In this document: positions 1 through 53,649 of the stretch, in pieces
How the letters are laid out: each line of letters opens with the position of its first letter
Numbering within the stretch: position 1 is the first letter of the stretch
NCBI GenBank assembly: GCA_009781625.1
Contig: WQVI01000001.1
Coordinates: 1 to 53,649, forward strand
DNA from: Defluviitaleaceae bacterium
GTDB lineage: Bacteria > Bacillota > Clostridia > Lachnospirales > WRAX01
DNA length: 53,649 nt
Direction of reading: 5' to 3'
Notes under the pieces: generated by a model
What the model was told of the DNA's origin: nothing
Seen by the model: the letters and a program-made list of their open reading frames with translations, nothing else
The model's database searches: none
Made by a program: the position numbers and the translations under genes

Positions 1-295
1 GATGCACGAAAAAGGCAATTCCCTAAAAAGCCGCATTGCCGAGTTAGAAAGCCTTATGGAAACTCACGAACTATCCGATATTGAGTTTGACGTTATCCGT
101 CAAGTGCTATCCAATTTCAAATCCACTTTTGATGTGATGGATGTTGAGCAGAAGCGAGAAGCCATCCGCGCGTTCGTAAAACGCATCGTTTGGGATGGAC
201 AAAATGTTAATATGTATCTTTTTGGCTCGGATGACGAAAATGGCTTAGAAATGCCGCTTGAAGAGGATGAAAAAAGTCCATCGGGAGGGAATAGC
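1..295 (+). mobile_element. Right end of a sigK-intervening (skin-like) element; only the terminal ~295 bp lie in the window
   Basis: A serine-recombinase C-terminus runs up to nt 301. SigK homology begins abruptly at ~nt 288 in another frame, and no sigK N-terminal regions lie upstream. Confidence 0.55.
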
Positions 296-301
296 AAATG
301 A
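2..301 (+). CDS. Large serine recombinase, C-terminal fragment (SpoIVCA-like); 5' end is outside the window
   Basis: Coiled-coil then tail ...EQKREAIRAFVKRIVWDGQNVNMYLFG, typical of large serine recombinase C-termini. Its position next to a split sigK supports the call. Confidence 0.6.
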   Translation: MHEKGNSLKSRIAELESLMETHELSDIEFDVIRQVLSNFKSTFDVMDVEQKREAIRAFVKRIVWDGQNVNMYLFGSDDENGLEMPLEEDEKSPSGGNSK

Positions 302-689
302 GATACGGATGCATCTGCGTGCTACGAAAAAATATAATGGAGATGTGTCGATATCGGATTCTATAGGGTGTGATAGGGAAGGTAATAGTATTACCTTAGA
401 AGATAAGTTGGCTGATGATAGCGAGGATTTGCCGAATATTGTAGATTTGAAAATTCAGGTGAAGTTTCTTTACGATAGGCTGAGGGATTCTTTGAACGAG
501 AGAGAAAGGGAAATTGTGGAGATGCGATATGGCCTGAAGAACGGCAAGGAAGTTACGCAGAGAGAGATAGGTGAAATGCTTAACATCTCTCGAAGTTATG
601 TATCACGCATAGAGAAAAAGGCGTTGGAAAAGCTGTACGGAGAATTTAAAAAGAGCGAAGATGCGGTGAAATGCCCTCAGTATTGCTGA
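288..689 (+). CDS. sigK: RNA polymerase sporulation sigma factor SigK, 3' gene segment only (regions ~2.4-4, spoIIIC-like)
   Basis: [14 protein letters not shown]...[10 protein letters not shown]...[27 protein letters not shown] aligns with remembered B. subtilis SigK CIENEILMHLRALKK...[24 protein letters not shown]. The first ~10 codons of ORF 258..689 show no SigK similarity. Confidence 0.8.
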   Translation, partial: [133 protein letters not shown]

Positions 690-696
690 GGGCATT
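670..696 (+). terminator. Stem-loop overlapping the sigK stop codon
   Basis: aatgccctcag-tattg-ctgagggcatt, a perfect 11-bp stem. The downstream T-run is weak. Confidence 0.45.
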
Positions 697-727
697 AAGT
701 TTGTAGCAAAGCTTATAGGCATTAAAC

Positions 728-756
728 TTGACAAGCCACGCTTTTTGTTTTAGTAT
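728..756 (+). promoter_or_regulatory. Sigma-A type promoter upstream of hutU
   Basis: TTGACA, 17-nt spacer, TAGTAT. Confidence 0.45.
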
Positions 757-793
757 TATCTTATATAAATAATGAACAAAAAGTCAATAAGGA

Positions 794-2791
794 GTGGTGA
801 TTATTTTGAAGATATTAGACAACAAACTGCCAAATTACCCCAAATTTGCACAGGACATACGTCGCGCACCCAGCCGTGGTTTCCGCTTGACAGAGGCACA
901 GGCCCAAACAGCCCTTAAAAACGCCTTGCGCTATGTGCCAAAAGAGCTTCACGAAACCCTGGCACCTGAATTTATGCAAGAGCTTATCACCCATGGCCGC
1001 ATTTACGCCTACCGCTATCGCCCCGAAGGCCGCATTTACGGCAAGCCCATAGACCAATACCGAGGCAAATGCCTGGAAGGCAAGGCTTTTCAAGTGATGA
1101 TAGATAATAATTTAGATTTTGACATAGCCCTTTACCCCTACGAACTTATTACATACGGCGAAACAGGTGCCGTGTGCCAAAACTGGCTGCAATACAGGCT
1201 TATCATACAATATCTGCAAGAGCTTGACCATAACAACACCCTTGTTATAGCCAGCGGCCACCCCGTTGGCCTTTTCCCATCCCATCCCGCCGCACCCCGC
1301 GTAATAGTCACCAACGGCCTAATGATAGGCATGTATGATAATCTTGATGACTTTGAAATTGCCGCCCAAATGGGCGTTGCCAGCTACGGCCAAATGACGG
1401 CCGGCGGGTGGATGTATATCGGCCCCCAAGGCATTGTCCACGGCACTTACAACACCTTGCTTAATGTGGGCCGCAAGGTAATGGGCTTTGCTGTTGATGA
1501 CGACCTTCGCGGCAAGCTATTTGTCTCCAGCGGCCTGGGCGGCATGAGCGGCGCACAGCCCAAAGCCATAGAGCTTTGCGGCGGCGTCGGCATCATTGCC
1601 GAGGTAGACCCAAGCCGCATAGAAACCCGCCTATCCCAAGGCTGGGTGCGCGATGTGTGCCAAAGCCCCGCGGCGGCTTTCGAACTTGCCCAAAAATATC
1701 TGCTGGCCCGCCAGCCCTATTCCATAGCATATCAAGGCAATATTGTGGACCTTTTACAATATGCCGTCCTAACCAACACCCACATCGACATTTTGACAGA
1801 CCAAACAAGCTGCCACAACGTCTACGACGGTGGCTATTGCCCGCAAATTACTTTTGAAGAGCGCACAAAGATGCTGGCCGAAAACCGCGAAGAATTTGTA
1901 AAGCTGGTTGACAAAACCTTGCGCCGCCACTATCAATGCATTCAGGCCCTAGCCGAGCGCGGCACCTATTTCTTCGATTACGGCAACTCCTTCCTAAAGG
2001 CCGTCTACGACACAGGCATAAAGGACATCAGCAAAAACGGCATAGACGAAAAAGATGGCTTTATCTTCCCATCATATGTGGAGCACATCCTGGGCCCGGA
2101 GCTTTTCGACTATGGCTACGGCCCCTTCCGCTGGGTGTGTCTTTCCGGCAACCCCGCCGACCTTGAAAAAACCGACGCCATGGCCGCCGCCTGTATAGAC
2201 CGCACCCGCCGCCCCGCCGACAACGACAATTACGTCTGGATAACCACAGCCGCCGAAAATAAGATGGTTGTGGGTACACTGGCACGCATTTTGTATCAAG
2301 ATGCCGAAGGCCGCACCAAAATTGCCCTAAAATTTAACGAAATGGTGCGTAACGGCGAGGTTGGCCCCATTATGTTAGGCCGCGACCATCACGATGTCTC
2401 CGGCACAGATTCGCCTTTCCGCGAAACCAGCAATATCAAGGACGGCAGCAATGTAATGGCCGATATGGCCACCCAATGCTTTGCCGGTAACGCCGCCCGG
2501 GGTATGTCCCTAATAGCCCTGCACAACGGCGGCGGCGTGGGCATAGGCAAATCTATCAATGGCGGCTTTGGCCTTGTCCTTGACGGTAGCGAGCGCGTGG
2601 ACAATATCATCAAATCCGCCATGATGTGGGATGTAATGGGCGGCATAGCCCGCCGCAACTGGGCCGGTAATGAGAACGCCATGGCTACCGCGGCAGAATA
2701 TAACGAAAAGCATGACGGCCATATAACCCTGCCCAATGTTGCTGATGATGTCCTTATTGAAACTGTCGTTCAAAGTGCCTTGCAGGCCTAG
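794..2791 (+). CDS. hutU: Urocanate hydratase
   Basis: 665 aa with urocanase-like length and motifs (GHPVGLFPSH..., GGMSGAQPKA, LHNGGGVGIG). The start may be TTG at 806, given GGAG at 791-794. Confidence 0.9.
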   Translation: MVIILKILDNKLPNYPKFAQDIRRAPSRGFRLTEAQAQTALKNALRYVPKELHETLAPEFMQELITHGRIYAYRYRPEGRIYGKPIDQYRGKCLEGKAFQVMIDNNLDFDIALYPYELITYGETGAVCQNWLQYRLIIQYLQELDHNNTLVIASGHPVGLFPSHPAAPRVIVTNGLMIGMYDNLDDFEIAAQMGVASYGQMTAGGWMYIGPQGIVHGTYNTLLNVGRKVMGFAVDDDLRGKLFVSSGLGGMSGAQPKAIELCGGVGIIAEVDPSRIETRLSQGWVRDVCQSPAAAFELAQKYLLARQPYSIAYQGNIVDLLQYAVLTNTHIDILTDQTSCHNVYDGGYCPQITFEERTKMLAENREEFVKLVDKTLRRHYQCIQALAERGTYFFDYGNSFLKAVYDTGIKDISKNGIDEKDGFIFPSYVEHILGPELFDYGYGPFRWVCLSGNPADLEKTDAMAAACIDRTRRPADNDNYVWITTAAENKMVVGTLARILYQDAEGRTKIALKFNEMVRNGEVGPIMLGRDHHDVSGTDSPFRETSNIKDGSNVMADMATQCFAGNAARGMSLIALHNGGGVGIGKSINGGFGLVLDGSERVDNIIKSAMMWDVMGGIARRNWAGNENAMATAAEYNEKHDGHITLPNVADDVLIETVVQSALQA

Positions 2792-2801
2792 AAAAGCAGA
2801 G

Positions 2802-3302
2802 ATGAGGTGTCCAATTGTGAACCAAAGCTTATTTTGGGCTACATTAGCTATTACATTTCTAGTAGTTGCTATTATAGTTGCAGCACTTCTTAATATCTTC
2901 TTTTCACCCCTTGGTTTTGATGTCGTGAGCACATTACTCTTTGCTCTTGCAGCAGGTTGGTGCCTAGCTAAATTTTGGGCAGCTACAGAAAATGAATTTA
3001 AAAGCGACAAATATTTTGAAGAGAAAATGAATAAAATGTCCAAGTCTCTTCGAGATTCTGCAAAGGATTTGAGCGAGATTCAAGCACATTTGGAAGAGCG
3101 CAAAGCAATCGCGGATAATTTGAAAGAGGAAGTGGAAGATGCAGAAGCTCTCTTAAAGATGAGCAAGCAACAGATAGACGCCATTGCCAGAAAAGTCGGA
3201 AGGCAACTGCGAAAACCTACCGGAAAAGATGTTATGTTTGTAGTGATAGGTGCGGTGTTGGGCGGTCTTATAACGATATTTGTTGCTAGTTTCATACAAT
3301 AG
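2802..3302 (+). CDS. Hypothetical membrane protein with a coiled-coil segment
   Basis: Hydrophobic helices at both ends flank a charged coiled-coil (KEEVEDAEALLKMSKQQIDAIARK). Start is taken at the first ATG after the hutU stop. Confidence 0.5.
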   Translation: MRCPIVNQSLFWATLAITFLVVAIIVAALLNIFFSPLGFDVVSTLLFALAAGWCLAKFWAATENEFKSDKYFEEKMNKMSKSLRDSAKDLSEIQAHLEERKAIADNLKEEVEDAEALLKMSKQQIDAIARKVGRQLRKPTGKDVMFVVIGAVLGGLITIFVASFIQ

Positions 3303-3350
3303 CAAGGACAACATGTGCTTGAATCAAGAGCCGACTATCTTCCATGCCTA

Positions 3351-3454
3351 TGGATTGCTTCGGCCATAGGCTGCGCTGGCTTTTAACTTGCCATTGGCCT
3401 CGCAATGGCGGTTGAATTGTCATTTTATAATGCAGTTCAAGGCCGAAACAATAC
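3351..3454 (-). repeat. Solo, shortened copy of the hairpin repeat family that forms the array at 36887-37617 (opposite orientation)
   Basis: tggattgcttcggcc...ccattggcctcgcaatgg..ggttgaatt...aggccgaaacaatac matches the reverse complement of an array unit. The ends are self-complementary. Confidence 0.6.
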
Positions 3455-3547
3455 ATAATTCGCGTATACAACGGAACATTATCCCTCAAAATAACGTCAT
3501 ATAAACGTTGCACAAAATAATCCCTAAAACCAAAAGGAGATGTTAAG

Positions 3548-4261
3548 ATGAAAAAATCAAGATTTCTAACGGTCATGTTCGCCATCCTGCTTGCGGGCGT
3601 TATCTTTGCACAGCCGTTGCAAGCCAGCGAGCCGCCCACTCTCACCGTTAGCGGCACGGGGGCCGTCTCAATTGCCCCTGACATTGCCACCGTAAACCTA
3701 GGTGTTAGCACCCAGCACGAAAACCCACAGCGCGCCCTTGCGGAAAATAGCACGCAAACTACCGCTGTTATCGCGGCTGTTCGTGCCCTTGGCATTGATG
3801 AAGACGATATTCGCACCTCAAACTTCTTCATCGACCCCGTCTTTGGCTTCGATTGGGTTGAGATAACCTCATACCGCGTTACAAACACCATCACAGTAAC
3901 CCTTCGCGATATTGACCAAATTGGCGATGTCCTAGGCGCAGGGGTTGCCGCCGGTGCCAATGTATCCCACGGTATTTCCTTTGGCGTTTCAGATTCTTCT
4001 GCCGCCTACAACCAGGCCCTTGCCCTTGCCATCGAAAACGCCCAAAGCCGTGCTAACGCAATGGCCGCAGCCCTTGGCACCCGCATTACTGGCATATCGG
4101 CCGTAGTGGAAATGGGCGGTATGCATATGCCCATGTCCCGTGCGCATTTTGGTATGCCCATGGCTATAGCCGAAATGGACGTAGCAGCAGGCGTACCAAT
4201 TGAAGCCGGCGACCTTATAGTCACCGCTAATGTACAAATTATTTTCACAATAGCTCCGTGA
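3548..4261 (+). CDS. SIMPL (DUF541) domain secreted protein
   Basis: Signal peptide MKKSRFLTVMFAILLAGVIFA, then TVSGTGAVSIAPDIATVNLGV, typical of the SIMPL/26-kDa periplasmic protein family. SD is aaaggag. Confidence 0.75.
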   Translation: MKKSRFLTVMFAILLAGVIFAQPLQASEPPTLTVSGTGAVSIAPDIATVNLGVSTQHENPQRALAENSTQTTAVIAAVRALGIDEDDIRTSNFFIDPVFGFDWVEITSYRVTNTITVTLRDIDQIGDVLGAGVAAGANVSHGISFGVSDSSAAYNQALALAIENAQSRANAMAAALGTRITGISAVVEMGGMHMPMSRAHFGMPMAIAEMDVAAGVPIEAGDLIVTANVQIIFTIAP

Positions 4262-4274
4262 CAATATCATTCAT

Positions 4275-4300
4275 AGGGGCGGGCGCTCTCGCTCGCCCTT
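4275..4300 (+). terminator. GC-rich hairpin (REP-like) after the SIMPL gene
   Basis: aggggcgggcg-ctct-cgctcgcccttt followed by aatatt. Confidence 0.4.
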
Positions 4301-4321
4301 TAATATTCAAAGGAGAAAATC

Positions 4322-5218
4322 ATGACAAAAATCATCGAATGCATCCCAAATTTCAGCGAAGGCATTAACACCGAGATAATTGAGGGACTGGCGGACATTG
4401 TGCGCAACACGCCGGGCGCCACCCTGCTGGACTATTCCGCCGACGCCAGCCACAATCGCAGCGTCTTTACCTTCGTAGGCTCTGTAGAGGCTGCCTCGGC
4501 CTGCGCCGTGACCCTGGCTAAATACGCCGCCGAAAAAATCGACCTTACAAAGCACGTAGGCGAGCACCCCCGTATGGGTGCCGTGGACGTTATCCCCTTC
4601 GTGCCAGTAAAAAACATGACAATGGACGAGGCTGTTGAAGTTGCAAAGGCCGTTGGTGAAAAAATTGCCGCAGAGGCTGGTATTCCTGTCTTTTTGTACG
4701 AGGATGCCGCCACGAAAGAAACCCGCCGCAACCTGGCCGCCGTGCGCAAAGGCCAATTTGAAGGCATGGCCGAAAAAATGACCAAAGATGCCTGGAAGCC
4801 GGACTTCGGCCCAGCCCAGCCACATCCCACCGCCGGCGTTGTGGCCGTTGGCGCGCGTATGCCGCTGATAGCCTTTAATGTCAATCTTTCCACCGATGAT
4901 GTTAACATCGCCAACAACATCGCAAAAATCGTCCGAGGCAGCTCCGGCGGCTTTAAGCATGTTAAAGGCATTGGCATCATGCTGGAAGACCGCAACATCG
5001 CCCAAGTGTCCATGAATCTCGTAAACTACGAAGGTACCCCTATTTACCGCGTGGTAGAGCTTATCCGCGTTGAGGCCGCCCGCTACGGCGTACACATCAC
5101 AGGCACAGAGCTTATAGGCTTGGCCCCTGCAAAAGCCCTGATAGATTCTGCTGAATACTATCTGCAAATAGAGAATTTCGATTATAACAAGCAAGTGCTT
5201 GAAAATCATCTACTATGA
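4322..5218 (+). CDS. ftcD: Glutamate formimidoyltransferase
   Basis: N-terminus MTKIIECIPNFSEG...DASHNRSVFTFVG is the hallmark of the formiminotransferase domain. SD is aaaggag. Confidence 0.9.
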   Translation: MTKIIECIPNFSEGINTEIIEGLADIVRNTPGATLLDYSADASHNRSVFTFVGSVEAASACAVTLAKYAAEKIDLTKHVGEHPRMGAVDVIPFVPVKNMTMDEAVEVAKAVGEKIAAEAGIPVFLYEDAATKETRRNLAAVRKGQFEGMAEKMTKDAWKPDFGPAQPHPTAGVVAVGARMPLIAFNVNLSTDDVNIANNIAKIVRGSSGGFKHVKGIGIMLEDRNIAQVSMNLVNYEGTPIYRVVELIRVEAARYGVHITGTELIGLAPAKALIDSAEYYLQIENFDYNKQVLENHLL

Positions 5219-5511
5219 AGATATTTTTCGCGATATTGGGCGGCATAATCGTCATACTAGGCGTAATGGTTTGTATCAACATGTTGATAGACCGCCAGTT
5301 TGTCCTCTTCGACTTTTGGGTAATCTTCGTTACCTTCTTCATAACCCTGCTAATTTCTGCCATCCCTTTTGGCATAGCGGCGGCGTTTGCAAGGCTGGAT
5401 AAACTGGAATACGCCAAAAGAGAGGACTATAGACTGCTGGAGCGCAAGGTCATCGCCCTGGAAAGGGCGGCTAAAGATAAAGAGCAGGAGACTAAAACCC
5501 ATGGAGACTAA
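5215..5511 (+). CDS. Small membrane protein, unknown function
   Basis: ATGA overlap with the ftcD stop. Three hydrophobic helices and a charged tail. Confidence 0.45.
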   Translation: MKIFFAILGGIIVILGVMVCINMLIDRQFVLFDFWVIFVTFFITLLISAIPFGIAAAFARLDKLEYAKREDYRLLERKVIALERAAKDKEQETKTHGD

Positions 5512-5803
5512 ATTAGCAAGAATGGCTTTATTTAGAATCCTTTTGCTTATCGCAGGCCTCATCTGCCTGGCCCTTTCCATGTATTACCTATACCAACTAA
5601 CCTTCCTGGGGCTTTGGCATGACACAAATATACGCATTCCACGGCTTATCCAATTCTTTGGCGGTGTGACTTTCATAGTCCTTGGCCGCATTTTGAAAAA
5701 TCAAGAGGACATCATCCGTTTGTTGTACGAAAGGAGAAATGATAGCGAAAATGCTGGATTTACTGATAAAGAACGCCCATCTGGCGACGCCCAAGGGCAA
5801 TAG
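5501..5803 (+). CDS. Small membrane protein, unknown function (uncertain)
   Basis: METKLARMALFRILLLIAGLICLAL... has two or three hydrophobic helices. The tail overlaps the hutI start by ~50 nt, which lowers confidence. Confidence 0.3.
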   Translation: METKLARMALFRILLLIAGLICLALSMYYLYQLTFLGLWHDTNIRIPRLIQFFGGVTFIVLGRILKNQEDIIRLLYERRNDSENAGFTDKERPSGDAQGQ

Positions 5804-6968
5804 CCCCAAAAGAGGCGCGATGATTGGACAGATATCCATAGAAAAAGACATAAACATCGGCATTGCTGACGGCAAAATTGCCTACATAGGCCATGACGCA
5901 CCCGAGGCCGCAAAGGTGCATGACGCCGAGGGCCATCTTGTAACCCCCGGCCTTGTGGACAGCCACACCCACCTAGTTTTCGGCGGCTTTCGTCAGCACG
6001 AGCTTGCGCTAAAGCTTGATGGTGCGGACTATCTGGAGATTTTGGCCGCAGGCGGCGGCATATTGTCCACCGTAAATGCCACGCGCGCAGCAGATTTTGA
6101 CGAGCTTTACGCCAAAGCGGGCGCATTTCTGGATGACATGCTGGCCCATGGCACGACAACCGTCGAGGCAAAGTCAGGCTATGGTCTTGAAACCGAAACC
6201 GAGCTTAAACAACTGAAAGTTGTGGCAAAGCTGCAACAAGAACATCCGATGGATGTTGTGTCCACTTTTATGGGCGCTCACGCCATCCCTCAAAAATACA
6301 AGCAAAACCCCGACGACTATGTAAATTTGGTGGTTGATGAAATGATACCGGCAGTCGCGCAGCAAAATTTGGCTGAATATTGCGACATCTTTTGCGAAAA
6401 AGGCGTGTTTGATATTGCGCAAAGCAGAAAGATACTCAAGGCTGCTAAAAGCGCGGGTCTTGGCATAAAAATCCATGCCAATGAAATTAATAATCTTGGC
6501 GGAGCCATGCTTGCCGCAGAAGTTGGTGCCACGTCCGCCGAGCATATGATAGCCTCTGACCAATCGGACATTGAGGCCCTAGTAAAATTTGGTATCATAG
6601 CCATCCTTTTGCCCACAACCAGTTTCTACCTCGGCAAGCCCTTTGCCCCAGCCCGTCAAATGCTTGACAGAGGCGCTATGATAGCCATCGCCAGCGACTT
6701 TAACCCCGGCAGCAGCCCCAATTTCAATTTACAGCTTTCCATGACCCTGGCCTGCCTAAAATATGGCCTAAAGCCCGCCGAAGTGCTAACGGCTGTGACG
6801 CTTAACGCCGCCTGGGCCATAGGCCGCGGTGCCACGAAGGGCACCATTGAAGAAGGCAAAGATGCCGACATAGTTATCTGGAATTGCCCTGATTTGGACT
6901 ATTTGTTCTACAGATTTGGCAATAATCAAGCAAAAACCGTGATAAAGAATGGAGAGATAATCATCTGA
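5739..6968 (+). CDS. hutI: Imidazolonepropionase
   Basis: LDLLIKNAHL...GLVDSHTHLVFGG, an amidohydrolase fold typical of HutI. The start is ATG 5739 or, more likely from family N-termini, ATG 5751. Confidence 0.9.
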   Translation: MIAKMLDLLIKNAHLATPKGNSPKRGAMIGQISIEKDINIGIADGKIAYIGHDAPEAAKVHDAEGHLVTPGLVDSHTHLVFGGFRQHELALKLDGADYLEILAAGGGILSTVNATRAADFDELYAKAGAFLDDMLAHGTTTVEAKSGYGLETETELKQLKVVAKLQQEHPMDVVSTFMGAHAIPQKYKQNPDDYVNLVVDEMIPAVAQQNLAEYCDIFCEKGVFDIAQSRKILKAAKSAGLGIKIHANEINNLGGAMLAAEVGATSAEHMIASDQSDIEALVKFGIIAILLPTTSFYLGKPFAPARQMLDRGAMIAIASDFNPGSSPNFNLQLSMTLACLKYGLKPAEVLTAVTLNAAWAIGRGATKGTIEEGKDADIVIWNCPDLDYLFYRFGNNQAKTVIKNGEIII

Positions 6969-7597
6969 TGAAACTAACCGAAATGAAACTTGCAGAATTT
7001 TGTAACGCCGTGGCTTCAAAAGAGCCGGCCCCGGGCGGCGGCTCTGTAGCCGCAATGTCGGCATCCATGGGCATTAGTCTTGTAGGCATGGTTGCAAACC
7101 TAACTATAGGCCGCAAAAAATACGCAGAGCATGAAGGCCTTATGCAGGAAATCCTGGCAGAAGCGGAAGCCCTGCGCCAAAAGCTTGTTTGCGCTATAGA
7201 TCGCGACACCGAAGCTTACAACGCTGTTTCCGCCGTATTTTCCATGCCAAAAGAAACCGACGAGGAAAAAGCAGCCCGCACAGCCGCCATGCAAACCGCG
7301 CTAAAAGCCGCAACCGAGGTGCCTCACGAGGTTATGCAGCTATGCCACGCTTCGCTAACATTGGCCCAACGCGCCGTGGGCACCAGCAACACCAATGCCG
7401 CATCAGACCTTGGCGTTGCCGCCCACAACCTGCTTGCGGGCACCCACAGCGCATGGATGAATGTGCTAATTAACCTCTCGGGCATAAAAGACGAGGCCTT
7501 TGTGGCAACAAAAAGAAGTGGCGGCGAAGAAATTATCGCCACCGCAGAAAAAGCTGCAAAATCAATAATTGCCCATGTTATGACAGAAATCAGCTAA
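6968..7597 (+). CDS. Formiminotetrahydrofolate cyclodeaminase (cyclodeaminase/cyclohydrolase family)
   Basis: LAEFCNAVASKEPAPGGGSVAAMSASMG motif. The start overlaps the hutI stop. Confidence 0.85.
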   Translation: MKLTEMKLAEFCNAVASKEPAPGGGSVAAMSASMGISLVGMVANLTIGRKKYAEHEGLMQEILAEAEALRQKLVCAIDRDTEAYNAVSAVFSMPKETDEEKAARTAAMQTALKAATEVPHEVMQLCHASLTLAQRAVGTSNTNAASDLGVAAHNLLAGTHSAWMNVLINLSGIKDEAFVATKRSGGEEIIATAEKAAKSIIAHVMTEIS

Positions 7598-7601
7598 TTG
7601 A

Positions 7602-7626
7602 AAAAGCCGCCTAAATGGCGGCTTTT
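7602..7626. terminator. Bidirectional intrinsic terminator between the hut cluster and the convergent CPBP gene
   Basis: aaaagccgcc-taaa-tggcggctttt, with A-run and T-run on either side. Confidence 0.8.
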
Positions 7627-7648
7627 GCTATGCTCATAGTATTTCAAT

Positions 7649-8311
7649 TTAAAAGAAAAATCCTGTAACAACTGGTATAAGTAAATTATGTAAGGCATGG
7701 GCAACAATCAGCGTTAGCAGGGTGCAGTGCTTAAACCTGTCCCTGCAAAGGCACCAATAGATGCCTATTATAGTTGTGACTACGATTTGAAGTGGGTTCC
7801 AATTAAGGATGTGGAACAACCCAAAAAGCACGGAAGATATAAGGATGGCAAACCACTTTGAATTGTTGATATCTTGAAGCTTTTTGAAAATATGTCCGCG
7901 GAAAATAATTTCTTCAACCAAGGCAACGCTTAGAAGAATCCGAACAAATTCCAAAACAACGGTTAGGGGGTTCATTTCTTGATGAAAGCCCATCTGGAAG
8001 CCAAATAGGCCAGGCAAAGCTATGAAAATAAACAACGAAACCGCCGCAACAGGCACACCAAGCAAAATTTGCATGGGGATATTTTCTTTGGAAAAGCCGA
8101 TGTCTCCAAGGCCCTCTTTGTCGCGGCGCATAAAGAAAATTGTGGCCGCAAGCATCGGCCACCACGCCGCAGTCATCAAAATTAGCTGCATAGCAAGGGG
8201 GAAGCCTCGCGCTATCCCATTAACCCAGCCCACAAGCAAAAGCGCAACAAGGGTAAAGACAAAAACTATGGCAACTGTAAGGATATCTCTTCTTTTATTA
8301 GATTTTGTCAC
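7649..8311 (-). CDS. CPBP family intramembrane glutamic endopeptidase (CAAX protease-like)
   Basis: Multi-pass membrane protein with EEIIFRG, FGLFH and HALHN motifs. Confidence 0.8.
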   Translation of the reverse strand: MTKSNKRRDILTVAIVFVFTLVALLLVGWVNGIARGFPLAMQLILMTAAWWPMLAATIFFMRRDKEGLGDIGFSKENIPMQILLGVPVAAVSLFIFIALPGLFGFQMGFHQEMNPLTVVLEFVRILLSVALVEEIIFRGHIFKKLQDINNSKWFAILISSVLFGLFHILNWNPLQIVVTTIIGIYWCLCRDRFKHCTLLTLIVAHALHNLLIPVVTGFFF

Positions 8312-8749
8312 TTATTTGTCCCCCTGCCTGGATAAAATCTCCATCCGCTCTTCATGGCTGACAATTTTGTCTATCTGATGCAACATCCACCCATATCCAA
8401 ACCCATCGGCAAACATGGCGTTTTTCACACCAAAATCCGGCATGTCATTTATGCCAAAAATCTCTTTGCAGCCGGCAGCGATGGCCGCATCAAAAGTCTT
8501 TTTGATATCAGGCACTGCAATGTTTAACCACATAGACTGAGGCTGTCCTTCCTGGGGCGCAAAAAGATGAAAATTAGGGTTTTCATTAAGCAAATGAAAA
8601 CGTGTGCCATATATTGTAAACACTGCCTCGCTGCCCTGGGGCCCGGCATCCGTCACTTCCACGCGCACCACGTCAAAAATCTTTTCATAAAGCTCTAATG
8701 CCTTGATAGAATCCTTCACAACCATATCAATTTCTACGCCTGTAATCAT
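8312..8749 (-). CDS. VOC/glyoxalase family protein (PhnB-like)
   Basis: ~145 aa with a VOC-like pattern. ATG at 8749 is preceded by gggggaaag. Confidence 0.6.
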   Translation of the reverse strand: MITGVEIDMVVKDSIKALELYEKIFDVVRVEVTDAGPQGSEAVFTIYGTRFHLLNENPNFHLFAPQEGQPQSMWLNIAVPDIKKTFDAAIAAGCKEIFGINDMPDFGVKNAMFADGFGYGWMLHQIDKIVSHEERMEILSRQGDK

Positions 8750-8762
8750 CACTTTCCCCCTG

Positions 8763-9212
8763 TTAATGAACAGCAAGCTTGCTCGCTGCCCTTTGCTTGT
8801 TTAAAATATAGCTGGCACTTTCGGAAAAATCGCTGGCAATTGTCTCAATCCTCTCCTCTTGCGCACGTATCTTCATGTCTAGATCCAACACCTCATTAAT
8901 GCTAAATTGCAGATGCCTTATTTTTTCTTCGTGTTTAGCACTTTCTTCTTCAAATTCGTCGGCAATACTGTCAAAAATACTTTGAAATACCTCATCGCAA
9001 GCCAGCACGTCATCAATTTGCTTTTGTTTTTCCTTGCTCATCTCCAAAAGAAACGCGTTTCTTTCATCCGAAGAGGTTGAAAGATACAGCGTTTCCTGGT
9101 TTTCGCTTATATTAAGCACAGCAACAAGTGCCCCATGCTTTTTATCCAAAATATCTTGAAGAAGGGTTAGCTTGGTTTCAAATCTCTCCTTCTCGTTAAG
9201 GCTGTAGTTCAT
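8763..9212 (-). CDS. Hypothetical helical/coiled-coil protein
   Basis: 149-aa charged helical ORF, overlapping the upstream deacetylase gene by 4 nt. Confidence 0.45.
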   Translation of the reverse strand: MNYSLNEKERFETKLTLLQDILDKKHGALVAVLNISENQETLYLSTSSDERNAFLLEMSKEKQKQIDDVLACDEVFQSIFDSIADEFEEESAKHEEKIRHLQFSINEVLDLDMKIRAQEERIETIASDFSESASYILNKQRAASKLAVH

Positions 9213-10165
9213 TGTGTTCCTCCAACACTGTGATATATGCTTCTGTATATCTCACCGGCTTGCATCGTCATGGTGTTTATCTCAAAAAGCTCTTCAACTG
9301 TCACAAAGGCAAATCCTTGTTCTATCAAAATATCTATGGCCATGATGGCCGCCTCAATAGAGCTTTCATGGATATCGTGCAAAAGCACCACGCTGCCGTC
9401 AACGGCATGGTCTACAATATGGTCTCGCACCAGGGCTGCATTTCTAAAAGACCAATCCCTGGGGTCAACACTCCATAGCACTACAGACATATCCATTTCA
9501 CGGGCAACCTCAAGCACAGCGGTATTTCGCGCGCCATAGGGCGGCCTAAGGGTTGTGGGCACTGTCCCCGTTATGGCCTCGATGCTTCGGTTTGTGCGGT
9601 ATATCTCATCAATAATTCCTTGGCGGCTTATCCTGGTAAAAAACGGATGCCCAAAAGAATGGTTGCCTATAAGATGCCCTTCTTCGTACATCCTTGCCAC
9701 AATGTGGGGGTGCCTATCTACTTCCATACCCAAAAGAAAGAAGGTTGCCCTCACATCTCTTGCATACAAAGCGTCCAGCAAAATCGGCGTTAGTGTGGGG
9801 TGGGGGCCATCGTCAAATGTGATGGCAATGTGGCCCACAAAGCTCTTTTCCTCTTCCTCAATATATCCTTCATTGATATAATTGTTATTATTTGTCGTTA
9901 TATTATTCATAGCTATCTCGGCCTCTAAATGTGTAATGATATCTACAAAAATCTTTTGCCAGTTTGGAAAATTAAAGTTGTCTACATTGGGGGATGCGGG
10001 CACCTGGATAGTTGCGGATAGCTCTTCAATATGGGTTTCTCTGGGCTTGTCTTCATTTGTTATCATTGCCGCATCAAAGTGCGCCAAAACAAATCCCTTG
10101 CCGGCACATCCCACAAAAATAGCCGAAAATATTAACATATACAGCACAATTAAAGCTTTTTTCAC
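9209..10165 (-). CDS. Polysaccharide deacetylase (NodB-domain) lipoprotein
   Basis: Lipobox LIFSAIFVGCAG. NodB motifs IAITFDDGPHP, GNHSFGHP and LLHD. Confidence 0.85.
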   Translation of the reverse strand: MKKALIVLYMLIFSAIFVGCAGKGFVLAHFDAAMITNEDKPRETHIEELSATIQVPASPNVDNFNFPNWQKIFVDIITHLEAEIAMNNITTNNNNYINEGYIEEEEKSFVGHIAITFDDGPHPTLTPILLDALYARDVRATFFLLGMEVDRHPHIVARMYEEGHLIGNHSFGHPFFTRISRQGIIDEIYRTNRSIEAITGTVPTTLRPPYGARNTAVLEVAREMDMSVVLWSVDPRDWSFRNAALVRDHIVDHAVDGSVVLLHDIHESSIEAAIMAIDILIEQGFAFVTVEELFEINTMTMQAGEIYRSIYHSVGGTQ

Positions 10166-10317
10166 AGGCAGCCCCCTAAGTTACGGTAGTATAACTATGG
10201 TTAATAAAAATATTTCCCGACACTTAATATAATTATACTGCATTCTTTTTAAATTTCAAGACCTTTTGGCAGCTATAAGAAAATTTAATATATCGTAACA
10301 TTTTTAGCATATTTCTC

Positions 10318-10346
10318 TTGACATGCGCCACCAAACATGATAATAT
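10318..10346 (+). promoter_or_regulatory. Sigma-A type promoter upstream of rpmG-secE-nusG
   Basis: TTGACA, 17-nt spacer, TAATAT. Confidence 0.5.
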
Positions 10347-10418
10347 TATCTCGTGCCAAAAATTATGGCTTTTTTTAATATGTTCTTGAAATCAATTTTA
10401 CTACAATGAGGTGGAGAA

Positions 10419-10568
10419 ATGAGAACCAAAATCACACTAGCTTGTACAGAGTGCAAACAGCGCAATTACGAAACAAAAAAAGAGCGTAAAAACCACCCTG
10501 ATAGGATGGAATTTAAAAAACATTGCAAATTTTGCAACAAGCACACACCACACAGAGAAACCAGATAA
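10419..10568 (+). CDS. rpmG: 50S ribosomal protein L33 (not in the supplied ORF track; below the size cut-off)
   Basis: Manual translation [51 protein letters not shown] is ggtggag. Canonical position before secE. Confidence 0.9.
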
Positions 10569-10571
10569 CTT

Positions 10572-10595
10572 GTAGGGGCGAACTGCGTTCGCCCG
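10572..10595 (+). repeat. REP hairpin, type 1 (GTAGGGGCGAAC-N-GTTCGCCCG)
   Basis: gtaggggcgaactgcgttcgcccg lies between rpmG and secE. It is the same motif as the copies around RAYT-1. Confidence 0.8.
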
Positions 10596-10615
10596 ATTAA
10601 AAAGGACGTGAAAAA

Positions 10616-10834
10616 ATGGAAGAAAAGAAAAAAGAAGGCCGTTTTTCAGAATGGTTTAGCGGCATCATAGGCGAATTTAAGCGCATAACCTGGCCGGACC
10701 GTAAAACCCTTGTTAAAATGACTGTTACCGTTATCATCACAAGCGGCATCTTCGGCGGCATTATTGTAGCCTACGATTTTGTTTTAGGTGCCGGATACAA
10801 CGGGCTTGTTGGGCTTGTTGACATGCTTAGATAG
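10616..10834 (+). CDS. secE: Preprotein translocase subunit SecE
   Basis: 72 aa with EFKRITWPDRKTL followed by a single TM helix. rpmG-secE-nusG synteny. Confidence 0.9.
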   Translation: MEEKKKEGRFSEWFSGIIGEFKRITWPDRKTLVKMTVTVIITSGIFGGIIVAYDFVLGAGYNGLVGLVDMLR

Positions 10835-10852
10835 AACGGAATGAGGTGAAAT

Positions 10853-11380
10853 ATGACAGAAGTTGCCCCAAGGTGGTATGTGGTACACACCTATTCCGGC
10901 TATGAAAACAAGGTAAAGGCAAATTTGGAAAAGATTATCGAAAACAGGGGTATGCAGGAGCAAATTCTTGAGGTTTCCGTCCCAATTCAAAACGTAGTTG
11001 AAGTTAAAAACGGCGTGAAGAAGACGGTGGCCAAAAAGGTTTTTCCCGGCTATGTCCTCGTTTTTATGCATATGAATGACGAAACATGGTATGTCGTGCG
11101 TAACACCCGCGGCGTTACCAGCTTTGTGGGTCCCGGCAGCAAGCCCGTGCCCCTTTCTGAAGACGAAATACGCTTCATGGGCCTTATTGAGGACCTCGAA
11201 GAGGTGATAGATCTTGACGTGGGCGATGCCGTGCGTATTACAACAGGGCCTTTTGAGGATTCTGTCGGTACGGTAACAGAAGTAAACCAAGCCCGCAAGA
11301 TGGTTGTTGTTTCTCTAACAATTTTTGGCAGAGAAACACCGGTTGAACTGGATTATATACAAATTGAAAAAATGGGTTAA
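10853..11380 (+). CDS. nusG: Transcription termination/antitermination protein NusG
   Basis: WYVVHTYSGYENKVK N-terminus and a KOW region. Synteny supports the call. Confidence 0.95.
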   Translation: MTEVAPRWYVVHTYSGYENKVKANLEKIIENRGMQEQILEVSVPIQNVVEVKNGVKKTVAKKVFPGYVLVFMHMNDETWYVVRNTRGVTSFVGPGSKPVPLSEDEIRFMGLIEDLEEVIDLDVGDAVRITTGPFEDSVGTVTEVNQARKMVVVSLTIFGRETPVELDYIQIEKMG

Positions 11381-11383
11381 TAC

Positions 11384-11412
11384 GTGGGAGGGCATGTGCC
11401 CGATATTACCAC
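11384..11412 (+). promoter_or_regulatory. Hairpin gtgggagggcatgtgcccgatattaccac upstream of rplK; candidate L1-binding autoregulatory leader
   Basis: Position immediately 5' of the rplK SD. A second copy with the same architecture precedes rplA at 14061-14089. Confidence 0.4.
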
Positions 11413-11429
11413 TTTAGGAGGAATATTTT

Positions 11430-11855
11430 ATGGCAAAAAAAGTAACAGGCTTAATTAAATTTCAAATACCTGCGGGTAAAGCCACACCGGCACCGCCTGT
11501 TGGCCCGGCACTTGGCCAACACGGCGTAAACCTGATGGGCTTTTGTAAAGAATTTAACGAGCGTACATCAAGACAAGCGGGCCTTATCATTCCCGTTGTT
11601 ATCACAGTTTACGCCGACAAAAGCTTCACCTTCATCACCAAAACACCGCCTGCGCCTGTTTTGTTGAAAAAAGCAGCGGGCTTGGAAAAAGCCAGCGGCG
11701 TGCCTAACAAAGAAAAAGTTGGCACAGTGACAGAAGCTCAAGTGAAAGAAATTGCGGAAACAAAAATGGCCGACCTTAACGCTGCCAGCCTAGAAACTGC
11801 CATGAGCATGATAAAAGGTACGGCGCGTAGCATGGGCCTTACAGTAGAAGGCTAA
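11430..11855 (+). CDS. rplK: 50S ribosomal protein L11
   Basis: [34 protein letters not shown] is canonical L11. Confidence 0.97.
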
Positions 11856-11868
11856 GGAGGAATATTTT

Positions 11869-11949
11869 ATGAAGAACTTCTTACAATTTGCAATTCCATT
11901 TGTAATTGCTTTCGTTGCGGTTATAATAATTATGCAAGTTTTGTTCTAG
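11869..11949 (+). CDS. 26-codon hydrophobic micro-ORF (MKNFLQFAIPFVIAFVAVIIIMQVLF)
   Basis: Its SD plus spacer taaggaggaatattttATG repeats the rplK SD region. Its stop lies 3 nt before the ATG of the first paralog, which has no SD of its own. Confidence 0.4.
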   Translation: MKNFLQFAIPFVIAFVAVIIIMQVLF

Positions 11950-11952
11950 ACC

Positions 11953-12717
11953 ATGCATGATGATTTGCCCACAGAAAATCAACGAGAATTGCAGCTGCTG
12001 CAAGAAAAAGCCAATAGAGCAGACCAGCTTCAAGACTTGTTGCTTAAATTAGACCGCAAGGCACAATGGCTGAGAGGGGCAACAATTGCTCTAAGCATAA
12101 TAGTCTTAATAGGCGGTCTGGCTGCGTTTCGCGCAAACCACTATAACATTGTGCTTGCGCTAAACGGCATAACAGAAACCCACCGCCTAGGCGAGGATGT
12201 CGTAGTTACATTTGATGACCGTTGGTTTGGCAATAACAACGCAATGCGCTCGATACTTTGGCAAGAAGGCGATGAGATGGGCAATTTTGTTTCGTTGCGC
12301 CAAAACAGCTTGGGCTTTTGGTTTATAGCCAGCGAATATGGGGGTGTTTGGCGTACCGCTTCCGGCGGCGGACTTGTCACATGGCCTGTCCCCCTTTGGC
12401 AATTAAACCATTTTGACGACCCGCGATACGGACGCCACCGTCATAATTGGGCGACGATTACCATTCATCAGCGACATCTCGGAACAACTACTTCGATCTC
12501 CCCTTCTTGGGATTTTGGGCGGGTTGCATACTATCACAACACCAACGCAATAGCCCTAATAGAGCTTGATCACTCTCTTTTGCCAGACGGTATAACGGCA
12601 GATATACGGCAATGGGGTTCGTTTTATGTTATACAACTGGACATTGCTATTAGAGATTTTTGGCAACCTGAAATAACGCCATTGATTGAAGATTTGGTCA
12701 GGGATTTTGTTGAATAA
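11953..12717 (+). CDS. Unknown single-pass membrane protein, paralog 1 of 3
   Basis: Charged N-terminus, TM helix ALSIIVLIGGLAAF, then a beta-rich ~190-aa ectodomain. Blocks NGITETHRLGED, YYHNTNAIALIELDHSLLP and VIQLD are shared with the next two ORFs. Confidence 0.7.
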   Translation: MHDDLPTENQRELQLLQEKANRADQLQDLLLKLDRKAQWLRGATIALSIIVLIGGLAAFRANHYNIVLALNGITETHRLGEDVVVTFDDRWFGNNNAMRSILWQEGDEMGNFVSLRQNSLGFWFIASEYGGVWRTASGGGLVTWPVPLWQLNHFDDPRYGRHRHNWATITIHQRHLGTTTSISPSWDFGRVAYYHNTNAIALIELDHSLLPDGITADIRQWGSFYVIQLDIAIRDFWQPEITPLIEDLVRDFVE

Positions 12718-12731
12718 GAAGGTCGTAAGTC

Positions 12732-13394
12732 ATGACAAATGAGCGAGATTTACAAAGGTTGAAGGACGAGGCCGAAAGAGCAGACATTCGCCAGATCGCG
12801 GTGTCTAAATTAGACCGTCAGGTACGATGGCTGAAAAGGGCAGCAATTGCCCTAAGCATAATGGTTTTAATAGGCGGGCCGGCTATGTTTCGCGCAAACC
12901 ACTACAACCTCGTGCTTTCGCTAAACGGCATAACAGAAACCTTTCGCCTGGGCGAAGATGGCACTGTCACCTATGTGGGCCACCTTTTGGGCAACCAAAA
13001 CACAACACGCCTAATATTTTCTCAGCAAGGCAATGAAATGGGCGAATTTGTCCATCTTCGCCGAAACAGTTGGGGCTTTTGGTCAGTTTCCGGCAGAACA
13101 AATTGGCAGGTTGATTCCGGTGGCATTTTAACTACAGAAGTTAACTTTGCTGCGCCAAATTATTTTGATGAACAGTGGGCAGACGTCCCAACTTGGACAT
13201 CAATTGCTTACTATCACAACACCAACGCAATTGCCCTAATTGAAATAGACCATAGCCTTTTGCCTACACATGTCACGGCAAGTCTGCGACAATGGGGCAA
13301 CCATTACATTTTACAACTGGACAATATCGGAAGCTTTCTTGTCCCTGAAATAGAACAAATGATTAACGATATAGTCAAAGATTTTGTTGAATAA
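12732..13394 (+). CDS. Unknown single-pass membrane protein, paralog 2 of 3
   Basis: Same architecture and conserved blocks. 14-nt spacer with SD-like gaagg. Confidence 0.7.
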   Translation: MTNERDLQRLKDEAERADIRQIAVSKLDRQVRWLKRAAIALSIMVLIGGPAMFRANHYNLVLSLNGITETFRLGEDGTVTYVGHLLGNQNTTRLIFSQQGNEMGEFVHLRRNSWGFWSVSGRTNWQVDSGGILTTEVNFAAPNYFDEQWADVPTWTSIAYYHNTNAIALIEIDHSLLPTHVTASLRQWGNHYILQLDNIGSFLVPEIEQMINDIVKDFVE

Positions 13395-13408
13395 GAGGGC
13401 CATAAGCC

Positions 13409-14059
13409 ATGACCCATGACGATTTGACCATAGAGAATAAGGCAGGCCATCTCCAAACTTTGGTGCTTAAATTAGACCGTCAGGCTCGATGGTTGAAAAG
13501 AGCTTTAATCGCTGTTAGTATCATTGTGCTATTGGGTGGATGGTATATGTTTCGCACCAACCATTATTATATTGCACTTGCCATAAATGGCCTTACAGAA
13601 ACCCACAGATTTGGTGACGACGGCACTGTCAACTTTGGCGGCCGCTTTCTGGGCGAGGGCAACACAGTGCGCTTTATATTTTCTCAGCGTGGCGATGACA
13701 TGGGCGAATTTGCGCGGCTTCGTCAAAACAGTTGGGGTTGGTGGTCGGTAGATCCCATATTAAATTGGCGTATAGATTCCGGTGGTATCTTAGTTACTGA
13801 GCGCATCTTTATTTCACCAAATTATTTTGAAGATGAATGGGTGGCGCGTTTTAACAGCTGGAGTTGGGCAGCATATTATCACAATGTAAATGCAACAGCT
13901 TTAATTGAGCTTGACCATAGCCTTCTGCCGGATTATGTTACGGCAACTTTGTATCAAAAGGGCAGAAGCTATGTTATACAACTGGACAATATTGCAATTT
14001 TTCAGTATTATGAGATAGAAGAAATGATAAATAATTTAGTCAGAGATTTTATTGAATAA
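13409..14059 (+). CDS. Unknown single-pass membrane protein, paralog 3 of 3
   Basis: Same architecture and conserved blocks. 14-nt spacer with agaggg. Confidence 0.7.
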   Translation: MTHDDLTIENKAGHLQTLVLKLDRQARWLKRALIAVSIIVLLGGWYMFRTNHYYIALAINGLTETHRFGDDGTVNFGGRFLGEGNTVRFIFSQRGDDMGEFARLRQNSWGWWSVDPILNWRIDSGGILVTERIFISPNYFEDEWVARFNSWSWAAYYHNVNATALIELDHSLLPDYVTATLYQKGRSYVIQLDNIAIFQYYEIEEMINNLVRDFIE

Positions 14060-14060
14060 A

Positions 14061-14089
14061 GTGGGAGGGAGTTTTCCCGCCAACACCAC
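14061..14089 (+). promoter_or_regulatory. Hairpin gtgggagggagttttcccgccaacaccac upstream of rplA; second copy of the L1-leader-like motif
   Basis: Same outer GTGG/CCAC and inner GAGGG/CCCG pairing as 11384-11412, followed by aaggaggaatttt, similar to the rplK SD region. Confidence 0.4.
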
Positions 14090-14104
14090 AAGGAGGAATT
14101 TTAA

Positions 14105-14800
14105 ATGAAAAAAGGTAAAAAGTATCGTGAAAAGGCGGCTTTGATAGACCGTATGATGCAATATGACACCGTTGATGCCATTGATTTGGTGCAAAAGGTT
14201 TCTTATGCAAAATTTGATGAAACCGTTGAGGCCCATGTGCGCCTTGGCGTAGACAGCCGCCATGCTGATCAGCAAGTACGCGGCGCGGTTGTTTTGCCCC
14301 ATGGTACGGGTAAAACCCAGCGCATCTTGGTATTTGCCAAAGGCGACAAGGCCAAAGAGGCCGAAGATGCCGGTGCCGATTTCGTTGGTGCTGAAGAGCT
14401 TATACCAAAAATCCAAAACGAAAACTGGTTTGAATATGATATTATCGTTGCAACCCCTGATATGATGGGTGTTGTAGGCCGCCTTGGTAAGATTTTGGGC
14501 CCGAAAGGCCTTATGCCTAACCCAAAATCTGGCACAGTTACCATGGACATCAAAAAAGCCGTGGACGACATCAAGGCCGGTAAAGTTGAATATCGCCTGG
14601 ACAAAACAAACATTATACACGTGCCTCTGGGCAAGGTGTCTTTCGGCACAGAAAAGCTGGTTGAAAACTTTGAAACGCTGATGTCAGCTATCATCAAAGC
14701 CAAGCCATCCGCCGCAAAGGGACAATACCTGCGCAGCGTCTCCATATCACCTACCATGGGCCCGGGAATTAAAATCAACACAGCCAAGCTTACGTCATAA
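14105..14800 (+). CDS. rplA: 50S ribosomal protein L1
   Basis: [16 protein letters not shown]...[13 protein letters not shown]...ATPDMMG is canonical L1. Confidence 0.97.
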
Positions 14801-15660
14801 TGTGCCCCCCTTTAGGTTTTTTGGGTCACAAGCACAAAATGTCTCCCGATGAGACAAGGGCGTTGGCATGTTGCGCCATTTTGGTGGTGCACAGCGAAGG
14901 TCACAAGGCAGTCATGTTACGCGACTTGCCCAAGCGCAAGGCAGATTACGCAAAGCAAGTGTTGTCGGAAAAATGGGATGTAACGGATTGGGGTAGTAGC
15001 ATAACCTTGCTGGAGAAGCTCTCTAAATCAGAGAATGACAACCCCCTTGTTTCCGAAATTTTCGGCAACATCATCGAAGCTTCCCAATACGAAATTATCC
15101 GTGGCATCTTTACGCCCCTAAAGCAGGACAGCCTTTTGGGTTTGGACATCCCAAACTATTTTGGCCACCTGTGGAAGGTCTCAACAAACAAGGCCAATAG
15201 CGACATCGCCGCCTTTATGGATTTTTTGCACGGCGCGGAAGATGCAAACAAAACCTTCCACGGCATCACGGCATCAATGTTGCTAAATCGTATAAACAGC
15301 TGCATTTCAGGCTACGAGCAAGCCATGCGCTCTCTTACCGTTTCTGGCTATACCAGAGAGGAATTGACATCTATAAGCAATTTTTCTGCTTGGGATTTAG
15401 GCCGTTGCGGCTACATCGCAAAACTGGCCGCCACCGCGGGCTTCATAGATAATGCAACAGCATATCAATATATGATGACCGTCGGAAGCAGTGCTTACAA
15501 GACATATCGAAGCTGGAGACAGTTTTTAGCGGCGTATTTTATCGGACATAGTATCATTGACGGCAATGCCAAAGGCATCGAAGCCTTTGGCGAAACCATA
15601 TCCTATCTACTAAAAGATAAAAAAAGCCCATATCAAAAATTTCCACTAAAATTTGCATAA
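14800..15660 (+). CDS. DUF1266 domain protein
   Basis: AWDLGRCGYIAKLAATAGFIDNATAYQYMM...SWRQFLAAYFIGHS resembles DUF1266. The start is either ATG overlapping the rplA TAA (14800) or ATG 14839. Confidence 0.6.
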   Translation: MCPPLGFLGHKHKMSPDETRALACCAILVVHSEGHKAVMLRDLPKRKADYAKQVLSEKWDVTDWGSSITLLEKLSKSENDNPLVSEIFGNIIEASQYEIIRGIFTPLKQDSLLGLDIPNYFGHLWKVSTNKANSDIAAFMDFLHGAEDANKTFHGITASMLLNRINSCISGYEQAMRSLTVSGYTREELTSISNFSAWDLGRCGYIAKLAATAGFIDNATAYQYMMTVGSSAYKTYRSWRQFLAAYFIGHSIIDGNAKGIEAFGETISYLLKDKKSPYQKFPLKFA

Positions 15661-15661
15661 C

Positions 15662-15687
15662 AAATGCCCCCAAACGTTGGGGGCATT
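15662..15687 (+). terminator. Intrinsic terminator after the DUF1266 gene
   Basis: aaatgccccca-aacg-ttgggggcatt followed by gtgttta. Confidence 0.7.
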
Positions 15688-15701
15688 GTGTTTATCCGTT
15701 G

Positions 15702-16079
15702 CTTATACTAATCTAAGTTATACCAATATCCCACCAAAGCAGTAGCAAAAACTTGTCTTTTTGCACCAAGGACATCGTCAGCTTCTCCTTACGTGCCCTT
15801 ATACTAATCTAAGTTAAAAATCATTGAAAGCTGCCCTGCAAAACTACTTGAATCGCTGTAGATTTCGCAGCTTGCTTTCAATGTTTTTAACGTAAGATTA
15901 GTATTAGGCACGCCGCGTCGTCGCTTCCTTGCCTTGATGCAAAAATCCTGCGTTTTTCTGTTACTGTTTTGGTGGGATATTGGTATAAAAATCATTGAAA
16001 GACTGCGCCGCGAAACGACTTGAAGCGTTGTCGCTTTCGCGGCTTGTTTTCAACGTTTTTAACGTAAGATTAGTATTAC
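15702..16079. repeat. Mosaic repeat field, order A-B-A-C1-A'-B'-C2-A'
   Basis: A (cttatactaatctaagtta) lies at 15702 and 15798; its inverted form (taacgtaagattagtatta) lies at 15888 and 16060. B (15721-15797) is an inverted copy of B' (15907-15985). C1 (15816-15888) and C2 (15986-16060) are direct copies of a ~72-nt hairpin. Confidence 0.8.
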
Positions 16080-16750
16080 TTGCTTTCAAGCTCTGCCAGA
16101 GCAGTCTCCATAAATCCAATAACTTCCTTCGTATGCGGCTCGCAATGCCCTGACGCATAAATCTCAAAATCATATTGCTTATAGGCTTCAATTATATTAC
16201 AAAAGCTTACAGTATCTTCCTGCTTCCCCCAATAATACGCCTTCCCGTCTGCCACCCCAAAGTTGTCCCCGGCGTGCAAAACCTTGTCCACAGCATCATA
16301 CACGGTGATGCTATCCTCTGTATGCCCGGGCGTATGGAAAATTGTGATGCCATCTTCCGGAAAATGCATAACGCCCTCAAACAGCAAATTTGGCGGAAAT
16401 TTGCGCACCTCGCCGGTAAAATATTGGCCAGCATCCTTAGCCCGTTGCACCTGCATATCCCAATTTTTCTCCATAAGTTCATAACAAAGCTTGTGGGCCA
16501 CTATCGTGCTGCCTTCAAGCACCCAATTGCCCCCGGTATGGTCCCAATCGTGATGGGTATTAATAACAACTATTGGCTTTGGGTCATCCCCAATATATTC
16601 CAGCATAGCATCAACACAGTCTCGCCCAATGCCGGTATCAATGATAAAATTATGCTTAACACCAAGTATAACACCCATATACACATCAGCATCGGCATTT
16701 TCCTTTGTGCAAAACAAAATATTGCGGTCACTTATTTTCTTTATCTGCAT
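16076..16750 (-). CDS. MBL-fold metallo-hydrolase
   Basis: VINTHHDWDHTGGN (HxHxDH motif), plus later HTPGHT and SGH. Confidence 0.85.
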   Translation of the reverse strand: MQIKKISDRNILFCTKENADADVYMGVILGVKHNFIIDTGIGRDCVDAMLEYIGDDPKPIVVINTHHDWDHTGGNWVLEGSTIVAHKLCYELMEKNWDMQVQRAKDAGQYFTGEVRKFPPNLLFEGVMHFPEDGITIFHTPGHTEDSITVYDAVDKVLHAGDNFGVADGKAYYWGKQEDTVSFCNIIEAYKQYDFEIYASGHCEPHTKEVIGFMETALAELESK

Positions 16751-16965
16751 AATATCCTCCTAAAAATAAAAAATCCTTTTCTGCACGGAAAAGGACCACA
16801 AGCAAAAGCAAGTATGCTTATTAATCCAACTCCATCACAAATCAAACCATAGAAAGCCATGGCCTTGCTAACTATTTGCATTGGTAAATTGGATTAATAA
16901 AAGATCGGCCCCACCCCTTTCGCTTTAGTATTCGCATTATACCATGGTATGTACCAGATAGTCAA
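16751..16965 (-). promoter_or_regulatory. Promoter, ~170-nt structured leader and intrinsic terminator upstream of the MBL gene; candidate riboswitch or attenuator of unknown class
   Basis: Minus strand reads TTGACT (16965-16960), 18-nt spacer with TGG, TATAAT (16941-16936). A long-range stem pairs ttattaatccaa with ttggattaataa (16889-16900 with 16818-29). The hairpin GGTCCTTTTCCGTGCAGAAAAGGA plus TTTTTTATTTTT (16796-16763) lies directly before the SD AGGAGG. Confidence 0.5.
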
Positions 16966-17008
16966 TAAAATTTCAAAGAATCATACAAGAAAAAATATTG
17001 CAATTGTA

Positions 17009-17037
17009 TTGCAGAAGTTGCCATGGCGTGTTACAAT
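17009..17037 (+). promoter_or_regulatory. Sigma-A type promoter upstream of uvrB
   Basis: TTGCAG, 17-nt spacer, TACAAT. Confidence 0.4.
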
Positions 17038-17072
17038 AAAGGATGGATTTTTTGCAAGGATGGTGGTGTAAC

Positions 17073-19055
17073 ATGGAAAAATTTCGTTTAATATCAGATT
17101 TTGCCCCCACAGGCGACCAGCCCGAGGCCATAGACGCCTTGGTGGCCGGCTTTGAAGGCGGCAATAAGTTTGCTACGCTGCTAGGCGTTACAGGAAGCGG
17201 CAAAACCTTCACCGTGGCCAATATTATACAGCGTCTCCAACGCCCCACCATCGTCATGGCCCATAACAAGACGCTGGCGGCGCAGCTTTACAATGAATTT
17301 AAAGAATTTTTCCCGCACAACGCCGTGGAATATTTTGTTAGTTATTATGATTATTACCAGCCCGAGGCCTATGTGCCTTCGTCTGACACATATATCGAAA
17401 AAGACAGCAGCATCAATGATGAAATTGACAAACTGCGCCACAGCGCCACAGCCGCCATCGCGGAGAGGCGCGACGTTGTCATCATCGCCTCTGTTTCCTG
17501 TATTTACGGCCTTGGCAGCCCGATAGACTATAAAAACCTAGTAATTTCCCTGCGCCCCGGCCAAATGCGCGACCGTGACGAGCTTTTGCGCCGCCTTGTG
17601 GACATACAATATAATCGAAACGACCTCAACTTCCAGCGCGGCACCTTCCGCGTGCGCGGCGATGTGGTGGTGATTTTCCCCGCAAATTCTGATGGCATGG
17701 CCTATCGCGTAGAATTTTTTGGCGATGAAATAGAGCGTATCAACGAAATCGACAGCCTTACAGGCGAAATTACCGCCGCACGCACCCATATTTCAATTTT
17801 CCCCGCGTCCCATTATGTTACAACCAAAGAAAATCTAGAGCGCGCCATTGCCGACATTGAAGAAGAGCTGGCAGGGCATATCACCTATCTAAAAGGGCAG
17901 GACAGGCTTCTGGAAGCCCAGCGCATTGCCCAGCGCACCCGTTACGACATTGAAATGATGCGCGAAATGGGCTTTTGCAGCGGCATCGAAAACTACAGCC
18001 GCCACCTCGTGGGCGGCAAAGCCGGCGACCCACCTCATACCTTGCTGGACTACTTCCCCGACGACTTTCTAATCGTCGTGGACGAAAGCCATGTCACCCT
18101 ACCCCAGTTTCGCGGCATGTACCTAGGCGATAGAAGCCGCAAAGAAACCCTGGTAGATCACGGCTTCCGCCTGCCATCCGCTATGGACAACCGCCCTCTG
18201 CGCTTTGACGAATTTGAAGGCAAAATACAGCAAATGCTATTTGTTTCCGCCACGCCATCGGTATACGAGCGTGAAAACGGCCAGCTGCTGGCAGAACAAA
18301 TTATACGCCCAACAGGCCTTGTAGACCCCATCATCGACGTGCGCCCAATAAACGGCCAAATTGACGACCTAATGAACGAAATCCGCAAAGTGACAGAAGC
18401 CGGCCGTAAAGTCCTGATAACCACTCTCACAAAACGCATGGCCGAAGACTTGACAGACTACCTTAAAACCAGCGGCATTGCCGTACGCTATCTGCATTCC
18501 GACATCAAAACCTTAGAGCGTCTGGAAATTATCCGCGACTTACGCATGGATGTTTTCGACGTCCTAGTAGGCATAAACCTTCTGCGCGAAGGGCTGGACA
18601 TACCCGAAGTAGCCCTTGTCGCTATCTTGGACGCCGACAAAGAGGGCTACCTTCGCAGCGAAACCTCCCTGGTGCAAACCGTGGGCCGCGCGGCCCGCAA
18701 CGCCGACGGCCGCGTCATCATGTACGCCGACCGCATGACAAAATCCATGCATTACGCCATCAGCGAAACCAACCGCCGCCGCAACATCCAGATGGAATAC
18801 AACGAGCGCAACGGCATAACCCCCCAAACCATCACAAAAAAGGTACACGACATCATACAAGCCACAATCTCCGTGGACGACACGAAGAAGAAAGGGCCAA
18901 AACTGGACAAAGACCCCGAAAGCATGAGCCGCGAAGAGCTTATAGCCCATATCAAAGGCATAGAAAAAGACATGAAGCAGGCCGCAATGGACTTGCATTT
19001 CGAGCGTGCGGCGCAGCTGCGCGACAAGCTGTTTAAGATGAAGAAACTGCTGTAA
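17073..19055 (+). CDS. uvrB: Excinuclease ABC subunit B
   Basis: [20 protein letters not shown]...[10 protein letters not shown] plus a C-terminal UVR domain. Start is taken at the internal ATG matching UvrB N-termini. Confidence 0.97.
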
Positions 19056-19068
19056 AAAGGAGAATATC

Positions 19069-19614
19069 ATGCTAAAATTGCAAGGAGAGAGAATATATCT
19101 GGCGGCCCTGGAGCGTGAAGACTGGAAAAAGCTCCATCTAAATATGGAATATGACTTTGATAATCCCACAGAGACAGTTGGCTTTGGTCTCTCAGTGGAG
19201 CAAGCAGAGGCGCGGTTTGAAGAGATTCAAAAGAAGGTCAAAAAAGGTATCCACGTGTACTTGGGAGTATTTTTGAATGACGGCGAAGTTATCGGCGATG
19301 TCGTGTTGCAACGTATTGACAAAACCAATCGCTCCTGCTCATTGGGAATGGGCTTTGCCAAGGCTCAGCACCGCAATACGGGCTATGGCACCGAAGCCGC
19401 AAAGCTGGCCCTAAGATATGGCTTCCACAACCTAGGCCTAGAGCGCATCTGGGCTTCCACATACGAAATTAACACATCCGCCCAAAAACTTATGGAGAAA
19501 ACCGGCTTCACCCTGGAAGGCGTACACCGCAAAGCAGTATATTTCTGTGGCAGGCGCGTTGACGAACACTATTACGGCATATTAAAAGACGAATTCGAGG
19601 CTAACAGAAAATGA
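19069..19614 (+). CDS. GNAT family N-acetyltransferase (RimJ/RimL-like)
   Basis: 181 aa with QHRNTGYGTEAAKLALRYGF, an acetyl-CoA binding-like motif. Confidence 0.75.
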   Translation: MLKLQGERIYLAALEREDWKKLHLNMEYDFDNPTETVGFGLSVEQAEARFEEIQKKVKKGIHVYLGVFLNDGEVIGDVVLQRIDKTNRSCSLGMGFAKAQHRNTGYGTEAAKLALRYGFHNLGLERIWASTYEINTSAQKLMEKTGFTLEGVHRKAVYFCGRRVDEHYYGILKDEFEANRK

Positions 19615-20144
19615 ACATACCATATCCAGGCAGCTTCGCTTTCGTGCAAATACTCGGAATAATCACCCTCATCCTATTCGTCATCTCCGTGCAGCAACGC
19701 AAAAAAGAAAATTTCCTCTTGTTCCAAATAGCCGGAACATTGTTGTTCATCTTGCAATATGTACTAACGGGCAGCTACACAGCCGCAATATTGTTTACAA
19801 TAGTCCTCATCCGCGGCCTGGTGTTTTTCTACTATAAGAAGAAAGGCCTAAAGCCATCCCGTGCAGTGTTAATCATATTTCTGACTGCCCTAGGCATTTC
19901 CACCATCATTTCGTGGCAAAACATCCTAAGCATCATGCCGCTTATAGCCACAGCCGCAAAAACCTGGGGCACCTGGCAAGACAACATGGGCCACACCCGC
20001 AAAACATCCCTGCTTGCCCAAAGCAGCATGATTATTTATAACCTATCGGCCCATATATACACAGGGGCGTTGACAGAGGCCTGCAACTTAGTATCAACCA
20101 TAATCGCCATTAAGCGATACGACTTTTACAAAGAAAAACCTTAG
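19611..20144 (+). CDS. YgjV-like inner membrane protein
   Basis: ~177 aa with 5-6 TM helices and a pattern resembling the YgjV family. Assignment is from memory only. Confidence 0.5.
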
Positions 20145-20161
20145 CGAAAGAGGGAAAACAA

Positions 20162-22996
20162 GTGTCGAAAAACAAAATTGTGATAAAGGGCGCAAGAGAA
20201 AACAATTTGAAAAACATAGATTTAGAGATACCACGGGATGCGCTGGTGGTGCTGACGGGGGTTTCGGGCAGCGGCAAAAGTAGCCTGGCCTTTGAGACGC
20301 TGTATGCCGAAGGGCAACGGCGTTATATGGAAAGCCTTTCCAGCTATGCGCGCCAATTCCTAGGGCAGATGGAAAAGCCCGATGTAGATTCGATAGAGGG
20401 CTTGTCGCCTGCCATATCCATAGACCAAAAGAGCACAAACCAAAACCCCCGCTCTACCGTAGGCACGGTTACAGAAATTTACGATTATCTGCGCCTGCTT
20501 TTCGCCCGCGTAGGCATCCCCCATTGCCCAAAATGCGGCAGGGAGATTACGAAACAAACCGTAGACCAAATTGTTGACCAAATTATGGAGCTTGCCGAGG
20601 GCACGCGCTTGCAGCTGCTGGCCCCTGTGGTGCGCGCCCGTAAAGGCGAGCATACCAAGCTACTGGACGACGCCAAACGCAGTGGCTACACCCGCGTGCG
20701 CGTAAACGGCATAGTACAAGAACTTGCCGACGAAATAAAGTTGGACAAAAACAAGCGCCACAGCATTGAAATTGTAGTGGACAGGCTTGTGGTAAAAGAT
20801 GGCGTGCAAAAGCGGCTTTCAGAATCCGTCGAGACCGTAATGGGCCTTACGGACGGCATTTTGCTCGTGGACGTTAATGGCGAGCGCGACCTCAGCTTCT
20901 CCCAAAACTTCTCCTGCCCGAACCACGGCATAAGCTTACCCGAAATAGAGCCCCGGATGTTTTCCTTTAATAATCCCCAAGGTGCCTGCCCCGAATGCAG
21001 CGGCCTTGGCTTTAAAATGGAATTTGACCCCGATTTGATAGTGCCAAATCCCGATCTTTCCATCGCCGGCGGCGCAATTGTCGCCCCCGGCTTTAACCAG
21101 GCAGGCAATTCCGGCAGTTGGGGCGGCAATGTACTGGCCCATTTGGCAAAGCATTACAACTTCAACCTCAATATCCCATTTAAGAAACTTGGGCTGGAGA
21201 CGCGCCGCATCATCCTTTACGGAAACGACGGCGAGGCCTTCCCCACACAATATAAAGGCGTGGACGGCCAGCCCAGGGTGTTTATGCACCATTGGGAAGG
21301 CATCATCCCCGCCCTTGCGCGCCGCTATAAAGAGACAGGCAGCGATTGGAGCAAGCAGCATTACGAAGGCTTTATCACCAATATCGAATGTGACGCCTGC
21401 CATGGCAAGCGTCTTCGCGAGGAGATGCTGGCAGTGACGGTGGGCGGCACAAATATCGCCGACATATCTACCATGCCTGTTGCGCGCCTTAGCCAATTTT
21501 TCAACGAGCTGCGGCTTTCCCCAATGCACACCACCATCGCAGAGCGTATCTTGAAAGAAATTAAGGCCCGCGCCGGCTTTTTGGTGGATGTTGGCCTGGA
21601 TTATTTGACGCTGGCACGCGCTGCGGGCACCCTTTCAGGCGGCGAGGCCCAGCGCATACGCCTTGCAACCCAGATAGGCAGCGGCCTTGTGGGCGTTGTG
21701 TATATTTTGGACGAGCCCAGCATAGGCCTGCACCAGCGCGACAACGACAAGCTGCTAAAGACGCTGAAACACCTGCGAGACCTGGGCAATACCCTCATCG
21801 TGGTGGAGCACGACGAGGACACCATGCGAGAAAGCGACCATATAGTGGACATCGGCCCCGGTGCTGGCGCATATGGCGGCGAGGTAGTATTTAACGGCAC
21901 CGTGGAAGATATATTAACCGCCGACACCGTAACGGGTGAGTACATGAGCGGTCGCAAGAAAATTGATGTTCCAAAGGAGCGCAGGAAGGAAAACGGCAAG
22001 AAACTGTCAATAATTGGTGCCTGCGAAAATAACCTAAAAAATGTGGATGTAGAAATTCCTCTGGGGATTTTTGTCTGCATCACCGGTGTGTCGGGCAGCG
22101 GCAAGTCCAGCCTTATCAACGAAATTTTGTACAAGCGCTTGGCGCGAGACCTTAACCGCGCGAAAATCAAGCCCGGTAAGCACGAAGACATCAGCGGACA
22201 AGAGCATCTGGATAAAATTATCAACATAGACCAAAGCCCCATAGGCCGCACGCCACGAAGTAATCCCGCCACATACACGGGCTTATTTGACCTTGTGCGC
22301 GACCTTTTTTCAGCAACGCCGGAAGCTAAGGTGCGCGGTTATCAAAAGGGACGCTTTAGCTTTAACGTAAAGGGCGGCCGCTGCGAGGCCTGCAATGGCG
22401 ACGGCATGATAAAAATTGAAATGCACTTTTTGCCCGACATCCACGTGCCTTGCGAAATTTGCCATGGCAAGCGATATAACCGCGAGACGCTGGAAGTGCG
22501 CTACAAAGACAAGAATATCGCCGACGTGCTGGACATGACTGTGGACGAAGCCCTAACATTTTTTGAGAACCTACCCCGCCTGCGCGAAAAAATACAGACG
22601 CTACACGACGTGGGTCTGTCCTATGTGAAGCTTGGCCAATCCTCCACCACCCTTTCAGGCGGCGAGGCCCAGCGCGTAAAGCTGGCCACAGAGCTTTCCC
22701 GCCGCAACACAGGCAAAACCATTTATGTGCTGGACGAGCCCACAACAGGCCTGCATATGGCTGATGTCCACAAACTGGTAGACATTTTGCAAAAACTAAC
22801 GGACGGCGGCAACACCGTCGTTGTAATAGAGCATAACCTAGACGTCATCAAAACAGCAGACTATATCATAGACTTAGGCCCAGAAGGCGGCGATGGCGGC
22901 GGCATGGTAGTAGCCAGCGGCACGCCGGAGCAAGTGGCAAAAAGCAAAAAATCCTACACAGGCCATTACCTGAAGAAGGCCCTGAAGCGCAAATAG
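20162..22996 (+). CDS. uvrA: Excinuclease ABC subunit A
   Basis: 944 aa with two ABC modules ([20 protein letters not shown] twice) and zinc-finger Cys clusters. GTG start. Confidence 0.97.
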
Positions 22997-23036
22997 GGCG
23001 GCTTGCAGACGCCCATAAATAAGGAGAACGCAGACC

Positions 23037-23690
23037 ATGGAAACCAAGCCCCTATTTTGGAACGACTGTTACACGCACGAATTTCAAGCCACTATCCTTG
23101 AAATCCGCACCAACTTCATAATCCTAAACGAAACCTACTTCTACCCCCAAGGCGGCGGACAGCCCGGCGACGTAGGCAACATCGCAGGCATCGCCATAAT
23201 CGACACAAAAAAGTCCGATGGCAAAATTCTCCATTATTTTGACGGCGAATGTAACCTCACCGCTGGCCAAACCGTGCAATGCGCCCTAGATTGGCCGCGC
23301 CGCTATACCCATATGCGCATACATGCCGCATCACATGTAATGGAATATTTCTTGCACGAGACTTGCGAAGGCCTAAAGTTTCTTAGCTCGTTTATTTCTG
23401 GCGGCAAAGATACAAGTGCATACGAAGTTGCAGAAGCCATAACGGCGGAGCATATTACCATCATAGAAGAGAAGACAAATGCTTTTATCAAAGAAAACCA
23501 CGAGATATTTTTATATGCGGATGAGGCCAAGCCAAGCTATCGTTACTGGAAATGCGGAGAAATTACCTATCCTTGTGGCGGCACGCATCCTAGAAATACA
23601 TCGGAAATTGGGGAAATAGCACTAAAAGTAAAGGGTCAAGCCAGTTTGGGCAAGCAAAAAATTGTCACCACACTAGGAGATTTGATATGA
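23037..23690 (+). CDS. Alanyl-tRNA editing protein (AlaX-like)
   Basis: HAASHVMEY and CGGTHPRNTSEIG, the editing-domain zinc motifs HxxxH and CxxxH. Confidence 0.75.
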   Translation: METKPLFWNDCYTHEFQATILEIRTNFIILNETYFYPQGGGQPGDVGNIAGIAIIDTKKSDGKILHYFDGECNLTAGQTVQCALDWPRRYTHMRIHAASHVMEYFLHETCEGLKFLSSFISGGKDTSAYEVAEAITAEHITIIEEKTNAFIKENHEIFLYADEAKPSYRYWKCGEITYPCGGTHPRNTSEIGEIALKVKGQASLGKQKIVTTLGDLI

Positions 23691-24451
23691 ACGACGATTT
23701 AAAGCTACACTATGAAGAAAATTACGAAGAAGACGGCCGCCTGCGCCGCAGCTACGGTCATTCTATTGAATTTCTAACTACGATACATTATTTTGACAAG
23801 ATTTTGCCGCCAAGCAGCCGCATTTTGGATATGTGCGCCGGTGGCGGCGAATATGCCTTCCATTTGGCAAATCGGGGCCATAAAGTCTTTGCCTGCGATT
23901 TGCTGGAAAAGCATGTCAATATCATGCGCGCCAAGCTGGATGCAAACAAACTAATCGGCATAGAAGCCGCCAATGCTCTGGATTTATCACGCTTTGATAC
24001 GGGCAGCTTTGACGTGGTGCTATGTATGGGCGCGCTGTATCATTTGTTTGACCCCACAGAGCGCGAAAAGTGCATAACAGAATCCCTGCGAGTACTCAAA
24101 AACGGCGGCATCTTCGCCTTTGCCTACATAAATCGCAACGGTGCATACATAGCCGACTTTTCCCGCGAAACCTATCCCATGGATACCTTGGCCGAAGTGA
24201 TGAAAACCGGCAAAAGCGGCGTGTTTTACGGGATGAACTTCGGCGAGGTTGATGCGCTGGTGGCCAAATTTCCAATAGAGAAAATTGCCAACATAGGCAC
24301 CAACGGCCTTCGTTATCCCTTGGCCTACAGAATAGATTCTGCTACAAATGACGAATTTGAAGCATATATGCAATACCATTTGGCTACCTGTGAAGAGCCG
24401 TCCATCATCGGCCACAGCCCTAATGGTCTGTGGCTTGGCAAAAAGTATTGA
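23687..24451 (+). CDS. Class I SAM-dependent methyltransferase
   Basis: ILDMCAGGGEYAFHLA (motif I), followed by VFACDL. Confidence 0.75.
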   Translation: MNDDLKLHYEENYEEDGRLRRSYGHSIEFLTTIHYFDKILPPSSRILDMCAGGGEYAFHLANRGHKVFACDLLEKHVNIMRAKLDANKLIGIEAANALDLSRFDTGSFDVVLCMGALYHLFDPTEREKCITESLRVLKNGGIFAFAYINRNGAYIADFSRETYPMDTLAEVMKTGKSGVFYGMNFGEVDALVAKFPIEKIANIGTNGLRYPLAYRIDSATNDEFEAYMQYHLATCEEPSIIGHSPNGLWLGKKY

Positions 24452-24466
24452 AAATAGGGGGATAAT

Positions 24467-24985
24467 ATGATATTATCAGGTTTAGAGATTGCAAAAAAGG
24501 CAGCCGAAGGCAAGGAAATTATCATACGCCCTTTTGCTCCCGAAAAAGTTGGACCAAACAGCTATGATTTGCGACTGGCAGACACATTAATTATCTACGA
24601 AGACGATATTTTGGATATGCGGCAGGCGGGCAAAACAAAAGAAATCATCATCCCCGAAGAAGGCTATGTTTTGCAGCCCGGCACCCTATATCTTGGCCGC
24701 ACTCTGGAATATACAGAAACCTACGGCTATGTGCCTATGCTTGAAGGACGCAGCAGCATGGGCCGCCTTGGCATCAGCATCCACATTACCGCGGGCTTTG
24801 GCGACGTTGGCTTTAAGGGCTTTTGGACGCTGGAGATACACTGTCTGCATCCCGTGCGCATTTACGCGGGAGAGCGCATTTGCCAGATATATTACCATAA
24901 AATCGAGGGTGACTATATACCCTATCAAGGCAAATATCAGGATAACACAGGCATACAAGCCAGCATGAAGTATAAGGATAGGTGA
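24467..24985 (+). CDS. dcd: dCTP deaminase
   Basis: MILSGLEIAKK...VGPNSYDLRL...EGRSSMGRLG and a dUTPase-like fold. Confidence 0.85.
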   Translation: MILSGLEIAKKAAEGKEIIIRPFAPEKVGPNSYDLRLADTLIIYEDDILDMRQAGKTKEIIIPEEGYVLQPGTLYLGRTLEYTETYGYVPMLEGRSSMGRLGISIHITAGFGDVGFKGFWTLEIHCLHPVRIYAGERICQIYYHKIEGDYIPYQGKYQDNTGIQASMKYKDR

Positions 24986-24991
24986 TATGCC

Positions 24992-26251
24992 ATGAAGGGC
25001 GCGAAGGTTGGCTTTTTCGCCAAAATGGTGGGTTGGATAAACAAATCGTATCCCTCTAAGAAAGAAGATGTGGTTGCACGCAAAAGCCGCTTTGAGGGCT
25101 TTTTAAACCACGGCAAAAAAGAGGGCAAAACAGGGGTGGTTATCGCCGTAAACCTTTGTGACGAGGCCCTGGACATTGTATCCGACCGCATAGCGCTGAT
25201 AAAACGTCTTGAAGCATTGGAAGAGCGCATGGCCGAAGTGGAATGCTATGCAGAGCTGACGGTCGAAGAGGCGGATAACCTAAAAGATTTGCTGGATAGC
25301 TACGCTACGTCGGCAAAAGAATCTAATGAGATAAAATACCAGCTAACAACTTTTGACAAAGACCTTGCACGCATGGAGCATCTAGGCAAAGACGCCCGGC
25401 AGGACTTGCCCGAGATAAAATTTGCAGAAGAGCGCAGGCGCATCTTCAAGCAGGATATAGACCACATCGAGGCCGAAAAAATTGCTTTGGAACACGAGGG
25501 CGAAAGGCTGAAAAACGCTGTAGACTTCATATATAAATTTTCCGTAGCCATGATAGTTTTCTTTGGCGGCCTAATGTTGATAACAGTGGCCTTGCACGTC
25601 TTTCGAGATGCACAGGTGATGCTGACACTTGCTATCCTGTTGGCCGTTGTCATCATCCTTTCGGCCATGATATATGTCCTGCGCCGCCGCCTAAAACACG
25701 AACTACACCTCAATTCCAAAAAACAGGCTCGCGCAGTAGAGCTTTTAAGCAAGAAAGGCGCCGTTTACGCCCACTTTACGAATTATCTAAATTACGAATA
25801 TAAAAGGTTTCACGTGGATGACAGCGAAATGTTGTCCGAGAATCTAACTGACTATGAAAATTACAAAAACTCCATAAAGCGGCTGGGCAATTTACAGGAT
25901 ATCATGTCTCAAGCCGAGGTGGCAATCGACCTTTTCCTCAAAGACAAAGGTATTGATATTAAATTTTCATCTATAGAAAATTTTGCCGCCACCCTAAATT
26001 TGGATGACAAAAAGCAATTTTATGAAGAGCTGTATCATGACAAAGGCCTCGTAGAAATGAGCCTTGCAGACCTTGACGCACGAAGCTCGCGAATATGGGA
26101 CACTTTGATGGACCTGCACGCCATAGGAAGTCGCGATACGGACATCATAGGCCAAATAATAGAAAGTTACACGGAAAAAGCAGAACGCATCCTTGATATG
26201 GATAGAGCCGAAGGCACTACAGCAATGGATGCGATGGAGGAAGGTCAATGA
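24992..26251 (+). CDS. Hypothetical membrane protein with coiled-coil regions
   Basis: 419 aa with two central TM helices (FSVAMIVFFGGLMLITVAL, LAILLAVVIILSAMIYVL) flanked by charged helical segments. The stop overlaps the valS start. Confidence 0.55.
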   Translation: MKGAKVGFFAKMVGWINKSYPSKKEDVVARKSRFEGFLNHGKKEGKTGVVIAVNLCDEALDIVSDRIALIKRLEALEERMAEVECYAELTVEEADNLKDLLDSYATSAKESNEIKYQLTTFDKDLARMEHLGKDARQDLPEIKFAEERRRIFKQDIDHIEAEKIALEHEGERLKNAVDFIYKFSVAMIVFFGGLMLITVALHVFRDAQVMLTLAILLAVVIILSAMIYVLRRRLKHELHLNSKKQARAVELLSKKGAVYAHFTNYLNYEYKRFHVDDSEMLSENLTDYENYKNSIKRLGNLQDIMSQAEVAIDLFLKDKGIDIKFSSIENFAATLNLDDKKQFYEELYHDKGLVEMSLADLDARSSRIWDTLMDLHAIGSRDTDIIGQIIESYTEKAERILDMDRAEGTTAMDAMEEGQ

Positions 26252-28878
26252 AAAAAGAGCTGGAAAGCAAATACAACCCAAAAACCGTTGAGGACAGGCT
26301 TTATGCCCAATGGCTTGCCCGCGGCTATTTTCACGCCGAGGTGGATGAAAGCAAAGAGCCATACACCATCATGATACCGCCGCCAAATATCACAAGTCAG
26401 CTGCATTTGGGCCACGCCTTTGAAGCGACATTAATTGACATTTTGATACGCTTCAAGCGTATGCAAGGCTATAACGCGCTGTGGATGCCTGGTACAGACC
26501 ACGCCGCCATTGCCACTGAAGTAAAAATTGTGGAAGATATGGCGAAGGATGGTGTCACAAAGTCCGACCTTGGGCGTGATGGCTTTATGGAGCGCGCATG
26601 GGAATGGTATGACAAATATGGGTCTACCATAATTAACCAACTGAAAAAAATGGGTAGTAGCTGCGACTGGGAGCGTACACGCTTTACCATGGATGAAGGC
26701 CTATCTGATGCGGTTTTGGAAGTTTTCGTGCGCCTATATGAAAAAGGCCTCATCTATCGCGGCGAAAGGCTGGTAAACTGGTGTACACAGTGTAAAACCA
26801 GCATCTCTGATGCCGAAGTGGAGCACGATGAAAAGCAGGGTGGCTTTTGGCATTTTAAATATCCCGTAAAGGACATGCCTGATACCTTCGTGCAGTTTGC
26901 AACAACCCGGCCAGAAACCATGCTTGGCGACGTTGCCATCGCCGTAAACCCTGATGACGAGCGTTATGCACACCTTATCGGCAAAACTGCCGTTATGCCT
27001 ATATTAGGCCGCGAAATGCCCATAATCGCCGACAGTTACGTAAAAACAGACTTTGGCACGGGCATGGTGAAAATTACTCCCGCCCATGATTTTAATGACT
27101 TTGAAATTGGCACGCGACACAGCCTGCCAAATATTAACATAATGAATGACGATGGTACCATCAATGAAAATGGCGGAGCCTATACAGGGCTTGACCGCTA
27201 CGCCGCCAGAAAACAGATTGTAGCCGAAATGGACGGCCTTGGGCTTTTTGTAAAAAAAGAGGATATCACACATTCTGTTGGTGCCCATGACCGTTGCCAC
27301 ACCGTGGTAGAGCCCCTTATCAAGCTTCAATGGTTTGTGGCCATGGAAACCCTTGCAAAGCCCGCGCTGGATGCCTACAAAAATAATGAGCTGCGCGTGA
27401 TACCTCCGCGTTTCGGCAAAGTCTACTCCCATTGGCTGGAAAATATTAGAGATTGGTGCATTTCGCGCCAACTGTGGTGGGGCCATCGCATCCCTGCCTA
27501 TTACTGTAACTGCGGTGAAATTGTCGTTGCAAAGTCCACACCGAATAAATGCCCAAAGTGTAGCGGCACAAACTTCACACAAGACGAAGATAGCTTGGAC
27601 ACTTGGTTTTCATCGGCGCTATGGCCATTTTCCACGCTGGGATGGCCAAAGCAAACCGAAGAGCTAAAATACTTCTACCCAACAAATGTTCTTACCTGTG
27701 GCTACGAAATCCTGTTTTTCTGGGTTATACGCATGGTGTTCTCCGGACTGGAATTTATGGGAGAGCTACCTTTCAAAGATGTCTACATTCACGGCATTAT
27801 GCGGGATGAGCAAGGGCGCAAAATGAGCAAATCTCTCGGAAACGGCATAGACCCCCTGGAGGTTATTGAAACATACGGTGCCGATGCCCTGCGCTTTTCG
27901 CTGGCTACAGGCAACAGCCCCGGTAACGACCTGCGCTTTTACACCGAAAAGGTGGAAGCCAGCCGCAACTTCCTTAACAAAATTTGGAATAGCACCCGCT
28001 TTATCATGATGAATTTGGGTGATGAGGTGCCAACAGTTGATATCACAGACCTTACAGCCGCTGATAGATGGATAGTGTCGCTGTCAAACCGCCTTGTAGC
28101 TGATGTCACCCAAAATATAGATAACTACGAGCTTGGAATGGCCGCCGATAAAGTCCATAGCTTTATGTGGGACGAATTTTGCGATTGGTATATTGAAATG
28201 GCCAAGCCACGCCTATATGGTGATGACGACGGCACGCGCAATGCCGCGCTATGGACACTGACCCATGTGCTGACATGCGGCCTAAAGCTGCTGCACCCCT
28301 TTATCCCCTTTATCACCGAGGAAGTGTATACCACTTTGGGTGCAGGCGACAGTATCATGATTTCAGAATGGCCAAAATACGAAGAAAAGTACAATTTTGC
28401 CGCCGAAGAGGCCCAGGTAGAAAGCATCAAAGAAGCCGTGCGTGCCATCCGCAATGTACGCGCCAACATGAATGTACCCCCATCGCGCCGCGCTAAAGTA
28501 TTTGTGGTGTCAGATAGCGATGCTACACGCCAGATTTTTGAAAGTGGTGCAAAATATGTTATGGCTTTGGCATCGGCGGCCGAGGTTATCGTCCAAGCTG
28601 ACAAGGCTGGCATAGAAAACAACGCCGTGTCCATCGTAGTGCCCGGTGCTGAAATTTTCATACCTTTTGCAGACTTGGTGGACATCGAGAAGGAAAAGGA
28701 AAGGCTTGCCAAAGAAGCAGACAAACTAACAAAAGAAGTAGAGCGCGTGGCAGCAAAGCTGAATAATCCCGGCTTTGTGGACAAGGCGCCGCAAAAGGTT
28801 GTTGATGAGGAGAAAGAGAAAGAGAAGAAATATAGGGAAATGCTAGCGGCAGTGGAAAAGCAATTAGCAGCTTTATAA
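26248..28878 (+). CDS. valS: Valine--tRNA ligase
   Basis: 876 aa with PPPNITSQLHLGHA (HIGH), KMSKSLGN (KMSKS) and a C-terminal coiled coil. Confidence 0.97.
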   Translation: MKKELESKYNPKTVEDRLYAQWLARGYFHAEVDESKEPYTIMIPPPNITSQLHLGHAFEATLIDILIRFKRMQGYNALWMPGTDHAAIATEVKIVEDMAKDGVTKSDLGRDGFMERAWEWYDKYGSTIINQLKKMGSSCDWERTRFTMDEGLSDAVLEVFVRLYEKGLIYRGERLVNWCTQCKTSISDAEVEHDEKQGGFWHFKYPVKDMPDTFVQFATTRPETMLGDVAIAVNPDDERYAHLIGKTAVMPILGREMPIIADSYVKTDFGTGMVKITPAHDFNDFEIGTRHSLPNINIMNDDGTINENGGAYTGLDRYAARKQIVAEMDGLGLFVKKEDITHSVGAHDRCHTVVEPLIKLQWFVAMETLAKPALDAYKNNELRVIPPRFGKVYSHWLENIRDWCISRQLWWGHRIPAYYCNCGEIVVAKSTPNKCPKCSGTNFTQDEDSLDTWFSSALWPFSTLGWPKQTEELKYFYPTNVLTCGYEILFFWVIRMVFSGLEFMGELPFKDVYIHGIMRDEQGRKMSKSLGNGIDPLEVIETYGADALRFSLATGNSPGNDLRFYTEKVEASRNFLNKIWNSTRFIMMNLGDEVPTVDITDLTAADRWIVSLSNRLVADVTQNIDNYELGMAADKVHSFMWDEFCDWYIEMAKPRLYGDDDGTRNAALWTLTHVLTCGLKLLHPFIPFITEEVYTTLGAGDSIMISEWPKYEEKYNFAAEEAQVESIKEAVRAIRNVRANMNVPPSRRAKVFVVSDSDATRQIFESGAKYVMALASAAEVIVQADKAGIENNAVSIVVPGAEIFIPFADLVDIEKEKERLAKEADKLTKEVERVAAKLNNPGFVDKAPQKVVDEEKEKEKKYREMLAAVEKQLAAL

Positions 28879-28881
28879 GTA

Positions 28882-28967
28882 ATGTCGGGTAAACCCGACT
28901 AAAAGTAACGACTACAAGTCAAACGTATGGGTTGTACCCTTCACTTCCAGTCGGGTTTACCCGACAT
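28882..28967. repeat. Palindromic intergenic element between valS and pheT
   Basis: atgtcgggtaaacccgact (28882-28900) is the exact reverse complement of agtcgggtttacccgacat (28949-28967). Each arm is also a small hairpin (gtcggg-taaa-cccgac). Confidence 0.75.
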
Positions 28968-28987
28968 CACCCATCAAGGAGGCATAT

Positions 28988-31366
28988 ATGAAAGTTCCAA
29001 TTTCTTGGCTAAAAGACTATGTTGAAATAAGCTGCGACACTGCCACGCTGGCCGACAAAATGACCATGAGCGGCAGCAAAGTCGAAGCAATAGAGCATCT
29101 GGGCGCCGACATCACCGGCGTTGTGGTGGGCAAAATCGCGAAAATAGCACCCCACCCTAATGCTGACAAGCTTGTCATCACAACCGTGGACGTAGGTGTT
29201 ACAGAGCCCGTGCAGATAGTCACAGGTGCCACCAACCTCACAGAAGGCGACTACATCCCTGTTGCCCTGCATGGCGCAAACCTGGCTGACGGCTTAAAAA
29301 TAAAGAAGGGTAAGATACGCGGCGAAGTGTCCGAAGGGATGCTGTGCTCTATTGAAGAGATGGGCTCAACCCGCGCGGATTACCCCGAGGCTCCCGAGGA
29401 CGGCATCTATATCTTTGCAGAGCCACAACCCCTTGGTGCAGATGCCCGCCCAATTTTGGGACTTTTGGACGATGTACTGGAATTTGAAATTACTTCCAAC
29501 CGCCCGGACTGCTTTTCCGTAATTGGCCTGGCCAGGGAAGCGTCTGCGACGCTTAATGTTGAATTAGGAATGATGAATTATGAATTGAAGGAAGAAGGCA
29601 GCGGTGTTGCGCGGCATTTGATTGATGTGGAGATTGCAAATGCAGAGCTTTGCCCGAGATATATCGCCCGCATTGTGCAAAATGTGAAAATTGGGCCTTC
29701 GCCCCAGTGGCTGCGTCGTCGCCTTATCGCTTGCGGCTTGCGGCCTGTTAACAACATCGTTGACATCACAAATTATGTTATGCTGGAATATGGCCAGCCC
29801 ATGCACGCCTTTGATATCGGCGCAATTGAGGGCCATATCATTGTGCGCAACGCCGAAGAGGGAGAAAAAATAACCACGCTGGATGGTGAAGAGCGCACGC
29901 TTGACGCTGATATGCTGGTAATTGCCGACACAAAAAAAGCCGTGGGCATCGCTGGCGTGATGGGTGGCGAATTTTCCAAGATAACGGATGACACAACTAC
30001 TATTTTGTTTGAATCCGCCAACTTTAGCGGCCCAAACATACGCCAAACGGCCAAGAGGCTTGGCGTGCGTACAGATTCTTCCGCTAAATACGAAAAGGGT
30101 CTGGACCCCAATTTGGCGTTGCTTTGCGTAAATCGCGCCTGTGCGCTGGTGGAAGAGCTAGCCTGCGGCGACGTTGTGCCTGAAATGGTAGACCGCTACC
30201 CAAACCCGCGCACAAAGGGCGAAGTGCCTTTTACAACAGAGCAAATTAACACCCATTTGGGCCTTAACCTTACTTGTGCAGAAATGGACGATATTTTCGC
30301 GCGGCTGGGCATAACAGTTGAAAACAATGTGGCCACGGTGCCAACCTATCGCCATGACCTTCAAATTTGGCAGGACTTGTCAGAAGAAGTGGCCCGCCTT
30401 TACGGTTACGACAATATCCCTACGGTGGTTGCATCGTCGTCCAATGTGGGCAAGAAAAGTGACACGCAAATGATGGAAGATGCTCTGGTAGACATCATGG
30501 TGACGCAGGGCTATTGCCAGGCATTGACCTATGCCTTCGAGAGCCCCAAAGTTTTTGATAAGCTACAATTTGAAGCAGATTCACCTCTACGCAATGCCGT
30601 GCGCATCACAAATCCCTTGGGCGAGGATACCAGCATAATGCGCACCACCATGCTAAATTCTATGCTAACATCCCTTGGTGCAAACTACGCCAAGCGCAAC
30701 AACGAAGCCGCACTGTTTGAGTTAGCTAAAATTTACCATCCGGTGGAGTCCCCAACGGACTTGCCTGATGAAAAAAAGATTTTGATGATAGGATATTACG
30801 GCGACGCGGGCTTTTTCCATGTGAAGGGCCTTGTGGAAGCCGTTGCAGAAAGATTCGGCATTGCCCAACAGCACTTTGCCGCCGAAAAGTCTCTGCCATT
30901 TTTCCATCCGGGCCGCTGTGGCCAGCTTTTTGCAAATGAAGAGCTTCTGGCAACCTTCGGGCAAGTACATCCCGCCGTAGCCGAAGCCTACGAAATTGGC
31001 CGCGAAGCCTATCTGGCATATTTCTACGTGGATACCCTTTTTGCCCACGCAAATATGGCCATAACATATGCCCCGCTGGCGCGCTATCCTGAAATTTCCC
31101 GCGACATCGCCATTGTGGTGGAAAATCGCATAATAAATGGCGACCTCATGGCCATCATCAAGAAAAATGGCGGCAAATATCTTCGCAGCCTCACATTGTT
31201 TGATGTTTACGAGGGCAAAAATGTCCCAGAGGACACAAAATCCATGGCTTACAGCCTTGTTTTCCGCGCTGATGACAGGACATTAACAGACGAAGAAATT
31301 GCCAAAACCATGACGAAAATTGTGACAGCATTGCAAGATGCCTACGGCGCACAGCTGCGCGGCTAA
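28988..31366 (+). CDS. pheT: Phenylalanine--tRNA ligase beta subunit
   Basis: 792 aa with MKVPISWLKDYV and a tRNA-binding domain, B3/4, B5 and FDX-ACB organisation. Confidence 0.95.
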   Translation: MKVPISWLKDYVEISCDTATLADKMTMSGSKVEAIEHLGADITGVVVGKIAKIAPHPNADKLVITTVDVGVTEPVQIVTGATNLTEGDYIPVALHGANLADGLKIKKGKIRGEVSEGMLCSIEEMGSTRADYPEAPEDGIYIFAEPQPLGADARPILGLLDDVLEFEITSNRPDCFSVIGLAREASATLNVELGMMNYELKEEGSGVARHLIDVEIANAELCPRYIARIVQNVKIGPSPQWLRRRLIACGLRPVNNIVDITNYVMLEYGQPMHAFDIGAIEGHIIVRNAEEGEKITTLDGEERTLDADMLVIADTKKAVGIAGVMGGEFSKITDDTTTILFESANFSGPNIRQTAKRLGVRTDSSAKYEKGLDPNLALLCVNRACALVEELACGDVVPEMVDRYPNPRTKGEVPFTTEQINTHLGLNLTCAEMDDIFARLGITVENNVATVPTYRHDLQIWQDLSEEVARLYGYDNIPTVVASSSNVGKKSDTQMMEDALVDIMVTQGYCQALTYAFESPKVFDKLQFEADSPLRNAVRITNPLGEDTSIMRTTMLNSMLTSLGANYAKRNNEAALFELAKIYHPVESPTDLPDEKKILMIGYYGDAGFFHVKGLVEAVAERFGIAQQHFAAEKSLPFFHPGRCGQLFANEELLATFGQVHPAVAEAYEIGREAYLAYFYVDTLFAHANMAITYAPLARYPEISRDIAIVVENRIINGDLMAIIKKNGGKYLRSLTLFDVYEGKNVPEDTKSMAYSLVFRADDRTLTDEEIAKTMTKIVTALQDAYGAQLRG

Positions 31367-31377
31367 GCCAAGGAAGA

Positions 31378-31544
31378 CTAGGGCCTGTTCCCACTATAAG
31401 AAAATGCAGATTTGCGAGGCGATTTTTCGCCAGGCAAGGAGCCGACGACGACGCGTGTCTAGAGACACGCTAGGAGAAGGCGACGCAGAATGGCGGAAAC
31501 ATCGACCGCAAATGTGCGTTTTCGTTAGTGGGAACAGGCCCTAG
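31378..31544. repeat. 167-bp MITE-like palindromic element with 19-bp perfect terminal inverted repeats
   Basis: ctagggcctgttcccacta (31378-31396) pairs with tagtgggaacaggccctag (31526-31544). Inner imperfect pairing joins gaaaatgcagatttgcg with cgcaaatgtgcgttttc. The central perfect palindrome is gcgtgtctagagacacgc. Confidence 0.75.
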
Positions 31545-31562
31545 CATATGAACTAAAAGGGT

Positions 31563-31949
31563 GTGGGGCAAATAAAATCCACTAAATTAAAAAAGCTTAT
31601 CTTCATTGCATTAGGGTTTTTCTTCGTAGGGTTAGGGGCTATCGGCATCATTATGCCCCTTTTGCCCACCACCCCCTTTATGCTTTTAGCCGCCATACTA
31701 TTTTCCAAAAGCAGCCAGCGTTTTCACAAATGGCTGCTAAAAAACCGCCTTTTCGGCCCATATATCAGGCATTACGAAAACGGCACCGGCGTGCCAAGGT
31801 CATTAAAAATAAGAACCCTTATCTTCCTTTGGGTGGGCCTTATCTCTTCCGCCATCTTGCTTAACACACCGTGGGTGTATTTTTTGCTGTTGGCAGTAGG
31901 CATTGGGGTTACAACGCATATCGTGCTAATTAAGAGAAGGGTCATTTAG
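31563..31949 (+). CDS. YbaN family (DUF454) inner membrane protein
   Basis: GLGAIGIIMPLLPTTPFMLLAAILFSKSS.RFHKWL is typical of YbaN. GTG start. Confidence 0.75.
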   Translation: MGQIKSTKLKKLIFIALGFFFVGLGAIGIIMPLLPTTPFMLLAAILFSKSSQRFHKWLLKNRLFGPYIRHYENGTGVPRSLKIRTLIFLWVGLISSAILLNTPWVYFLLLAVGIGVTTHIVLIKRRVI

Positions 31950-34013
31950 TACTTTTTGAATTTTTGATTTTGAAATTAAATAGACATCACCCATAACCTC
32001 AAGCTGCCCATCTTTTACCCGCATGGTGCTTTCTTCACATGCCACATACACGTCAATTTCCTCAGATAGAGGTATCAGATAGTTTTTGGTATGTGCTTGT
32101 TGTGCCAAAGTTTCAAGGGTGCATACAGCATGAGATTGAAGCGCGAAATTGTCAAGCCCAAGCCCGTTAAAAATTTCGGCAGGCTCTCTGTTGTTGTCGT
32201 CAATATACTTTCCATAAGCAAATTTTGCGCACATGTTCATGCCGCCGGCACTTGCCCCCATTATGACGGTGGCGCGGCTTTGCTTGATAACATCCGATAT
32301 TTCATATTCTTTTATAAAGGCATGAAGCCGGTCGCAATAGCCGCCATGCAAGAGGATGGCAGAGGCATTTGTCAGCAATTTATGCGCTTCTTCTTTGCTA
32401 ACGCGATAGTCGATAGAATGGTAATTTTCAAACACAACACCGGCAGCCTCAAACCATTTGTTTTTCGTAAAATCCAGCCATTCGTCATTTGTCTTATGTT
32501 CCGCCGGGGATGTGTAAATTATTGCAAGGGATTTTTTGTCAGGCATGTCATTGTTAAGCATCTGCCCAACCTCTTTGGGCATCGTACCATTAAACCAACC
32601 AAAATAATAATGAGTTTTTTTCATAAAGTCACCTTCCATTCGATATTCATTCTCAATTTTTTTCATCAATCCATCGTCCAGCCCCAAAAACCTGCAAATT
32701 TTCAGCGCGTCCTTTGGGATGGGGTCGTTTGCGCGGGCTTGGATGAGGCGATAATCCATAAAATCTGCGATGCGCCCAGCTGCGTGTAAATTAATATCAC
32801 CGGGCAAATTGGTAAGCCCAGAAACACGATAATACTGGGCTTTAGGTGCCGTAACACCGTCATAATGGGTGGATATCAGGCACACAGAGCCGCTTTGGGA
32901 AAGCCATGCCGCGGCAGCGCGCACAATGGCCGCCCCTTCCGCGGGATTTGTGGCGCGGGCGGGCTCGTCCAGGGCAACAAAGAGAAAATCGCGCCGCAGA
33001 CGGTCTGCAAGGGCATTAAGGCGCAAAACCTCGCCGCCAAAGCTGGATAGGCCGTGGGCAGTGTCTTGCAAATCCTGCGACACCAGAAAAATGCCGTCAA
33101 ACAGCGGTATTTCAGCCTCGTGCGCAAAGATGGGTATGCCCAGCGCGCATAGTGCCACATTTAGTGCGGCGGTTTTTATGGCCACGCTTTTGCCGCCCAT
33201 GTTTGCGCCTGTGATGATGGCAACACCCACGTCCGGCGTAAGCGTAACGGGCGTCATAACGCGGCCGCTTTGCGCCAAGGATGCCGATATCATAGGATTT
33301 GTCATGTCTCTTAGCATCACAGCAGTTTTACCAACTTTTGGCCTCACCGCCCCATGCTGCACGGCCAGCGCGGCCTTGGCCATGGCCAGGTCTAAGTCAC
33401 CCAGGCTTTCGATATTGCTGTTAAATGTCGGTAAATGTATGCGCAAACCAGCGGATAGCTCCGCCATAATGCGCATTTCCTCGGCATCTTCGGCGGCCAC
33501 AATCTCTTCCCACCGTGGCTTGTGTTCAGCGCTGTTTTTCTCGCGCCGTATAGCCGCCAACTGCGGTGAAAAACCATCCTCTATGGAAAACGGCGCAATA
33601 CGCGCCTTTTGCGGGTCTAGGATGTCCAGCGCCTTTGCCATGGGCGCAAAGGGCATGTCTACCAGACCCAATTGCGCGTCAACCTCGCTATAGGCCGCCA
33701 GAAAGCTTTCAAATGTCAGCAAAAAGCCTTTGATCTCAAATAGCTCTACCTCGTTTAGTGCTAAGCCCTCGCATTTGGCCAAAGTGCCGCGTATATTCTT
33801 GAAATGCACCATAATACCGCGCAAACCATCCAAATTCTGCCCCATCAGCTTTTCAATGTTGTCAAAACAGCGGTTTGCCGCGTCTTCTTCGCCACGCGCA
33901 AAGGGTGCTATTTGCCTAAGCTTTTCCGCACCGTAGGGCGTTGCCGGTGATAGCTGTTTCAAAACAAAATCAAGGCCGATGGCCTCTTTTTGGGCGTTGT
34001 CTAGTCCCAGCAT
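31926..34013 (-). CDS. MutS-like ATPase (MutS domain V) fused to a C-terminal peptidase S51 / class-I amidotransferase-like domain
   Basis: N-terminal ~460 aa carry ITGANMGGKSVAIKT (Walker A), FVALDEP (Walker B) and STHY. The C-terminal ~230 aa from MKKTHYYFGW carry LLHGGY and VIMGASAGGMNMC, which are S51-like. No stop codon separates the two parts. Confidence 0.7.
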   Translation of the reverse strand: MLGLDNAQKEAIGLDFVLKQLSPATPYGAEKLRQIAPFARGEEDAANRCFDNIEKLMGQNLDGLRGIMVHFKNIRGTLAKCEGLALNEVELFEIKGFLLTFESFLAAYSEVDAQLGLVDMPFAPMAKALDILDPQKARIAPFSIEDGFSPQLAAIRREKNSAEHKPRWEEIVAAEDAEEMRIMAELSAGLRIHLPTFNSNIESLGDLDLAMAKAALAVQHGAVRPKVGKTAVMLRDMTNPMISASLAQSGRVMTPVTLTPDVGVAIITGANMGGKSVAIKTAALNVALCALGIPIFAHEAEIPLFDGIFLVSQDLQDTAHGLSSFGGEVLRLNALADRLRRDFLFVALDEPARATNPAEGAAIVRAAAAWLSQSGSVCLISTHYDGVTAPKAQYYRVSGLTNLPGDINLHAAGRIADFMDYRLIQARANDPIPKDALKICRFLGLDDGLMKKIENEYRMEGDFMKKTHYYFGWFNGTMPKEVGQMLNNDMPDKKSLAIIYTSPAEHKTNDEWLDFTKNKWFEAAGVVFENYHSIDYRVSKEEAHKLLTNASAILLHGGYCDRLHAFIKEYEISDVIKQSRATVIMGASAGGMNMCAKFAYGKYIDDNNREPAEIFNGLGLDNFALQSHAVCTLETLAQQAHTKNYLIPLSEEIDVYVACEESTMRVKDGQLEVMGDVYLISKSKIQKVLNDPSLN

Positions 34014-34894
34014 AAATTTGTCCCCCCGATGTCAAAAACTGGCACAGGCAGTGCCTCACGCATCTTCTCTAGAAATTCCGCGCTATCAAAGCCATGGCCA
34101 TAGGGCGAAACAGGGTTTATCGTCACCGCAGCAAGATTTATGCGCCGCTTAACAGCCAGCGAGCCACCGCGTATGCGCACTTTCTGGGCAGTAGCAGGTG
34201 TGATAAGAATTTTCGCGGCATCATCCGCCACGATATAACAGTCGTAATTATCAGCAACTTTAGCGTCTGTCACGGCCCCCTCGATGTAAATATGCGTCAA
34301 TGACATATCCGCCTCGGGCAAGCAAAAGATATCGACTATATGCCGGGTTTGCGCGATTACACCATCCATGCTTTTGGACAACGACGCACCCGTCGCCAGC
34401 ACCACAGCATCAGCAATGCCGGGCATGGCAAGGCTTTTGCGGCCCACCGCCCCATCAACTATCACCTTGTCCGCGCCAAACCCGCGCAAATCCTTCACCA
34501 GCGAGGCAGCTTGCGCTGTGATGGACGGCCCCGCAATTTGCGCAAAGCCCGCCGACAGCGCGCGCATCACAACAATGCGGCCAAGGGGGGTGCCAATATC
34601 TGTCACGTCCAAAATTTCTTTTGTGATGTCGCACAGGCCGCGCTGTACCAGCAGCTTTTCCGCCGTGGCAATGATGCTGCCTCGCGGCACAAAAATACGC
34701 GGTTTTGGCGTACCCGTAACCGCATCAATTTCTTCACCGTCAAGGCCAATGCTCGTCAGCCCAAGGCGTACGGCGTTTTGCGCACCAAAGCCTTGTATCA
34801 AATAATTAAGCGTGGTGGTTTTACCCGCGTTTTTGGCCATACCGGCGATGGCGACGCTGCCGTATGGCATCAAGGTTTCAATCAAAGTTTTCAT
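34001..34894 (-). CDS. P-loop NTPase of unknown family
   Basis: GMAKNAGKTTTLNYL Walker A, 297 aa, overlapping the start of the MutS-like gene. Confidence 0.55.
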   Translation of the reverse strand: MKTLIETLMPYGSVAIAGMAKNAGKTTTLNYLIQGFGAQNAVRLGLTSIGLDGEEIDAVTGTPKPRIFVPRGSIIATAEKLLVQRGLCDITKEILDVTDIGTPLGRIVVMRALSAGFAQIAGPSITAQAASLVKDLRGFGADKVIVDGAVGRKSLAMPGIADAVVLATGASLSKSMDGVIAQTRHIVDIFCLPEADMSLTHIYIEGAVTDAKVADNYDCYIVADDAAKILITPATAQKVRIRGGSLAVKRRINLAAVTINPVSPYGHGFDSAEFLEKMREALPVPVFDIGGTNLCWD

Positions 34895-34949
34895 ACATCT
34901 AAGATATCACGCCGCGGGGCTGTTGTAAAGGGAGTGGTGTTAAAATAAT

Positions 34950-35038
34950 TTCAAACCACGAAAGGCACGAAAAACACGAAAGGGGCTTTGTACTTATGTG
35001 GTTTTTTCGTGTCTTTCGTGTTTTTCGTGGTTTGAAAA
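34950..35038. repeat. Long hairpin built from three CACGAAA heptads per arm
   Basis: The left arm is tttcaaaccacgaaaggcacgaaaaacacgaaagg. The right arm is ttttttcgtgtctttcgtgtttttcgtggtttgaaa. Heptads pair, and the 2-nt spacers between them do not. Confidence 0.7.
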
Positions 35039-35058
35039 AATCAATTCTGTTGCGAAAC

Positions 35059-35259
35059 TTACAAGTCCTCTGCCATTTTCTGCATCTCCAGCAAAGCACC
35101 CCTAATTTCTTCATCCTTCTCCGCCACGCTTTCGCCCTTTTCCTTGGCATCCACATAGGCTGTTACTTTAATTGCAAGCATGTGGGCTATAGCCTGCTTG
35201 CAAATCCTTCTGGCAAATGCGTAGGAATGCTCGTCAAAATTTAAATTAGTCCCCAACAA
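35059..35259 (-). CDS. Small acidic helical protein, unknown function
   Basis: 66 aa with a TTG start preceded by aaggaaggtggga. Helical, charged composition. Confidence 0.4.
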   Translation of the reverse strand: MLGTNLNFDEHSYAFARRICKQAIAHMLAIKVTAYVDAKEKGESVAEKDEEIRGALLEMQKMAEDL

Positions 35260-35283
35260 AAAAATCCCACCTTCCTTTTCGGC

Positions 35284-35312
35284 TTGACAATTAAGCCCTG
35301 GTGAGATACAAT
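35284..35312 (+). promoter_or_regulatory. Strong sigma-A type promoter whose -10 box sits in a palindrome
   Basis: TTGACA, 17-nt spacer, TACAAT. The inverted repeat GGTGAGA-tacaatat-TCTCAC spans the -10. Confidence 0.55.
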
Positions 35313-35336
35313 ATTCTCACGGGCTTTGGCTCGGCG

Positions 35337-35390
35337 GGGAATGTGTTTGTCATGGGGTTTTGTGATTGCCAGACAAACACATTCCTTTTT
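35337..35390 (+). terminator. Intrinsic terminator ~25 nt downstream of the 35284 promoter; candidate short RNA or attenuator
   Basis: ggggaatgtgtttgtc-(20 nt)-gacaaacacattcc followed by tttttgccgtgcttttt. Confidence 0.55.
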
Positions 35391-35474
35391 GCCGTGCTTT
35401 TTACGGGATAATTATATCACCACATTTATCCAAAGTCAATATTTATTTTGGTTTTAAGCTGTCGCAAAATTATA

Positions 35475-35503
35475 TAGACAAAATTTTGTCAGGCAGTTAT
35501 ACT
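35475..35503 (+). promoter_or_regulatory. Proximal promoter candidate for kal with a perfect 14-bp palindrome over the -35
   Basis: TAGACA, 17-nt spacer, TATACT. GACAAAATTTTGTC lies at 35477-35490. Confidence 0.4.
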
Positions 35504-35531
35504 AATGTTAAGAAGATAACGAGGTGAAAAT

Positions 35532-35936
35532 ATGAGCGAAAAAGCAATGATAAGGCTGCGCATGGGCCAAAATGATGCCCATTATGCAGGAAATTTGGTG
35601 GACGGTGCGCGTATGCTGGCACTTTTCGGCGATGTGGCTACAGAGCTTCTGATACGCCACGATGGCGACGAGGGGCTGTTTGTGGCCTATGATGCTGTGG
35701 AATTTCTGGCCCCTGTCTACGCGGGGGACTATATCGAGGCTACGGGCCATATCGTCCATGTGGGCAATTCTTCCCGTAAAATGGCCTTTGAGGCCCGCAA
35801 AGTGATAGCACCGGCACCCCACGCGGGCGTTACCGCCGCCGATGTGCTGCCACAGCCCATCGTGGTGTGCCGCGCCAGCGGAACATGCGTGGTGCCTAAA
35901 GATAAACAACGTTTCAGAGGTGAAGCCAATGGATAA
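35532..35936 (+). CDS. kal: 3-aminobutyryl-CoA ammonia-lyase (hotdog fold)
   Basis: [35 protein letters not shown] matches remembered Kal sequences. Lysine-fermentation gene context. Confidence 0.8.
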
Positions 35937-36750
35937 ATTAATTATAACAGCGGCTATTAGCGGCGCAGAAGTGACGAAAAACCATAACCCCGCCGTACCC
36001 TACACCGTGGCAGAGATAGGCCGCGAGGCAAAATCCGCCTATGATGCGGGCGCGGCCATCATCCATCTCCATGTGCGCCATGACGACGGCACACCAACCC
36101 AAGACGCCGCCCGCTATGCAGAATGTATCGCGGAAATTAAGCGTCTGTGCCCCGATGTGATAATACAGCCGTCAACAGGCGGTGCCGTAGGCATGAGCAA
36201 CGCCGAGCGTATGCAACCCCTAACCCTGCGCCCGGAGATGGCCACGCTGGACTGCGGCACCGTAAACTTCGGCGGCGATGACATCTTTGTAAACACCGAA
36301 AACACGATAAAAGAATTTGGCACGCAGATGATAGAGCTTGGCGTAAAGCCCGAGGTGGAAGTTTTTGACAAGGGGATGATAGACACCGCCATACGCCTGG
36401 CAAAACAAGGCTTCATCCAAACCCCCATGCATTTTAACTTTGTGATGGGCGTAACAGGCGGCATAGCAGCCACCACGCGGGATTTTGCCTATCTGGCCGA
36501 CAGCATCCCCGCCGGCAGCACCTTCACCGCCACAGGCATAGGCCGACACGAATTTCCAATGGCGACGCTGGCCATCATAGCGGGCGGCCATGCGCGCGTA
36601 GGCTTTGAGGACAATATCTATCTATCCCGCAGCGTGCTGGCAAAATCTAATGGCGAGCTTGTGGATAAGGTGGTGCGCATAGCCACAGAGCTTGGCCGCG
36701 AAATTGCGACACCCACAGAGGCGCGGGCCATTTTGGGCCTAAACCATTAG
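35929..36750 (+). CDS. kce: 3-keto-5-aminohexanoate cleavage enzyme (BKACE/DUF849)
   Basis: [17 protein letters not shown]...AAIIHLHVR. The ATG overlaps the kal stop. Confidence 0.85.
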
Positions 36751-36781
36751 AAATTTCGACAAATATCATACCTGCACAACC

Positions 36782-37732
36782 CTTGATCATCTTGAACACC
36801 CTTCTATAAACGCCGGTATCATCGGCTTTAGAAAGATGCTCATAGGGTGTTCAATGAGCATCCTTGTCTGTGTTATAAAAAAATCACTGGATTGCTTCGG
36901 ACTTGTAATGACATTTCAACTGCCACGGACATCCAGTTAGCAACGTAACGTCCAACTGTCATTGCGAGGCCAATGGTGGTTGAAAGGCCAATACAGTACA
37001 GGGCCGAAGCAATCCAGCTTACGTCAACATCAAAATTTATACTCATCGGCTAACTGGATTGCTTCGGACTTGTGCTGCATCATAATTCAACCATCGTAGT
37101 CCTCGCAATGACAATTGAACTATCACGGACATCCCTATAACAACGCAACGTCCAACTGTCATTGCGAGGCCAATGGTGGTTGAAAGGCCAATACAGTACA
37201 GGGCCGAAGCAATCCAGCTTACGTCAACATCAAAATTTATACTCATCGGCTATCTGGATTGCTTCGGACTTGTACTTCATCATAATTCAACTGTCGTAGT
37301 CCTCGCAATGACAATTGAACTATCACGGACATCCCTATAACAACGCAACGTCCAACCGTCATTGCGAGGCCAATGGTGGTTGAAAAGCCAGTGCAGTACA
37401 AGGCCGAAGCAATCCAGCTTACGTCAACATCAAAATTTACACACATCGGCTATCTGGATTGCTTCGGACTTGCACCGCATCATAATTCAACTGCCATAGT
37501 CCTCGCAATGACATTTCAACTGCCGCGGACATCCGGTAGCAACACAACCGTCCAACTGTCATTGCAAGGCCAACGGAAGTTGAAAAGCCAGTGTAGCACA
37601 GGGCCGAAGCAATCCAGCAACACATATCCATACAATTATTACACAGAGAAGGATGCTCATTGAACACCCCTTGAACATCTTTCTAAACCCCATGATACCG
37701 GCGTTTATAGAAGGGTGTTCAAGATGATCAAG
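36782..37732. repeat. 951-bp composite element: ~82-97-bp outer inverted repeats enclosing four tandem ~200-bp hairpin units
   Basis: 36782-36863 is the reverse complement of 37651-37732. Units begin with CTGGATTGCTTCGGAC at 36887, 37054, 37254 and 37454, and each ends with GGCCGAAGCAATCCAG. Confidence 0.9.
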
Positions 37733-37783
37733 AATTGTACCGGCGTAATACTTTCAAGCTAAAGATATAAGGAGATAAAGGTT

Positions 37784-38821
37784 ATGGAGAAAAAACTTTG
37801 CAAATACGGTACCAACAGGGTGATAGCGCCCCAGGGCGTGCTGCCCCAGGCGGCCCAGAAAATTGACAATGATATGACCATCCATGAAAACGAAATTTTA
37901 ATTGACGTTATCTCGCTTAATGTCGATTCTGCCTCGTTTACACAGCTTCGCGGTGAGGCAGGCGACGATGAGGGCAAGATAGCCGCCAAAATTATGGAAA
38001 TTGTGGCAGAACGTGGCAAGATGCAAAACCCCGTAACGGGCAGCGGCGGCATGTTAATTGGCCGCGTGGCGCAAATAGGCGCGGCTCTTACAGGGCGCGA
38101 TATACAGGTTGGCGACAAGATAGCCACGCTGGTTTCCCTATCGTTAACACCGCTAAAAATCAATAAAATCAACGCCATCCAGATGAATATAGATAGGGTG
38201 GACGTGGATGCACAGGCCATCCTCTTTGAAACAGGCATATACGCCAAGCTGCCCGAAGATATGAGCGAAGCCCTGGCCCTGGCCGCCCTGGACGTGGCCG
38301 GTGCCCCCGCCCAAACCGCCAAACTGGCGCGCCCGGGTGACGCCGTGCTTGTTTTAGGCGCAGGGGGAAAGTCCGGCATGATGTGCTGCTTTGAGGCCAT
38401 GCGCCGCGTTGGCCCAACGGGCAATGTCGTGGGCATGGTGCGTAGCCAAGCTGACCGTGAAAAGCTGATGGCTAACGGGCTATGCCACGACGTTATCGTA
38501 TCTGATGTAACCCAGGCCCTAGATGTGCTGGAAAAAGTGCTTGCCGCCAACAATGGGCGCGAATTTGATATTAGCATCAACTGCGTAAATGTCCCCAACA
38601 GCGAAATGGCCAGCATCCTGCCCGTGCGCGATGGCGGCACGGTGTATTTCTTCTCCATGGCCGTTAGCTTTACAAAAGCCGCGCTGGGCGCGGAAGGCGT
38701 TGGCAAGGATGTTAACATGATAGTGGGCAATGGCTACACCCGCGGCCATGCGGAAATTACACTGGCACAGCTGCGAGAAAGTGCCGCGCTACGTCAGATT
38801 TTTGAGGAAAAATATGTGTGA
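37784..38821 (+). CDS. kdd: L-erythro-3,5-diaminohexanoate dehydrogenase
   Basis: 345 aa. N-terminus KYGTNRVIAPQGVLPQAA..., NPVTGSGGML and a GAGGKSG Rossmann motif. Pathway context. Confidence 0.8.
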   Translation: MEKKLCKYGTNRVIAPQGVLPQAAQKIDNDMTIHENEILIDVISLNVDSASFTQLRGEAGDDEGKIAAKIMEIVAERGKMQNPVTGSGGMLIGRVAQIGAALTGRDIQVGDKIATLVSLSLTPLKINKINAIQMNIDRVDVDAQAILFETGIYAKLPEDMSEALALAALDVAGAPAQTAKLARPGDAVLVLGAGGKSGMMCCFEAMRRVGPTGNVVGMVRSQADREKLMANGLCHDVIVSDVTQALDVLEKVLAANNGREFDISINCVNVPNSEMASILPVRDGGTVYFFSMAVSFTKAALGAEGVGKDVNMIVGNGYTRGHAEITLAQLRESAALRQIFEEKYV

Positions 38822-38831
38822 TAATGATGCC

Positions 38832-39341
38832 ATGACGCCGCATACGGGCGAACACAGTTCGCCCCTACGAAGGCGCAAAGCAAACCGTTTAAAAGATTAC
38901 GACTATAGCCAAGCAGGTGCGTATTTTGTGACGATATGCACAAAAGACCATGCCCATTTATTTGGAAGCATCAGTAGGGGCGAACTGTGTTCGCCCGTAT
39001 GCCAAACGCATCTGTCACCAATTGGAGAAATTGTCGAATCTGAAATAGAAAAGCTTTCAGCAACTTATGATATGGCCTATGTCAATCTCTATGTCATCAT
39101 GCCAAATCATGTCCATATGATAATCGTTATTCGACATAATAACGGGCGAACACAGTTCGCCCCTACGTTGTCGCGCATCATAAAGCAATGGAAAGGGGCA
39201 ATAACAAAAAGAATTGGCCGCCCTATCTGGCAAAAATCCTTTTACGACCGTATAATCCGCAATGAAGGCGACTATCTTCGCATTGCCGAATATATAGAAA
39301 CCAACCCGGCCAAATGGCAAGAAGACGAATACTATTCGTAG
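38832..39341 (+). CDS. REP-associated tyrosine transposase (RAYT, IS200-like HUH/Y1), copy 1
   Basis: YFVTICT, HUH motif MPNHVHMII, WQKSFYDRIIRN and EYIETNP. Three type-1 REP hairpins lie in frame (38844-68, 38974-98, 39142-66) and a fourth spans the stop. The start could also be ATG 38814. Confidence 0.8.
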   Translation: MTPHTGEHSSPLRRRKANRLKDYDYSQAGAYFVTICTKDHAHLFGSISRGELCSPVCQTHLSPIGEIVESEIEKLSATYDMAYVNLYVIMPNHVHMIIVIRHNNGRTQFAPTLSRIIKQWKGAITKRIGRPIWQKSFYDRIIRNEGDYLRIAEYIETNPAKWQEDEYYS

Positions 39342-39362
39342 GGGCGAACTGCGTTCGCCCGT
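39338..39362 (+). repeat. REP hairpin type 1, overlapping the RAYT-1 stop codon
   Basis: gtaggggcgaactgcgttcgcccgt. Confidence 0.85.
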
Positions 39363-39397
39363 AACTGCGCATCCAATCAACAACAAAGGAGACCCCC

Positions 39398-40639
39398 ATG
39401 AAAAACAACATCTTCAAAAACATCCCCGCCGAAAATTGGAACAACTGGCAGTGGCATTTGCGCAATAAAATTGAGACGGTGGAAGATTTGAAAAAACTTT
39501 GTGACATCAGCGCAGCCGATGAAGTGGGCATTGCGCGCTGTCTTGAAACTTTTCGCATGGCCATCACGCCTCATTATTTTTCGCTGATAGATTTGCATGA
39601 CGAGCGCGACCCCGTGCGTGCCCAATGTGTGCCCAGCGTCTATGAAACCCATTTTGCCGGTGAAGATTTGGAAGACCCCCTGCATGAGGACGAGGATAGC
39701 CCGGCACCGGGCCTAACCCACCGCTATCCGGACCGTGCATTGCTTTTGGTAACGGACCAATGCGCCATGTATTGCCGCTTTTGCACCCGGCGGCGTTTTG
39801 CGGGACAAAAGGATGGCGCGCTGCCTATATCACAGGTGGATGCGGCCATAGACTATATCGAAAAGACGCCCGCCATCCGCGATGTGCTGCTATCCGGCGG
39901 CGATGCCATGCTGCTGCCTGATGATGCGCTAGAGCATATCCTAAAACGCCTGCGGGCCATACCCCATGTGGAGATAATCCGCTTTGGCTCGCGCCTGCCC
40001 GTGGTTTTGCCCCAACGCATCACGGATGAGCTATGCAACTTGCTGAAAAAATATCATCCCATCTGGGTTAACACCCATTTTAACCATCCGGCGGAAATTT
40101 CCCAGGCATCCATCGAAGCTTGCGAAAAGCTGGCAAATGCGGGCATACCCCTAGGCAACCAATCTGTGCTTCTGGCAGGTGTAAATGATTGCGTTCATGT
40201 CATGAAGCAGCTTGTCCAGCAGCTGGTAAAAATACGCGTGCGCCCATACTATTTGTATCAATGCGACCTTTCGCTGGGCCTGTCCCATTTCCGCACGCCT
40301 GTGGCCAAAGGTATCGAGATTATCGAAGGCCTGCGCGGTCACACCTCGGGCTATGCCGTGCCCACCTTCGTTGTAGACGCGCCCGGCGGCGGCGGCAAGA
40401 TACCCGTCATGCCTAACTATGTGGTGTCCCACGGCACACACAAGGTCATCCTGCGCAACTACGAAGGCGTCATCACCACATATACCGAGCCTGAAACCTA
40501 CCAACATACCTGCAACTGCCCTGTGTGCCGCGGAGATGAAAAGGCACAATATGAGGGACTTGCAGCGTTGATGAACAACCAAAAGCTGGCGATAGAGCCG
40601 GCAGATTTGGCCCGGCGCAGGAGGAAACATAATGGGTAA
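39398..40639 (+). CDS. kamA: Lysine 2,3-aminomutase (radical SAM)
   Basis: CAMYCRFCTRRR (CxxxCxxC), LLSGGDAMLL and a C-terminal Cys cluster CNCPVC. Confidence 0.92.
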   Translation: MKNNIFKNIPAENWNNWQWHLRNKIETVEDLKKLCDISAADEVGIARCLETFRMAITPHYFSLIDLHDERDPVRAQCVPSVYETHFAGEDLEDPLHEDEDSPAPGLTHRYPDRALLLVTDQCAMYCRFCTRRRFAGQKDGALPISQVDAAIDYIEKTPAIRDVLLSGGDAMLLPDDALEHILKRLRAIPHVEIIRFGSRLPVVLPQRITDELCNLLKKYHPIWVNTHFNHPAEISQASIEACEKLANAGIPLGNQSVLLAGVNDCVHVMKQLVQQLVKIRVRPYYLYQCDLSLGLSHFRTPVAKGIEIIEGLRGHTSGYAVPTFVVDAPGGGGKIPVMPNYVVSHGTHKVILRNYEGVITTYTEPETYQHTCNCPVCRGDEKAQYEGLAALMNNQKLAIEPADLARRRRKHNG

Positions 40640-41171
40640 TGCGCCTTCTCGTAAGCCTAACCGCTTGGAAAATCACGACTATGCACAGCCTGGCACATAT
40701 TTTATCACAATATGCTCTAAAGGCCACCAGCAACTGTTTGGCACAATTGCCTTGGGGAGCGGGCGGCAAAATGCCGCCCCTACAAGCCTCATGAAGTTGT
40801 CGCCCATAGGAAGGATAGTTGAAGCAGAAATAATGCGGCTATCCCGCACCTATGAAGGGGTTTATGTAGACTGTTATGTCGTTATGCCAAACCATGTTCA
40901 TATGATCATCGTCATCCGCAACATCCACGGGCGGCAAGATGCCTCCCCTACGATATCCCAGATGATGAATCAATGGAAAAGGGCAGCTTCTATAAAAGCA
41001 GGCTCATCTATTTGGCAAAAATCCTTTCATGACCATATAATACGCAACCAGGTTAGATATAACCTCATTGTTCAATATATAGCATGTAATCCAGAAATTT
41101 GGGAGAAGGACATTTATTTCATGGGGCCTGGACGTCCTTACATCGCCCCTTCGGACCGCCCCATTTTGTAG
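40632..41171 (+). CDS. REP-associated tyrosine transposase (RAYT), copy 2
   Basis: YFITICS, MPNHVHMII, WQKSFHDHIIRN and QYIACNP. The ATG overlaps the kamA 3' end by 8 nt. Type-2 REP hairpins lie in frame at 40759-83 and 40927-51. Confidence 0.8.
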   Translation: MGNAPSRKPNRLENHDYAQPGTYFITICSKGHQQLFGTIALGSGRQNAAPTSLMKLSPIGRIVEAEIMRLSRTYEGVYVDCYVVMPNHVHMIIVIRNIHGRQDASPTISQMMNQWKRAASIKAGSSIWQKSFHDHIIRNQVRYNLIVQYIACNPEIWEKDIYFMGPGRPYIAPSDRPIL

Positions 41172-41270
41172 GGGCGGCTTGTAGCCGCCCGTGGATAGTT
41201 AAATTTTACGTAGCATCGGAATTGCTGCTATAGACGTTGTATACCGTAGGGGCGGCTTGTAGCCGCCCGT
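41168..41270 (+). repeat. Two direct REP type-2 hairpins (41168-41192 and 41246-41270)
   Basis: Both read gtaggggcggcttgtagccgcccgt. The first overlaps the RAYT-2 stop codon. Confidence 0.85.
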
Positions 41271-41295
41271 AAACCAAAGCAAGGAGCTGATTACA

Positions 41296-42849
41296 ATCAA
41301 CCCCAAACTAAACCTAAGCCAGCACCAAATAGACCAATGCCGCAGCCACGCCAAAAACATCGCTGCTGATATGCAAAACTTCATCGCTCAGCACACCACC
41401 GTTGCCACAGAGCGCACGGTTTGCCGCCTACTGGGCATTGACGGCGTGGACGACATCGGCGTGCCCATGCCCAATGTGGTAGTGGCCCATCTGGCTGAAA
41501 ACCACCTGCTGGGCGCAGGAGCCGCCTTGATGCTGGGCAATGCCATGGCGCATCTTGGCAAAAGTCCGCAAAAAATCGCTGAGGGCATCAGCAGTGGTCA
41601 GATTCATTTGTCAAAAATACCTATGGGCGATGTGGCCGTAATCACCCAGGCCATAAACACCACTGCGGTCCAGTCCGTGGAGAAAATCCGCGCAAACCGC
41701 ATGGCCCGTGAGGATTTTTTGGCCCAACATCCGGATAGACAGGCGCCGCTGCTTTATGTCATCGTTGCCACAGGCAATATTTACGAGGACATAACACAGG
41801 CCCAAGCCGCCGTGGCTCAAGGTGCCGACATCATCGCCGTCATCCGCACCACAGGCCAAAGCCTGCTGGACTATGTGCCCTACGGCGCCACCACAGAGGG
41901 TTTTGGCGGCACCTACGCCACCCAAGAAAACTTTCGCCTGATGCGCGCCGCCCTTGACGAGGCGGGCCACGCAGCGGGCCGCTACATCCGCCTTTGCAAC
42001 TACGCCAGCGGCCTATGTATGCCCGAAATTGCCGCCATGGGCGCGTTAGAGCGTCTTGACGTAATGCTTAACGATGCCCTTTACGGCATACTTTTTCGTG
42101 ACATCAACATGAAGCGCACCATGATAGACCAATACTTTTCCCGCGTCATTAACGGCTTTGCGGGTATTATCATCAACACGGGCGAGGACAACTACCTTAC
42201 CACGGCGGATGCGGTAGAGGAAGCGCATACCGTTCTTACCAGTCAGTTTCTTAATGAGCAATTCGCACTTCTGGCGGGCCTTCCTGAAGAGCAAATGGGC
42301 CTTGGCCACGCTTTTGAAATTGCCCCCGACGTAAAAAACGGCTTTTTATACGAAATTGCCCAAGCCCAGATGGCCCGCGAGATTTTTCCCACAGCACCAC
42401 TAAAATACATGCCGCCTACAAAGTTTATGACAGGCGACATCTTTATGGGTACCGTACAAAACGCGCTGTTTAACGCCGCCACCGTGATGACGGGGCAAAA
42501 AATCCATCTTTTGGGAATGCTGACAGAAGCCATACACACGCCGTTTATGTCAGACCGCGCCCAAGCGCTGGATTCTGCTGGCTACATCGCCCATACCATG
42601 GCCGACATGGCCAATGAAATAGAATTTAAGCAAGACGGCATCATACAGCAGCGCGCCGCAGAGGTGCTGGACAAAGCCTGTGGCCTTCTGGCCACAATAG
42701 AGCAAAATAAGCTTTTTGCCACGCTAGAACAAGGCATCTTCGCGGGCATAAAGCGCGGCCGCGATGCAGGCAAGGGCCTAGATGGCGTTGTCCTCAAGGC
42801 CGAGGGTTATTTCAACCCATTTATTGACATGATGTTAGCGGGAGATTAA
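41296..42849 (+). CDS. kamD: Beta-lysine/D-lysine 5,6-aminomutase alpha subunit
   Basis: HTTVATERTVCRLLGIDGVD...LLYVIVATGNIYEDITQA...GATTEGFGGTYATQENFRLMR closely matches remembered KamD. The first ATG is at 41371, but homology (KLNLSQ...) continues upstream to an SD-positioned ATC at 41296, so the start is uncertain. Confidence 0.85.
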   Translation: MNPKLNLSQHQIDQCRSHAKNIAADMQNFIAQHTTVATERTVCRLLGIDGVDDIGVPMPNVVVAHLAENHLLGAGAALMLGNAMAHLGKSPQKIAEGISSGQIHLSKIPMGDVAVITQAINTTAVQSVEKIRANRMAREDFLAQHPDRQAPLLYVIVATGNIYEDITQAQAAVAQGADIIAVIRTTGQSLLDYVPYGATTEGFGGTYATQENFRLMRAALDEAGHAAGRYIRLCNYASGLCMPEIAAMGALERLDVMLNDALYGILFRDINMKRTMIDQYFSRVINGFAGIIINTGEDNYLTTADAVEEAHTVLTSQFLNEQFALLAGLPEEQMGLGHAFEIAPDVKNGFLYEIAQAQMAREIFPTAPLKYMPPTKFMTGDIFMGTVQNALFNAATVMTGQKIHLLGMLTEAIHTPFMSDRAQALDSAGYIAHTMADMANEIEFKQDGIIQQRAAEVLDKACGLLATIEQNKLFATLEQGIFAGIKRGRDAGKGLDGVVLKAEGYFNPFIDMMLAGD

Positions 42850-42912
42850 AAGCGATAAAATAAGACTTAGGGCCTATTACAAATACAAAATGCCTTGCCA
42901 CATGACGCTATC

Positions 42913-42937
42913 GTAGGGGCGAACTGTGTTCGCCCGT
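42913..42937 (+). repeat. REP hairpin type 1 between kamD and the GNAT gene
   Basis: gtaggggcgaactgtgttcgcccgt. Confidence 0.85.
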
Positions 42938-43387
42938 GTCCAAAGACGCACTGCAAAGGGGGAAACCAAAATAATCGAAATATTAAAGCCGGAAGACCTG
43001 GCATCATATAAAAATCTAATTGACGAATGCTTTGGCTCAAGCAACCATCTAGACAAATACAGAAAATACAGCGAAAATCAGGCATACACCATTTTCGTCA
43101 TCAAAGACGGAGACGATGTTATCGGAAGCGTCACCCAATACACCATAGACCTTTTCACTTTTCGCTTCCAGCCTTGCCTAATGGTTTTCAACGTGGCCGT
43201 AAAGCCCAGCCATCGCGGCCAAAAAATTGCGCAAAGGCTGCTACAGCATGTTATAGAAAATGCAAAGGAAGATGGCTATGGCTCTGTTTCCTTAACCTGC
43301 CTTGACGATGCATATTCGGCACATAATCTATATGAAAACCTGGGCTTCAAAAAGGCAGGCAGCGTAAAATATGATTTGTATTTTTAA
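42926..43387 (+). CDS. GNAT family N-acetyltransferase
   Basis: VAVKPSHRGQKIAQRLLQHVIENAKEDGY and NLYENLGFKK motifs. The only canonical start is GTG 42926, inside the REP. The alternative is ATA/ATC at 42971-76, behind the SD aaggggga. Confidence 0.7.
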   Translation: MFARVQRRTAKGETKIIEILKPEDLASYKNLIDECFGSSNHLDKYRKYSENQAYTIFVIKDGDDVIGSVTQYTIDLFTFRFQPCLMVFNVAVKPSHRGQKIAQRLLQHVIENAKEDGYGSVSLTCLDDAYSAHNLYENLGFKKAGSVKYDLYF

Positions 43388-43399
43388 TGGGGGACCCTA

Positions 43400-43780
43400 A
43401 TGTTTGGCATTAATTACAAATATCTCGCGGCGGCTGTAGTCCTCTTTATAGCCATGGTTATAATCGCCTTATTTTTCCAAGGCGGCTTTTTAAGAAATCA
43501 TTTCGGCGACATTCTCGTTGTAATGTTTATTGTCTGCACCATCCGCTCCATCATAAGGCCCAGGATGAAATGGCTGTGTCTAGCAGTCTTCATCTTCGCC
43601 ACTTTGGTGGAAATTGGCCAATACTTTGATCTGGTGGGCCTTCTGGGCCTTACCGGAAATGCCCTGGCCGAGACAATTATAGGCACCACCTTCGACCCTT
43701 GGGACATTTTGATGTACGCCATAGGTTGCCTCATTATGTATGTAATTGAAAGATGCAGAGACAGGAGGTACCAAATATGA
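43400..43780 (+). CDS. DUF2809 family membrane protein
   Basis: FLRNHFGDILVVMF...LVEIGQYF...GTTFDPWDILMYAIG resembles the DUF2809 pattern. Confidence 0.6.
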   Translation: MFGINYKYLAAAVVLFIAMVIIALFFQGGFLRNHFGDILVVMFIVCTIRSIIRPRMKWLCLAVFIFATLVEIGQYFDLVGLLGLTGNALAETIIGTTFDPWDILMYAIGCLIMYVIERCRDRRYQI

Positions 43781-44520
43781 ACGACCAAAACCACATCCGC
43801 CCCTATGGCGACACGATAGACGATGGCAAGGTGCAGCTTTCCTTCACCCTGCCCGTGTCCAATGACGCAAAGGGCCGCGAGGCCGCCAAAATTATGGCCA
43901 AAAAGATGGGCATGACAGACCCCGCCGTGGCACATAGCGCAGCACTTGACGCGGGCTTTAGCTTCTATGTCGTTTACGGCTCTGTGGCCCATAGCGTGGA
44001 CTATGCCGCAATACAAGTTGCGGCCCCCGTGGCGCAAGCCATGGACATGGACGAGGTGGCGCAATACATCCGCGACCATATAGGCCGCAAGGTAGTCATT
44101 ATCGGTGCGTCAACAGGCACCGACGCGCATACCGTGGGCATCGACGCCGTCATGAACATGAAAGGCTTTGCGGGCCACTACGGCCTGGAGCGTTACGACA
44201 TGATAGAGGCCCACAATCTGGGCAGCCAGGTAAGCAACGAGGACTTTATCGCAAAGGCGGTAGAGCTTAACGCCGATGTGCTGCTGGTAAGCCAAACCGT
44301 GACGCAAAAGGATGTCCATATTGATAACCTCACCCAGCTAGTAGAGATATTGGAAGCCGAAGGTCTGCGCCACAAAATCATCTTAATTTGCGGCGGCGCC
44401 CGCATAACGGCAGAGCTGGCAAAAGAACTAGGCTACGATGCGGGCTTTGGCAAGGACAGCTATGCGAAGGATGTAGCCACCTTTGCCGTGCAGGAAATGG
44501 CGCGGCGCGGGGTGAAATAA
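43777..44520 (+). CDS. kamE: Beta-lysine/D-lysine 5,6-aminomutase beta subunit (B12-binding)
   Basis: IRPYGDTIDDGKVQLSFTLP...GASTGTDAHTVGID...LLVSQTVTQKDVH matches remembered KamE. SD is aggagg, and ATGA overlaps the previous stop. Confidence 0.9.
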   Translation: MNDQNHIRPYGDTIDDGKVQLSFTLPVSNDAKGREAAKIMAKKMGMTDPAVAHSAALDAGFSFYVVYGSVAHSVDYAAIQVAAPVAQAMDMDEVAQYIRDHIGRKVVIIGASTGTDAHTVGIDAVMNMKGFAGHYGLERYDMIEAHNLGSQVSNEDFIAKAVELNADVLLVSQTVTQKDVHIDNLTQLVEILEAEGLRHKIILICGGARITAELAKELGYDAGFGKDSYAKDVATFAVQEMARRGVK

Positions 44521-44527
44521 TACAAAA

Positions 44528-44549
44528 ATGCCGCCTAGCTTGGCGGCAT
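44528..44549. terminator. Bidirectional terminator between kamE and the convergent thioesterase gene
   Basis: atgccgcc-tagctt-ggcggcat, flanked by an A-run and a T-run. Confidence 0.75.
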
Positions 44550-44552
44550 CTT

Positions 44553-45353
44553 TTATGTTTTCTTCCATATAGTGTAAATTTCTGTAGCCACTAACCCGTC
44601 CTTTTCAATAACGGCGAAAATTTCAACTTCCTCGTCGCGCTGACGCTGAAAGAGCTTTATTTCAAGCTTGTCTCCCAGCAGGGTTTCTTTTTTGTATGCC
44701 ACTTTTAGGGATTTTGCGCGATAGTTGTGGTAAATATCTTCAGGAATGTAGCAATACATCCATTCCAGATATTTTACATTGTTAACATGATTGTTAGTGT
44801 CAATATCTCGGCGGGTGGTGGTATATTCGTGGATGGACAGTGGCGCAAAATCATCATGCTTAGGCAGTGAAAAGTCCTTTTCCAACAGAAATGGAAAGTT
44901 TTCGCCGTATTTACTGCTGATATATTCGTTTGACCGTACAGGCGCTTGGTTTGTGCGGTCCAGTAATATCCAATTAGAATTGGCCGAAAGAAGGGTTTTG
45001 CCTTGGGCGCTCACGGCCTCAAAGCCGCGCTCTCCAAAATAGCCTTTAAAACGCACAGGCCATGTTGATATGTTAATTTCATCGCCTACCTTGGGATAGT
45101 TGAAGGCTTCCACTTGCCAGTGGGTTAACACCCACACCCAGTTCATTTCGTCGTAATAGTCAAAGGCACCGGGGATGGAAGATGTATGAAACATCGAAGC
45201 TTCTTGTACAAGTGCCATAAAACCCGGCAATGCCAGCGTTTTGTCAGGTAAAAGGCCGCTAAAGCCTATGCGATAATCCACATTAAATTTATTCGGATTC
45301 AGATTTTGATTTTTCGGATTTTCCATTTTCGCCCACCCGCTTTCTGTAGACAT
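44553..45353 (-). CDS. Acyl-ACP thioesterase
   Basis: Double-hotdog pattern with WVWVLTHWQVEAF...INISTWP...DTNNHVNNVKYLEWM. The start may be ATG 45326. Confidence 0.75.
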   Translation of the reverse strand: MSTESGWAKMENPKNQNLNPNKFNVDYRIGFSGLLPDKTLALPGFMALVQEASMFHTSSIPGAFDYYDEMNWVWVLTHWQVEAFNYPKVGDEINISTWPVRFKGYFGERGFEAVSAQGKTLLSANSNWILLDRTNQAPVRSNEYISSKYGENFPFLLEKDFSLPKHDDFAPLSIHEYTTTRRDIDTNNHVNNVKYLEWMYCYIPEDIYHNYRAKSLKVAYKKETLLGDKLEIKLFQRQRDEEVEIFAVIEKDGLVATEIYTIWKKT

Positions 45354-46377
45354 AAATTATTGACATTGTAACAAACAGCAGCGTAAGGCCTATCACGAGG
45401 GCCGTTATGTCCCGCAGGGCTATGATAAGAGCCACGCCGCCTGCGATAATACTGACGACGTAAAGGATTATCACCGTCTGTTTCGTAGAAAGGCCCGCAT
45501 CAATAAGCTTGTGATGCAAATGCCCTCTATCTGCCGCCATAGGCGACTTTCCGCTTAACATCCGTCTTACCACCACAAAGGCCGTGTCCAAAATAGGCAG
45601 GGCAACGGCAAAGCCCACAATGGCCACGCTTAGCAGCGCGTAGCTTTTAAACACGCCAATGATGGACGACACCGCCAGCACATACCCAAGGAAGGTGGCC
45701 CCTGTGTCCCCCATTATAACGTCGGCAGGGCTGAAATTGCGCGGCAAAAAGCCAAGACAGCTGCCCGCCAGCGTGGCCGCAAACACCACGGCAAGAGGGC
45801 TGCCCGTCATTATGCAAAGGATGGTTAAAAACAGGGCCGCGATAGACGAAACCCCTGCCGCCAGGCCATCCACGCCGTCAATAAAATTTACGGCGTTTAC
45901 GATGCCTACAATCCAGATAATAGTAATTGGTACAGACAGTGTCGTAAGCACTTCTTGGAAGGGCCAGCCGATAAATTCTATGCGTGTGCCTGTGAAGACA
46001 ACTACCAGCGCAGCTATAATTTGTACTGCCAGCTTTAGCTTGGCGTTTAAATCGTAAATATCATCCAGCATACCAAGGCCCACGATGATGAAGGCACCCA
46101 CAGCAAAGCCCGCAAATTGCAGGGTGCGCATATCGTCCATGAAGATAGCCGCAATGGCCATGGTTGCCATAAAGCCCAGCACAATGGCAATGCCGCCCAT
46201 GCGCGGTATGGGCTTTTTGTGCATCCCCCGCGGTTTTGGCTTGTCTATCGCCCCAAGCTTTATGCTCACTTTTCTTGCCCAAGGCGTCAAAACCAGGCAA
46301 ATGCCAAAGGATGCCGCAAATGTCATTATGTACAACAGCCAATCATGGGCAATATATTCGCCATTATAATACATCAC
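45289..46377 (-). CDS. Glycosyltransferase family 4 (MraY/WecA/TagO-like undecaprenyl-phosphate sugar-1-phosphate transferase)
   Basis: Multi-pass membrane protein with DDIYDL, NAVNFIDGVDGLAAG and GDTGATFLG. Confidence 0.85.
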   Translation of the reverse strand: MMYYNGEYIAHDWLLYIMTFAASFGICLVLTPWARKVSIKLGAIDKPKPRGMHKKPIPRMGGIAIVLGFMATMAIAAIFMDDMRTLQFAGFAVGAFIIVGLGMLDDIYDLNAKLKLAVQIIAALVVVFTGTRIEFIGWPFQEVLTTLSVPITIIWIVGIVNAVNFIDGVDGLAAGVSSIAALFLTILCIMTGSPLAVVFAATLAGSCLGFLPRNFSPADVIMGDTGATFLGYVLAVSSIIGVFKSYALLSVAIVGFAVALPILDTAFVVVRRMLSGKSPMAADRGHLHHKLIDAGLSTKQTVIILYVVSIIAGGVALIIALRDITALVIGLTLLFVTMSIIYVYRKRVGENGKSEKSKSESE

Positions 46378-46436
46378 TTTTCCTCGATTCTATGGGTCCA
46401 TACGCTTCAATAGCCTACGGACATAGTTAAATAGCA

Positions 46437-46865
46437 CTAATTATCTATCATGCTAATGCGCCTTGCGTGCCTCTCCTCGTGGGAAAAGCCCGTATCAAGC
46501 CAGGCATCCACAATTTCACAGGCCAGGCCCTTGCCTATAACCCTTCCGCCCATGGCAAGCATATTGGCATCGTTATGCAGCCTTGTGCTTTTGGCAGAAA
46601 AAACATCATGGCAAAGGGCGCATCTTATGCCGTTAAAGCGGTTTGCGGCAATGGAAATGCCAATGCCGGTGCCGCATATAACAATGCCTTTTTCACATTC
46701 GCCCGAGAGGATGACCTTTGCAACCATTTGGGCGTAGACGGGATAGTCGCAGGGGGCATCGCTGCCCACGCCAAAATCTTTATACGCAACGCCTCTTTGG
46801 CTTAAATGCGCCTTTATGGCTTGCATAAGCTCAAAGCCTGCGCCGTCACATCCCAATGCAATCAT
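46437..46865 (-). CDS. rpiB: Ribose-5-phosphate isomerase B
   Basis: MIALGCDGAGFELM...ICGTGIGISIAANR...HNDANMLAMGGRVIG. ATGA overlap with the upstream gene. Confidence 0.92.
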   Translation of the reverse strand: MIALGCDGAGFELMQAIKAHLSQRGVAYKDFGVGSDAPCDYPVYAQMVAKVILSGECEKGIVICGTGIGISIAANRFNGIRCALCHDVFSAKSTRLHNDANMLAMGGRVIGKGLACEIVDAWLDTGFSHEERHARRISMIDN

Positions 46866-47320
46866 AGATAGTCCTCCCATTTCAAGCTTTCAATGCACTG
46901 TTTTAGCTGTCCTGCGCAGTTTTTATACACGTCAATATCGCCGCTGAAAGGGTCTTCGATATCGCGGCCAGTGGCGCAAATATCCTTCATGGCGTAAATT
47001 TTGTCCGTAAATTCAGGATAAATGGTGCAAAGATGGCTTTTGTGGCCTGTTGTCATTGTCATGATAACATATGCATCCGCCAGGGTTGCTTCATCCGTCA
47101 TTTTGGCAATATGCCCTGAAATATCAATGCCATAGCAATTTTTCAAAGCCGTTAAAGCATTTTTTGATGCCTTTGTACCATCCGTAGCAAAAATGCCGCA
47201 CGAAGAAGCCTTTGCAGCCACAATGCCGCGTCTTTCAAACATTTTATTAGCCAATGCCGCCGCCATAGGGCTTCGGCATGTGTTGCCTGTACAAACAAAA
47301 AGCACATTTTTCATAATCAT
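46862..47320 (-). CDS. ywlE: Low-molecular-weight protein phosphatase (YwlE-like arginine/tyrosine phosphatase)
   Basis: VLFVCTGNTCRSPMAAAL (CX5R(S/T) P-loop), DPF near the C-terminus, and tsaC-ywlE-rpiB synteny as in Bacillus. Confidence 0.85.
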   Translation of the reverse strand: MIMKNVLFVCTGNTCRSPMAAALANKMFERRGIVAAKASSCGIFATDGTKASKNALTALKNCYGIDISGHIAKMTDEATLADAYVIMTMTTGHKSHLCTIYPEFTDKIYAMKDICATGRDIEDPFSGDIDVYKNCAGQLKQCIESLKWEDYL

Positions 47321-48327
47321 ACCTTCAATATATTGTAAGATGCCGCTTTTTTCAAGCGGTTCATTATAGCCACGCCAAGGCCCTCTTCGGCAACGCCTTC
47401 CACAAAAACCTCTTCCAGCCCCATTTCATCGCAAAGTCGCAGCATATCAAACAAATTTGCAGCAATGGCTTCGTGGCTGTCACCCATTATCAAAACATTT
47501 TTATGCTTGTAATAGTAAGCCGATTCTGCCGTTGCCATAATTCCAATCTTTTCGGTATCCGTTGCCAGACTTTGTATCTTTGCCCTCACCTTCTCGGCTT
47601 CGCCAACCACAACGGTCAGCTTTGCTTCGGGCGCATAATGGCGATACTTCATCCCGGGGGATTTCGGTGCTTCATCCTTTGCAGCTTCCGTCGCCATGCC
47701 GACAGGGCCGATAAGCCCCTCTATCATTTCGCGTGTAACAGACCCGGGGCGCAAAATAACGGGCGCACCATCTCCGGAGCAGTCAATTACAGTGGACTCC
47801 AGCCCCACTTCGCAAGGCCCGCCATCCAAAATCATATCAATTTTGCCGCTTAAATCCCTCAGCACATGTCCCGCGGTGGTGGGGCTTGGCCGCCCCGAAA
47901 GGTTGGCGCTGGGGGCCGCTATGGGCGTTTTAGCAAGGTCTATCAGCCTTAAAGCAATAGGGTTTTTTGGCATACGCACAGCTACAGTGTCAAGAAATGT
48001 TCCACGTGGAACATTTTTCCTCTGCAAAATTACGGTAAGGGGCCCCGGCCAAAAGGTTTGTATTAGTTTTTCGGCCATTGGCGGCACGTTTTTTGCGATG
48101 CTATCCAGCATCGCCACATCAGAAATATGCATTATCAGCGGATTGTCCGAAGGGCGGCCCTTTACGGCATAGACCTTGGCACAGGCGGCTTCGTCAAGGG
48201 CATTTGCGCCCAGGCCGTAAACTGTTTCCGTAGGAAGGGCCACAAGGCCGCCGTTTTTGATGATATCTGCCGCTTCCGCCATAGCCGCATCATTTAACGA
48301 TAAAATGCGCGCTACAATGGTTTTCAT
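47317..48327 (-). CDS. tsaC: L-threonylcarbamoyladenylate synthase (Sua5/YwlC/TsaC)
   Basis: [25 protein letters not shown] and a C-terminal Sua5 domain. The start is taken at the ATGA overlap with the upstream gene. Confidence 0.9.
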
Positions 48328-48827
48328 GCCGCCCCGCCGCAGCATTTTTTGTATTTTTTGCCGCTGCTGCATGGGCAGGGATCGTTACGGCCTATTTTTT
48401 CGCCTTCGCGCACCACGGTTGTAGCAGATTTTTGCTCTTTATACATTTTTTCGCGCTCTTCAGCAGAAAACACATTATCCCACTGGGGCAAGGCCAGAAG
48501 GTGCTTTGCATTATATTCTACCATTTTTTTGTACAGCGTTTCAAAATCTACTTTCGCGTCAATTTGGGTCTCTTCTGTAAGTTCATTCATTTCAAGCTCA
48601 ATGTCCAATGCACCAGAAATGCCGTCCAAAAAGCCTACTGCGGATTCTATTAGCACATCATATCGTGCGGCAATTTCAGCCACCGTGCCCGAAATTTCGG
48701 TGTTTTTTGTGGATAGCATGTCCTCGTAAATTTTTTGCTCTAAGGGCATATGCGTTTCCCAATATTTTTTTATCGTATTGCCCTGGGCGTCATAGGCGCG
48801 CCTTATCCAATTTTCGTATATCGTCAT
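48324..48827 (-). CDS. SEC-C motif domain protein
   Basis: C-terminal [19 protein letters not shown]. Confidence 0.7.
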
Positions 48828-48906
48828 AATTCCTCCATTTTTTACAATGCCTGTTGTTATATTTACATTTATTTTACATGAAAAGTATCTCCTTGTCCAT
48901 ATTTTT

Positions 48907-50391
48907 TTAAAGCAGCGGCGATAACAGCCGCGAAAAAGCCTCTTTCACTTTTTGCCACCAGCTTCGGTTTTGATAGGCCTCTATGGTAATTTCCGCGCTG
49001 TCTTTTAGGTCTTTGTAAAATTGTTCCAAGAAGAGGTTCGTCAGTTTATAGTCGTAGATAAAGGCGTTTATTTCAAAATTAAGTTTGAAGCTTCGTATGT
49101 CCATGTTGGTTGTGCCGACGGATGTTACAAGGTCATCAATTATCAGCATCTTGGAATGTATAAAGCCTTCGGTGTATTCATAGCACTTTACGCCGGCCTT
49201 TAGAAGTTCGCCCAGATAGGAAAGGGAGCACCATTTGACAAAGGGATGGTCGGGATGTGCAGGGATGACAATGCGCACATCTATGCCCGAAAGGGCCGCA
49301 ATTTTAAGGCTTTCAAAGATATTATCATCGGGGGCAAAATATGGGGTTTGGATGTAAATTCTCTCATTGGCCTCGGATATCATCTTGGACAGGCCATTGT
49401 AGATGTTGGGCCATTTTGTATCAGGGCCGCCTGACACAATTTGCATAAGGCAGCCATCATTGGATGGGGCCTCAATTACCGGAAAATATTTATCTCCAGC
49501 CTCTATTTTGCGCTTGGGGTCTATAAAATTCCAATCCATGATAAAATGCAGGCCCAGTTCTTTCGCGGCATCGCCGTATATGCGTATATGCAGGTCGCGC
49601 CATGGGCCAAAACGTGCAACTTCGCCCATATATTCGTCCCCTATGTTAAAGCCGCCTATATAGCCTATCGCGCCGTCAATTACACAAAGCTTACGATGGT
49701 TTTGGAAATTTGCGCGAAATAAGCGCAACCGCAAAAAAATGCCCAACTGGCCGCCGGCCTGGATGAGGGGCTTAAAAATGCGCTTTGGCGTCCTAAAATT
49801 GCCCATGCCATCCAAAAGCAGCTTCACTTCAACGCCTTCGGCGGCCTTTTCGGCCAATGCCGCTATAATTTTGCGGCCTAAATTGTCATTGCGAAAAATG
49901 TAATATTGTATGTGTATAAAGCTTTTGGCCTTTTTGATGTCATCAAAAAGGCGAGAAAACTTCGTCTCGCCATCTACCATAATGTCCACTTGATTGTTTT
50001 GTGTGAGATATCCGCCGCCTGAGGCGAAATTTAGATAAAGCAAATCTGAAATATGTTTTTCGTGCAAAACCTCTTTGAAATTGGCCACATACCTGTCTTT
50101 ATCCGGTGTACGCATGAAGGCCAGGCCGGCAATATTTTGGTTTTCTATATCTTGCAGCATGGCTTGGTTTTGATTGTATTTGTTTGCAAATATACGAAAT
50201 TTTCTGCCTTCCAGGCCTACTAGCAAATACAGGATAAAGCCGAGATAGGGCACAAGGAAAATAACCATCAGCCATGCCCATGTAACGGCAGGGCTGCGCC
50301 TTTCGGAGAAAATTACGGTGGCAGCAAAAAGTATGTTAACAAAAGGAAGGATTTGCATCATAAATGATATTATTTGTGAGAAAGTGGCCAT
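48907..50391 (-). CDS. cls: Cardiolipin synthase
   Basis: Two HKD motifs ([18 protein letters not shown]) and N-terminal TM helices. Start at ATG 50391 behind aaaggagg. The longer ORF extension only reads through REP hairpins. Confidence 0.9.
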
Positions 50392-50411
50392 TTGATGCCT
50401 CCTTTGGCTTA

Positions 50412-50510
50412 ACGGGCGGCAAAATGCCGCCCCTACTACGAACTTTTGCATCTCCTTGCAGGGCAAGGTTTTATCGGGACGGCTTGTAGGGGCGGCATTT
50501 TGCCGCCCGT
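50412..50510. repeat. Convergent REP type-2 doublet (50412-50436 inverted, 50486-50510 forward)
   Basis: acgggcggcaaaatgccgcccctac and gtaggggcggcattttgccgcccgt are exact reverse complements of each other. Confidence 0.85.
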
Positions 50511-50512
50511 AG

Positions 50513-51292
50513 CTAAAGCGCAACGATCTGCGCATCACATGGCTTGCCCAAAACAATATACGATATCTTATCAAATTTGTCCTTATTGCCGCTTACGTAA
50601 AATTCATGCTGGGGGTTTGCCTCTCCTGTTCCGGTCATGGTTTTCGCTACATTTTCCGCCAGTTTCGCCGCAGGGTCAATAATCTTAATATCCGCAGGTA
50701 TGGCAGCTTTTATGCTGTTTATCAGTAGCGGGTAATGGGTGCAGCCCAAAATGAGGGTGTCAATTTTATGGTCTGCAAAGTCTGCTAAATAAATCTTTGC
50801 TGCCGCATTTGCTACATCGTTGTCAAGCCAGCCTTCTTCAACCAGAGGCACAAAAAGCGGGCAGGCCACTGCCTTCACCGCAGCATCCGGCCGCCTTGCT
50901 TTTATGGCCTTTTCATGGGCGCGGCCAGCCACGGTGCCTGCCGTAGCCACAAGGCCTATGCGCCCCGTTTCCGTAGTTGAAAGTGCCGCCTCAACGGCCG
51001 CCTCAACCATGCCAAAAATGGGTATATCCACCATTTTGCGCACATCGTCAAAAACAGTGGCGCTGATGGTGCCGCAAGCCACCACAAGGGCTCCGATGTC
51101 TTTGCTAAGCAAAAAATCTATTATCTCTCTGGAAAATTCTATCAGTTCCTCGGGCCGCCTGTCGCCGTAAGGCGCGCGCAGACTGTCACCAAAGTATATT
51201 AGCTTGCACGAAGAGGCAGCACGCATAATTTGTCGTGCCACTGTAAGGCCGCCTACGCCGGAATCGAAAATACCAATGGGCTTATTGTTCAT
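50513..51292 (-). CDS. murI: Glutamate racemase
   Basis: IGIFDSGVGGLTV, VVACGTIS and LGCTHYP. Confidence 0.95.
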   Translation of the reverse strand: MNNKPIGIFDSGVGGLTVARQIMRAASSCKLIYFGDSLRAPYGDRRPEELIEFSREIIDFLLSKDIGALVVACGTISATVFDDVRKMVDIPIFGMVEAAVEAALSTTETGRIGLVATAGTVAGRAHEKAIKARRPDAAVKAVACPLFVPLVEEGWLDNDVANAAAKIYLADFADHKIDTLILGCTHYPLLINSIKAAIPADIKIIDPAAKLAENVAKTMTGTGEANPQHEFYVSGNKDKFDKISYIVLGKPCDAQIVAL

Positions 51293-52352
51293 TTTGCTGC
51301 TCCGTTGCTAGTTCTATTAGCTTATCAACCAATTGTGCGTCTGTCATGCCCGCTTCGCGCCAAAGCATAGGAAACATGGATATATTTGTAAAGCCGGGCA
51401 TGGTGTTAATTTCGTTAAAGATAACATCTTCGTCGTTTACAAAAAAGTCCACACGGGCAAGGCCGCGGCAGCCGGCAGTGCGGTAGATAGCAAGGGACTG
51501 CTCTCTAATCTGTTCGACAACATGGGTTGGCAAGTTTGCCGGGACAATGGTGCGCGATGTGTTGCTTGTGTATTTTGCGTCGTAGCAGTAAAATTCGGTT
51601 TCGTAGGTTATTTCGCCCACGCCGGAAGCTTGCGACGTTTCATTGCCCAGCACAGCACATTCAATTTCACGCCCCGCCATCATTTGTTCCACAATAATGC
51701 TGTCATCATGCTTCGCTGCCTCGGCCAATGCCAAAGCCAGTTCTTTTTTGTTGCGCGCCTTGCTAATACCTACAGAAGAGCCCGTGGAAGCGGGCTTTAC
51801 AAAGCATGGATATTTAAGTTCGTATCTAATTTTCTTTGCAATTTCATCAATATTATTGTCCAAATCTTTTTTATCAAAAACCAGATAGCGGGCCTGTTTT
51901 AAGCCAATTTTTTCGGCCAGCATGTTTGTGTGTATTTTGTCCATGCAAATGGCGCTGGCGGCCACACCGCTGCCCACATAGGGTATACGTGCAAGCTCTA
52001 GCAAGCCCTGTATCGTGCCATCTTCGCCGTTTCTGCCGTGCAGCACAGGAAAAACCACATCCACATGCAATATGCGAAACTTGTCACCAACAAGGCGCAA
52101 AATGCCCCGGTGGGCGGCGTCGGGGCTTAGCACCACGGGTGTTGCAAATTTTTCCCATTGCAGGTTTTTTATATTTTCTTTCGCACCATCATACAAAAAC
52201 CAACGCCCATCTTTTGTGATATAAATGGGCAGGATGAAGTATTTGTCTTCATCCATCGCGGCAATAATGTTTGCGGCAGAAAGCTTGGAAACTTCATGCT
52301 CGCCTGAAACCCCACCAAATAGCACGGCAATAACTTTTTTATCCATCAACAA
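51282..52352 (-). CDS. ddl: D-alanine--D-alanine ligase
   Basis: IAVLFGGVSGEHEVS, FPVLHGRNGEDGTIQGLLE and an ATP-grasp C-terminus EINTMPGFT. Confidence 0.95.
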   Translation of the reverse strand: MLMDKKVIAVLFGGVSGEHEVSKLSAANIIAAMDEDKYFILPIYITKDGRWFLYDGAKENIKNLQWEKFATPVVLSPDAAHRGILRLVGDKFRILHVDVVFPVLHGRNGEDGTIQGLLELARIPYVGSGVAASAICMDKIHTNMLAEKIGLKQARYLVFDKKDLDNNIDEIAKKIRYELKYPCFVKPASTGSSVGISKARNKKELALALAEAAKHDDSIIVEQMMAGREIECAVLGNETSQASGVGEITYETEFYCYDAKYTSNTSRTIVPANLPTHVVEQIREQSLAIYRTAGCRGLARVDFFVNDEDVIFNEINTMPGFTNISMFPMLWREAGMTDAQLVDKLIELATEQQNEQ

Positions 52353-52394
52353 GTCCTCACTTTGTTATATCGCTAATCCAATATATGCGGCACA

Positions 52395-53117
52395 CTAATC
52401 CTTTGAAAGTAGATTAACAATAATATTCATCTCTTTTTCATCAAGCCTGCGAAACTGGCCGGGTGCTAGGCTTGCATCCAAATTTATGCCCGCAAATGCA
52501 ACCCGCTTCAAAGAAAGCACAGAGCCGCCCAACGCCTCAAACATGCGCTTTACTTGATGAAACTTGCCTTCTTTGATAATTACCTTCGCCTCTTTTTCGC
52601 TTAAAATTTCAAGGTTTGCGGGCATAGTTTTGTAGCCATCATCTAAAGTGATACCATTTTCAAAAGCCTTTACGTCTTTTTCGCCAAGCTCTCTGTCCAC
52701 CTGCGCAATATACACCTTTTCAACATGCTTTTTAGGCGATAGGGCCCTATGGGCAAAGCCGCCGTCATTTGAAAGGATGATAAGGCCTGTGGTGTCCTTG
52801 TCCAGCCGTCCAACGGGAAAAAGGTCGTGCCATTGGTGCTTTTCGTCCAAAAGGTCGCAAACGGTCTGCTCTTCCTCGTCGTAGCTGGCAGAAATTACAC
52901 CTTCGGGCTTGTTCATCATCACATACACATATTTTTCGTATTCTATAAGTACATCTCCCACATAAATTGCAGAAGTTTCAGGGTTTACGCGCATTTGCGG
53001 GTCTGTAACCACTTCGCCGTCAACAAACACAACCTTCTGCTTCAATATGGCCTTAACCTCTTTGCGGCTGCCAAAGCCAGATTGGGAAACAAGCTTGTCT
53101 ATCCTCATCATGGGCAT
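52395..53117 (-). CDS. Pseudouridine synthase, RsuA/RluB family, with an S4 domain
   Basis: MRIDKLVSQSGFGSRKEVK (S4) and GRLDKDTTGLIILSNDG (catalytic Asp motif). Confidence 0.88.
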   Translation of the reverse strand: MPMMRIDKLVSQSGFGSRKEVKAILKQKVVFVDGEVVTDPQMRVNPETSAIYVGDVLIEYEKYVYVMMNKPEGVISASYDEEEQTVCDLLDEKHQWHDLFPVGRLDKDTTGLIILSNDGGFAHRALSPKKHVEKVYIAQVDRELGEKDVKAFENGITLDDGYKTMPANLEILSEKEAKVIIKEGKFHQVKRMFEALGGSVLSLKRVAFAGINLDASLAPGQFRRLDEKEMNIIVNLLSKD

Positions 53118-53251
53118 AAATATTGTACCTCTTTTACAATTTGCTATTGTATTGAACACACAATGGCATTATAATTATTATAACGGCTTGAAAAAATATT
53201 GCAAGGGAAAAATGATGTGGATAAAAATTTGCAAAGGGCAGGTGATTTGTT

Positions 53252-53632
53252 GTGAACAAGAATGCATATAAGCGCCTTGGCTACAGAAGTCTGCGTGAAG
53301 CACAAGTTTTATTGGATACAGGGCATCTTGAAACTACTGCGCTATTTGCCTATGAGGCCATAGGGTTTAACCTTATGCAATTTATTGAAGATAGTGGACA
53401 TAGCCTTCCTAAAGACCGTGAAATAGCAGCCCTTTACGAAATAGCCGTGACCCTTGGCGGCCTTAGCCAAAATGAAGAAGATGCCAAAATGATATCCTTG
53501 TTCAAAACCTATCGCAAGATAAATTATCCAGAAGGCTATAGAGAGCTTGACGAAAAAGAGGCTGCCGAAGCCGTAGGCTTTGCAAAAGAGCTTACACCCG
53601 CCATCAAATGGGGAAGCAATGAAATACAATAA
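53252..53632 (+). CDS. HEPN-like domain protein (tentative)
   Basis: 126-aa all-helical protein with a GTG start. The general HEPN-like layout ends in NYPEGY...EKEAAEAVGFAKEL. I could not pick out a clear Rx4-6H motif. Confidence 0.35.
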   Translation: MNKNAYKRLGYRSLREAQVLLDTGHLETTALFAYEAIGFNLMQFIEDSGHSLPKDREIAALYEIAVTLGGLSQNEEDAKMISLFKTYRKINYPEGYRELDEKEAAEAVGFAKELTPAIKWGSNEIQ

Positions 53633-53649
53633 TAAAGGAGAGAGCAAAA

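Follow-up and report, generated by a model that had tools for sequence, protein, structure and literature searches.

In uncultured Defluviitaleaceae, the genes for ribosomal proteins L11 (rplK) and L1 (rplA) are separated by genes of a rare membrane protein family, here named X, and this rplK-X-rplA insertion is a feature of the clade, not a peculiarity of a single genome. Few gene neighbourhoods in bacteria are as conserved as the rplK-rplA junction, which textbooks use to illustrate translational coupling and autogenous control. The window, the entire stretch of 53,649 nt analysed here (Defluviitaleaceae bacterium, GCA_009781625.1, contig WQVI01000001.1, positions 1-53,649), carries three X paralogs (P1, P2 and P3) between the two ribosomal protein genes. 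There, X lies between two putative L1 operators that mimic the L1-binding site of 23S rRNA.

The features of the locus are listed in Table 1. The rplK-rplA gap (11856-14104) is 2249 nt, and the first-pass annotation, which placed the two genes 2.25 kb apart with a micro-ORF and three paralogs between them, holds at all coordinates. The paralog lengths, the 14-nt spacing and the missing Shine-Dalgarno sequence (SD) of P1 were likewise re-derived from the sequence. The two inter-paralog spacers are identical at 10 of their 14 positions, and spacers across the rplK-rplA stretch are 3-45 nt. The rplK product matches the Pfam L11 N and C domains with E-values of 8e-30 and 6e-29. A gene for the membrane protein SecE lies 600 nt upstream in the same gene cluster, and the G+C content of the insert (0.42-0.50) equals that of its flanks.

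Table 1. Features of the L11-L1 locus, in window coordinates (nt)
Feature	Position	Strand	Remarks
L1-binding-site-like motif 1	11384-11412	+	GUGGGAG-hairpin-GAUAUUACCAC, 3 nt upstream of rplK SD
rplK (ribosomal protein L11)	11430-11855	+	Pfam PF03946 + PF00298, MCL2375768.1
17-nt copy of rplK SD + spacer + ATG	11855-11871	+	overlaps rplK stop codon
Micro-ORF, 26 codons, hydrophobic	11869-11949	+	window-specific, NCBI-unannotated
X paralog 1 (P1), 254 aa, FWC76_00095	11953-12717	+	no SD, 3 nt past micro-ORF stop
X paralog 2 (P2), 220 aa, FWC76_00100	12732-13394	+	GAAGG SD-like element in spacer
X paralog 3 (P3), 216 aa, FWC76_00105, MCL2375771.1	13409-14059	+	GAGGG SD-like element in spacer
L1-binding-site-like motif 2	14061-14089	+	GUGGGAG-hairpin-GCCAACACCAC, between P3 stop and rplA SD
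rplA (ribosomal protein L1)	14105-14800	+	Pfam PF00687, E 4e-73
DUF1266 gene, 286 aa	14800-15660	+	Pfam PF06889, E 1e-21
Intrinsic-terminator-like hairpin, 11-bp stem	15663-15687	+	first on + strand after rplK

We found the rplK-X-rplA arrangement in at least five other metagenomic genomes (L001/L007, L004/L008, L005, L006 and L003). Each has one X copy, except L003, which has at least two in tandem; the window alone has the triplication and the micro-ORF. The related metagenome samples (ERZ27257297, Ga0131853, 3300009826) may come from termite gut. Synteny upstream of the locus is common to L001 and the window. On every contig long enough to show it (L001/L007 and L004/L008), rplA is followed by a DUF1266 gene. 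X starts at the rplK stop codon or up to 22 nt downstream of it in L001, L004, L005 and L006, and in L004/L008 and L001 its start overlaps or abuts that stop (9 nt downstream at most). Since related genomes carry the same insertion, it is real, and X is probably co-expressed with ribosomal proteins. The first-pass annotation had raised the question of whether the family is always linked to rplK and rplA: the linkage recurs in these genomes, but most distant homologues lack ribosomal genes nearby. Genomes with 84-95% identity in L11, L1 and NusG have X proteins that are 38-44% identical. Where rplA is expected in L005 and L006, beyond X and an L1-like motif, lies a DUF433 gene.

Each of the two L1-like motifs directly precedes a ribosomal protein gene, rplK or rplA. 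They consist of 4 outer and 4-8 inner base pairs, a 5' GA bulge and a 7-nt A-rich 3' bulge, and they match the GUGGGAG and (A/U)ACCAC strands of the L1 stalk of E. coli 23S rRNA (GUGGGAG at nt 2121-2127, AUACCAC at nt 2171-2177); the organism's own 23S rRNA lies outside the window. Motif 1 also occurs upstream of rplK in L001, L004 and L005. Motif 2, whose hairpin shows compensatory changes, follows the final X gene of L001, L003, L004, L005 and L006. In the motif alignment, 97.5% of cells are paired and four pairs show compensatory changes; covariation is 0.508 versus 0.207 in shuffles, and none of 500 shuffles scored as high. Motif 2 starts 1 nt after the P3 stop and directly abuts AAGGAGG (14090-14096), which holds the rplA SD. 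Rfam gave no family at the gathering threshold in the whole window, and between 10200 and 15900 at E ≤ 10 only chance-level matches, none to an L1-leader model; single-sequence folding of the rplA leader did not recover the comparative structure.

The motifs fit the published description of an L1-binding mRNA site, in which a 6-12 bp stem is broken by an internal bulge that contains G-A and an unpaired A (PMC3616713). A second such site stands before rplA in more than 40% of Firmicutes (PMC3616713), and dual L1 sites have been validated in this group (Fu et al. 2013, PMC3616713). The first-pass annotation took the two genes to be adjacent and translated together as a rule, a premise centred on E. 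coli. Given motif 2, the insert does not break putative L1 control of rplA. In G. kaustophilus, L1 binding has been assayed with G-to-A mutants of GGGAG.

Embedding of X within the L11-L1 unit, and its co-transcription with it, is supported by the sequence signals. No terminator-like site lies on the + strand between rplK and rplA, the first being the hairpin after the DUF1266 gene. Promoter-like hexamers do occur inside the insert, no more commonly than in shuffled sequence. Expression at the level of ribosomal proteins, as had been proposed, is at most a possibility: the SDs of P2 and P3 are weak and P1 has none. In codon usage, which is intermediate overall, P1 and P2 are like ordinary genes and only P3 is like ribosomal genes, in a genome whose bias is weak.

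The X genes are real coding genes, with dN/dS values of 0.15-0.50, indicating purifying selection, and homologues in other genomes. The paralogs are 56-58% identical pairwise. The insertion previously described in P1 was located to residues ~157-189 (nt 12421-12522), within a variable loop. Each paralog has one hydrophobic helix of ~19 residues (Kyte-Doolittle mean 1.7-2.0, one window per paralog), flanked by 4-5 K/R on the N-terminal side and none on the C-terminal side, which indicates a bitopic membrane protein with a predicted N-in/C-out topology. An AlphaFold model of P2 built on the homologue alignment is confident (pLDDT 91.9, pTM 0.79), whereas one given only the three paralogs was useless (pLDDT 35). 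In the P2 model, a continuous helix spans residues 3-64, and the C-terminal domain comprises eight beta strands and a C-terminal helix. The predicted architecture is a short charged cytoplasmic helix, one transmembrane helix and a ~150-190-aa extracytoplasmic domain, and the charged N-terminus, single transmembrane helix and beta-rich ectodomain described at first agree with hydropathy, K/R flanks and model alike. The ectodomain fold has no significant Foldseek match in PDB or BFVD at E < 0.001: the best PDB match has E 0.096 and TM 0.20, TM does not exceed 0.23 in any of the PDB matches, and the best BFVD match has E 0.05. RseB, MucB and lipocalins are among the weak, non-significant matches. 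A search of PDB sequences with the family profile (hmmsearch) returned nothing at E ≤ 10. The low dN/dS, the existence of homologues and the confident model rule against a pseudogene or artefact.

The family of X is real but rare. Only exhaustive profile search brought it to light, as 42 clusters in a set of 1.84 billion representative proteins; a word-indexed search with P2, followed by a 37-sequence profile, returned almost only self matches. Scans with patterns of the close and mid-distance subfamilies found no X in 185,579 representative genomes, and tblastn gave no phage or plasmid match. The first-pass annotation recognised no family, and searches of Pfam, NCBIfam, PADLOC and PHROG with the three paralogs all came back empty; no Pfam-type family is common to more than one of 43 X homologues at E ≤ 0.1. 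Defence-system or prophage cargo was rejected on the PADLOC, PHROG and tblastn results. Within the family, it is the ectodomain that is conserved, and short homologues consist of a signal anchor and ectodomain alone. The charged cytoplasmic helix is conserved in long members, and many homologues have no cytoplasmic segment.

Around most distant X homologues there are no DUF1266 or ribosomal genes. Neighbours of distant homologues include a conserved secreted protein of ~350 aa, Wzy_C with Cu_amine_oxidN1, and an SLT transglycosylase. The upstream partners of distant homologues were checked as possible DUF1266 relatives and are not related. One distant homologue lies near an ECF sigma factor and a DUF4367 protein. 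A role for X as an anti-sigma factor was rejected: X has no zf-HC2/RskA-type match, no sigma gene lies near it in the window, and the ECF sigma locus beside that one homologue has its own DUF4367 protein.

The micro-ORF before P1 encodes a 26-aa peptide (MKNFLQFAIPFVIAFVAVIIIMQVLF) with a transmembrane-length hydrophobic segment (mean Kyte-Doolittle 3.15). As first described, its ribosome-binding site repeats that of rplK: the 17 nt at 11855-11871 (aggaggaatattttatg) match 11416-11432 exactly (BLAST E 8e-4 in about 200 kb), placing AGGAGG 8 nt before the ATG. The frame is shared with P1, from which it is separated by TAG and one codon (3 nt). Most likely, the micro-ORF would act as a relay, on which ribosomes load and from which they reinitiate 3 nt downstream at P1. 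The coupling proposed at the outset stands in part, with an own SD and a stop 3 nt before an SD-less start in its favour, but it is not conserved in relatives. Descent from a fourth paralog or from rplK was rejected, as neither DNA nor peptide similarity extends beyond the ribosome-binding site.

A serious, though less probable, alternative is that the micro-ORF arose by chance, as an open frame in a young spacer that only the window has, and that any peptide is functionless, with P1 translated poorly or by ribosomes drifting from rplK. L001, L004, L005 and L006 lack a corresponding ORF, the peptide is absent from a 15-billion-protein collection and from the NCBI annotation, similarity is limited to the ribosome-binding site, and RNA folding shows no unusual structure in the region. 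However, a perfect AGGAGG with 8-nt spacing and 17-nt identity to the rplK site, a clean transmembrane-length segment, and an SD-less P1 start 3 nt past the stop, the classic geometry of termination-reinitiation, speak against it.

A second non-ribosomal gene at the locus, absent from the first-pass annotation, follows rplA. It encodes a DUF1266 protein, scoring 78.3 bits against a gathering cutoff of 27 for PF06889, the family of E. coli YbeR/YbeU type. Its start codon and the rplA stop codon overlap (TAATG). Conservation of the N-terminus begins at residue 7, so the long 286-aa start is favoured over the 248-aa NCBI call. In another organism, a gene for a 580-aa DUF1266 protein is followed after 49 nt by the distant X homologue P0009, outside any ribosomal gene context.

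So, what are the X genes doing between L11 and L1? With a little better than even confidence, we favour lineage-specific passenger genes that became fixed in the L11-L1 operon and whose products would be envelope-associated and tied to growth. The ancestral state may have been one X copy directly after rplK, with the window representing a local triplication. X would be transcribed with rplK and rplA, between two L1 operators of a kind common in Firmicutes. Operator 1 would control rplK and, in relatives, also X, whose start there either overlaps the rplK stop or comes 9 nt after it. Operator 2 would keep rplA under independent L1 feedback, and likewise the DUF1266 gene coupled to the rplA stop. 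The site may tolerate inserted genes because this dual-operator layout pre-exists. That X diverges rapidly and is amplified in tandem suggests a diversifying role with exposure at the surface. X is probably, though with low confidence, an extracytoplasmic, cell-envelope-associated protein with a supply tied to growth; ectodomain conservation and the secreted, ECF/DUF4367, Wzy_C and SLT neighbours are suggestive of an envelope role, and the heterogeneity of these neighbourhoods makes the assignment soft.

X may instead be a dispensable or selfish hitchhiker in a permissive site between L1 operators, its position uninformative on function. The family is very rare and patchy, its copy number at the site varies (1, at least 2, 3), it evolves much faster than the neighbouring genes, and the DUF433 gene of L005 and L006 would be one of the other accessory genes such a site gathers. 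We nevertheless regard this as unlikely, since X has stayed at one and the same position in genomes 5-16% apart in L11 and L1, dN/dS is well below 1 and translational coupling signals are conserved, while there is no sign of a transposase, an integrase or flanking repeats, the neighbouring genes include no recombinase, phage and plasmid matches are lacking, and G+C equals that of the flanks.

Quite improbable, in our estimation, is a two-part module of X and DUF1266 tied to the ribosome or translation, for example by tethering the L11/L1 region or whole ribosomes to the membrane or by reporting envelope state to ribosome synthesis, with X-rplK and DUF1266-rplA coupling setting stoichiometry. 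The exact slots, X after rplK and DUF1266 over the rplA stop, are kept despite 38-44% X identity, P0009 shows that the pairing recurs outside ribosomal genes, and the charged cytoplasmic helix is conserved in long members. However, the conserved core is extracytoplasmic, many homologues dispense with the cytoplasmic segment, most distant ones have neither DUF1266 nor ribosomal genes nearby, and outside the clade the link to DUF1266 rests on one organism. More improbable still is the fullest version, a membrane-linked module stoichiometrically slaved to L11/L1 synthesis, with a new fold in the X ectodomain, that would link envelope state or membrane localisation to the ribosome.

On the passenger reading that we favour, the locus is a natural experiment in which dual operators would have let foreign genes settle between L11 and L1 with putative L1 feedback intact, and the first inserted gene takes the rplK-coupled slot that rplA holds in E. 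coli. X itself is a rare, confidently foldable membrane protein family without recognisable relatives, and its recurring link to DUF1266 is flagged for follow-up. These gut symbionts would have X among their most abundant envelope proteins, provided that its expression truly follows ribosome synthesis.

How does the locus compare with known systems? X resembles Firmicutes anti-sigma/DUF4367, LolA/RseB-like and lipocalin-like proteins in its predicted N-in/C-out anchor, beta-rich ectodomain and terminal helix, and one distant homologue sits in an ECF sigma/DUF4367 cluster, but X lacks an anti-sigma domain and any Pfam match. The gene after rplA is a clear DUF1266 member (E 1e-21); its apparent translational coupling to rplA is a position of which we found no mention within the literature searched, where only three papers mention DUF1266. 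Universal passengers with known functions accompany ribosomal protein genes elsewhere, for example secY, adk and map in the spc operon and secE and nusG upstream of rplK. X is likewise a membrane protein gene amid ribosomal ones, but unlike these membrane and housekeeping genes it is rare, fast-evolving, tandemly amplified and found at this site in one clade. A close parallel is the Firmicutes dual-operator L11 operon (PMC3616713), with which the locus shares rplK and rplA on one putative transcription unit and an rRNA-mimicking motif by the SD of each. Here, in contrast, 0.6-2.2 kb of non-ribosomal coding sequence (one to three X genes) precedes the second operator, with a micro-ORF in the window and a DUF1266 gene coupled to the rplA stop.

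The genes for ribosomal proteins L11 (rplK) and L1 (rplA) are separated in the window by a hydrophobic micro-ORF and three paralogs (P1, P2 and P3) of an orphan membrane-protein family, X, and the insertion of X at this junction is a clade character. The gene order and sizes previously reported match the ORF map and raw sequence, and everything that the first-pass annotation describes is borne out. P1 starts 3 nt past the micro-ORF stop and lacks a Shine-Dalgarno (SD) sequence, and the P1/P2 and P2/P3 spacers are 14 nt each, 10/14 identical, with GAAGG or GAGGG; both features were confirmed in the sequence. G+C is flat over the locus, and no mobile-element genes flank the insert.

Genes around the insert in the window, and settings of distant X homologues (P0009 to P0041)
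Feature	Position	Strand	Basis or setting
rpmG	10419-10568	+	ORF map and raw sequence
secE	10616-10834	+	ORF map and raw sequence
nusG	10853-11380	+	ORF map; NusG confirmed by Pfam
rplK	11430-11855	+	ORF map; L11 confirmed by Pfam
micro-ORF, 26 codons	11869-11949	+	ORF map
X paralog 1 (P1), 254 aa	11953-12717	+	ORF map; locus tags of P1-P3 FWC76_00095 to 00105
X paralog 2 (P2), 220 aa	12732-13394	+	ORF map
X paralog 3 (P3), 216 aa	13409-14059	+	ORF map
rplA	14105-14800	+	ORF map; L1 confirmed by Pfam
DUF1266 gene	14800-15660	+	Pfam; ATG overlaps rplA stop
P0009	L010/L011 3209-5687		49 nt downstream of 580-aa DUF1266 protein
P0018 and P0021			each preceded by a secreted ~350-aa protein; partners 28% identical, no Pfam match
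P0041			after ECF sigma factor, DUF4367 protein and 86-aa secreted protein
P0013			then Wzy_C and Cu_amine_oxidN1 proteins
P0010	L009 5001-8572		same-strand overlap with polA start, ending 4 nt inside (5669 vs 5672)

A word-indexed search returned the window's own proteins only, and X was not detected in 185,579 species-representative genomes. Searched exhaustively with a profile, 1.84 billion cluster representatives gave 42 clusters at E <= 1e-3, with five non-self clusters below 1e-30 (P0004-P0008). Linkage to rplK, rplA or both in other genomes holds for the P0004-P0008 loci and fails for P0009. P0004, on a 215-kb contig (L001) and again on a JGI contig (L007), lies in the order secE-nusG-rplK-X-rplA-DUF1266-rplJ-rplL, and L001 shares with the window upstream genes for an amidohydrolase, FTCD_C, a glyoxalase and a polysaccharide deacetylase. 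The P0006 locus (L004/L008) reads secE-nusG-rplK-X-rplA-DUF1266, and P0007 (L005) and P0008 (L006) both lie downstream of rplK. Contig L003 (865 nt) runs from the C-terminal end of an X copy through P0005 into the leader and start of rplA, and tandem copies are therefore not confined to the window. L11, L1 and NusG are 84-95% identical between related genomes, X just 38-44%. Since P1-P3 are closer to one another than to any orthologue, their triplication is local to the window.

In L005 (1412-1566) and L006 (964-1118), the 3' strand of the L1-like motif after X is changed (GAUAUCAC), and what follows the motif, up to the contig ends, is an ORF that opens with a DUF433 domain (Pfam E 1.4e-7) instead of rplA. 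This junction seems to gather further accessory genes.

The X proteins in the profile-search clusters are 180-235 aa with one common layout and share the motifs N-S/H-Y, R-V/I-I-F-S, L-R-x-N-x-L-G-F-W and S-G-G, together with Y-Y/F-H/N-N-x-N-A-x-x-x-I and L-P-x-x-V-x-x-x-x-x-Q-x-G-x-x-Y. P1, P2 and P3 are 56-58% identical (96 invariant columns), and pairwise dN/dS is 0.15-0.50 across the three paralogs and five orthologues. Codon usage of P1 and P2 falls inside the background distribution; that of P3 is above all 39 background genes. Each paralog has one hydrophobic stretch, preceded immediately by 4-5 K/R and followed by none, and an N-in/C-out topology is therefore predicted. AlphaFold gave pLDDT 35 from the three paralogs alone and 91.9 (pTM 0.79) with a 37-sequence family alignment; the latter model combines one long helix covering the cytoplasmic segment and the TM (residues 3-64) with eight beta strands and a helix at the C-terminus. 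Hydropathy and model agree with the charged N-terminus, single TM helix and beta-rich ectodomain described by the first-pass annotation, which recognised no family. Neither did we: Pfam and NCBIfam gave nothing for the three paralogs or the micro-ORF, no Pfam family recurs among 43 X members, PADLOC, PHROGs, phage genomes and plasmids yielded no match for X, and the family HMM matched no PDB chain. Foldseek found nothing at E < 0.001 in PDB (best E 0.096, TM 0.20) or BFVD.

Downstream of rplK, the first plus-strand hairpin that resembles a terminator lies at 15663-15687, a little beyond the DUF1266 gene; the X genes are embedded in the L11-L1 operon and probably co-transcribed within it. One RNA motif occurs twice around the insert, at 11384-11412 before rplK (putative operator 1) and at 14061-14089 before rplA (putative operator 2), the latter beginning 1 nt past the P3 stop and ending at the rplA SD, and both are also present in related loci. 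Across ten instances an outer GUGG/CCAC helix, with one U-A to C-G swap, is followed by a GA bulge and an inner hairpin that differs by compensatory changes. Pairing holds in 97.5% of cells vs 82.6% in shuffles, and covariation is 0.508 vs 0.207 (0/500 shuffles as high). Because the E. coli 23S rRNA L1 stalk carries GUGGGAG (nt 2121-2127) and AUACCAC (nt 2171-2177), we read the mRNA motifs as rRNA mimics of the L1 site. No Rfam 15 family reached gathering score anywhere in the 53.6 kb (1-53649), a negative that covers tRNA, riboswitch and ribosomal-leader models alike, and both mimics are invisible to it.

That L11 and L1 genes are normally adjacent and co-translated stands for E. coli but not as a baseline here, as >40% of Firmicutes have L1 sites both before rplK and before rplA (Fu et al. 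2013, PMC3616713). The insert would therefore lie between two pre-existing operators, and the supposed breach of L11-L1 coupling was overstated: with operator 2, rplA appears to retain its own L1 control. In L004/L008 a TAATG joins the rplK stop to an overlapping X start, in L001 X begins with a GTG 9 nt past the rplK stop without SD, and the X genes of L005 and L006 come with a GAGGAAGG or GAGGAAAG of their own. From this, X would hold the rplK-coupled slot, and L1 at operator 1 would co-repress it.

The micro-ORF does repeat the rplK ribosome-binding site, with the 17-nt string aggaggaatattttatg at both starts. It shows no similarity beyond this duplication and no unusual RNA fold, is missing from all five related loci and from a 15-billion-protein collection, and lacks NCBI annotation; L11 and the three paralogs carry consecutive NCBI accession numbers. 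Its perfect SD and the 3-nt gap to the SD-less P1 make translation likely, and it would serve as a relay for P1; there is no support for a role of the peptide as such. The micro-ORF is in the P1 frame, 84 nt upstream, with TAG and one codon (ACC) between (11869-11955), and a two-TM fusion would result from read-through, or from a nonsense mutation of recent date. The P1 N-terminus, MHDD, is the conserved N-terminus of orthologues, which argues against an ancestral fusion.

The DUF1266 product is 248 aa in the NCBI annotation vs 286 aa by other gene callers. The longer form is favoured by conservation from residue 7 on in L001/L007 and L004/L008 and by its TAATG overlap with the end of rplA (region 14800-14916). 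Right after the DUF1266 terminator, ~400 nt of non-coding DNA (15690-16080) is dense in repeats: a 76-nt direct repeat (15831-15906 vs 16003-16078, 86% identical), exact repeats of 19 and 16 nt, and inverted repeats of 34-35 nt. The rplJ and rplL genes that follow DUF1266 in L001/L007 are missing there in the window, where an MBL-fold gene (minus strand), uvrB, a GNAT gene, ygjV and uvrA lie past the repeats. The stretch looks like a rearrangement breakpoint.

The ectodomain is the conserved part of X, and short members lack the cytoplasmic segment; on these grounds we favour, with low confidence, an extracytoplasmic, envelope-associated role. The 580-aa neighbour of P0009 carries TM helices at its N-terminus and a DUF1266 domain at its C-terminus; glycine reductase genes adjoin, and no ribosomal gene is near. 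The most intriguing lead is that X and DUF1266 recur close together, outside the X-insertion clade in one organism only. In the short X branch (L012-L017, e.g. L012 2017-3063) a ~350-aa signal-peptide protein is consistently ahead, apparently a second conserved partner. P0010 lies in a polA-coaE-SLT cluster, with a STAND-like NTPase and a TPR protein divergent upstream.

The interpretation in the first-pass annotation is right in part; conservation across the clade, DUF1266 as a partner and a probable second L1 operator go beyond it. Ribosomal protein operons are known to house passenger genes, and the present locus is a new form of this in a probable dual-operator L11 operon. Its passenger is an orphan protein family without recognisable fold relatives in PDB or BFVD.

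Follow-up and report, generated by a model that had tools for sequence, protein, structure and literature searches.

Among plant MITEs, Tourist elements (PIF/Harbinger) make TNA/TAA target-site duplications and Stowaway elements (Tc1/mariner) duplicate TA, and insertions of one MITE into another are classic in plants. IS630-type elements duplicate TA, and IS5/PIF-type transposases are the usual source of TNA duplications. The Correia elements of Neisseria (CREE/NEMIS) are palindromic MITEs of about 100-150 bp that lie near genes, are co-transcribed and form hairpins that affect mRNA processing; they duplicate TA and carry IHF sites and promoter elements, and we know of no parent IS for them. 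The attC sites of integrons are palindromes, though imperfect ones, and their sequence counts for less than their structure, unpaired bases and strand.

RUP of S. pneumoniae is introduced by Croucher et al. (2011; PMC3049150, citing Oggioni & Claverys, 1999) as a 107-bp MITE with TIRs like those of IS630-Spn1. The same account has RUP making target-site duplications and pneumococcal repeats inserted into one another (PMC3049150). For bcr1 of the B. cereus group, compensatory changes that keep a structure double-stranded at the level of RNA have been described (Klevan et al., 2007; Kristoffersen et al., 2011), as relayed by Delihas (2011; PMC3184786).

Here we analyse a block of repeats at 15702-16079 of a 53,649-nt stretch of DNA (the window) from a Defluviitaleaceae bacterium. 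The source assembly comprises 1.71 Mb in 115 contigs, is 73% complete and has 47% G+C; the window lies on its contig C1, and other contigs of this genome are cited below in the same way, with the word contig to set them apart from the modules C1 and C2.

Results

A first-pass annotation of the window read the block as a mosaic repeat field with the module order A-B-A-C1-A'-B'-C2-A', A' and B' being inverted forms of A and B. Sequence readout and a repeat finder recovered every module in this order between 15702 and 16079. Module A (CTTATACTAATCTAAGTTA, 19 nt) starts at 15702 and at 15798 in 100% identical copies; these are exactly the two sites in the window when up to three mismatches are allowed (0.00 expected), and the repeat finder also returned the A/A' inverted pairs. 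As the annotation had said, modules C1 and C2 are direct repeats (86% identity across 76 nt) and B' is inverted B (34-nt arms, 91% complementary). It had also quoted the inner helices correctly, CTGC-A-AAA-CTAC / GTAG-A-TTT-C-GCAG for module C1 and CCGC-G-AAA-CGAC / GTCG-C-TTT-C-GCGG for module C2, and these do differ by two double-sided pair swaps and by an A.C mismatch that becomes G-C. At the right edge of the block, the last A' overlaps the stop codon (16076-16078) of ORF 16076..16750 on the minus strand, again as claimed. This ORF encodes an MBL-fold protein (PF00753), and the insertion offset is 0 for the 227-codon frame.

The unit A-C1-A', which the annotation had likened to a MITE, does behave as one: it is 102 nt long, is accompanied by a 3-bp duplication and has at least 12 dispersed copies. 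Searching the genome for the modules separately placed each of them at many unlinked loci, and a lack of additional copies, named in the annotation as what would speak against it, is not what the genome shows. By BLAST, A-C1-A' occurs at 10 further loci of its own genome with 96-100% identity, next to C2-type and more divergent copies; together with a covariance model (see below), this gives 12 close and about 25 total loci of the type that we call MITE-1, on different contigs. An alignment that includes the flanks shows that the similarity between copies spans precisely TAC...GTA, 102 nt, and the TIRs read TACTAATCTAAGTT / AACGTAAGATTAGTA. The first four nucleotides of module A (C + TTA) are flank and target-site duplication, the element proper being TAC...GTA. 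Identical TNA triplets (TTA, TGA, TAA or TCA) flank 15 of the 20 TAC-type copies and the remaining five differ by one base; further TAC-type families likewise come with TNA duplications.

An unreliable longest-ORF heuristic, which miscalls the MBL gene of the window itself, places MITE-1 copies almost always between genes. On one of the two strands any TNA spells a stop codon, and many copies lie against or overlap a long ORF's stop codon. A sister family of 116 nt is also present in the genome (contigs C10:22586-22701, C34:14532-14647, C50:9026-9141, C53:7919-8034 and C14:20898-21014); it carries the terminal 10 nt of MITE-1 (TACTAATCTCAATT...), TNA duplications that are identical in three of five copies, and the same apical loop as MITE-1 (CTTGGAGCGTTG).

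Modules B and B' turned out to be the two arms of a second family, MITE-2, which is found intact, with B and B' adjacent and TA on both flanks, as a 160-nt element at contigs C2:11765-11924, C10:15332-15491 and C23:7119-7270. Its TIRs are TACCAATATCCCACCAAA / TTTGGTGGGATATTGGTA, and the intact element folds at -73.5 kcal/mol. Both families have the features of MITEs, being shorter than 300 bp (102 and 160 nt), overlapped only by spurious ORFs, bounded by TIRs and target-site duplications, and dispersed at unrelated loci; it is very unlikely that the short ORFs within module B are genes. A gene for a 20-codon hydrophobic peptide at 15713-15775 on the minus strand is likewise improbable, since this stretch belongs to the left arm of MITE-2 and its apparent paralogue in B' is the opposite arm. 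Elsewhere in the window, at 31378-31544, lies a 167-bp MITE (CTAG flanks, TIR GGCCTGTTCCCAC) that is the commonest repeat of the genome, with about 30 copies, several of them at contig ends, and whose central ~55 bp are 81% identical to the centre of MITE-2. The shared B-type centre thus amounts to one core with three end types, TACCAATATCCCACC, TAGCCATTAAACTTGAAAA (contigs C47:7061 and C83:2662) and GGCCTGTTCCCAC.

The module order of the block can be accounted for by these two families. In our reading, which we consider very probable from the sequence comparisons, 15702-16079 would be three nested MITE insertions after the MBL stop codon and not a repeat field: the modules of the first-pass annotation stand, and its notion of a mosaic field gives way to three transposon insertions of two MITE families, which explain the block better. 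The two arms of MITE-2 are split by a MITE-1 of the C1 subtype, and an older MITE-1, itself split by MITE-2, supplies the first A and the last A' as its two ends. When 15706-15720 and 15988-16075 are put together, the product is a 103-nt MITE-1 (C2 subtype) that is 98% identical to the intact copy at contig C97:1317-1419 and is flanked by TTA on both sides (15703-15705 and 16076-16078).

The proposed history has three steps. A 102/103-nt MITE-1 (C2 subtype, TIR TACTAATCTAAGTT) would have inserted at the TAA stop codon of the MBL gene, duplicating TTA, so that the stop codon was regenerated. Its left copy of the duplication is at 15703..15705 (+), followed by its left fragment at 15706..15720 (+) with TIR TACTAATCTAAGTTA; the right fragment spans 15988..16075 (+), where the right TIR ends, and includes the inner helix arms 16008-16019 / 16030-16042 and the apical loop TTGAAGCGTT at 16020-16029; the right copy of the duplication, 16076..16078, is the MBL TAA stop codon on the minus strand. 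A 160-nt, IS630-like MITE-2 (TIR TACCAATATCCCACCAAA) would then have entered this outer element at a TA that lies 14 nt in from its left end, duplicating TA. The target is the final TA of the left fragment (15719-15720, +), the left arm (module B) opens with the TIR at 15721..15801 (+), the right arm (module B', recovered as an inverted pair and in intact copies) is at 15907..15985 (+), and the second TA follows at 15986..15987 (+). Lastly, the apical loop of MITE-2 would have received a younger MITE-1 (C1 subtype) at a TTA, which was duplicated. The target of this copy within the left arm is at 15799-15801 (+) and the right copy of the duplication at 15904..15906 (+). Between them, at 15802..15903 (+), lies a complete 102-nt element that forms a single long hairpin and is 100% identical to contig C13:5084-5185, with TIRs at 15802-15815 and 15890-15903, inner helix arms at 15836-15847 / 15858-15870 and the apical loop at 15848-15857.

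That the insertions took place is shown by their target duplications and by paralogous empty sites, which are available for the two inner ones. Intact MITE-2 copies have the centre GTGCC(C/T)TTAGGCAC, and the window has GTGCCC-TTA-[MITE-1, 15802-15903]-TTA-GGCAC. Likewise, an uninterrupted MITE-1 reads AAGTTAAAAATC (AAGT-TA-AAAATC across the junction), and the window has AAGT-TA-[MITE-2, 15721-15985]-TA-AAAATC. For the outer insertion, two genomes of the same genus yielded no orthologous empty site, their MBL homologues being only about 50% identical and non-syntenic. The order of events, from outer MITE-1 to MITE-2 to inner MITE-1, follows from the nesting topology, and it agrees with the identities to the nearest relatives, 100% for the inner MITE-1, and 98% for the outer MITE-1 and 97-99% for MITE-2 (copy on contig C2) as the older parts.

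A second case of nesting occurs at contig C78:1498-1810 (locus L056/L009), where a MITE of the 167-bp family is split by a MITE-1 at 1642-1742 with the duplication TCA. A preference of MITE-1 for hairpin loops was considered and discarded: the copy in the window did enter the MITE-2 apical loop, but the one on contig C78 is in an arm.

Upstream of the block, a native terminator-like hairpin follows the DUF1266 gene at 15663..15687 (+), with an 11-bp stem that contains 6 GC pairs and a T-rich tail after it. Prior to the insertions, some 15 nt separated this hairpin from the stop codon of the MBL gene, which is convergent and probably shared it. A MITE composite of 371 bp now parts the two, so that the three elements should all lie in the MBL 3' UTR, provided that none of them stops transcription.

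Modules C1 and C2 represent two subfamilies of a single element, and we examined the fold that they have in common. As RNA, the complete A-C1-A' forms one long hairpin of -39.8/-42.7 kcal/mol on the two strands; relative to shuffled sequences, the two strands of C1 have z-scores of -9.2 and -8.9, and those of the C2 stretch, which is truncated, have -2.6 and -4.7. The annotation had argued for covariation from these two copies and had allowed that it might vanish with more sequences. Instead it generalises to many more, under shuffle tests, in a model-fitted and in a structure-blind alignment alike. In the former, which comprises 31 distinct copies and is itself fitted to the structure, 91.6% of cells pair and 31 of 40 pairs show double-sided changes; shuffling gave a mean of 17.8 such pairs and reached the observed value in none of 500 trials, and sliding the partners brought pairing down to 34-42%. 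In the structure-blind MAFFT alignment, 89.9% of cells pair and 25 of 40 pairs covary, versus 7.5±1.7 after shuffling and at most 14 with slid partners. Within the model-fitted alignment, covariation extends over 12 of 13 pairs of the inner helix, with up to four pair types per position, and over seven of nine pairs of helix 1.

The unpaired parts of the hairpin are conserved as well. At the junction of the first two helices, 2 nt stand unpaired opposite 3 nt in 26 of 32 clusters, and the internal loop has 4-5 nt opposite 3 nt in 28 of 32. The apical loop, of 9-12 nt, is non-palindromic and conserved with the consensus (K)TGAAGCRT. A copy from another family of the order (genome G088) has quite different stems, the loop CTTGAAGCGTTG that is also the loop of C2 in the window, and a TTA duplication. 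The apical-loop word was also considered as an over-represented genome motif and rejected, since TTGAAGCGT occurs 11 times versus 13.6 expected and the excess of TTGGTGCGC lies in coding sequence.

Intermediates of compensation can be seen in the same genome. The copy on contig C15 is half-changed (CCGCG / CGCAG, with a C.A mismatch), the copy on contig C91 is compensated (CTGCG / CGCAG, with T-A), and the new A.C mismatch of the C1-subfamily consensus is resolved by the other route, C>T, in the copy on contig C78.

These elements belong to a superfamily of hairpin MITEs of about 100 nt that are imperfect palindromes over their full length. A covariance model (R1), built from 22 copies, matches about 25 loci in the own genome and also occurs in eight of the 19 other genomes of the family (hence in nine of 20), and in one of 76 genomes from other families of the order, G088. 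Including related metagenome contigs, 58 copies were collected in 32 clusters (88% identity, reverse-strand duplicates removed). A gapped end-to-end pattern added eight TAC-type copies from metagenome contigs, with inner helices that diverge far beyond the difference between C1 and C2; the flanks of the metagenome contigs are 77-89% identical to the own genome, and the copies therefore come from relatives. A scan with 18-mers across 185,579 species genomes gave chance-level matches only, in unrelated taxa, so the elements are lineage-restricted or the own genome is masked there.

Two classes of ends can be told apart in the superfamily, TAC-type ends with TNA duplications and TAG-type ends (TAGCAATTC, TAGCGAACG and others) with TA duplications, on elements whose arms and cores are clearly homologous. 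Two TAG-type copies (contigs C46:10267-10387 and C30:18351-18471; L070, L071) hold an extra perfect palindrome of 20 nt (GTCGGCGCTAGCGCCGAC) in the apical loop, which brings them to 121 nt. Genomes G017 and G001 (loci L112-L131) have TAC-type ends (TACTAATCCYGATTAAAATC) and TNA duplications together with quite different inner hairpins, one assembly having 31 pattern matches. The same TAC-type ends on different inner hairpins imply that ends and cores recombine or diverge independently.

The ends of the TAG-type elements and of MITE-2 resemble those of IS630-family insertion sequences. The own genome encodes a partial IS630-family transposase (PF13358, E=2e-26) at contig C78:6825-7239 (L040), which is cut short by the end of the contig; the terminal repeat TAGTCATTAAACTTTAAAAC, with TA just before (TA|TAGTCATTAAACTTTAAAAC), contains the stop codon of this transposase. 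The ends of an IS630 copy in a relative (L100:1075-1962) share CCAAAACAGTAACA with MITE-2, and those of another (L098, TAGCTATTCCGTTTTAAAA) match the TAG-type MITE-1 subfamily L077 (TAGCTATTCCGTTT). MITE-2 and the TAG-type relatives duplicate TA, whereas the MITE-1 class of the window makes 3-bp TNA duplications. Probable membership in the IS630-derived group is supported for MITE-2 and the TAG-type relatives.

An autonomous parent of MITE-1 should have the ends TACTRATYYNRRTTAAAATC and make TNA duplications. TIR scans of the own genome and a degenerate, family-wide TIR pattern found no autonomous partner with a TACTAATCT-type TIR in the carriers, which are incomplete MAGs, and the twenty regions examined for an autonomous partner of the TAC type were all MITEs or a solo end. 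Transposases of the IS5/PIF types (PF01609, PF13586 and PF13359) were not found in these incomplete carrier genomes either, bar one IS4-like match in G018. Since all carrier genomes are incomplete MAGs, a parent may have been missed.

Discussion

A question raised by these elements is why a hairpin of changing sequence should be kept. The first-pass annotation took the compensated pairs of the C modules as a sign of selection on structure. This is plausible, but in a palindromic transposon it is not the only route to compensated arms. Going by the pattern of changes among the copies, we infer that a hairpin requirement acting on master copies would explain the compensated differences: multiplication would be confined to master copies in which the long hairpin is kept, along with the conserved loop at its apex and its asymmetric internal loops, and individual insertions would then decay. 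Compensated differences between subfamilies and uncompensated singletons within them fit such a history. Our best guess for the role of the hairpin is that it serves as a single-stranded or cruciform substrate of transposition, or that the insert is tolerated because, at the 3' ends of genes, it resembles a terminator that works in both directions; we think it less likely to be a dedicated small RNA. A further proposal is that the ~60-nt C core might be a functional single-stranded module (RNA or ssDNA) and not passive filler. It draws on the covarying stems, on the conservation of the loop YTTGRWGCRYTG and of the asymmetric internal loops, and on at least two transposon end classes that carry the core, one of them IS630-like in architecture yet TNA-duplicating; we put it forward tentatively and think it rather unlikely to hold. 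If true, the superfamily would be a mobile structured element that needs its fold in order to transpose, or one that provides the host with a function such as bidirectional termination at the gene ends that it targets.

The conserved fold could also belong to an RNA. The C hairpin would then be primarily a structured RNA (an sRNA, a 3'-UTR stability or RNase III element, or a bidirectional terminator) riding on transposon ends, and the covariation would reflect selection on an RNA fold. The strong covariation of the stems alongside a conserved apical loop and asymmetric internal loops speaks for such an RNA; an A-run and a T-run border the hairpin, many copies sit at gene 3' ends, and in 24 of the 32 cluster representatives it is the reverse strand that gives the better RNA fold. 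The mismatches of the inner helix point the same way, 24 A.C versus 7 G.T on the model strand corresponding to G.U on the reverse, although this split is post hoc, the asymmetry over all helices is not significant (50 versus 39; 16 versus 9 clusters, p=0.23), and G.T is the most tolerated mismatch in DNA hairpins too. Moreover, genes read into the element from either side equally (about 17 versus 17). Rfam 15 gave no match at E<=0.1-1, with sub-threshold chance matches only in the window and nothing at E<=0.1 in seven loci of other subfamilies, and a scan of the window found no promoter-like site. A terminator scan returned only weak 5-bp sub-hairpins inside C1 and C2, and the A5 and T5 that flank the full hairpin pair with each other. 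With neither an Rfam match nor a promoter-like site nor an orientation bias, we do not retain the small RNA gene with a terminator-like end that the annotation had offered beside the MITE, and we regard the hairpin as being improbable as a primarily RNA-level structure.

Compensated arms may also arise with no selection at all, either by template switching between the arms, which homogenises quasi-palindromes, or because subfamilies were born as foldback copies of one transposon end. Quasi-palindrome-templated mutation is established in E. coli. In keeping with such a process, the whole element is palindromic and covarying, the protein-bound TIRs included, and the A.C mismatch of the C1 subfamily was resolved in two ways, by A>G (contigs C91 and C15) and by C>T (contig C78). 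Homogenisation should erase asymmetry, however, and the junction, the internal loop and the apical loop persist in 26-28 of 32 clusters and in another family. Separate foldback births would not share a loop, and young copies (contigs C9 and C15) contain uncompensated singletons. The conserved asymmetries and the non-palindromic loop argue against arm homogenisation as the sole cause, and we judge an origin of the compensated arms without selection to be unlikely. Finally, the block might consist of unique DNA that was rearranged locally, in segments or in tandem, or might be a site-specific recombination substrate of the attC or REP-RAYT kind, in place of cut-and-paste MITEs. Conserved structure over variable sequence, with conserved unpaired bases, does recall attC and REP. 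Against this, the modules occur separately at many unlinked loci, each with its own target duplication, the copies are not in cassette arrays and have no fixed orientation, and the TIRs match IS630-type ends, so that we give these explanations next to no credence.

With nested MITE insertion as the preferred reading, the mosaic is ordinary transposon biology, and its annotation as a small-RNA gene or as a regulatory array should be avoided. It offers a clean and datable example of a MITE in a MITE in a MITE in an uncultured gut lineage of Clostridia, and it delimits repeat families that had not been annotated before, that interrupt MAG assemblies and that lie on stop codons; the covariance model now allows them to be masked or annotated. 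Family-wide covariation with a conserved loop, compensatory intermediates, and the coexistence of TA- and TNA-duplicating relatives make the superfamily a reasonable system for the study of MITE hairpin function. Two features are mildly unusual, namely that TNA-duplicating elements are relatives of TA-duplicating, IS630-like ones, and that a conserved hairpin core is common to different end classes.

The same features set the superfamily apart from its closest counterparts. RUP resembles MITE-1 in its Firmicute host, its size of about 100 nt, its AT-richness and its one long hairpin, and it resembles the present elements in general in its IS630-family-like TIRs and in its intergenic position, often at gene 3' ends. 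The likeness claimed here is one of architecture, and MITE-1 differs in duplicating a 3-bp TNA and not TA, and in a hairpin core that spans two TIR classes across a bacterial family. Insofar as it is described in the account of Delihas cited above, bcr1 is likewise a MITE-like repeat of Firmicutes with compensatory base-pair changes; it is about 155 bp long, has 5-bp direct repeats and is transcribed, whereas MITE-1 is known from sequence alone. Correia elements are also small palindromic MITEs beside genes, but in a different host phylum. Tourist and Stowaway show the same two duplication signatures, TNA as for the TAC-type ends and TA as for the TAG-type ends and MITE-2; unlike in plants, both signatures occur here on elements with homologous arms and cores. 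Unlike attC sites, MITE-1 has neither cassette arrays nor a GTTRRRY core and possesses TIRs and target duplications, so that it is not a member of that group; nor do its copies, which are dispersed singles with TIRs and duplications, belong with REP-RAYT. Nothing in the nested MITE block is unprecedented, and the compensatory changes in its hairpins are real and typical of such elements.

Follow-up and report, generated by a model that had tools for sequence, protein, structure and literature searches.

An in-frame join of KamC with an S51-family hydrolase in a Defluviitaleaceae genome: a singleton that is probably an incidental, recent fusion

Characterised enzymes of the S51 family act on Asp-X dipeptides and cyanophycin. 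In their maps of lysine-fermentation clusters, Perret et al. (2011; PMC3149608) show a gene labelled 'mutS' together with one for a hypothetical protein. That study was the only relevant one returned by our literature search on the KamB/KamC reactivase, in which no KamB/KamC paper was found, and the reactivase assignment therefore rests on NCBIfam equivalog models. The two systems meet in the DNA analysed here, a stretch of 53,649 nucleotides (hereafter the window) from contig WQVI01000001.1 of a Defluviitaleaceae bacterium (assembly GCA_009781625.1). Its relevant features are as follows.

31929..32624, minus strand: complete hydrolase unit of the S51 family (type 1 glutamine-amidotransferase-like), residues 464-695, 232 aa (Pfam PF03575); stop codon at 31926-31928
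32625..32642, minus strand: in-frame linker CGA ATG GAA GGT GAC TTT (RMEGDF, residues 458-463), 18 nt without a stop
32629..32637, minus strand: Shine-Dalgarno sequence GGAAGGTGA, 4 nt 5' of the internal ATG at 32624-32622
32643..34013, minus strand: KamC part of the fusion ORF (residues 1-457), MutS-domain-V ABC-type ATPase (NF052383, Pfam MutS_V)
34001..34894, minus strand: kamB, reactivase partner subunit, 297 aa, with P-loop GMAKNAGKTT (NCBIfam NF052386, reactivase_KamB)
35411..35439, minus strand: promoter-like site TTGACT-17-TATAAT, TG-extended, matching the consensus at 11 of 12 positions in a consensus scan; 5' of kamB, in the intergenic region between the divergent transcription units

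In the ORF listing of the contig consensus, which derives from a metagenome-assembled genome (MAG), positions 31926-34013 of the minus strand form one uninterrupted frame of 695 aa with an ATG start, composed of KamC (residues 1-457), the RMEGDF linker (458-463) and the S51-family unit (464-695). The initial annotation had described a single in-frame ORF; indeed, it contains no internal stop, and every motif quoted there was located. In the KamC part these are Walker A GANMGGKS (269-276), FVALDEP (345-351) with Walker B residues D349-E350, and STHY (381-384) with T382-H383; in the S51 unit they are MKKTHYYFGW from Met464, LLHGG (554-558) and GASAGG (586-591). The Pfam search that the annotation had proposed as a check places both of its suggested domains above their curated cut-offs, with MutS_V (PF00488) at residues 266-398 (E 5.7e-18, 66 bits against 30.2) and Peptidase_S51 (PF03575) at residues 516-672 (E 9.8e-11, 42.1 bits against 23.9). 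Because Pfam finds no further family in the ORF, no MutS mismatch-binding domain is detected, as had been proposed for the N-terminal part.

The N-terminal part can be named more precisely. The ORF scores 412.4 bits against NF052383 (ATPase_KamC; cut-off 300), and profile position 507 of 508 is reached at residue 456. Eighteen stand-alone KamC proteins, 444-479 aa long, align with the KamC part over its full length, and the stretch T268-K275 and the pairs D349-E350 and T382-H383 are invariant in an alignment of 24 KamC homologs. The MutS equivalog models, by contrast, all score far below their cut-offs (mutS1 TIGR01070, 80 versus 641.7 bits; mutS2 TIGR01069, 153 versus 400; NF003810, 90 versus 480), and a DNA-repair MutS identity is excluded by these scores together with the domain content. 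Upstream, kamB scores 309 bits against NF052386 (cut-off 210), and the end of this gene, stop codon included, runs 13 nt into kamC. The operon kal-kce-kdd-kamA-kamD-kamE lies in the opposite orientation to kamB-kamC::S51, all within 11 kb, which bears out the divergence from a B12-dependent lysine operon noted in the initial annotation. Its mention of a possible MutS-like reactivase component in lysine clusters likewise fits the KamC and KamB assignments and the 'mutS' gene drawn by Perret et al. (2011). By these family assignments, KamC and KamB are the predicted reactivase of the adenosylcobalamin-dependent lysine 5,6-aminomutase (KamDE). The site at 35411..35439 is a candidate promoter of the kamB-kamC::S51 transcript; the evidence for it is weak because such sites are no more numerous in the region than in shuffled sequence.

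The C-terminal part had been proposed to be S51-like, which the Pfam match above upholds. Its predicted nucleophile, the serine of GASAGG (Ser588, codon 32250-32252), and His628 (codon 32130-32132) are invariant in an alignment of 18 subfamily members, in which the CEES stretch also retains an acidic residue, a candidate third member of the triad. An AlphaFold model covering the S51 unit only has a pLDDT of 93.2 and a pTM of 0.91; all 20 top Foldseek matches of this model in the PDB are S51 enzymes (E 3e-10 to 1e-5, TM 0.58-0.73), the best being cyanophycinase and peptidase E. The unit nevertheless scores far below the equivalog models for both enzymes (peptidase E NF003642, 15 versus 156 bits; cyanophycinase TIGR02069, 24.5 versus 126.6), and we classify it from profile scores as a member of the S51 superfamily that is neither peptidase E nor cyanophycinase. 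The subfamily is uncharacterised and carries the NCBI label 'type 1 glutamine amidotransferase-like domain-containing protein'; we found 97 stand-alone homologs, of 185-260 aa and up to 81% identical.

The junction retains the anatomy of two genes, and these share one frame because no stop codon lies between kamC and the S51 gene. KamC homologs terminate 0-8 residues (in a few cases up to about 20) past a conserved EY; in the alignment, the linker sits where they have a tail of 0-8 residues and a stop codon, and the fusion frame reads on. An A7 run just 5' of the junction was considered as a possible site of a hidden frameshift and rejected, since the frame follows the conserved KamC C-terminal motif LMxKIExEY (18 homologs) as far as residue 457. 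The 18-nt spacer itself contains no homopolymer longer than 3 nt. The S51 ribosome-binding site falls inside this spacer: the SD-like ggaaggtga that the initial annotation had seen before the internal Met lies at 32637-32629, 4 nt from the ATG. Its predicted anti-SD duplex (-13.9 kcal/mol) ranks first among the 25 in-frame ATGs of the ORF, and in the same prediction it outscores every neighbouring start that was tested, those of pheT, kal, kamA and kamC included. The same arrangement of SD, spacer and ATG is present in stand-alone S51 homologs, and the start Met of all 17 that were aligned falls in the Met464 column. Since no other SD in the ORF is as strong as the one ahead of Met464, the S51 part may be made separately, a possibility already raised in the initial annotation. 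A dedicated S51 promoter was rejected: a single promoter-like match at the junction (32632-32604) is irrelevant because its transcript would begin downstream of the S51 ATG.

The KamC-S51 fusion is a singleton among the collections searched. When 1.84 billion representative proteins were searched exhaustively with phmmer, each of the best 150 matches had its best stretch in one half of the protein or the other, and the four longest matches, checked individually, are without S51. The best 120 of 310 KamC homologs (399-493 aa) have MutS-type Pfam domains only, mainly MutS_V, and no S51 fusion. Similarly, kamC is separate and S51 lies on other contigs in both same-genus genomes and in 58 further relatives (60 genomes in all), and S51 is neither fused nor adjacent to kamC at any of about 97 loci inspected with up to 10 kb of flanking sequence. 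A scan of metagenome contigs with a degenerate DNA pattern of the junction gave no match, and same-species DNA was also sought there with an exact 27-mer of the kamC 3' end, which is absent. The 90% cluster of the fusion protein contains the window's own copy only, and the best relative, at 66% identity, is too distant for the stop-removing mutation to be reconstructed. Other one-off joins that involve the same S51 subfamily do exist. P0223 is an S51-GNAT protein of 553 aa with an N-terminal S51 domain, and an ORF on contig C4 of the independent genome G009 joins a small hydrophobic protein to S51 (360 aa); each is a singleton.

Genomic context gives the same picture. S51 orthologs at 81, 70 and 58% identity lie in three unrelated neighbourhoods, and none of 16 S51 loci examined in relatives has a lysine-fermentation gene in its vicinity. 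The sole nearby case is in relative L003, in which an S51 paralog of 28% identity belongs to a lysine-fermentation accessory operon (thiolase, CoA-transferase, aminotransferase) beside kamBC; this gene lies 6 kb from kamC in a separate operon, and it hints weakly at a functional connection to lysine fermentation. A conserved S51 linkage to lysine fermentation was thus rejected on about 97 kamC and 16 S51 loci, and the S51 gene family is without conserved linkage to kamBC or kamDE. The gene 3' of kamC varies among relatives and is BirA-like in both same-genus genomes, and pheT lies a few kb downstream of kamC here as well as in L003 and G001. The two halves differ sharply in GC content: among the long ORFs of the genome, S51 (0.417) ranks at the 4th percentile and kamC (0.533) at the 93rd.

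We postulate, with a probability of roughly 0.68, that a stand-alone S51 gene was relocated behind kamC with no stop between the two, and that the fusion so formed is incidental and recent, with free S51 protein probably still being produced. The S51 gene would have come to lie in the interval 3' of kamC that is variable among related genomes, with an 18-nt spacer that by chance is in frame and stop-free. Ribosomes translating kamC would then continue through the spacer, so that a 695-aa KamC-S51 protein should be made because the spacer is in frame and without stops, while independent synthesis of the 232-aa S51 protein probably remains possible from the internal ATG and its strong SD. The KamC part would be expected to do what KamC does in other lysine fermenters, and the S51 part to behave like its free-standing orthologs, making the join presumably neutral; we see no sign of cooperation between the two activities. 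The kept SD and start, together with the unameliorated GC difference, point to a recent join that is not yet optimised. Counting against an incidental origin, both halves are intact in the alignments, with their catalytic motifs.

That intactness is equally what would be expected of a functional, selected fusion, in which the S51 hydrolase is tethered to, or co-regulated with, the KamBC reactivase in lysine catabolism; for instance, beside the aminomutase machinery it might free the lysine of aspartyl- or beta-aspartyl-lysine dipeptides, or take off a blocking group. The established specificity of known S51 enzymes for Asp-X dipeptides and cyanophycin suits such a role, a C-terminal extension of KamC may be tolerated because tail lengths vary, and the L003 paralog provides a case of S51 in a lysine-fermentation operon beside kamBC. 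However, the L003 paralog is distant and belongs to another operon, 6 kb away from kamC, the S51 orthologs occur in unrelated contexts, no second fusion or adjacency exists in any collection searched, and the retained SD and start and the GC difference suggest a recent, unoptimised join. We consider selection for the fusion unlikely, and any suggestion that the fusion is a meaningful architecture is not sustained, given the lack of a second case and of conserved S51 linkage to kamBC or kamDE. A bolder version is quite improbable: it is tempting to picture KamC-S51 as a selected bifunctional enzyme of a termite-gut-type Clostridia lineage that, for example, frees lysine from Asp-Lys or beta-Asp-Lys at the entry to the pathway. 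If this were true, the L003 paralog would be a second sign of S51 recruitment to lysine fermentation.

The junction as assembled may instead reflect an error or a minority allele. A consensus artefact, with kamC really stopping and the two genes separate, could arise from TGA misread as CGA at 32640-32642, or from a 1-nt indel error that leaves one of two TGAs (in GGTGAC and in ATGAAA) out of frame in the contig. The genome is a 73%-complete MAG in 115 contigs, no same-species assembly was found in the collections searched, one base change in the spacer restores a stop at the homolog-typical position, and both the singleton status of the fusion and the S51 unit's full set of independent-gene features fit two separate genes. 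Yet the error must strike one particular codon in a spacer whose homopolymers are at most 3 nt, next to an A7 run that is in the correct frame; long genes are otherwise intact (the 1.71 Mb hold 947 ORFs of 250 aa or more), and the window's genes match NCBIfam models near full length. Moreover, stop-less joins do arise, because a comparable junction lies upstream of an S51 homolog in the independent genome G009. An artefact of this kind is, in our judgement, rather unlikely. Chimeric mis-assembly of two organisms or loci at the kamC/S51 boundary, which the sharp GC drop at the junction and the binned nature of the genome might suggest, is very improbable: the S51 GC content is inside the genome's own range, and the locus is syntenic with relatives on both sides (kamB-kamC on one, pheT on the other, in L003 and G001), so two false joins 0.7-1 kb apart would be required. 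A repeat-mediated mis-join was rejected, as the junction region is unrepeated in the genome beyond chance 14-16-mers and no shared k-mer accounts for a false join.

An incidental fusion has limited weight for biology at large, and its value is that of a well-documented example of fusion birth, in which translation of the upstream gene runs through an in-frame, stop-free spacer into a stand-alone gene that still has a ribosome-binding site and start of its own. For annotation, the N-terminal part should be named KamC and not MutS, and the upstream gene KamB, with the fusion itself flagged as provisional. Were the fusion functional, it would be the first hint at what this uncharacterised S51 subfamily acts on, and it would point to an accessory step in lysine fermentation; the evidence speaks against this.

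Compared with described systems, the locus shares with the KamC reactivase system a kamB gene directly upstream, the stop/start overlap and the linkage to kamD and kamE within a complete lysine-fermentation cluster. Other KamC proteins that we found have 399-523 aa, and KamC here differs from them by the 232-aa S51 unit after a 6-residue linker. With MutS1 and MutS2 the KamC part has the domain V ATPase (PF00488) in common, but it lacks mismatch-binding, connector and Smr domains. The S51 unit has the fold of peptidase E (1fy2, 6a4r), cyanophycinase (3en0, 7uqw) and Listeria Lmo0363 (3l4e), with a Foldseek probability of 1.0 and TM of 0.60-0.73, and the GxSxG nucleophile elbow is common to all of them, although identity to these structures is just 13-19%. 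P0223 and the G009 ORF resemble the fusion here in that an S51 gene of a kind that usually stands alone is in one frame with a neighbour unrelated to it, and in the G009 ORF the S51 SD and start Met are likewise kept; unlike the present fusion, they involve other partners, and in P0223 the domain order is reversed.

The open reading frame at 31926-34013 on the minus strand runs for 695 codons from an ATG, with no internal stop, and all of the sequence motifs listed in the initial annotation lie in this frame. Both of the domains proposed there exceed their Pfam gathering thresholds, namely MutS domain V (residues 266-398, E 5.7e-18) and Peptidase_S51 (residues 516-672, E 9.8e-11), and the Pfam search returned no third domain. 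Residues 1-456 are KamC, the lysine 5,6-aminomutase reactivase ATPase (NCBIfam NF052383, 412 bits against a cut-off of 300). A DNA-repair identity was rejected for this part because the NCBIfam MutS1 and MutS2 models fall far under their cut-offs. A complete S51-type unit spans residues 464-695; it has 97 stand-alone homologs (185-260 aa, identity up to 81%), to which NCBI gives no label beyond 'type 1 glutamine amidotransferase-like domain-containing protein'. Met464 lines up with the start methionine of every aligned homolog, the GxSAG serine (Ser588) and His628 are invariant in the alignment, and the unit folded alone yields a predicted structure with a pLDDT of 93.2 and a pTM of 0.91.

The KamC part belongs to a complete lysine-fermentation set, in which kal, kce, kdd, kamA, kamD and kamE lie on the plus strand, divergent from kamB-kamC. 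Two features lie upstream of the fusion ORF:

34001-34894, minus strand: kamB (NF052386, 309 bits against a cut-off of 210), directly upstream of kamC with a 13-nt overlap
35439-35411, minus strand: promoter-like site in the divergent intergenic region upstream of kamB, a weakly supported candidate promoter

A 'mutS' gene and a hypothetical-protein gene have already been drawn in lysine clusters (Perret et al., 2011; PMC3149608). Read from its first ATG, the KamD ORF (41371-42849) begins to align with the NCBIfam alpha-subunit profile no earlier than position 23, and thus seems either to lack about 22 N-terminal residues or to use a non-canonical start codon. The segments 36870-37700, 38730-39341 and 40632-41171 hold ~200-bp tandem repeats, situated between kce and kdd, and, within the lysine operon, two ORFs resembling REP-associated tyrosine transposases (RAYTs). 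The lysine 5,6-aminomutase of Clostridium sticklandii has an ATP-dependent activating protein. Because no biochemical description of KamB or KamC was found in the literature searched, we infer their reactivase function from the curated NCBIfam model names and from that activating protein. Full-length KamC homologs, 34-36% identical, occur in the Asgard archaea Promethearchaeum syntrophicum MK-D1, Lokiarchaeum ossiferum and two Promethearchaeum MAGs (loci L063, L079, L049, L056), so that the putative reactivase, and presumably the lysine pathway likewise, is common to these archaea and the window's lineage.

At the junction, alignment with 18 stand-alone KamC proteins confirms the reading frame up to and including the conserved C-terminal motif LMxKIExEY (residues 449-457), which rules out a frameshift hidden in the A7 run at the KamC 3' end. 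The closest KamC homologs terminate 0-8 residues past EY, and since tail length differs among homologs, a C-terminal extension on KamC may be tolerated. Here, an 18-nt spacer, CGA ATG GAA GGT GAC TTT (RMEGDF, 32642-32625), leads into the ATG at 32624-32622, with the Shine-Dalgarno (SD) sequence GGAAGGTGA lying in the spacer 4 nt upstream. Its predicted pairing is -13.9 kcal/mol with an assumed standard Firmicutes anti-SD tail, which may differ from the MAG's own 16S end; none of the ORF's other in-frame ATGs (25 in all) and no neighbouring gene start tested reaches this strength. Three stand-alone S51 genes share this SD-spacer-ATG layout in their start regions. Given this strength and shared layout, the S51 half retains every hallmark of a separate gene, and the linker resembles what was once a 3' tail or intergenic spacer, without a stop. 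The fusion could be created or abolished by one substitution (e.g., TGA to CGA) or by a 1-nt indel. A convergent DUF454 gene with a GTG start (31563-31949) overlaps the 3' end of the ORF by 24 nt (31926-31949), leaving no intergenic terminator between the converging transcription units.

The KamC-S51 fusion was not found elsewhere in seven separate tests. The best 120 of 310 KamC homologs from a collection of 5.8 billion proteins are 399-493 aa long and have no Pfam domains other than MutS-type ones, mainly MutS_V; S51 occurs among them solely in the window's own protein. When long proteins were scored with the S51 region alone, one other match emerged, P0223, which has the opposite order to the window's fusion and is itself a singleton. 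This JGI metagenome protein of 553 aa (singleton cluster, 3.8-kb contig) carries an N-terminal S51 followed by a GNAT acetyltransferase region, and is the only other long protein found with this S51 subfamily. Across 60 related genomes, two of them of the same genus, kamC matches end near residue 460, except for one (G016) that extends to residue 489 solely by read-through of two stop codons. The S51 homologs of these genomes sit on contigs other than that of kamC. A subfamily HMM detected no fused or adjacent S51 at ~97 kamC loci, including 80 from species-representative genomes, with flanks of up to 10 kb, and the only locus with an S51 nearby was L003, from a relative, about 6 kb off. A degenerate DNA pattern (kamC 'IExEY' codons, then S51 'M-x-K-x-x-YYFGW' codons within <=30 nt) matched the window once and none of the metagenome contigs in the collection. 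An exhaustive phmmer search covered 1.84 billion cluster representatives; for every one of the best 150 hits the best stretch lay in either residues 1-463 or 464-688, and the four longest hits checked lacked S51. The combination is literally new, not found among roughly 15 billion indexed proteins. The in-frame fusion of a MutS-like ATPase to an S51-like domain in the initial annotation is confirmed as an observation, and its interpretation holds in part: the MutS-V/KamC reactivase (NF052383) and S51 identities stand, and a reading of the fusion as a meaningful architecture finds no support.

The closest S51 orthologs (81, 70 and 58% identity) have neighbourhoods unrelated to one another: one lies behind an unknown gene that is itself downstream of pyrimidine-biosynthesis genes, one behind a TatD gene and one behind a UvrD gene. 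No lysine-fermentation gene was present in the fetched flanks of 16 S51 loci of related genomes. In locus L111 (G009:C4, 9286-10365), an S51 homolog of 42% identity follows an unrelated ORF of ~145 codons, encoding a hydrophobic, membrane-like protein, in frame and with no stop between, and still has an AGGAGG SD and a Met of its own, making it an apparent second read-through fusion in the same bacterial family. The kamC-pheT interval (31378-32624 in the window) is variable among relatives: it holds S51 and DUF454 in the window, a BirA-like gene following kamC in both same-genus genomes (L011, L012), and a Cu_amine_oxidN1 protein with small ORFs in L003. In L011 (G001:C53, 1522-2892), the KamC P0007 stops ~10 residues short (…LDEGLMA*), without reaching the conserved KIExEY, and the BirA-like ORF starts directly past its stop, another sign of kamC 3'-end plasticity. 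The L003 S51 paralog (998-1705, minus strand; 235 aa, 28% identical to the window's, in a relative whose KamC is 65% identical) belongs to an operon with a thiolase, two CoA-transferase subunits, a 4HBT thioesterase, GNATs and an Aminotran_3 gene, which adjoins kamBC and looks like a transaminase variant of lysine fermentation.

The window is one whole contig of a MAG of 1.71 Mb in 115 contigs (73% complete, 1.5% contamination), and the collections contain no other assembly of this species. Indirect evidence favours a junction that is real sequence. A consensus error or minority allele is quite unlikely to explain the fusion, as the spacer has no homopolymer >3 nt, the assembly has a normal number of long intact ORFs, and an independent genome, G009, has an analogous stop-less, SD-containing junction ahead of its S51 homolog. 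The S51 half has a GC of 0.417 and a GC3 of 0.418 (4th and 6th percentiles of the genome's long ORFs) and kamC a GC of 0.533 (93rd percentile), opposite extremes that fit two genes of different history joined recently, and alone prove neither chimera nor transfer. A chimeric assembly at the kamC/S51 boundary is highly improbable: the genome has no second copy of any part of the junction, which makes a k-mer-mediated false join unlikely, and both flanks are syntenic with relatives, since L003 and G001 likewise have kamB-kamC to one side and pheT a few kb downstream to the other.

We propose that kamB, kamC and S51 are probably carried on one transcript from the divergent intergenic region. Family membership leads us to expect that KamB and the KamC part serve, as in other lysine fermenters, as the ATP-dependent reactivase of KamDE. 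Ribosomes meeting no stop after the KamC part would continue into S51 to give a product of ~77 kDa, and the strong internal SD probably yields free S51 (~26 kDa) as well. A selected bifunctional protein tying peptide hydrolysis to lysine catabolism is unlikely; it is supported only by the S51 paralog of the accessory operon in L003 together with the intact domains, and we saw no sign of cooperation between the two activities. All of the evidence indicates an isolated event of no wider significance, a real-looking singleton in which kamC is fused to a probably relocated, stand-alone S51 gene.

Each half has familiar relatives. The KamC half is an ordinary member of the known KamC family. All 20 of the best PDB matches of the S51 model are S51 enzymes, including cyanophycinases, peptidase E and Listeria Lmo0363 (TM 0.58-0.73, identity 13-19%), and the unit does not reach the NCBIfam PepE and cyanophycinase equivalog cut-offs; the S51 half is an ordinary member of the S51 superfamily, in an uncharacterised subfamily.

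Follow-up and report, generated by a model that had tools for sequence, protein, structure and literature searches.

A probable array of Ssn-related hairpin repeats between kce and kdd in a termite-gut Defluviitaleaceae bacterium

What occupies the gap of about 1 kb between two lysine-fermentation genes of a termite-gut bacterium? The gap lies in a stretch of 53,649 bp (hereafter, the window), which is the whole of one contig from a termite-gut MAG named Defluviitaleaceae bacterium. NCBIfam searches identify the flanking genes as Kce upstream and Kdd downstream, in agreement with an earlier reading of the same DNA (the original prediction). That reading described an insertion with two nested levels of symmetry, and proposed that it was an amplified MITE-like element, an RNA processing or stability module, or a large structured RNA.

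The kind of repeat that proved relevant has been known since 2025, as the Ssn/NTS/SRM system. Ssn proteins (cd10448) are single-domain GIY-YIG proteins that act as site-specific endonucleases on single-stranded DNA (Chenal et al. 2025, Nat Commun 16:2388, PMC11893778). SsnA of Neisseria meningitidis binds a hairpin repeat, the NTS (CGTCATTCCCGCGMAVGCGGGAATCYRG), and cuts just upstream of it, in ssDNA only and on one strand only, and NTS-like repeats, termed SRM, flank ssnA genes across phyla (PMC11893778). The new elements described here are an uncatalogued sequence class, the long inverted doublets that it forms, and a regular tandem array of these in a Gram-positive anaerobe.

Architecture of the insert

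Repeat analysis resolved the insert into four units with a period of 200, enclosed by a 118-nt inverted repeat, confirming both of the predicted levels of symmetry and their positions. The left (36,761 to 36,878) and right (37,636 to 37,753) arms of the outer repeat pair with each other and are 87% complementary, with approximately 5 mismatches in the 82 nt of the core (36,782–36,863 and 37,651–37,732). The left arm has internal hairpins of its own and folds as ssDNA with a z-score of -3.6. The arms belong to a sequence family different from that of the units.

The units start with CTGGATTGCTTCGGAC, at positions 36,887, 37,054, 37,254 and 37,454 (spacing 167, 200 and 200), and every one of them ends in GGCCGAAGCAATCCAG. 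Units 2 (37,054–37,217), 3 (37,254–37,417) and 4 (37,454–37,617) are full doublets of 164 nt each, and the 36-nt linkers between them give the period of 200. Linker 1 (37,018–37,053) lies between ...GCAATCCAG and CTGGATTGC..., and linkers 2 (37,218–37,253) and 3 (37,418–37,453) were likewise read from the sequence. Unit 1 (36,886–37,017) is a truncated doublet without 33 nt, the CCTCGCAATGAC box being among the part lost. In the window as a whole, GGATTGCTTCGG occurs 9 times and CCTCGCAATGAC 8 times, against 0.4 and 0.15 expected occurrences, respectively. The 200-bp units are 87–93% identical to each other. As the whole unit is repeated at this identity, including the would-be spacers, we rejected a CRISPR array, as the original prediction had done. 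It was also correct that the insert carries no transposase gene, and that a G.T pairing in unit 2 is replaced by A.T in unit 3, which we read directly from the sequence.

We refer to GGATTGCTTCG as box A and CTCGCAATGAC as box B, and to their reverse complements as a and b. Each unit then reads A..B-centre-b..a, and consists of two oriented modules of about 60 nt in head-to-head arrangement on opposite strands. The building block is an oriented module 5'-(T)GTC-ATTGC-GA-(stem/loop)-GAA-GCAAT-CCAG-3', and seven full modules in the window read GTCATTGCGAGG-(about 35 nt)-CCGAAGCAATCCAG. In unit 1, the minus-strand module is cut to 36,886–36,925 by the 33-nt deletion and the plus-strand module (36,955–37,019) is intact. 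The minus- and plus-strand modules of the other units lie at 37,052–37,115 and 37,155–37,219 (unit 2), 37,252–37,315 and 37,355–37,419 (unit 3), and 37,452–37,515 and 37,555–37,618 (unit 4). A solo doublet of the same family, shortened and degenerate, is present at 3,351–3,452, in the gap between an ORF at 2,736–3,302 and an ORF at 3,548–4,261. This copy, originally placed at 3,351–3,454, was recovered by nhmmer as a full module on the minus strand (3,351–3,412) with a degenerate partner (3,403–3,452).

The insert folds far better than shuffled sequences on both strands (RNA z-scores of -26.5 for the plus strand and -28.6 for the minus strand; DNA z-score of -23.8), and the strong folding anticipated from its symmetry was thus borne out. 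One unit folds as ssDNA at -41 kcal/mol (z-score of -8.3). In contrast, isolated window modules, which are about 60 nt long with a loop of roughly 27 nt, fold as ssDNA about as well as shuffles (z-scores of -0.25 to -0.84, versus -5.1 for an NTS), indicating that the structure that is recognised may differ from that of the NTS.

Covariation, whose lack was one of the refuting conditions of the original prediction, was found at one of two levels. The sequence between the boxes is variable, yet its two ends pair; beside the conserved GA/GAA internal loop, the mean length of the uninterrupted stem is 4.0 bp, versus 2.0 bp with permuted partners (256 unique modules; sd 0.05). The stem closing each module therefore covaries across the family. 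It was not seen for the arms of whole units, for which complementarity within a unit (0.62) is not above the background between loci (0.63), leaving selection on the long unit hairpin itself unsupported.

Insertion and distribution of the repeats

We compared the kce–kdd junction with those of orthologous operons. The spacer is 25 nt long in two loci in which Kce is 86% identical (L124 and L125) and about 90 nt long in a third, L136, in which the operon has approximately 85% nucleotide identity; in two others (L122 and L123) the junction holds other genes. Judged by these junctions, the array is an insertion relative to the orthologous operons, as predicted. L136 has no array, but its kal–kce spacer, which holds no unit in the window, contains one unit of this family; the family therefore inserts independently into different spacers of one operon. 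No target-site duplication is evident at the ends of the insert (36,761 and 37,753). The kce–kdd spacer of L136 contains a 13-bp hairpin that shares 'CATACCTGC' with the terminus of the outer arm; we considered it as a footprint of the arm, and rejected it on account of the weak alignment.

The left-arm sequence is also found in the locus L139 (3,052–3,180), fused to a first unit truncated in the same way and next to unrelated genes, downstream of a GNAT gene and not of kce; the contig ends within the array. This was the only further copy of the outer arm that we found, a scan of viral contigs giving none. Since the left arm is joined to the same truncated first unit in both places, arms and array may travel together.

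For the repeats themselves, we scanned one genome per species, 596 Gb in total, with the pattern A-N20-50-B (GGATTGCTTCGG-N20-50-CCTCGCAATGAC). Among the matches listed, the box pair is present at more than 115 loci in at least 15 phyla, against a chance expectation of about 0.1 in 596 Gb by our own arithmetic. The taxa include Bacteroidota, Chloroflexota, Cyanobacteria, Gemmatimonadota, Acidobacteriota, several proteobacterial classes, Campylobacterota, Spirochaetota, Planctomycetota, Verrucomicrobiota, Omnitrophota, Patescibacteria, KSB1 and Clostridia. On the strength of these matches, the family exists across many phyla. A literature search with the box sequences returned primer coincidences only. 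The original prediction had linked sub-motifs of the array to widespread repeats that generate spurious LDCF...LAMT peptides; this link points to the same family, the two boxes being those found in at least 15 phyla, and the ubiquitous spurious '...CFxxLAMT / RSNP...' peptides may originate from the GTCATTGCGAGG...CGAAGCAATCC class.

The subfamily of the window has a narrower distribution. Its pattern matched 23 metagenome loci, 23/23 of which come from termite-gut samples. The further copies for which the original prediction had asked do exist. At these loci the dispersed form reads A-47-B-(centre of 9 to 48 nt)-b-47-a, mostly as single copies. Tandem copies with the linker of the window were identified in L138, L139, L141, L148 and the prophage L004, and the linker is 90–96% conserved in these five arrays. 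Units point in either direction and occupy numerous unrelated intergenic settings, the prophage among them, where they lie between tail-region genes and terminase, portal, major head and tape-measure genes are present. The notion of an amplified, dispersed, MITE-like repeat has accordingly been substantiated.

The box order in other phyla is usually reversed relative to the units of the array, that is, b..a-short loop-A..B; the 36-nt linker therefore counts as a loop as much as the central loop does. Outside the window, the boxes are between about 15 and 70 nt apart, and box B is often iterated.

GIY-YIG genes flanked by the repeats

We clustered the ORFs of the loci ascertained by their boxes, and identified one recurrent small family, GIY-YIG proteins of 93–101 aa encoded among or between the boxes. 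An embedded GIY-YIG gene is present in seven of the box-ascertained loci, and PF01541 is the sole domain of the box-associated proteins. In a test independent of the boxes, six homologues were picked by protein search alone and their loci then inspected: boxes flank the gene in 6/6 loci, and on both sides in 5/6. The layout is constant: on the upstream side a b..a module, whose last letters are ...GCAATCCAG, ends some 40 nt from the ATG, and on the downstream side an A..B module begins at the stop codon or immediately behind it. By these alignments and gene neighbourhoods, the box family flanks Ssn-type GIY-YIG genes on both sides.

The contig Ga0131853_10001388, on which the loci L144 and L140 are contiguous, has doublets of the window subfamily in the order cheA-(doublet)-99-aa GIY-YIG gene-(doublet)-cheW. 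Its CheA is closest to proteins of termite-gut Clostridiales (81%) and Defluviitaleaceae (66–70%) MAGs. Flanked by its two doublets, the nuclease gene occupies the a|A junction, the position that the 36-nt linker has in the array of the window. A comparison of the linker with the ssnA flanks in L144 gave no convincing similarity.

To connect the two repeat classes, we scanned viral contigs with the exact NTS consensus, and recovered GIY-YIG ORFs with an NTS on both sides, for example at 7,823–8,134 of L203. These ORFs match the profile of the box-associated proteins with HMM E-values of 1e-27 to 1e-32, and the L203 protein shares 51% identity (E 1e-29) with the termite-gut GIY-YIG protein. Taken as a proxy for assignment to cd10448, or for an E-value below 1e-10 to SsnA of N. 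meningitidis, this similarity to NTS-flanked proteins places the box-flanked proteins provisionally in the Ssn family of single-strand nucleases. A PDB search with the box-associated proteins gave a weak match to the UPF0213 structure 1ZG2 (E 0.0013), and a search of NCBIfam gave no family.

There is no ssnA gene in the 53.6-kb contig. The named proteins closest to the Ssn-like protein from termite gut come from MAGs of Spirochaetes and Campylobacteraceae (about 70% identity), and not from a named Defluviitaleaceae MAG.

Relationship to known repeats and competing explanations

The box repeats share several features with the NTS/SRM repeats. They are multi-copy, intergenic and clustered, and in relatives they flank a single-domain GIY-YIG gene of about 95–100 aa on both sides, with their CCAG ends toward the gene. 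The oriented, non-palindromic flanks of the SRM/NTS (5' GTCAT..., 3' ...ATCYRG) are present in the window modules, whose ends (C/T)GTCAT...ATCCAG have the orientation of canonical NTS matches, which read (C/T)GTCATTCCCGCG...GCGGGAATCCAG. They differ in their cores: that of the box modules is ATTGC-GA...GAA-GCAAT with a variable stem, whereas that of the NTS is ATTCCCGC/GCGGGAAT. Moreover, the window modules are about 60 nt long, whereas the SRM criterion is an inverted-repeat hairpin of 20–50 nt as ssDNA; they are arranged as 165-nt inverted doublets; and the host is a Gram-positive Clostridium relative. The published SRM search sequence, HGTCWYN(0-2)YYVSBRHN(0-5)WNVSBRGN(0-2)RNCYNB, has no match in the window and none around the A/B-flanked GIY-YIG genes examined, apart from three NTS-type matches elsewhere in L057. 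Positive controls gave 2–7 matches per NTS-type locus and 263 in the NTS-ascertained loci. As this pattern misses them, and as the modules are long and fold weakly alone, we place the window repeats provisionally in a sequence class of their own among the Ssn-related repeats, outside the published operational definition, a whole class that the SRM motif misses.

The arrangement of the repeats recalls the NIME of Neisseria, in which arrays of dRS3 hairpins are separated by RS elements of 50–150 bp, and which have been reported as Neisseria-specific (PMC1797815). The dRS3 is the core of the NTS (PMC11893778, PMC1797815). Here too a long intergenic array has hairpin repeats of the nuclease-target type alternating with other short sequences, although as a regular 200-bp tandem repeat and not as a mosaic of many RS families. 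The dRS3 consensus ATTCCCN8GGGAAT has no match with up to one mismatch, and the likeness is in architecture only.

As in REP/REPIN/BIME systems, hairpin doublets are the dispersed unit and cluster into arrays; as with REPIN and RAYT, a single-copy nuclease gene is flanked by its own repeats, with an ssDNA hairpin as the presumed substrate, an analogy already drawn for Ssn repeats (PMC11893778). The box-associated enzyme is, however, a GIY-YIG and not an HUH/Y1 protein, the units have no GTAG head, and genuine REPs and RAYT-like genes of another sequence family coexist in the window. Finally, the whole insert resembles Correia elements and MITEs in having terminal inverted repeats of about 100 nt, no coding capacity and an intergenic position in an operon. 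It differs from them in that no target-site duplication was seen, a second repeat family fills its interior as a tandem array, and the arm was detected in one further place, L139.

Taking these comparisons together, the insert is probably a mosaic array, resembling NIME and BIME, of hairpin repeats related to those of Ssn, and thus non-coding and multi-copy genomic DNA. Two modules placed head to head form the doublet of about 165 nt in this lineage, comparable to a REPIN. Such doublets are dispersed singly in Defluviitaleaceae-type genomes, and four of them are here chained by the fixed 36-nt linker. By analogy with the Neisseria NTS, modules exposed as single-stranded DNA during replication, repair or uptake may be recognised by an Ssn-family nuclease whose gene lies at another place in the genome, and which would bind them and cleave just upstream. 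The pairing of nuclease and repeat could account for the persistence and spread of the repeats; for both this cleavage and an Ssn-driven spread, we rely on the Neisseria work and on the architecture of genes and repeats. The array may have grown by local tandem duplication or unequal recombination, inside a second inverted-repeat element, the outer arms, or travelling with it. Counting against this reading are the outer inverted repeat, for which it does not account, the absence of ssnA from the contig, the SRM pattern that finds no module, and the weak folding of single modules.

These results point to a very widespread, uncatalogued repeat that is linked to Ssn nucleases and is a source of spurious small ORFs in many annotations (two of them here). 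They extend NIME-like arrays, so far reported from Neisseria only, to a Gram-positive gut anaerobe and a prophage, and they offer new pairs of nuclease and site for ssDNA tools. A broader proposal is conceivable, and we put it forward tentatively: the GTCATTGCGAGG...CGAAGCAATCC class might be a family of cognate repeats of Ssn that spans the bacteria (at least 15 phyla) and has escaped the published SRM definition. The 165-nt doublets and arrays of Defluviitaleaceae would then represent a mobile ssDNA-hairpin element, driven by a GIY-YIG nuclease, in a form that lacks the gene. If this were true, Ssn would be a mobilising nuclease like RAYT or TnpA and not only a restriction-like enzyme, it could place new copies in phage genomes and in the spacers of operons, and the 36-nt linker would fill the slot of ssnA.

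Among the competing explanations, a functional structured RNA fares best. REP hairpins stabilise upstream mRNA segments, and the array could similarly be a module for mRNA stability, processing or attenuation that is transcribed as part of the lysine-fermentation mRNA. The array has co-directional neighbours and one weak terminator-like site only, inside the left arm; its RNA folds very strongly on both strands; and another solo unit lies in the same operon of L136, between kal and kce. However, Rfam gave no match at gathering thresholds, and up to an E-value of 10 only sub-threshold miRNA-hairpin noise, consistent with the earlier remark that no RNA family could be named. Single units occur in either orientation and in unrelated contexts, including the tail-gene region of a phage, and the orthologous operons work without an array. 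Complementarity between the two arms of a unit does not exceed the background between units, and conservation is concentrated in boxes that resemble protein-recognition sites and are common to the loci flanking nuclease genes. We thus consider it improbable that the array is a large structured RNA or RNA-processing module in its own right, as was among the options originally offered. RNA-level side effects on the operon are conceivable, and any effect on the kce–kdd mRNA through hairpins in the transcript would be a by-product.

Still less likely is a MITE or REPIN mobilised by IS200-like or RAYT-like Y1 transposases, for which there are candidates 1–3 kb downstream in the same operon, two Y1_Tnp/RAYT-like ORFs at 38,730–39,341 and 40,632–41,171. 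The REPIN-like form of the hairpin doublets and the long terminal inverted repeats of the whole insert would suit such a mechanism. These Y1 ORFs are, however, flanked by a different repeat, GTAGGGGCG-N8-CGCCCGT, with a classical GTAG head; no RAYT homologue was found in 121 box-ascertained loci, whereas GIY-YIG genes were; and the ends of the insert lack an evident target-site duplication.

We give hardly any credence to the remaining idea, that the units are tandem genes for small proteins, the minus-strand 67-aa ORFs with ATGA overlaps that each fill one unit (37,043–37,246 and 37,243–37,446) and are annotated by PGAP as hypothetical proteins (MCL2375792.1 and MCL2375793.1), because their substitutions fall 5/5/2 on the three codon positions, with 8 non-synonymous versus 3 synonymous, their protein clusters are singletons, solo units are without the linker that supplies the ATG, the lengths of the centres are not multiples of 3, and the homologous stretches, which the original prediction had allowed might be coding, contain frameshifts and in-frame stops (L004, L141, L138, L148 and L134). 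The annotated 67-aa ORFs are spurious, and the appropriate annotation for the 1-kb gap between these lysine-fermentation genes, together with its two 'hypothetical proteins', is a repeat region.

Variation at the kce-kdd junction

We compared the kce-kdd junction, which in the window holds an array of four ~200-bp hairpin units, with that of five relatives (L122, L123, L124, L125 and L136). In L124 and L125 the two genes lie 25 nt apart, and in L136 the spacer measures about 90 nt and includes a 13-bp hairpin. The junction is occupied by a PlsY-like gene in L123, and by a GNAT gene and a gene of 221 aa in L122. By sequence comparison, the junction is a variation hot spot in this lineage.

Two "hypothetical proteins" of 67 aa each (MCL2375792.1 and MCL2375793.1) are annotated in GenBank on the minus strand of the array, at 37043-37246 and 37243-37446. 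These are probably spurious gene calls, as both form singleton clusters and their reading frames are not kept in homologous arrays.

Doublets and boxes in other genomes

We identified a four-unit array of doublets (~165-nt units of two head-to-head modules) with ~85% identity to those of the window in the prophage contig L004 (10614-11374). It lies within the prophage structural module, alongside terminase, portal, major head and tape measure genes; phages may therefore move the doublet repeats between hosts.

The boxes (module end motifs) of the window's array were additionally identified in other phyla, in different higher-order arrangements (L024, 20-260; L059, 3000-3260; L042, 5700-6200; L080; L277). 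Box B is iterated with a period of 24-27 nt in Acetobacteraceae and Pumilibacter, and the boxes form regular tandem arrays with periods of ~143 nt in Okeania and ~290 nt in Chloroflexus.

Y1 transposase ORFs and REP palindromes

Two IS200-like/RAYT-like Y1 transposase ORFs, one 3' of kdd and the other 3' of kamA, interrupt the lysine-fermentation operon on the plus strand, at 38730-39341 (Pfam Y1_Tnp, E 8.4e-5) and 40632-41171 (NCBIfam REP_Tyr_transpos, E 6.6e-15, below the cut-off; Pfam Y1_Tnp, E 0.023). Dispersed round them are REP palindromes of the classical GTAG-headed type, GTAGGGGCG-N8-CGCCCGT (10572, 38842, 38974, 39142, 39338, 40759, 40927, 41166, 41246, 42913, 50412 and 50486), some copies of which lie within the ORFs, where they read as part of the protein sequence. 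A related REP occurs directly 3' of the kce stop in L122 (1807-1840).

Other repeats in the window

A further dispersed family, at 15715-16078 and 31379-31543, contains at the former site a 34-nt inverted repeat (15718-15751/15955-15988) and 76-nt direct repeats (15831-15906/16003-16078). Stretches 88-100% identical to it were found in the unrelated termite-gut contig L148 (588-760 and 1217-1384), which also has a doublet array. Between two large ORFs lies a palindrome with 54-nt arms (28871-28978), containing GTCGGGTAAACCCGAC, of which a 36-nt stretch shows 97% identity to a site in the L004 prophage contig (8280-8326). Three tandem paralogous genes of 254, 220 and 216 aa (11953-14059, plus strand; repeat families D1, D4 and D8) share 61-78% nucleotide identity across long stretches. 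Finally, a hairpin of TTTCGTG-type repeats (34949-35037; 33-nt arms, 91% complementary), which may be a regulatory site, was identified in the intergenic region that separates kamB (minus strand) from the divergently oriented kal/kce operon (plus strand).

Follow-up and report, generated by a model that had tools for sequence, protein, structure and literature searches.

Two RAYT genes with matched in-gene REP hairpins at neighbouring junctions of a lysine-fermentation operon: probable compact REPtrons of separate origin

We analyzed a 53,649-nucleotide stretch of DNA from a Defluviitaleaceae bacterium (the window), in which RAYT genes occupy the kdd-kamA and kamA-kamD junctions of a lysine-fermentation operon. 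The two genes are probably compact REPtrons that are expressed by read-through and carry matched REPs within the gene, RAYT-2 having been inherited with the operon and RAYT-1 being a separate addition. They are called REPtrons because the RAYT genes are flanked by REPs; each REPtron would consist of a TnpA-REP/RAYT gene and its own GTAG-tagged REP family (type A for RAYT-1, type B for RAYT-2). The locus bears on the host role of RAYTs, on their expression and on how enzyme and REP stay matched, and it provides a RAYT that should be expressed under the control of a defined catabolic operon.

Domain and family profiles (BKACE, KDD, LAM, Lys-AminoMut_A, OAM_dimer+B12) identified the pathway genes in the order kal-kce-kdd-kamA-kamD-kamE, which is the same in L081, L084, and L096 (Table 1). 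The first ATG of kamD is at 41371, downstream of the homologous start. An Rfam scan of the entire window gave no matches.

Table 1. Positions of operon features, RAYT genes, and REP hairpins in the window
Feature	Position	Strand	Remarks
Candidate operon promoter TTGACA-17-TACAAT, 5' of kal	35284..35312	+	Consensus match only, 11/12
kdd, L-erythro-3,5-diaminohexanoate dehydrogenase	37784..38821	+	ORF; NCBIfam Lys_ferment_KDD 265 bits
RAYT-1 CDS	38814..39341	+	kdd-kamA junction, sense; start ATG 38814 or ATG 38832
Type A REP (GGGCGAAC stem), left outer REP of REPtron-1	38844..38868	-	In RAYT-1 N-terminal codons
Type A REP, in-CDS site 1 of RAYT-1	38974..38998	+	Codes RGELCSPV; 100% complementary inverted-repeat partner
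Type A REP, in-CDS site 2 of RAYT-1	39142..39166	-	Codes GRTQFAPT, right after HUH strand
Type A REP, right outer REP of REPtron-1	39338..39362	+	GTAG gives RAYT-1 stop codon
kamA, lysine 2,3-aminomutase	39398..40639	+	TIGR03820 613 bits; Pfam LAM_C, Radical_SAM
RAYT-2 CDS	40632..41171	+	kamA-kamD junction, sense
Type B REP (GGGCGGCA stem), in-CDS site 1 of RAYT-2	40761..40783	-	Codes GRQNAAPT
Type B REP, in-CDS site 2 of RAYT-2	40927..40951	-	Codes GRQDASPT
Type B variant REP (GGGCGGCT stem), first 3' REP of REPtron-2	41168..41192	+	Position kept in orthologs
Type B variant REP, second 3' REP of REPtron-2	41246..41270	+	Just 5' of kamD ribosome-binding site
kamD, lysine 5,6-aminomutase alpha subunit	41296..42849	+	Homologous start position ATC 41296
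Dispersed type A REP, kamD/GNAT junction	42913..42937	+	100% complementary to 39142-39167
Terminator-like hairpin and T run after kamE	44528..44549	+	Likely operon end

The initial annotation had described two RAYT genes in sense orientation whose starts overlap or abut the upstream stops, and both points were borne out. The two genes are intact and their ORFs full length, the RAYT-1 frame being open across 38730-39341. The ATG at 38814 overlaps the kdd stop (TGA, 38819-38821) by 8 nt (ATGTGTGA), and the alternative in-frame ATG at 38832 lies 10 nt past this stop. The RAYT-2 ATG at 40632 likewise overlaps the kamA stop by 8 nt (ATGGGTAA), with AGGAGG located 6 nt upstream. At the 3' ends, RAYT-1 takes its stop TAG from the GTAG foot of its 3' REP, and the RAYT-2 stop TAG also lies within the GTAG of its 3' REP.

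Both proteins contain MPNHVHMII and, as previously noted, retain the C-terminal YI..NP segment (EYIETNP in RAYT-1, QYIACNP in RAYT-2). In RAYT-1, the HUH residues are H99/H101 and the catalytic-type Tyr is Y160, followed by N164-P165; RAYT-2 has equivalents. The HUH, Tyr, and Asn-Pro residues were invariant across 33 homologs, and HUH, Tyr, and Asn aligned with H59/H61, Y115, and N119 of E. coli TnpA-REP (RAYT, YafM; PDB 4ER8). RAYT-1 also has a WQ....DR..R motif at 139-149, in which the spacing of W139, Q140, D145, R/H146, and R149 is identical to that of the residues contacting GTAG in E. coli (W94, Q95, E100, H101, and R104; PMC6006769). The family profile matched 4ER8 (E=5.6e-11), which was also the best structural match of the AlphaFold model (pLDDT 83.7). 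Pfam Y1_Tnp (PF01797) gave 23.2 bits for RAYT-1 against a cut-off of 23 and no match for RAYT-2, and NCBIfam REP_Tyr_transpos (NF047646) gave 65 and 55 bits, under its 80-bit cut-off, both models having been built on other subclasses. RAYT-1 and RAYT-2 are RAYT/TnpA-REP genes, an assignment that is real but weak by the standard models. By analogy with E. coli TnpA-REP, the proteins are predicted HUH/Y1 nucleases that would bind, and cut or rejoin, single-stranded GTAG-REP hairpins.

IS200/IS605 TnpA proteins (IS608, ISDra2) were the next-best structural matches and share the HUH/Y1 fold and single-strand hairpin recognition at element ends. Unlike these elements, the window genes have a GTAG-REP system, a WQ motif, and an extended N-terminal motif typical of RAYTs, and no near-identical multi-copy elements were found for them. 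Identity as an IS200/IS605 insertion sequence was rejected: the best non-self matches in the protein database were 67% and 65% identical, and the window holds only two copies, which share 52% identity across 157 residues.

No promoter-like site was found 5' of either RAYT start, in agreement with the initial annotation, and no T-run terminator follows either gene on the plus strand. Read-through from the operon promoter would therefore transcribe both genes, as each seems to lack a dedicated promoter and a downstream terminator. At the ATGnnTRA overlap, either termination-reinitiation or an SD-led mechanism may begin translation. The proposed translational coupling would be allowed by the overlaps; gene geometry alone suggests both coupling and read-through. 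An internal outward promoter (TTGGCA-18-TATAAT, in the WQKSF..DHII codons) was considered and rejected, since exact TATAAT was confined to 8 of 59 relatives and protein constraints largely account for the motif.

The initial annotation had regarded this arrangement as unusual, but within this family it is not: in 17 of 48 scorable genes the start overlaps a co-oriented upstream ORF or lies no more than 30 nt from it; one relative lies between hsdR and hsdS with gaps of 3 nt. The upstream neighbour was co-oriented in 35 of the 48, about as for any gene in these genomes, and orientation alone is therefore not informative. Family members were found in many unrelated contexts with no preference for the lysine pathway. 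The initial annotation also took RAYTs to be usually single-copy; genomes that carry several RAYTs, each of them having a REP family of its own, have been documented (PMC6006769).

Twelve GTAG-REP hairpins were found in the window, five of them inside the two RAYT coding sequences; cognate copies within each gene had not been mentioned in the initial annotation. The architecture is GTAG, an 8-bp stem starting GGG, and a 3-nt loop, and every REP starts GTAGGGG. Type A REPs, with the GGGCGAAC stem, accompany RAYT-1, and type B REPs, with GGGCGGCA/T, accompany RAYT-2; searches gave 6 matches for type A (0 expected) and 7 for type B (0.34 expected). Outside the RAYT genes, dispersed copies of both types were located at 10572, 42913, 22996, and 50412-50510 of the 53-kb window. 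RAYT-1 is REP-flanked on both sides, the left outer region pairing with 39335-39363 as a 29-nt inverted repeat, whereas RAYT-2 has REPs only within the gene and on its 3' side.

Each RAYT coding sequence carries an inverted pair of cognate REPs, one on either side of the HUH-coding core; in RAYT-2 both sites are assigned to the minus strand, and the orientation of its site 1 is the minority one in the family. Both sites were present in 41 of 54 relatives, and their stems were identical in 29 of these 41 (permutation mean 3.2, maximum 10). At site 2, 94% of cells were paired with compensatory changes at 6 of 8 pairs, and covariation was 0.544 compared with 0.158 in shuffles, a level reached by 0 of 500. 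Among relatives, the REP DNA was read in two frames at each site, and the alternative peptides were unrelated (VGANCVRP vs RGELCSP; GRxxxAPT vs GGxGxPPLQ). The positions were fixed across proteins 35-65% identical. In the AlphaFold model, site 1 is in a beta-hairpin turn and site 2 is in the loop after the HUH strand, where it aligns to a native loop of E. coli TnpA-REP with no extra residues. At orthologous loci, sites 1 and 2 all form perfect hairpins with differing stems, except for RAYT-2 site 2 in the window, which has one stem mismatch and is perfect in sister strain L161.

Across relatives, the stems of the in-CDS sites vary together and the hairpins persist. Homogenisation is incomplete, since 1-2 bp separate the site 1 and site 2 stems in L168 and L169; by the criteria used, 12 of 54 relatives were without site 1 and 4 of 54 without site 2, and the in-CDS hairpins are therefore not obligatory. 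For hairpins more than 1 kb from the gene, the in-gene stem was common to only 5 of 64. The in-gene hairpins may belong to the REP population and owe their continued matching to copy-replacement, not to stepwise mutation. In the ortholog series at one site, hairpins in and beside the gene changed stems and stayed hairpins, a natural record of enzyme-substrate co-evolution.

Both RAYTs belong to a large, mainly clostridial branch matching the features of TnpA-REP subclass 2.4 (Quentin et al. 2018, PMC6006769), equivalent to RAYT Group 4 (Bertels et al. 2017, PMC5581495), and are placed there by description. Shared features are REPs starting GTAG+GGG with three G-C pairs at the stem foot after GT[AG]G, table examples with the same 8/3/8 architecture, a short conserved N-terminal motif, and a patchy taxonomic distribution. 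REPs such as GTAGGGGCGTAC...GTACGCCC are given for the subclass (Table S1, PMC6006769), and REPs within its tnpA-REP genes that leave the frame intact, as here, have already been described (PMC6006769). Descriptions of subclass 2.4 draw chiefly on Cyanobacteria and Bacteroidetes and give variable HuH-Tyr insertions and a median spacing of 88 aa (PMC6006769), whereas the spacing in the window is 61 aa and site 2 lies in a native loop. A second fixed site before HuH, inverted-pair geometry, co-variation of two sites, alternative reading frames, and operon embedding are absent from these descriptions; a literature search for the clostridial branch or for in-gene REP pairs that co-vary turned up nothing beyond the general subclass 2.4 statement. 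The E. coli REPtron is similar in its gene flanked by inverted GTAG-REP hairpins, its dispersed cognate REP family, and its conserved H-u-H, Tyr, Asn, and GTAG-contacting W-Q...(E/D)-H...R residues. However, the window proteins are only 22% identical to E. coli TnpA-REP, and their REPs are short, perfect, and without a bulge and also lie within coding sequences; the E. coli gene stands alone, whereas the window genes are embedded in and overlap a catabolic operon. As in REPINs (Bertels & Rainey), a long hairpin can arise from the pairing of inverted REPs (S1/S2, 25-bp perfect stem), but here the 143-nt spacer encodes the enzyme's own HUH core and the GTAG feet are outward.

Comparison with related operons revealed homologous kamA/RAYT junctions (ATGnnTAA, 8-nt overlap) in L162, L165, L168, and L169, with REPs at conserved offsets of about +129, +297, +535, and +643 except in L162. 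The RAYT proteins of these four lineages retain their catalytic residues and share only 59-65% identity with RAYT-2. Given these four homologous junctions, RAYT-2 is, judging from sequence comparison, no fresh insertion but a long-retained resident of the kamA-kamD junction, shared by at least five lineages; the domestication proposed in the initial annotation gains support for RAYT-2, and RAYT-1 was seen only in the window lineage (window and strain L161). Since kamA is a mosaic between L081-like and L162-like lineages, vertical descent of RAYT-2 and operon-segment transfer are not separable. RAYT-2 grouped with P0047, P0008, and P0122 in 152 of 200 bootstraps, and P0002, the L162 junction gene, fell within the junction clade in only 26 of 200; the NJ tree was star-like and poorly resolved. 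RAYT-1 was added separately, at the kdd-kamA junction. Its origin as a duplicate of RAYT-2 and a sister relationship to P0002 were both rejected (0/200 bootstraps each), and the two genes, called diverged paralogs in the initial annotation, are diverged and are not recent paralogs. No RAYT was present at either junction in L081, L082, L084, L096, or L097. The empty junctions of L081, L082, and L084 are short (about 13-22 nt in L081 and L082), and no GTAG REPs were found in these three. REP hairpins as insertion targets were rejected because the empty junctions of related operons hold none, and repeated targeting of hairpins in this operon is not supported.

Several other explanations were weighed. 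Both genes might be recent selfish, IS-like REPtron insertions with no lasting tie to the operon, sense orientation and missing terminators being merely what selection tolerates inside an essential operon. This reading is possible but doubtful: the confinement of RAYT-1 to the window and L161, the short empty junctions, including that of L081 with the closest kamA, the unrelated contexts of the family, and the patchy distribution of subclass 2.4 agree with it, whereas the RAYT-2 positional orthologs and the lack of near-identical copies in the protein database argue against it. It stays viable for RAYT-1. Co-option of the RAYTs, or of REP hairpins in the polycistronic mRNA, for a host function in lysine fermentation, such as tuning how stable or how well translated the operon segments are relative to one another, appears improbable. 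Junction, overlap, and REP positions are kept across five lineages, RAYT-bearing lineages have ATA or ATC, not ATG, at the homologous kamD start, and the L162 RAYT stop overlaps a GTG ahead of kamD; however, many kam operons, including that of L081, work without a RAYT, the family shows no lysine-pathway preference, and HUH/Y1 chemistry has no known tie to lysine metabolism. Decay into pseudogenes, which the low Pfam and NCBIfam scores, the 16-residue C-terminal tail of RAYT-2, and its one stem mismatch might suggest, is very improbable, given the full-length ORFs, the complete catalytic and GTAG-contact residues, the confident AlphaFold model, and strain L161 (99.5% identical over ~5 kb), which carries both genes unchanged or nearly so.

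As for the in-gene hairpins, they could be neutral REP insertions in tolerant loops, or a by-product of a conserved peptide (GRxxxAPT), and so a structure without a role. Quentin et al. read such insertions as peripheral and probably harmless, and the loop positions and the absence from some relatives fit; we nevertheless consider this a minority reading, because site 2 is no insertion relative to E. coli TnpA-REP, and the fixed positions, compensatory changes, unrelated alternative-frame peptides, and perfect orthologous hairpins (bar the one window mismatch) speak against it. It is unlikely, though of consequence if true, that the inverted in-CDS pair is a functional cis-element, a REPIN-like unit whose loop encodes the HUH core, combined with wiring of the enzyme to the operon in one clade. 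Enzyme and substrate would then be physically locked together, the enzyme could target or regulate the gene or mRNA that encodes it, and the pair would drive concerted switching of stem sequence; wiring by the conserved start/stop overlap would make REP activity follow lysine fermentation.

An exact-sequence look-up had neither kamA nor RAYT-2 on record, and P0001 alone led to strain L161. P0001 is the public gene call for RAYT-1, shortened to GTG at 38929. Gene callers and standard family models mis-handle these RAYT genes, with a truncated start and sub-threshold scores.

Open reading frames at the kdd-kamA and kamA-kamD junctions confirmed the two sense-oriented REP-associated tyrosine transposase genes, RAYT-1 and RAYT-2, that the initial annotation had placed between genes of the lysine-fermentation operon. 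RAYT-1 has in-frame ATGs at 38814 and 38832, the former (ATGTGTGA) giving an 8-nt overlap with the kdd stop. RAYT-2 begins at ATGGGTAA, with an 8-nt overlap with the kamA stop, and its ATG is preceded by AGGAGG 6 nt upstream. Each gene takes its TAG stop codon from the GTAG foot of its 3' REP, a GTAG-tagged hairpin. The public gene call P0001 (137 aa) puts the RAYT-1 start at an internal GTG (window 38929; 4585 in the relative's locus L161) and leaves out the conserved N-terminal RK.NRL..YDY motif.

Both proteins, which are 52% identical, retain MPNHVHMII and the C-terminal YI..NP, as had been described. Pfam Y1_Tnp matched RAYT-1 at 23.2 bits (cut-off 23) and gave no match to RAYT-2, and NCBIfam REP_Tyr_transpos gave 65 and 55 bits, respectively (cut-off 80). 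A profile of 33 homologs matched E. coli TnpA-REP (4ER8) with E=5.6e-11; 4ER8 was also the best structural match of an AlphaFold model (pLDDT 83.7), with IS200/IS605 transposases next. The catalytic residues H99/H101, Y160, and N164 and the GTAG-contact residues W139, Q140, D145, R/H146, and R149 are conserved at E. coli spacing. From this homology, the RAYTs would be expected to cleave and join single-stranded GTAG-REPs by the HUH/Y1 mechanism.

Features of the operon, the RAYT genes, and their REP hairpins in the window
Feature	Position	Strand	Remark
Promoter match	35284-35312		good sequence match, 5' side of operon
kal	35532-35936	+	strong family match
kce	35842-36750	+	strong family match
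kdd	37784-38821	+	strong family match
RAYT-1	38730-39341	+	open reading frame
Type A 29-nt inverted repeat	38843-38871 and 39335-39363		bounds RAYT-1
Type A REPs, perfect	38974, 39142		two copies within RAYT-1 coding sequence
kamA	39398-40639	+	strong family match
RAYT-2	40632-41171	+
Type B REPs	40761, 40927		two copies within RAYT-2 coding sequence
Type B REPs	41168, 41246		two copies 3' of RAYT-2
kamD	end at 42849	+	strong family match
kamE	43753-44520	+	strong family match
Terminator-like hairpin	44528-44549		after kamE
Type A and B REPs	10572, 42913, 22996, 50412-50510		dispersed copies elsewhere

The window holds 12 hairpins composed of GTAG, an 8-bp stem, and a 3-nt loop, in two families, which had been missed in the initial annotation. 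The type A REP (stem GGGCGAAC) gave six matches against 0 expected by chance, and the type B REP (stem GGGCGGCA or GGGCGGCT) gave seven against 0.34. Since each RAYT has its own REP type bounding, inside, or behind it, together with dispersed copies, each is a compact REPtron, a tnpA-REP gene accompanied by a REP family of its own. Genomes with several tnpA-REP genes and a separate REP family for each have already been documented (PMC6006769). As single-stranded DNA, REPtron-1 forms nested stems from the outer inverted repeat and the two in-gene hairpins (z = -10.6). The two type B copies at 50412-50510 form an inverted, REPIN-like pair separated by 49 nt, their GTAG feet pointing inward, located at the 5' end of a minus-strand ORF or slightly within it.

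Two features stand out: the conserved, co-varying pair of REPs inside the gene, and the orthologs that occupy a single operon junction in several lineages. The RAYT family comprises 4486 database proteins at E<=1e-5. We surveyed 80 fetched loci, mostly from MAGs of Oscillospiraceae, Acutalibacteraceae, Ruminococcaceae, and other Clostridia, together with the window, and recognised 54 genes. The in-gene pair is a family trait: a hairpin before the HUH codons (site 1) is found in 42 genes, about 123 nt upstream of the MPNH codons and in + orientation in 40, and one after them (site 2) in 50, at 36-80 nt past the MPNH codon start and in - orientation in 48. Both occur together in 41 genes, of which 29 have identical 7-nt stems at the two sites (17 stem types); in 10,000 permutations the count averaged 3.2 and never exceeded 10. 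When site 2 was re-extracted by a peptide anchor alone, making selection independent of hairpin detection, 94% of cells were paired, compensatory changes were present in 6/8 pairs, and covariation was 0.544 compared with 0.158 in shuffles, none of 500 reaching the observed value.

The DNA of both sites is read in different frames among genes, as VGANCVRP or RGELCSP at site 1 and as GRxxxAPT or GGxGxPPLQ at site 2, which argues that the conserved entity is the hairpin rather than the peptide. In the structure model, residues 54-62 (site 1) form a beta-hairpin turn and residues 107-118 (site 2) a loop. Site 2 is not inserted sequence when compared with E. coli TnpA-REP, to whose native loop following the HUH strand it aligns. 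The in-gene stem is shared by 24/42 hairpins less than 1 kb from the gene, compared with 5/64 farther than 1 kb. Stems switch on both arms, often at both sites together, so in-gene hairpins have probably been overwritten with copies of other REPs instead of changing through successive compensatory mutations. The pair may also have a role of its own, for instance in tying enzyme to substrate, in autoregulation, or in seeding REPs. Tandem duplications of REP-coded peptides, such as MDNGRQIAAPT x2 and (T)GPSGTPAPTRE x3, were seen in the site 2 region of L045 and L080 and at site 1 of L077, indicating that in-gene REPs can be amplified in frame.

Intragenic REPs have already been published for subclass 2.4 (RAYT Group 4 of Bertels et al.), where they mostly lie between HuH and Tyr without breaking the frame; Quentin et al. 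considered such insertions probably neutral (PMC6006769). The REPs of this subclass have the same GTAG/GGG/8-3-8 architecture (PMC6006769), and the window family is putatively assigned to it from such features. Our literature search found no description of a fixed second site before HuH, of the inverted-pair geometry, or of site co-variation or alternative frames.

We compared the kdd-kamA-kamD junctions in relatives, a check proposed in the initial annotation, and found the RAYT-2 position conserved and RAYT-1 only in the window lineage. In L081, whose kamA is the closest (84% identity), the operon reads kdd, 13 nt, kamA, 22 nt, kamD, and these junctions are empty of RAYTs in L081, L082, L084, L096, and L097. 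L161, a near-identical strain (99.5% over 5 kb), carries both genes, with RAYT-1 unchanged and RAYT-2 differing by one synonymous change and one T>G that makes the site 2 hairpin perfect again. Among the nearest RAYT homologs, P0002 (L162-L164), P0047 (L165), P0008 (L168), and P0122 (L169) were all found between kamA and kamD, which was the decisive result. Their kamA/RAYT junctions are homologous to that of the window, reading ATGGGTAA in the window and L169, ATGGATAA in L162 and L168, and ATGAGTAA in L165, and all N-termini match M-(G/D/S)-N-x-P-x-R-K-x-N-R-L. REP offsets are conserved at about +129, +297, +535, and +643 except in L162, which has three REPs (+118, +288, +480) with site 1 in the opposite orientation. 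Stem sequences vary between lineages and at times between positions, and all site 1 and site 2 hairpins are perfect except window site 2 (one mismatch).

RAYT-2 grouped with P0047, P0008, and P0122 in 152/200 bootstraps; with the homologous junctions, this makes RAYT-2 an old resident of the kamA-kamD junction that has been inherited together with the operon. RAYT-1 and RAYT-2 were sisters in 0/200; RAYT-1 is a separate addition. No near-identical copy of either gene was found in the database. The kamA gene is a mosaic. Over residues 1-250 its identity to L081 is 82-88% (69% in the first 50), against 55-72% to L162 and L165, but L162 and L165 are the closer match for the last 65 residues and for kamD and kamE. 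The pattern suggests that a recombination break lies within kamA, adjoining the RAYT-2 junction, and the RAYT-2-bearing segment may have been transferred by recombination instead of descending strictly vertically.

The initial annotation regarded the arrangement as unusual and proposed domestication or repeated targeting of the operon's hairpins. The observation was real and the interpretation half right. Embedding in an operon is unusual compared with textbook E. coli or Pseudomonas RAYTs, but not within this family: 17/48 scored genes overlap a co-oriented upstream ORF or begin no more than 30 nt from its stop, and 20/45 lie between two co-oriented neighbours. In L166 (3831-6881), P0004 is flanked by a type I restriction hsdR-like gene and by hsdS, each 3 nt away; it is 57-62% identical to the window RAYTs, and its C-terminal tail reads through two REPs. 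Persistence at the kamA-kamD junction in relatives is domestication-like for RAYT-2. Repeated hairpin targeting was without support, GTAG REPs being absent from L081, L082, and L084.

No promoter-like site was seen upstream of either RAYT, in agreement with the initial annotation, and no T-run terminator follows either on the + strand. From this geometry, both genes would be transcribed by operon read-through and their translation would be coupled or SD-led, so that RAYT levels would rise and fall with operon induction. Dependence of RAYT expression on upstream read-through transcripts was suggested by Di Nocera et al. (PMC3733652). Downstream-facing promoter-like matches (CTGGCA/TTGGCA-18-TATAAT) in the 3' part of both RAYTs (39227-39256, 41012-41041) are formed by WQKSF..D(H/R)II codons; as the exact TATAAT occurs in only 8/59 relatives, they are probably a by-product of coding.

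The kce-kdd gap contains an element of about 1 kb (36761-37753) with 118-nt inverted arms, 87% complementary, enclosing 3.6 copies of a 200-bp tandem repeat, each unit with internal inverted repeats GTCATTGCGAGG / CCTCGCAATGAC; Rfam gave no match for it. L161 departs from the window within this array and has unrelated genes upstream of the point matching 37059. The kamD-kamE gap (42913-43780) holds sense-oriented genes for a GNAT acetyltransferase and a DUF2809 membrane protein, bordered on the left by a type A REP; the stop codon of the DUF2809 gene overlaps the kamE start. This insert is missing in L081, L084, L096, and L097. Comparison of the kamD start region (window 41287-41373; L162 5519-5605; L165 4735-4820) revealed ATG in the RAYT-less L081 (5262), ATC in the window (41296), and ATA in L162 and L165; a start at the first window ATG (41371) would cost the protein about 25 conserved residues at its N-terminus. 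The L162 RAYT ends in a TGA that shares bases with a GTG just 5' of the kamD position (GTGA).
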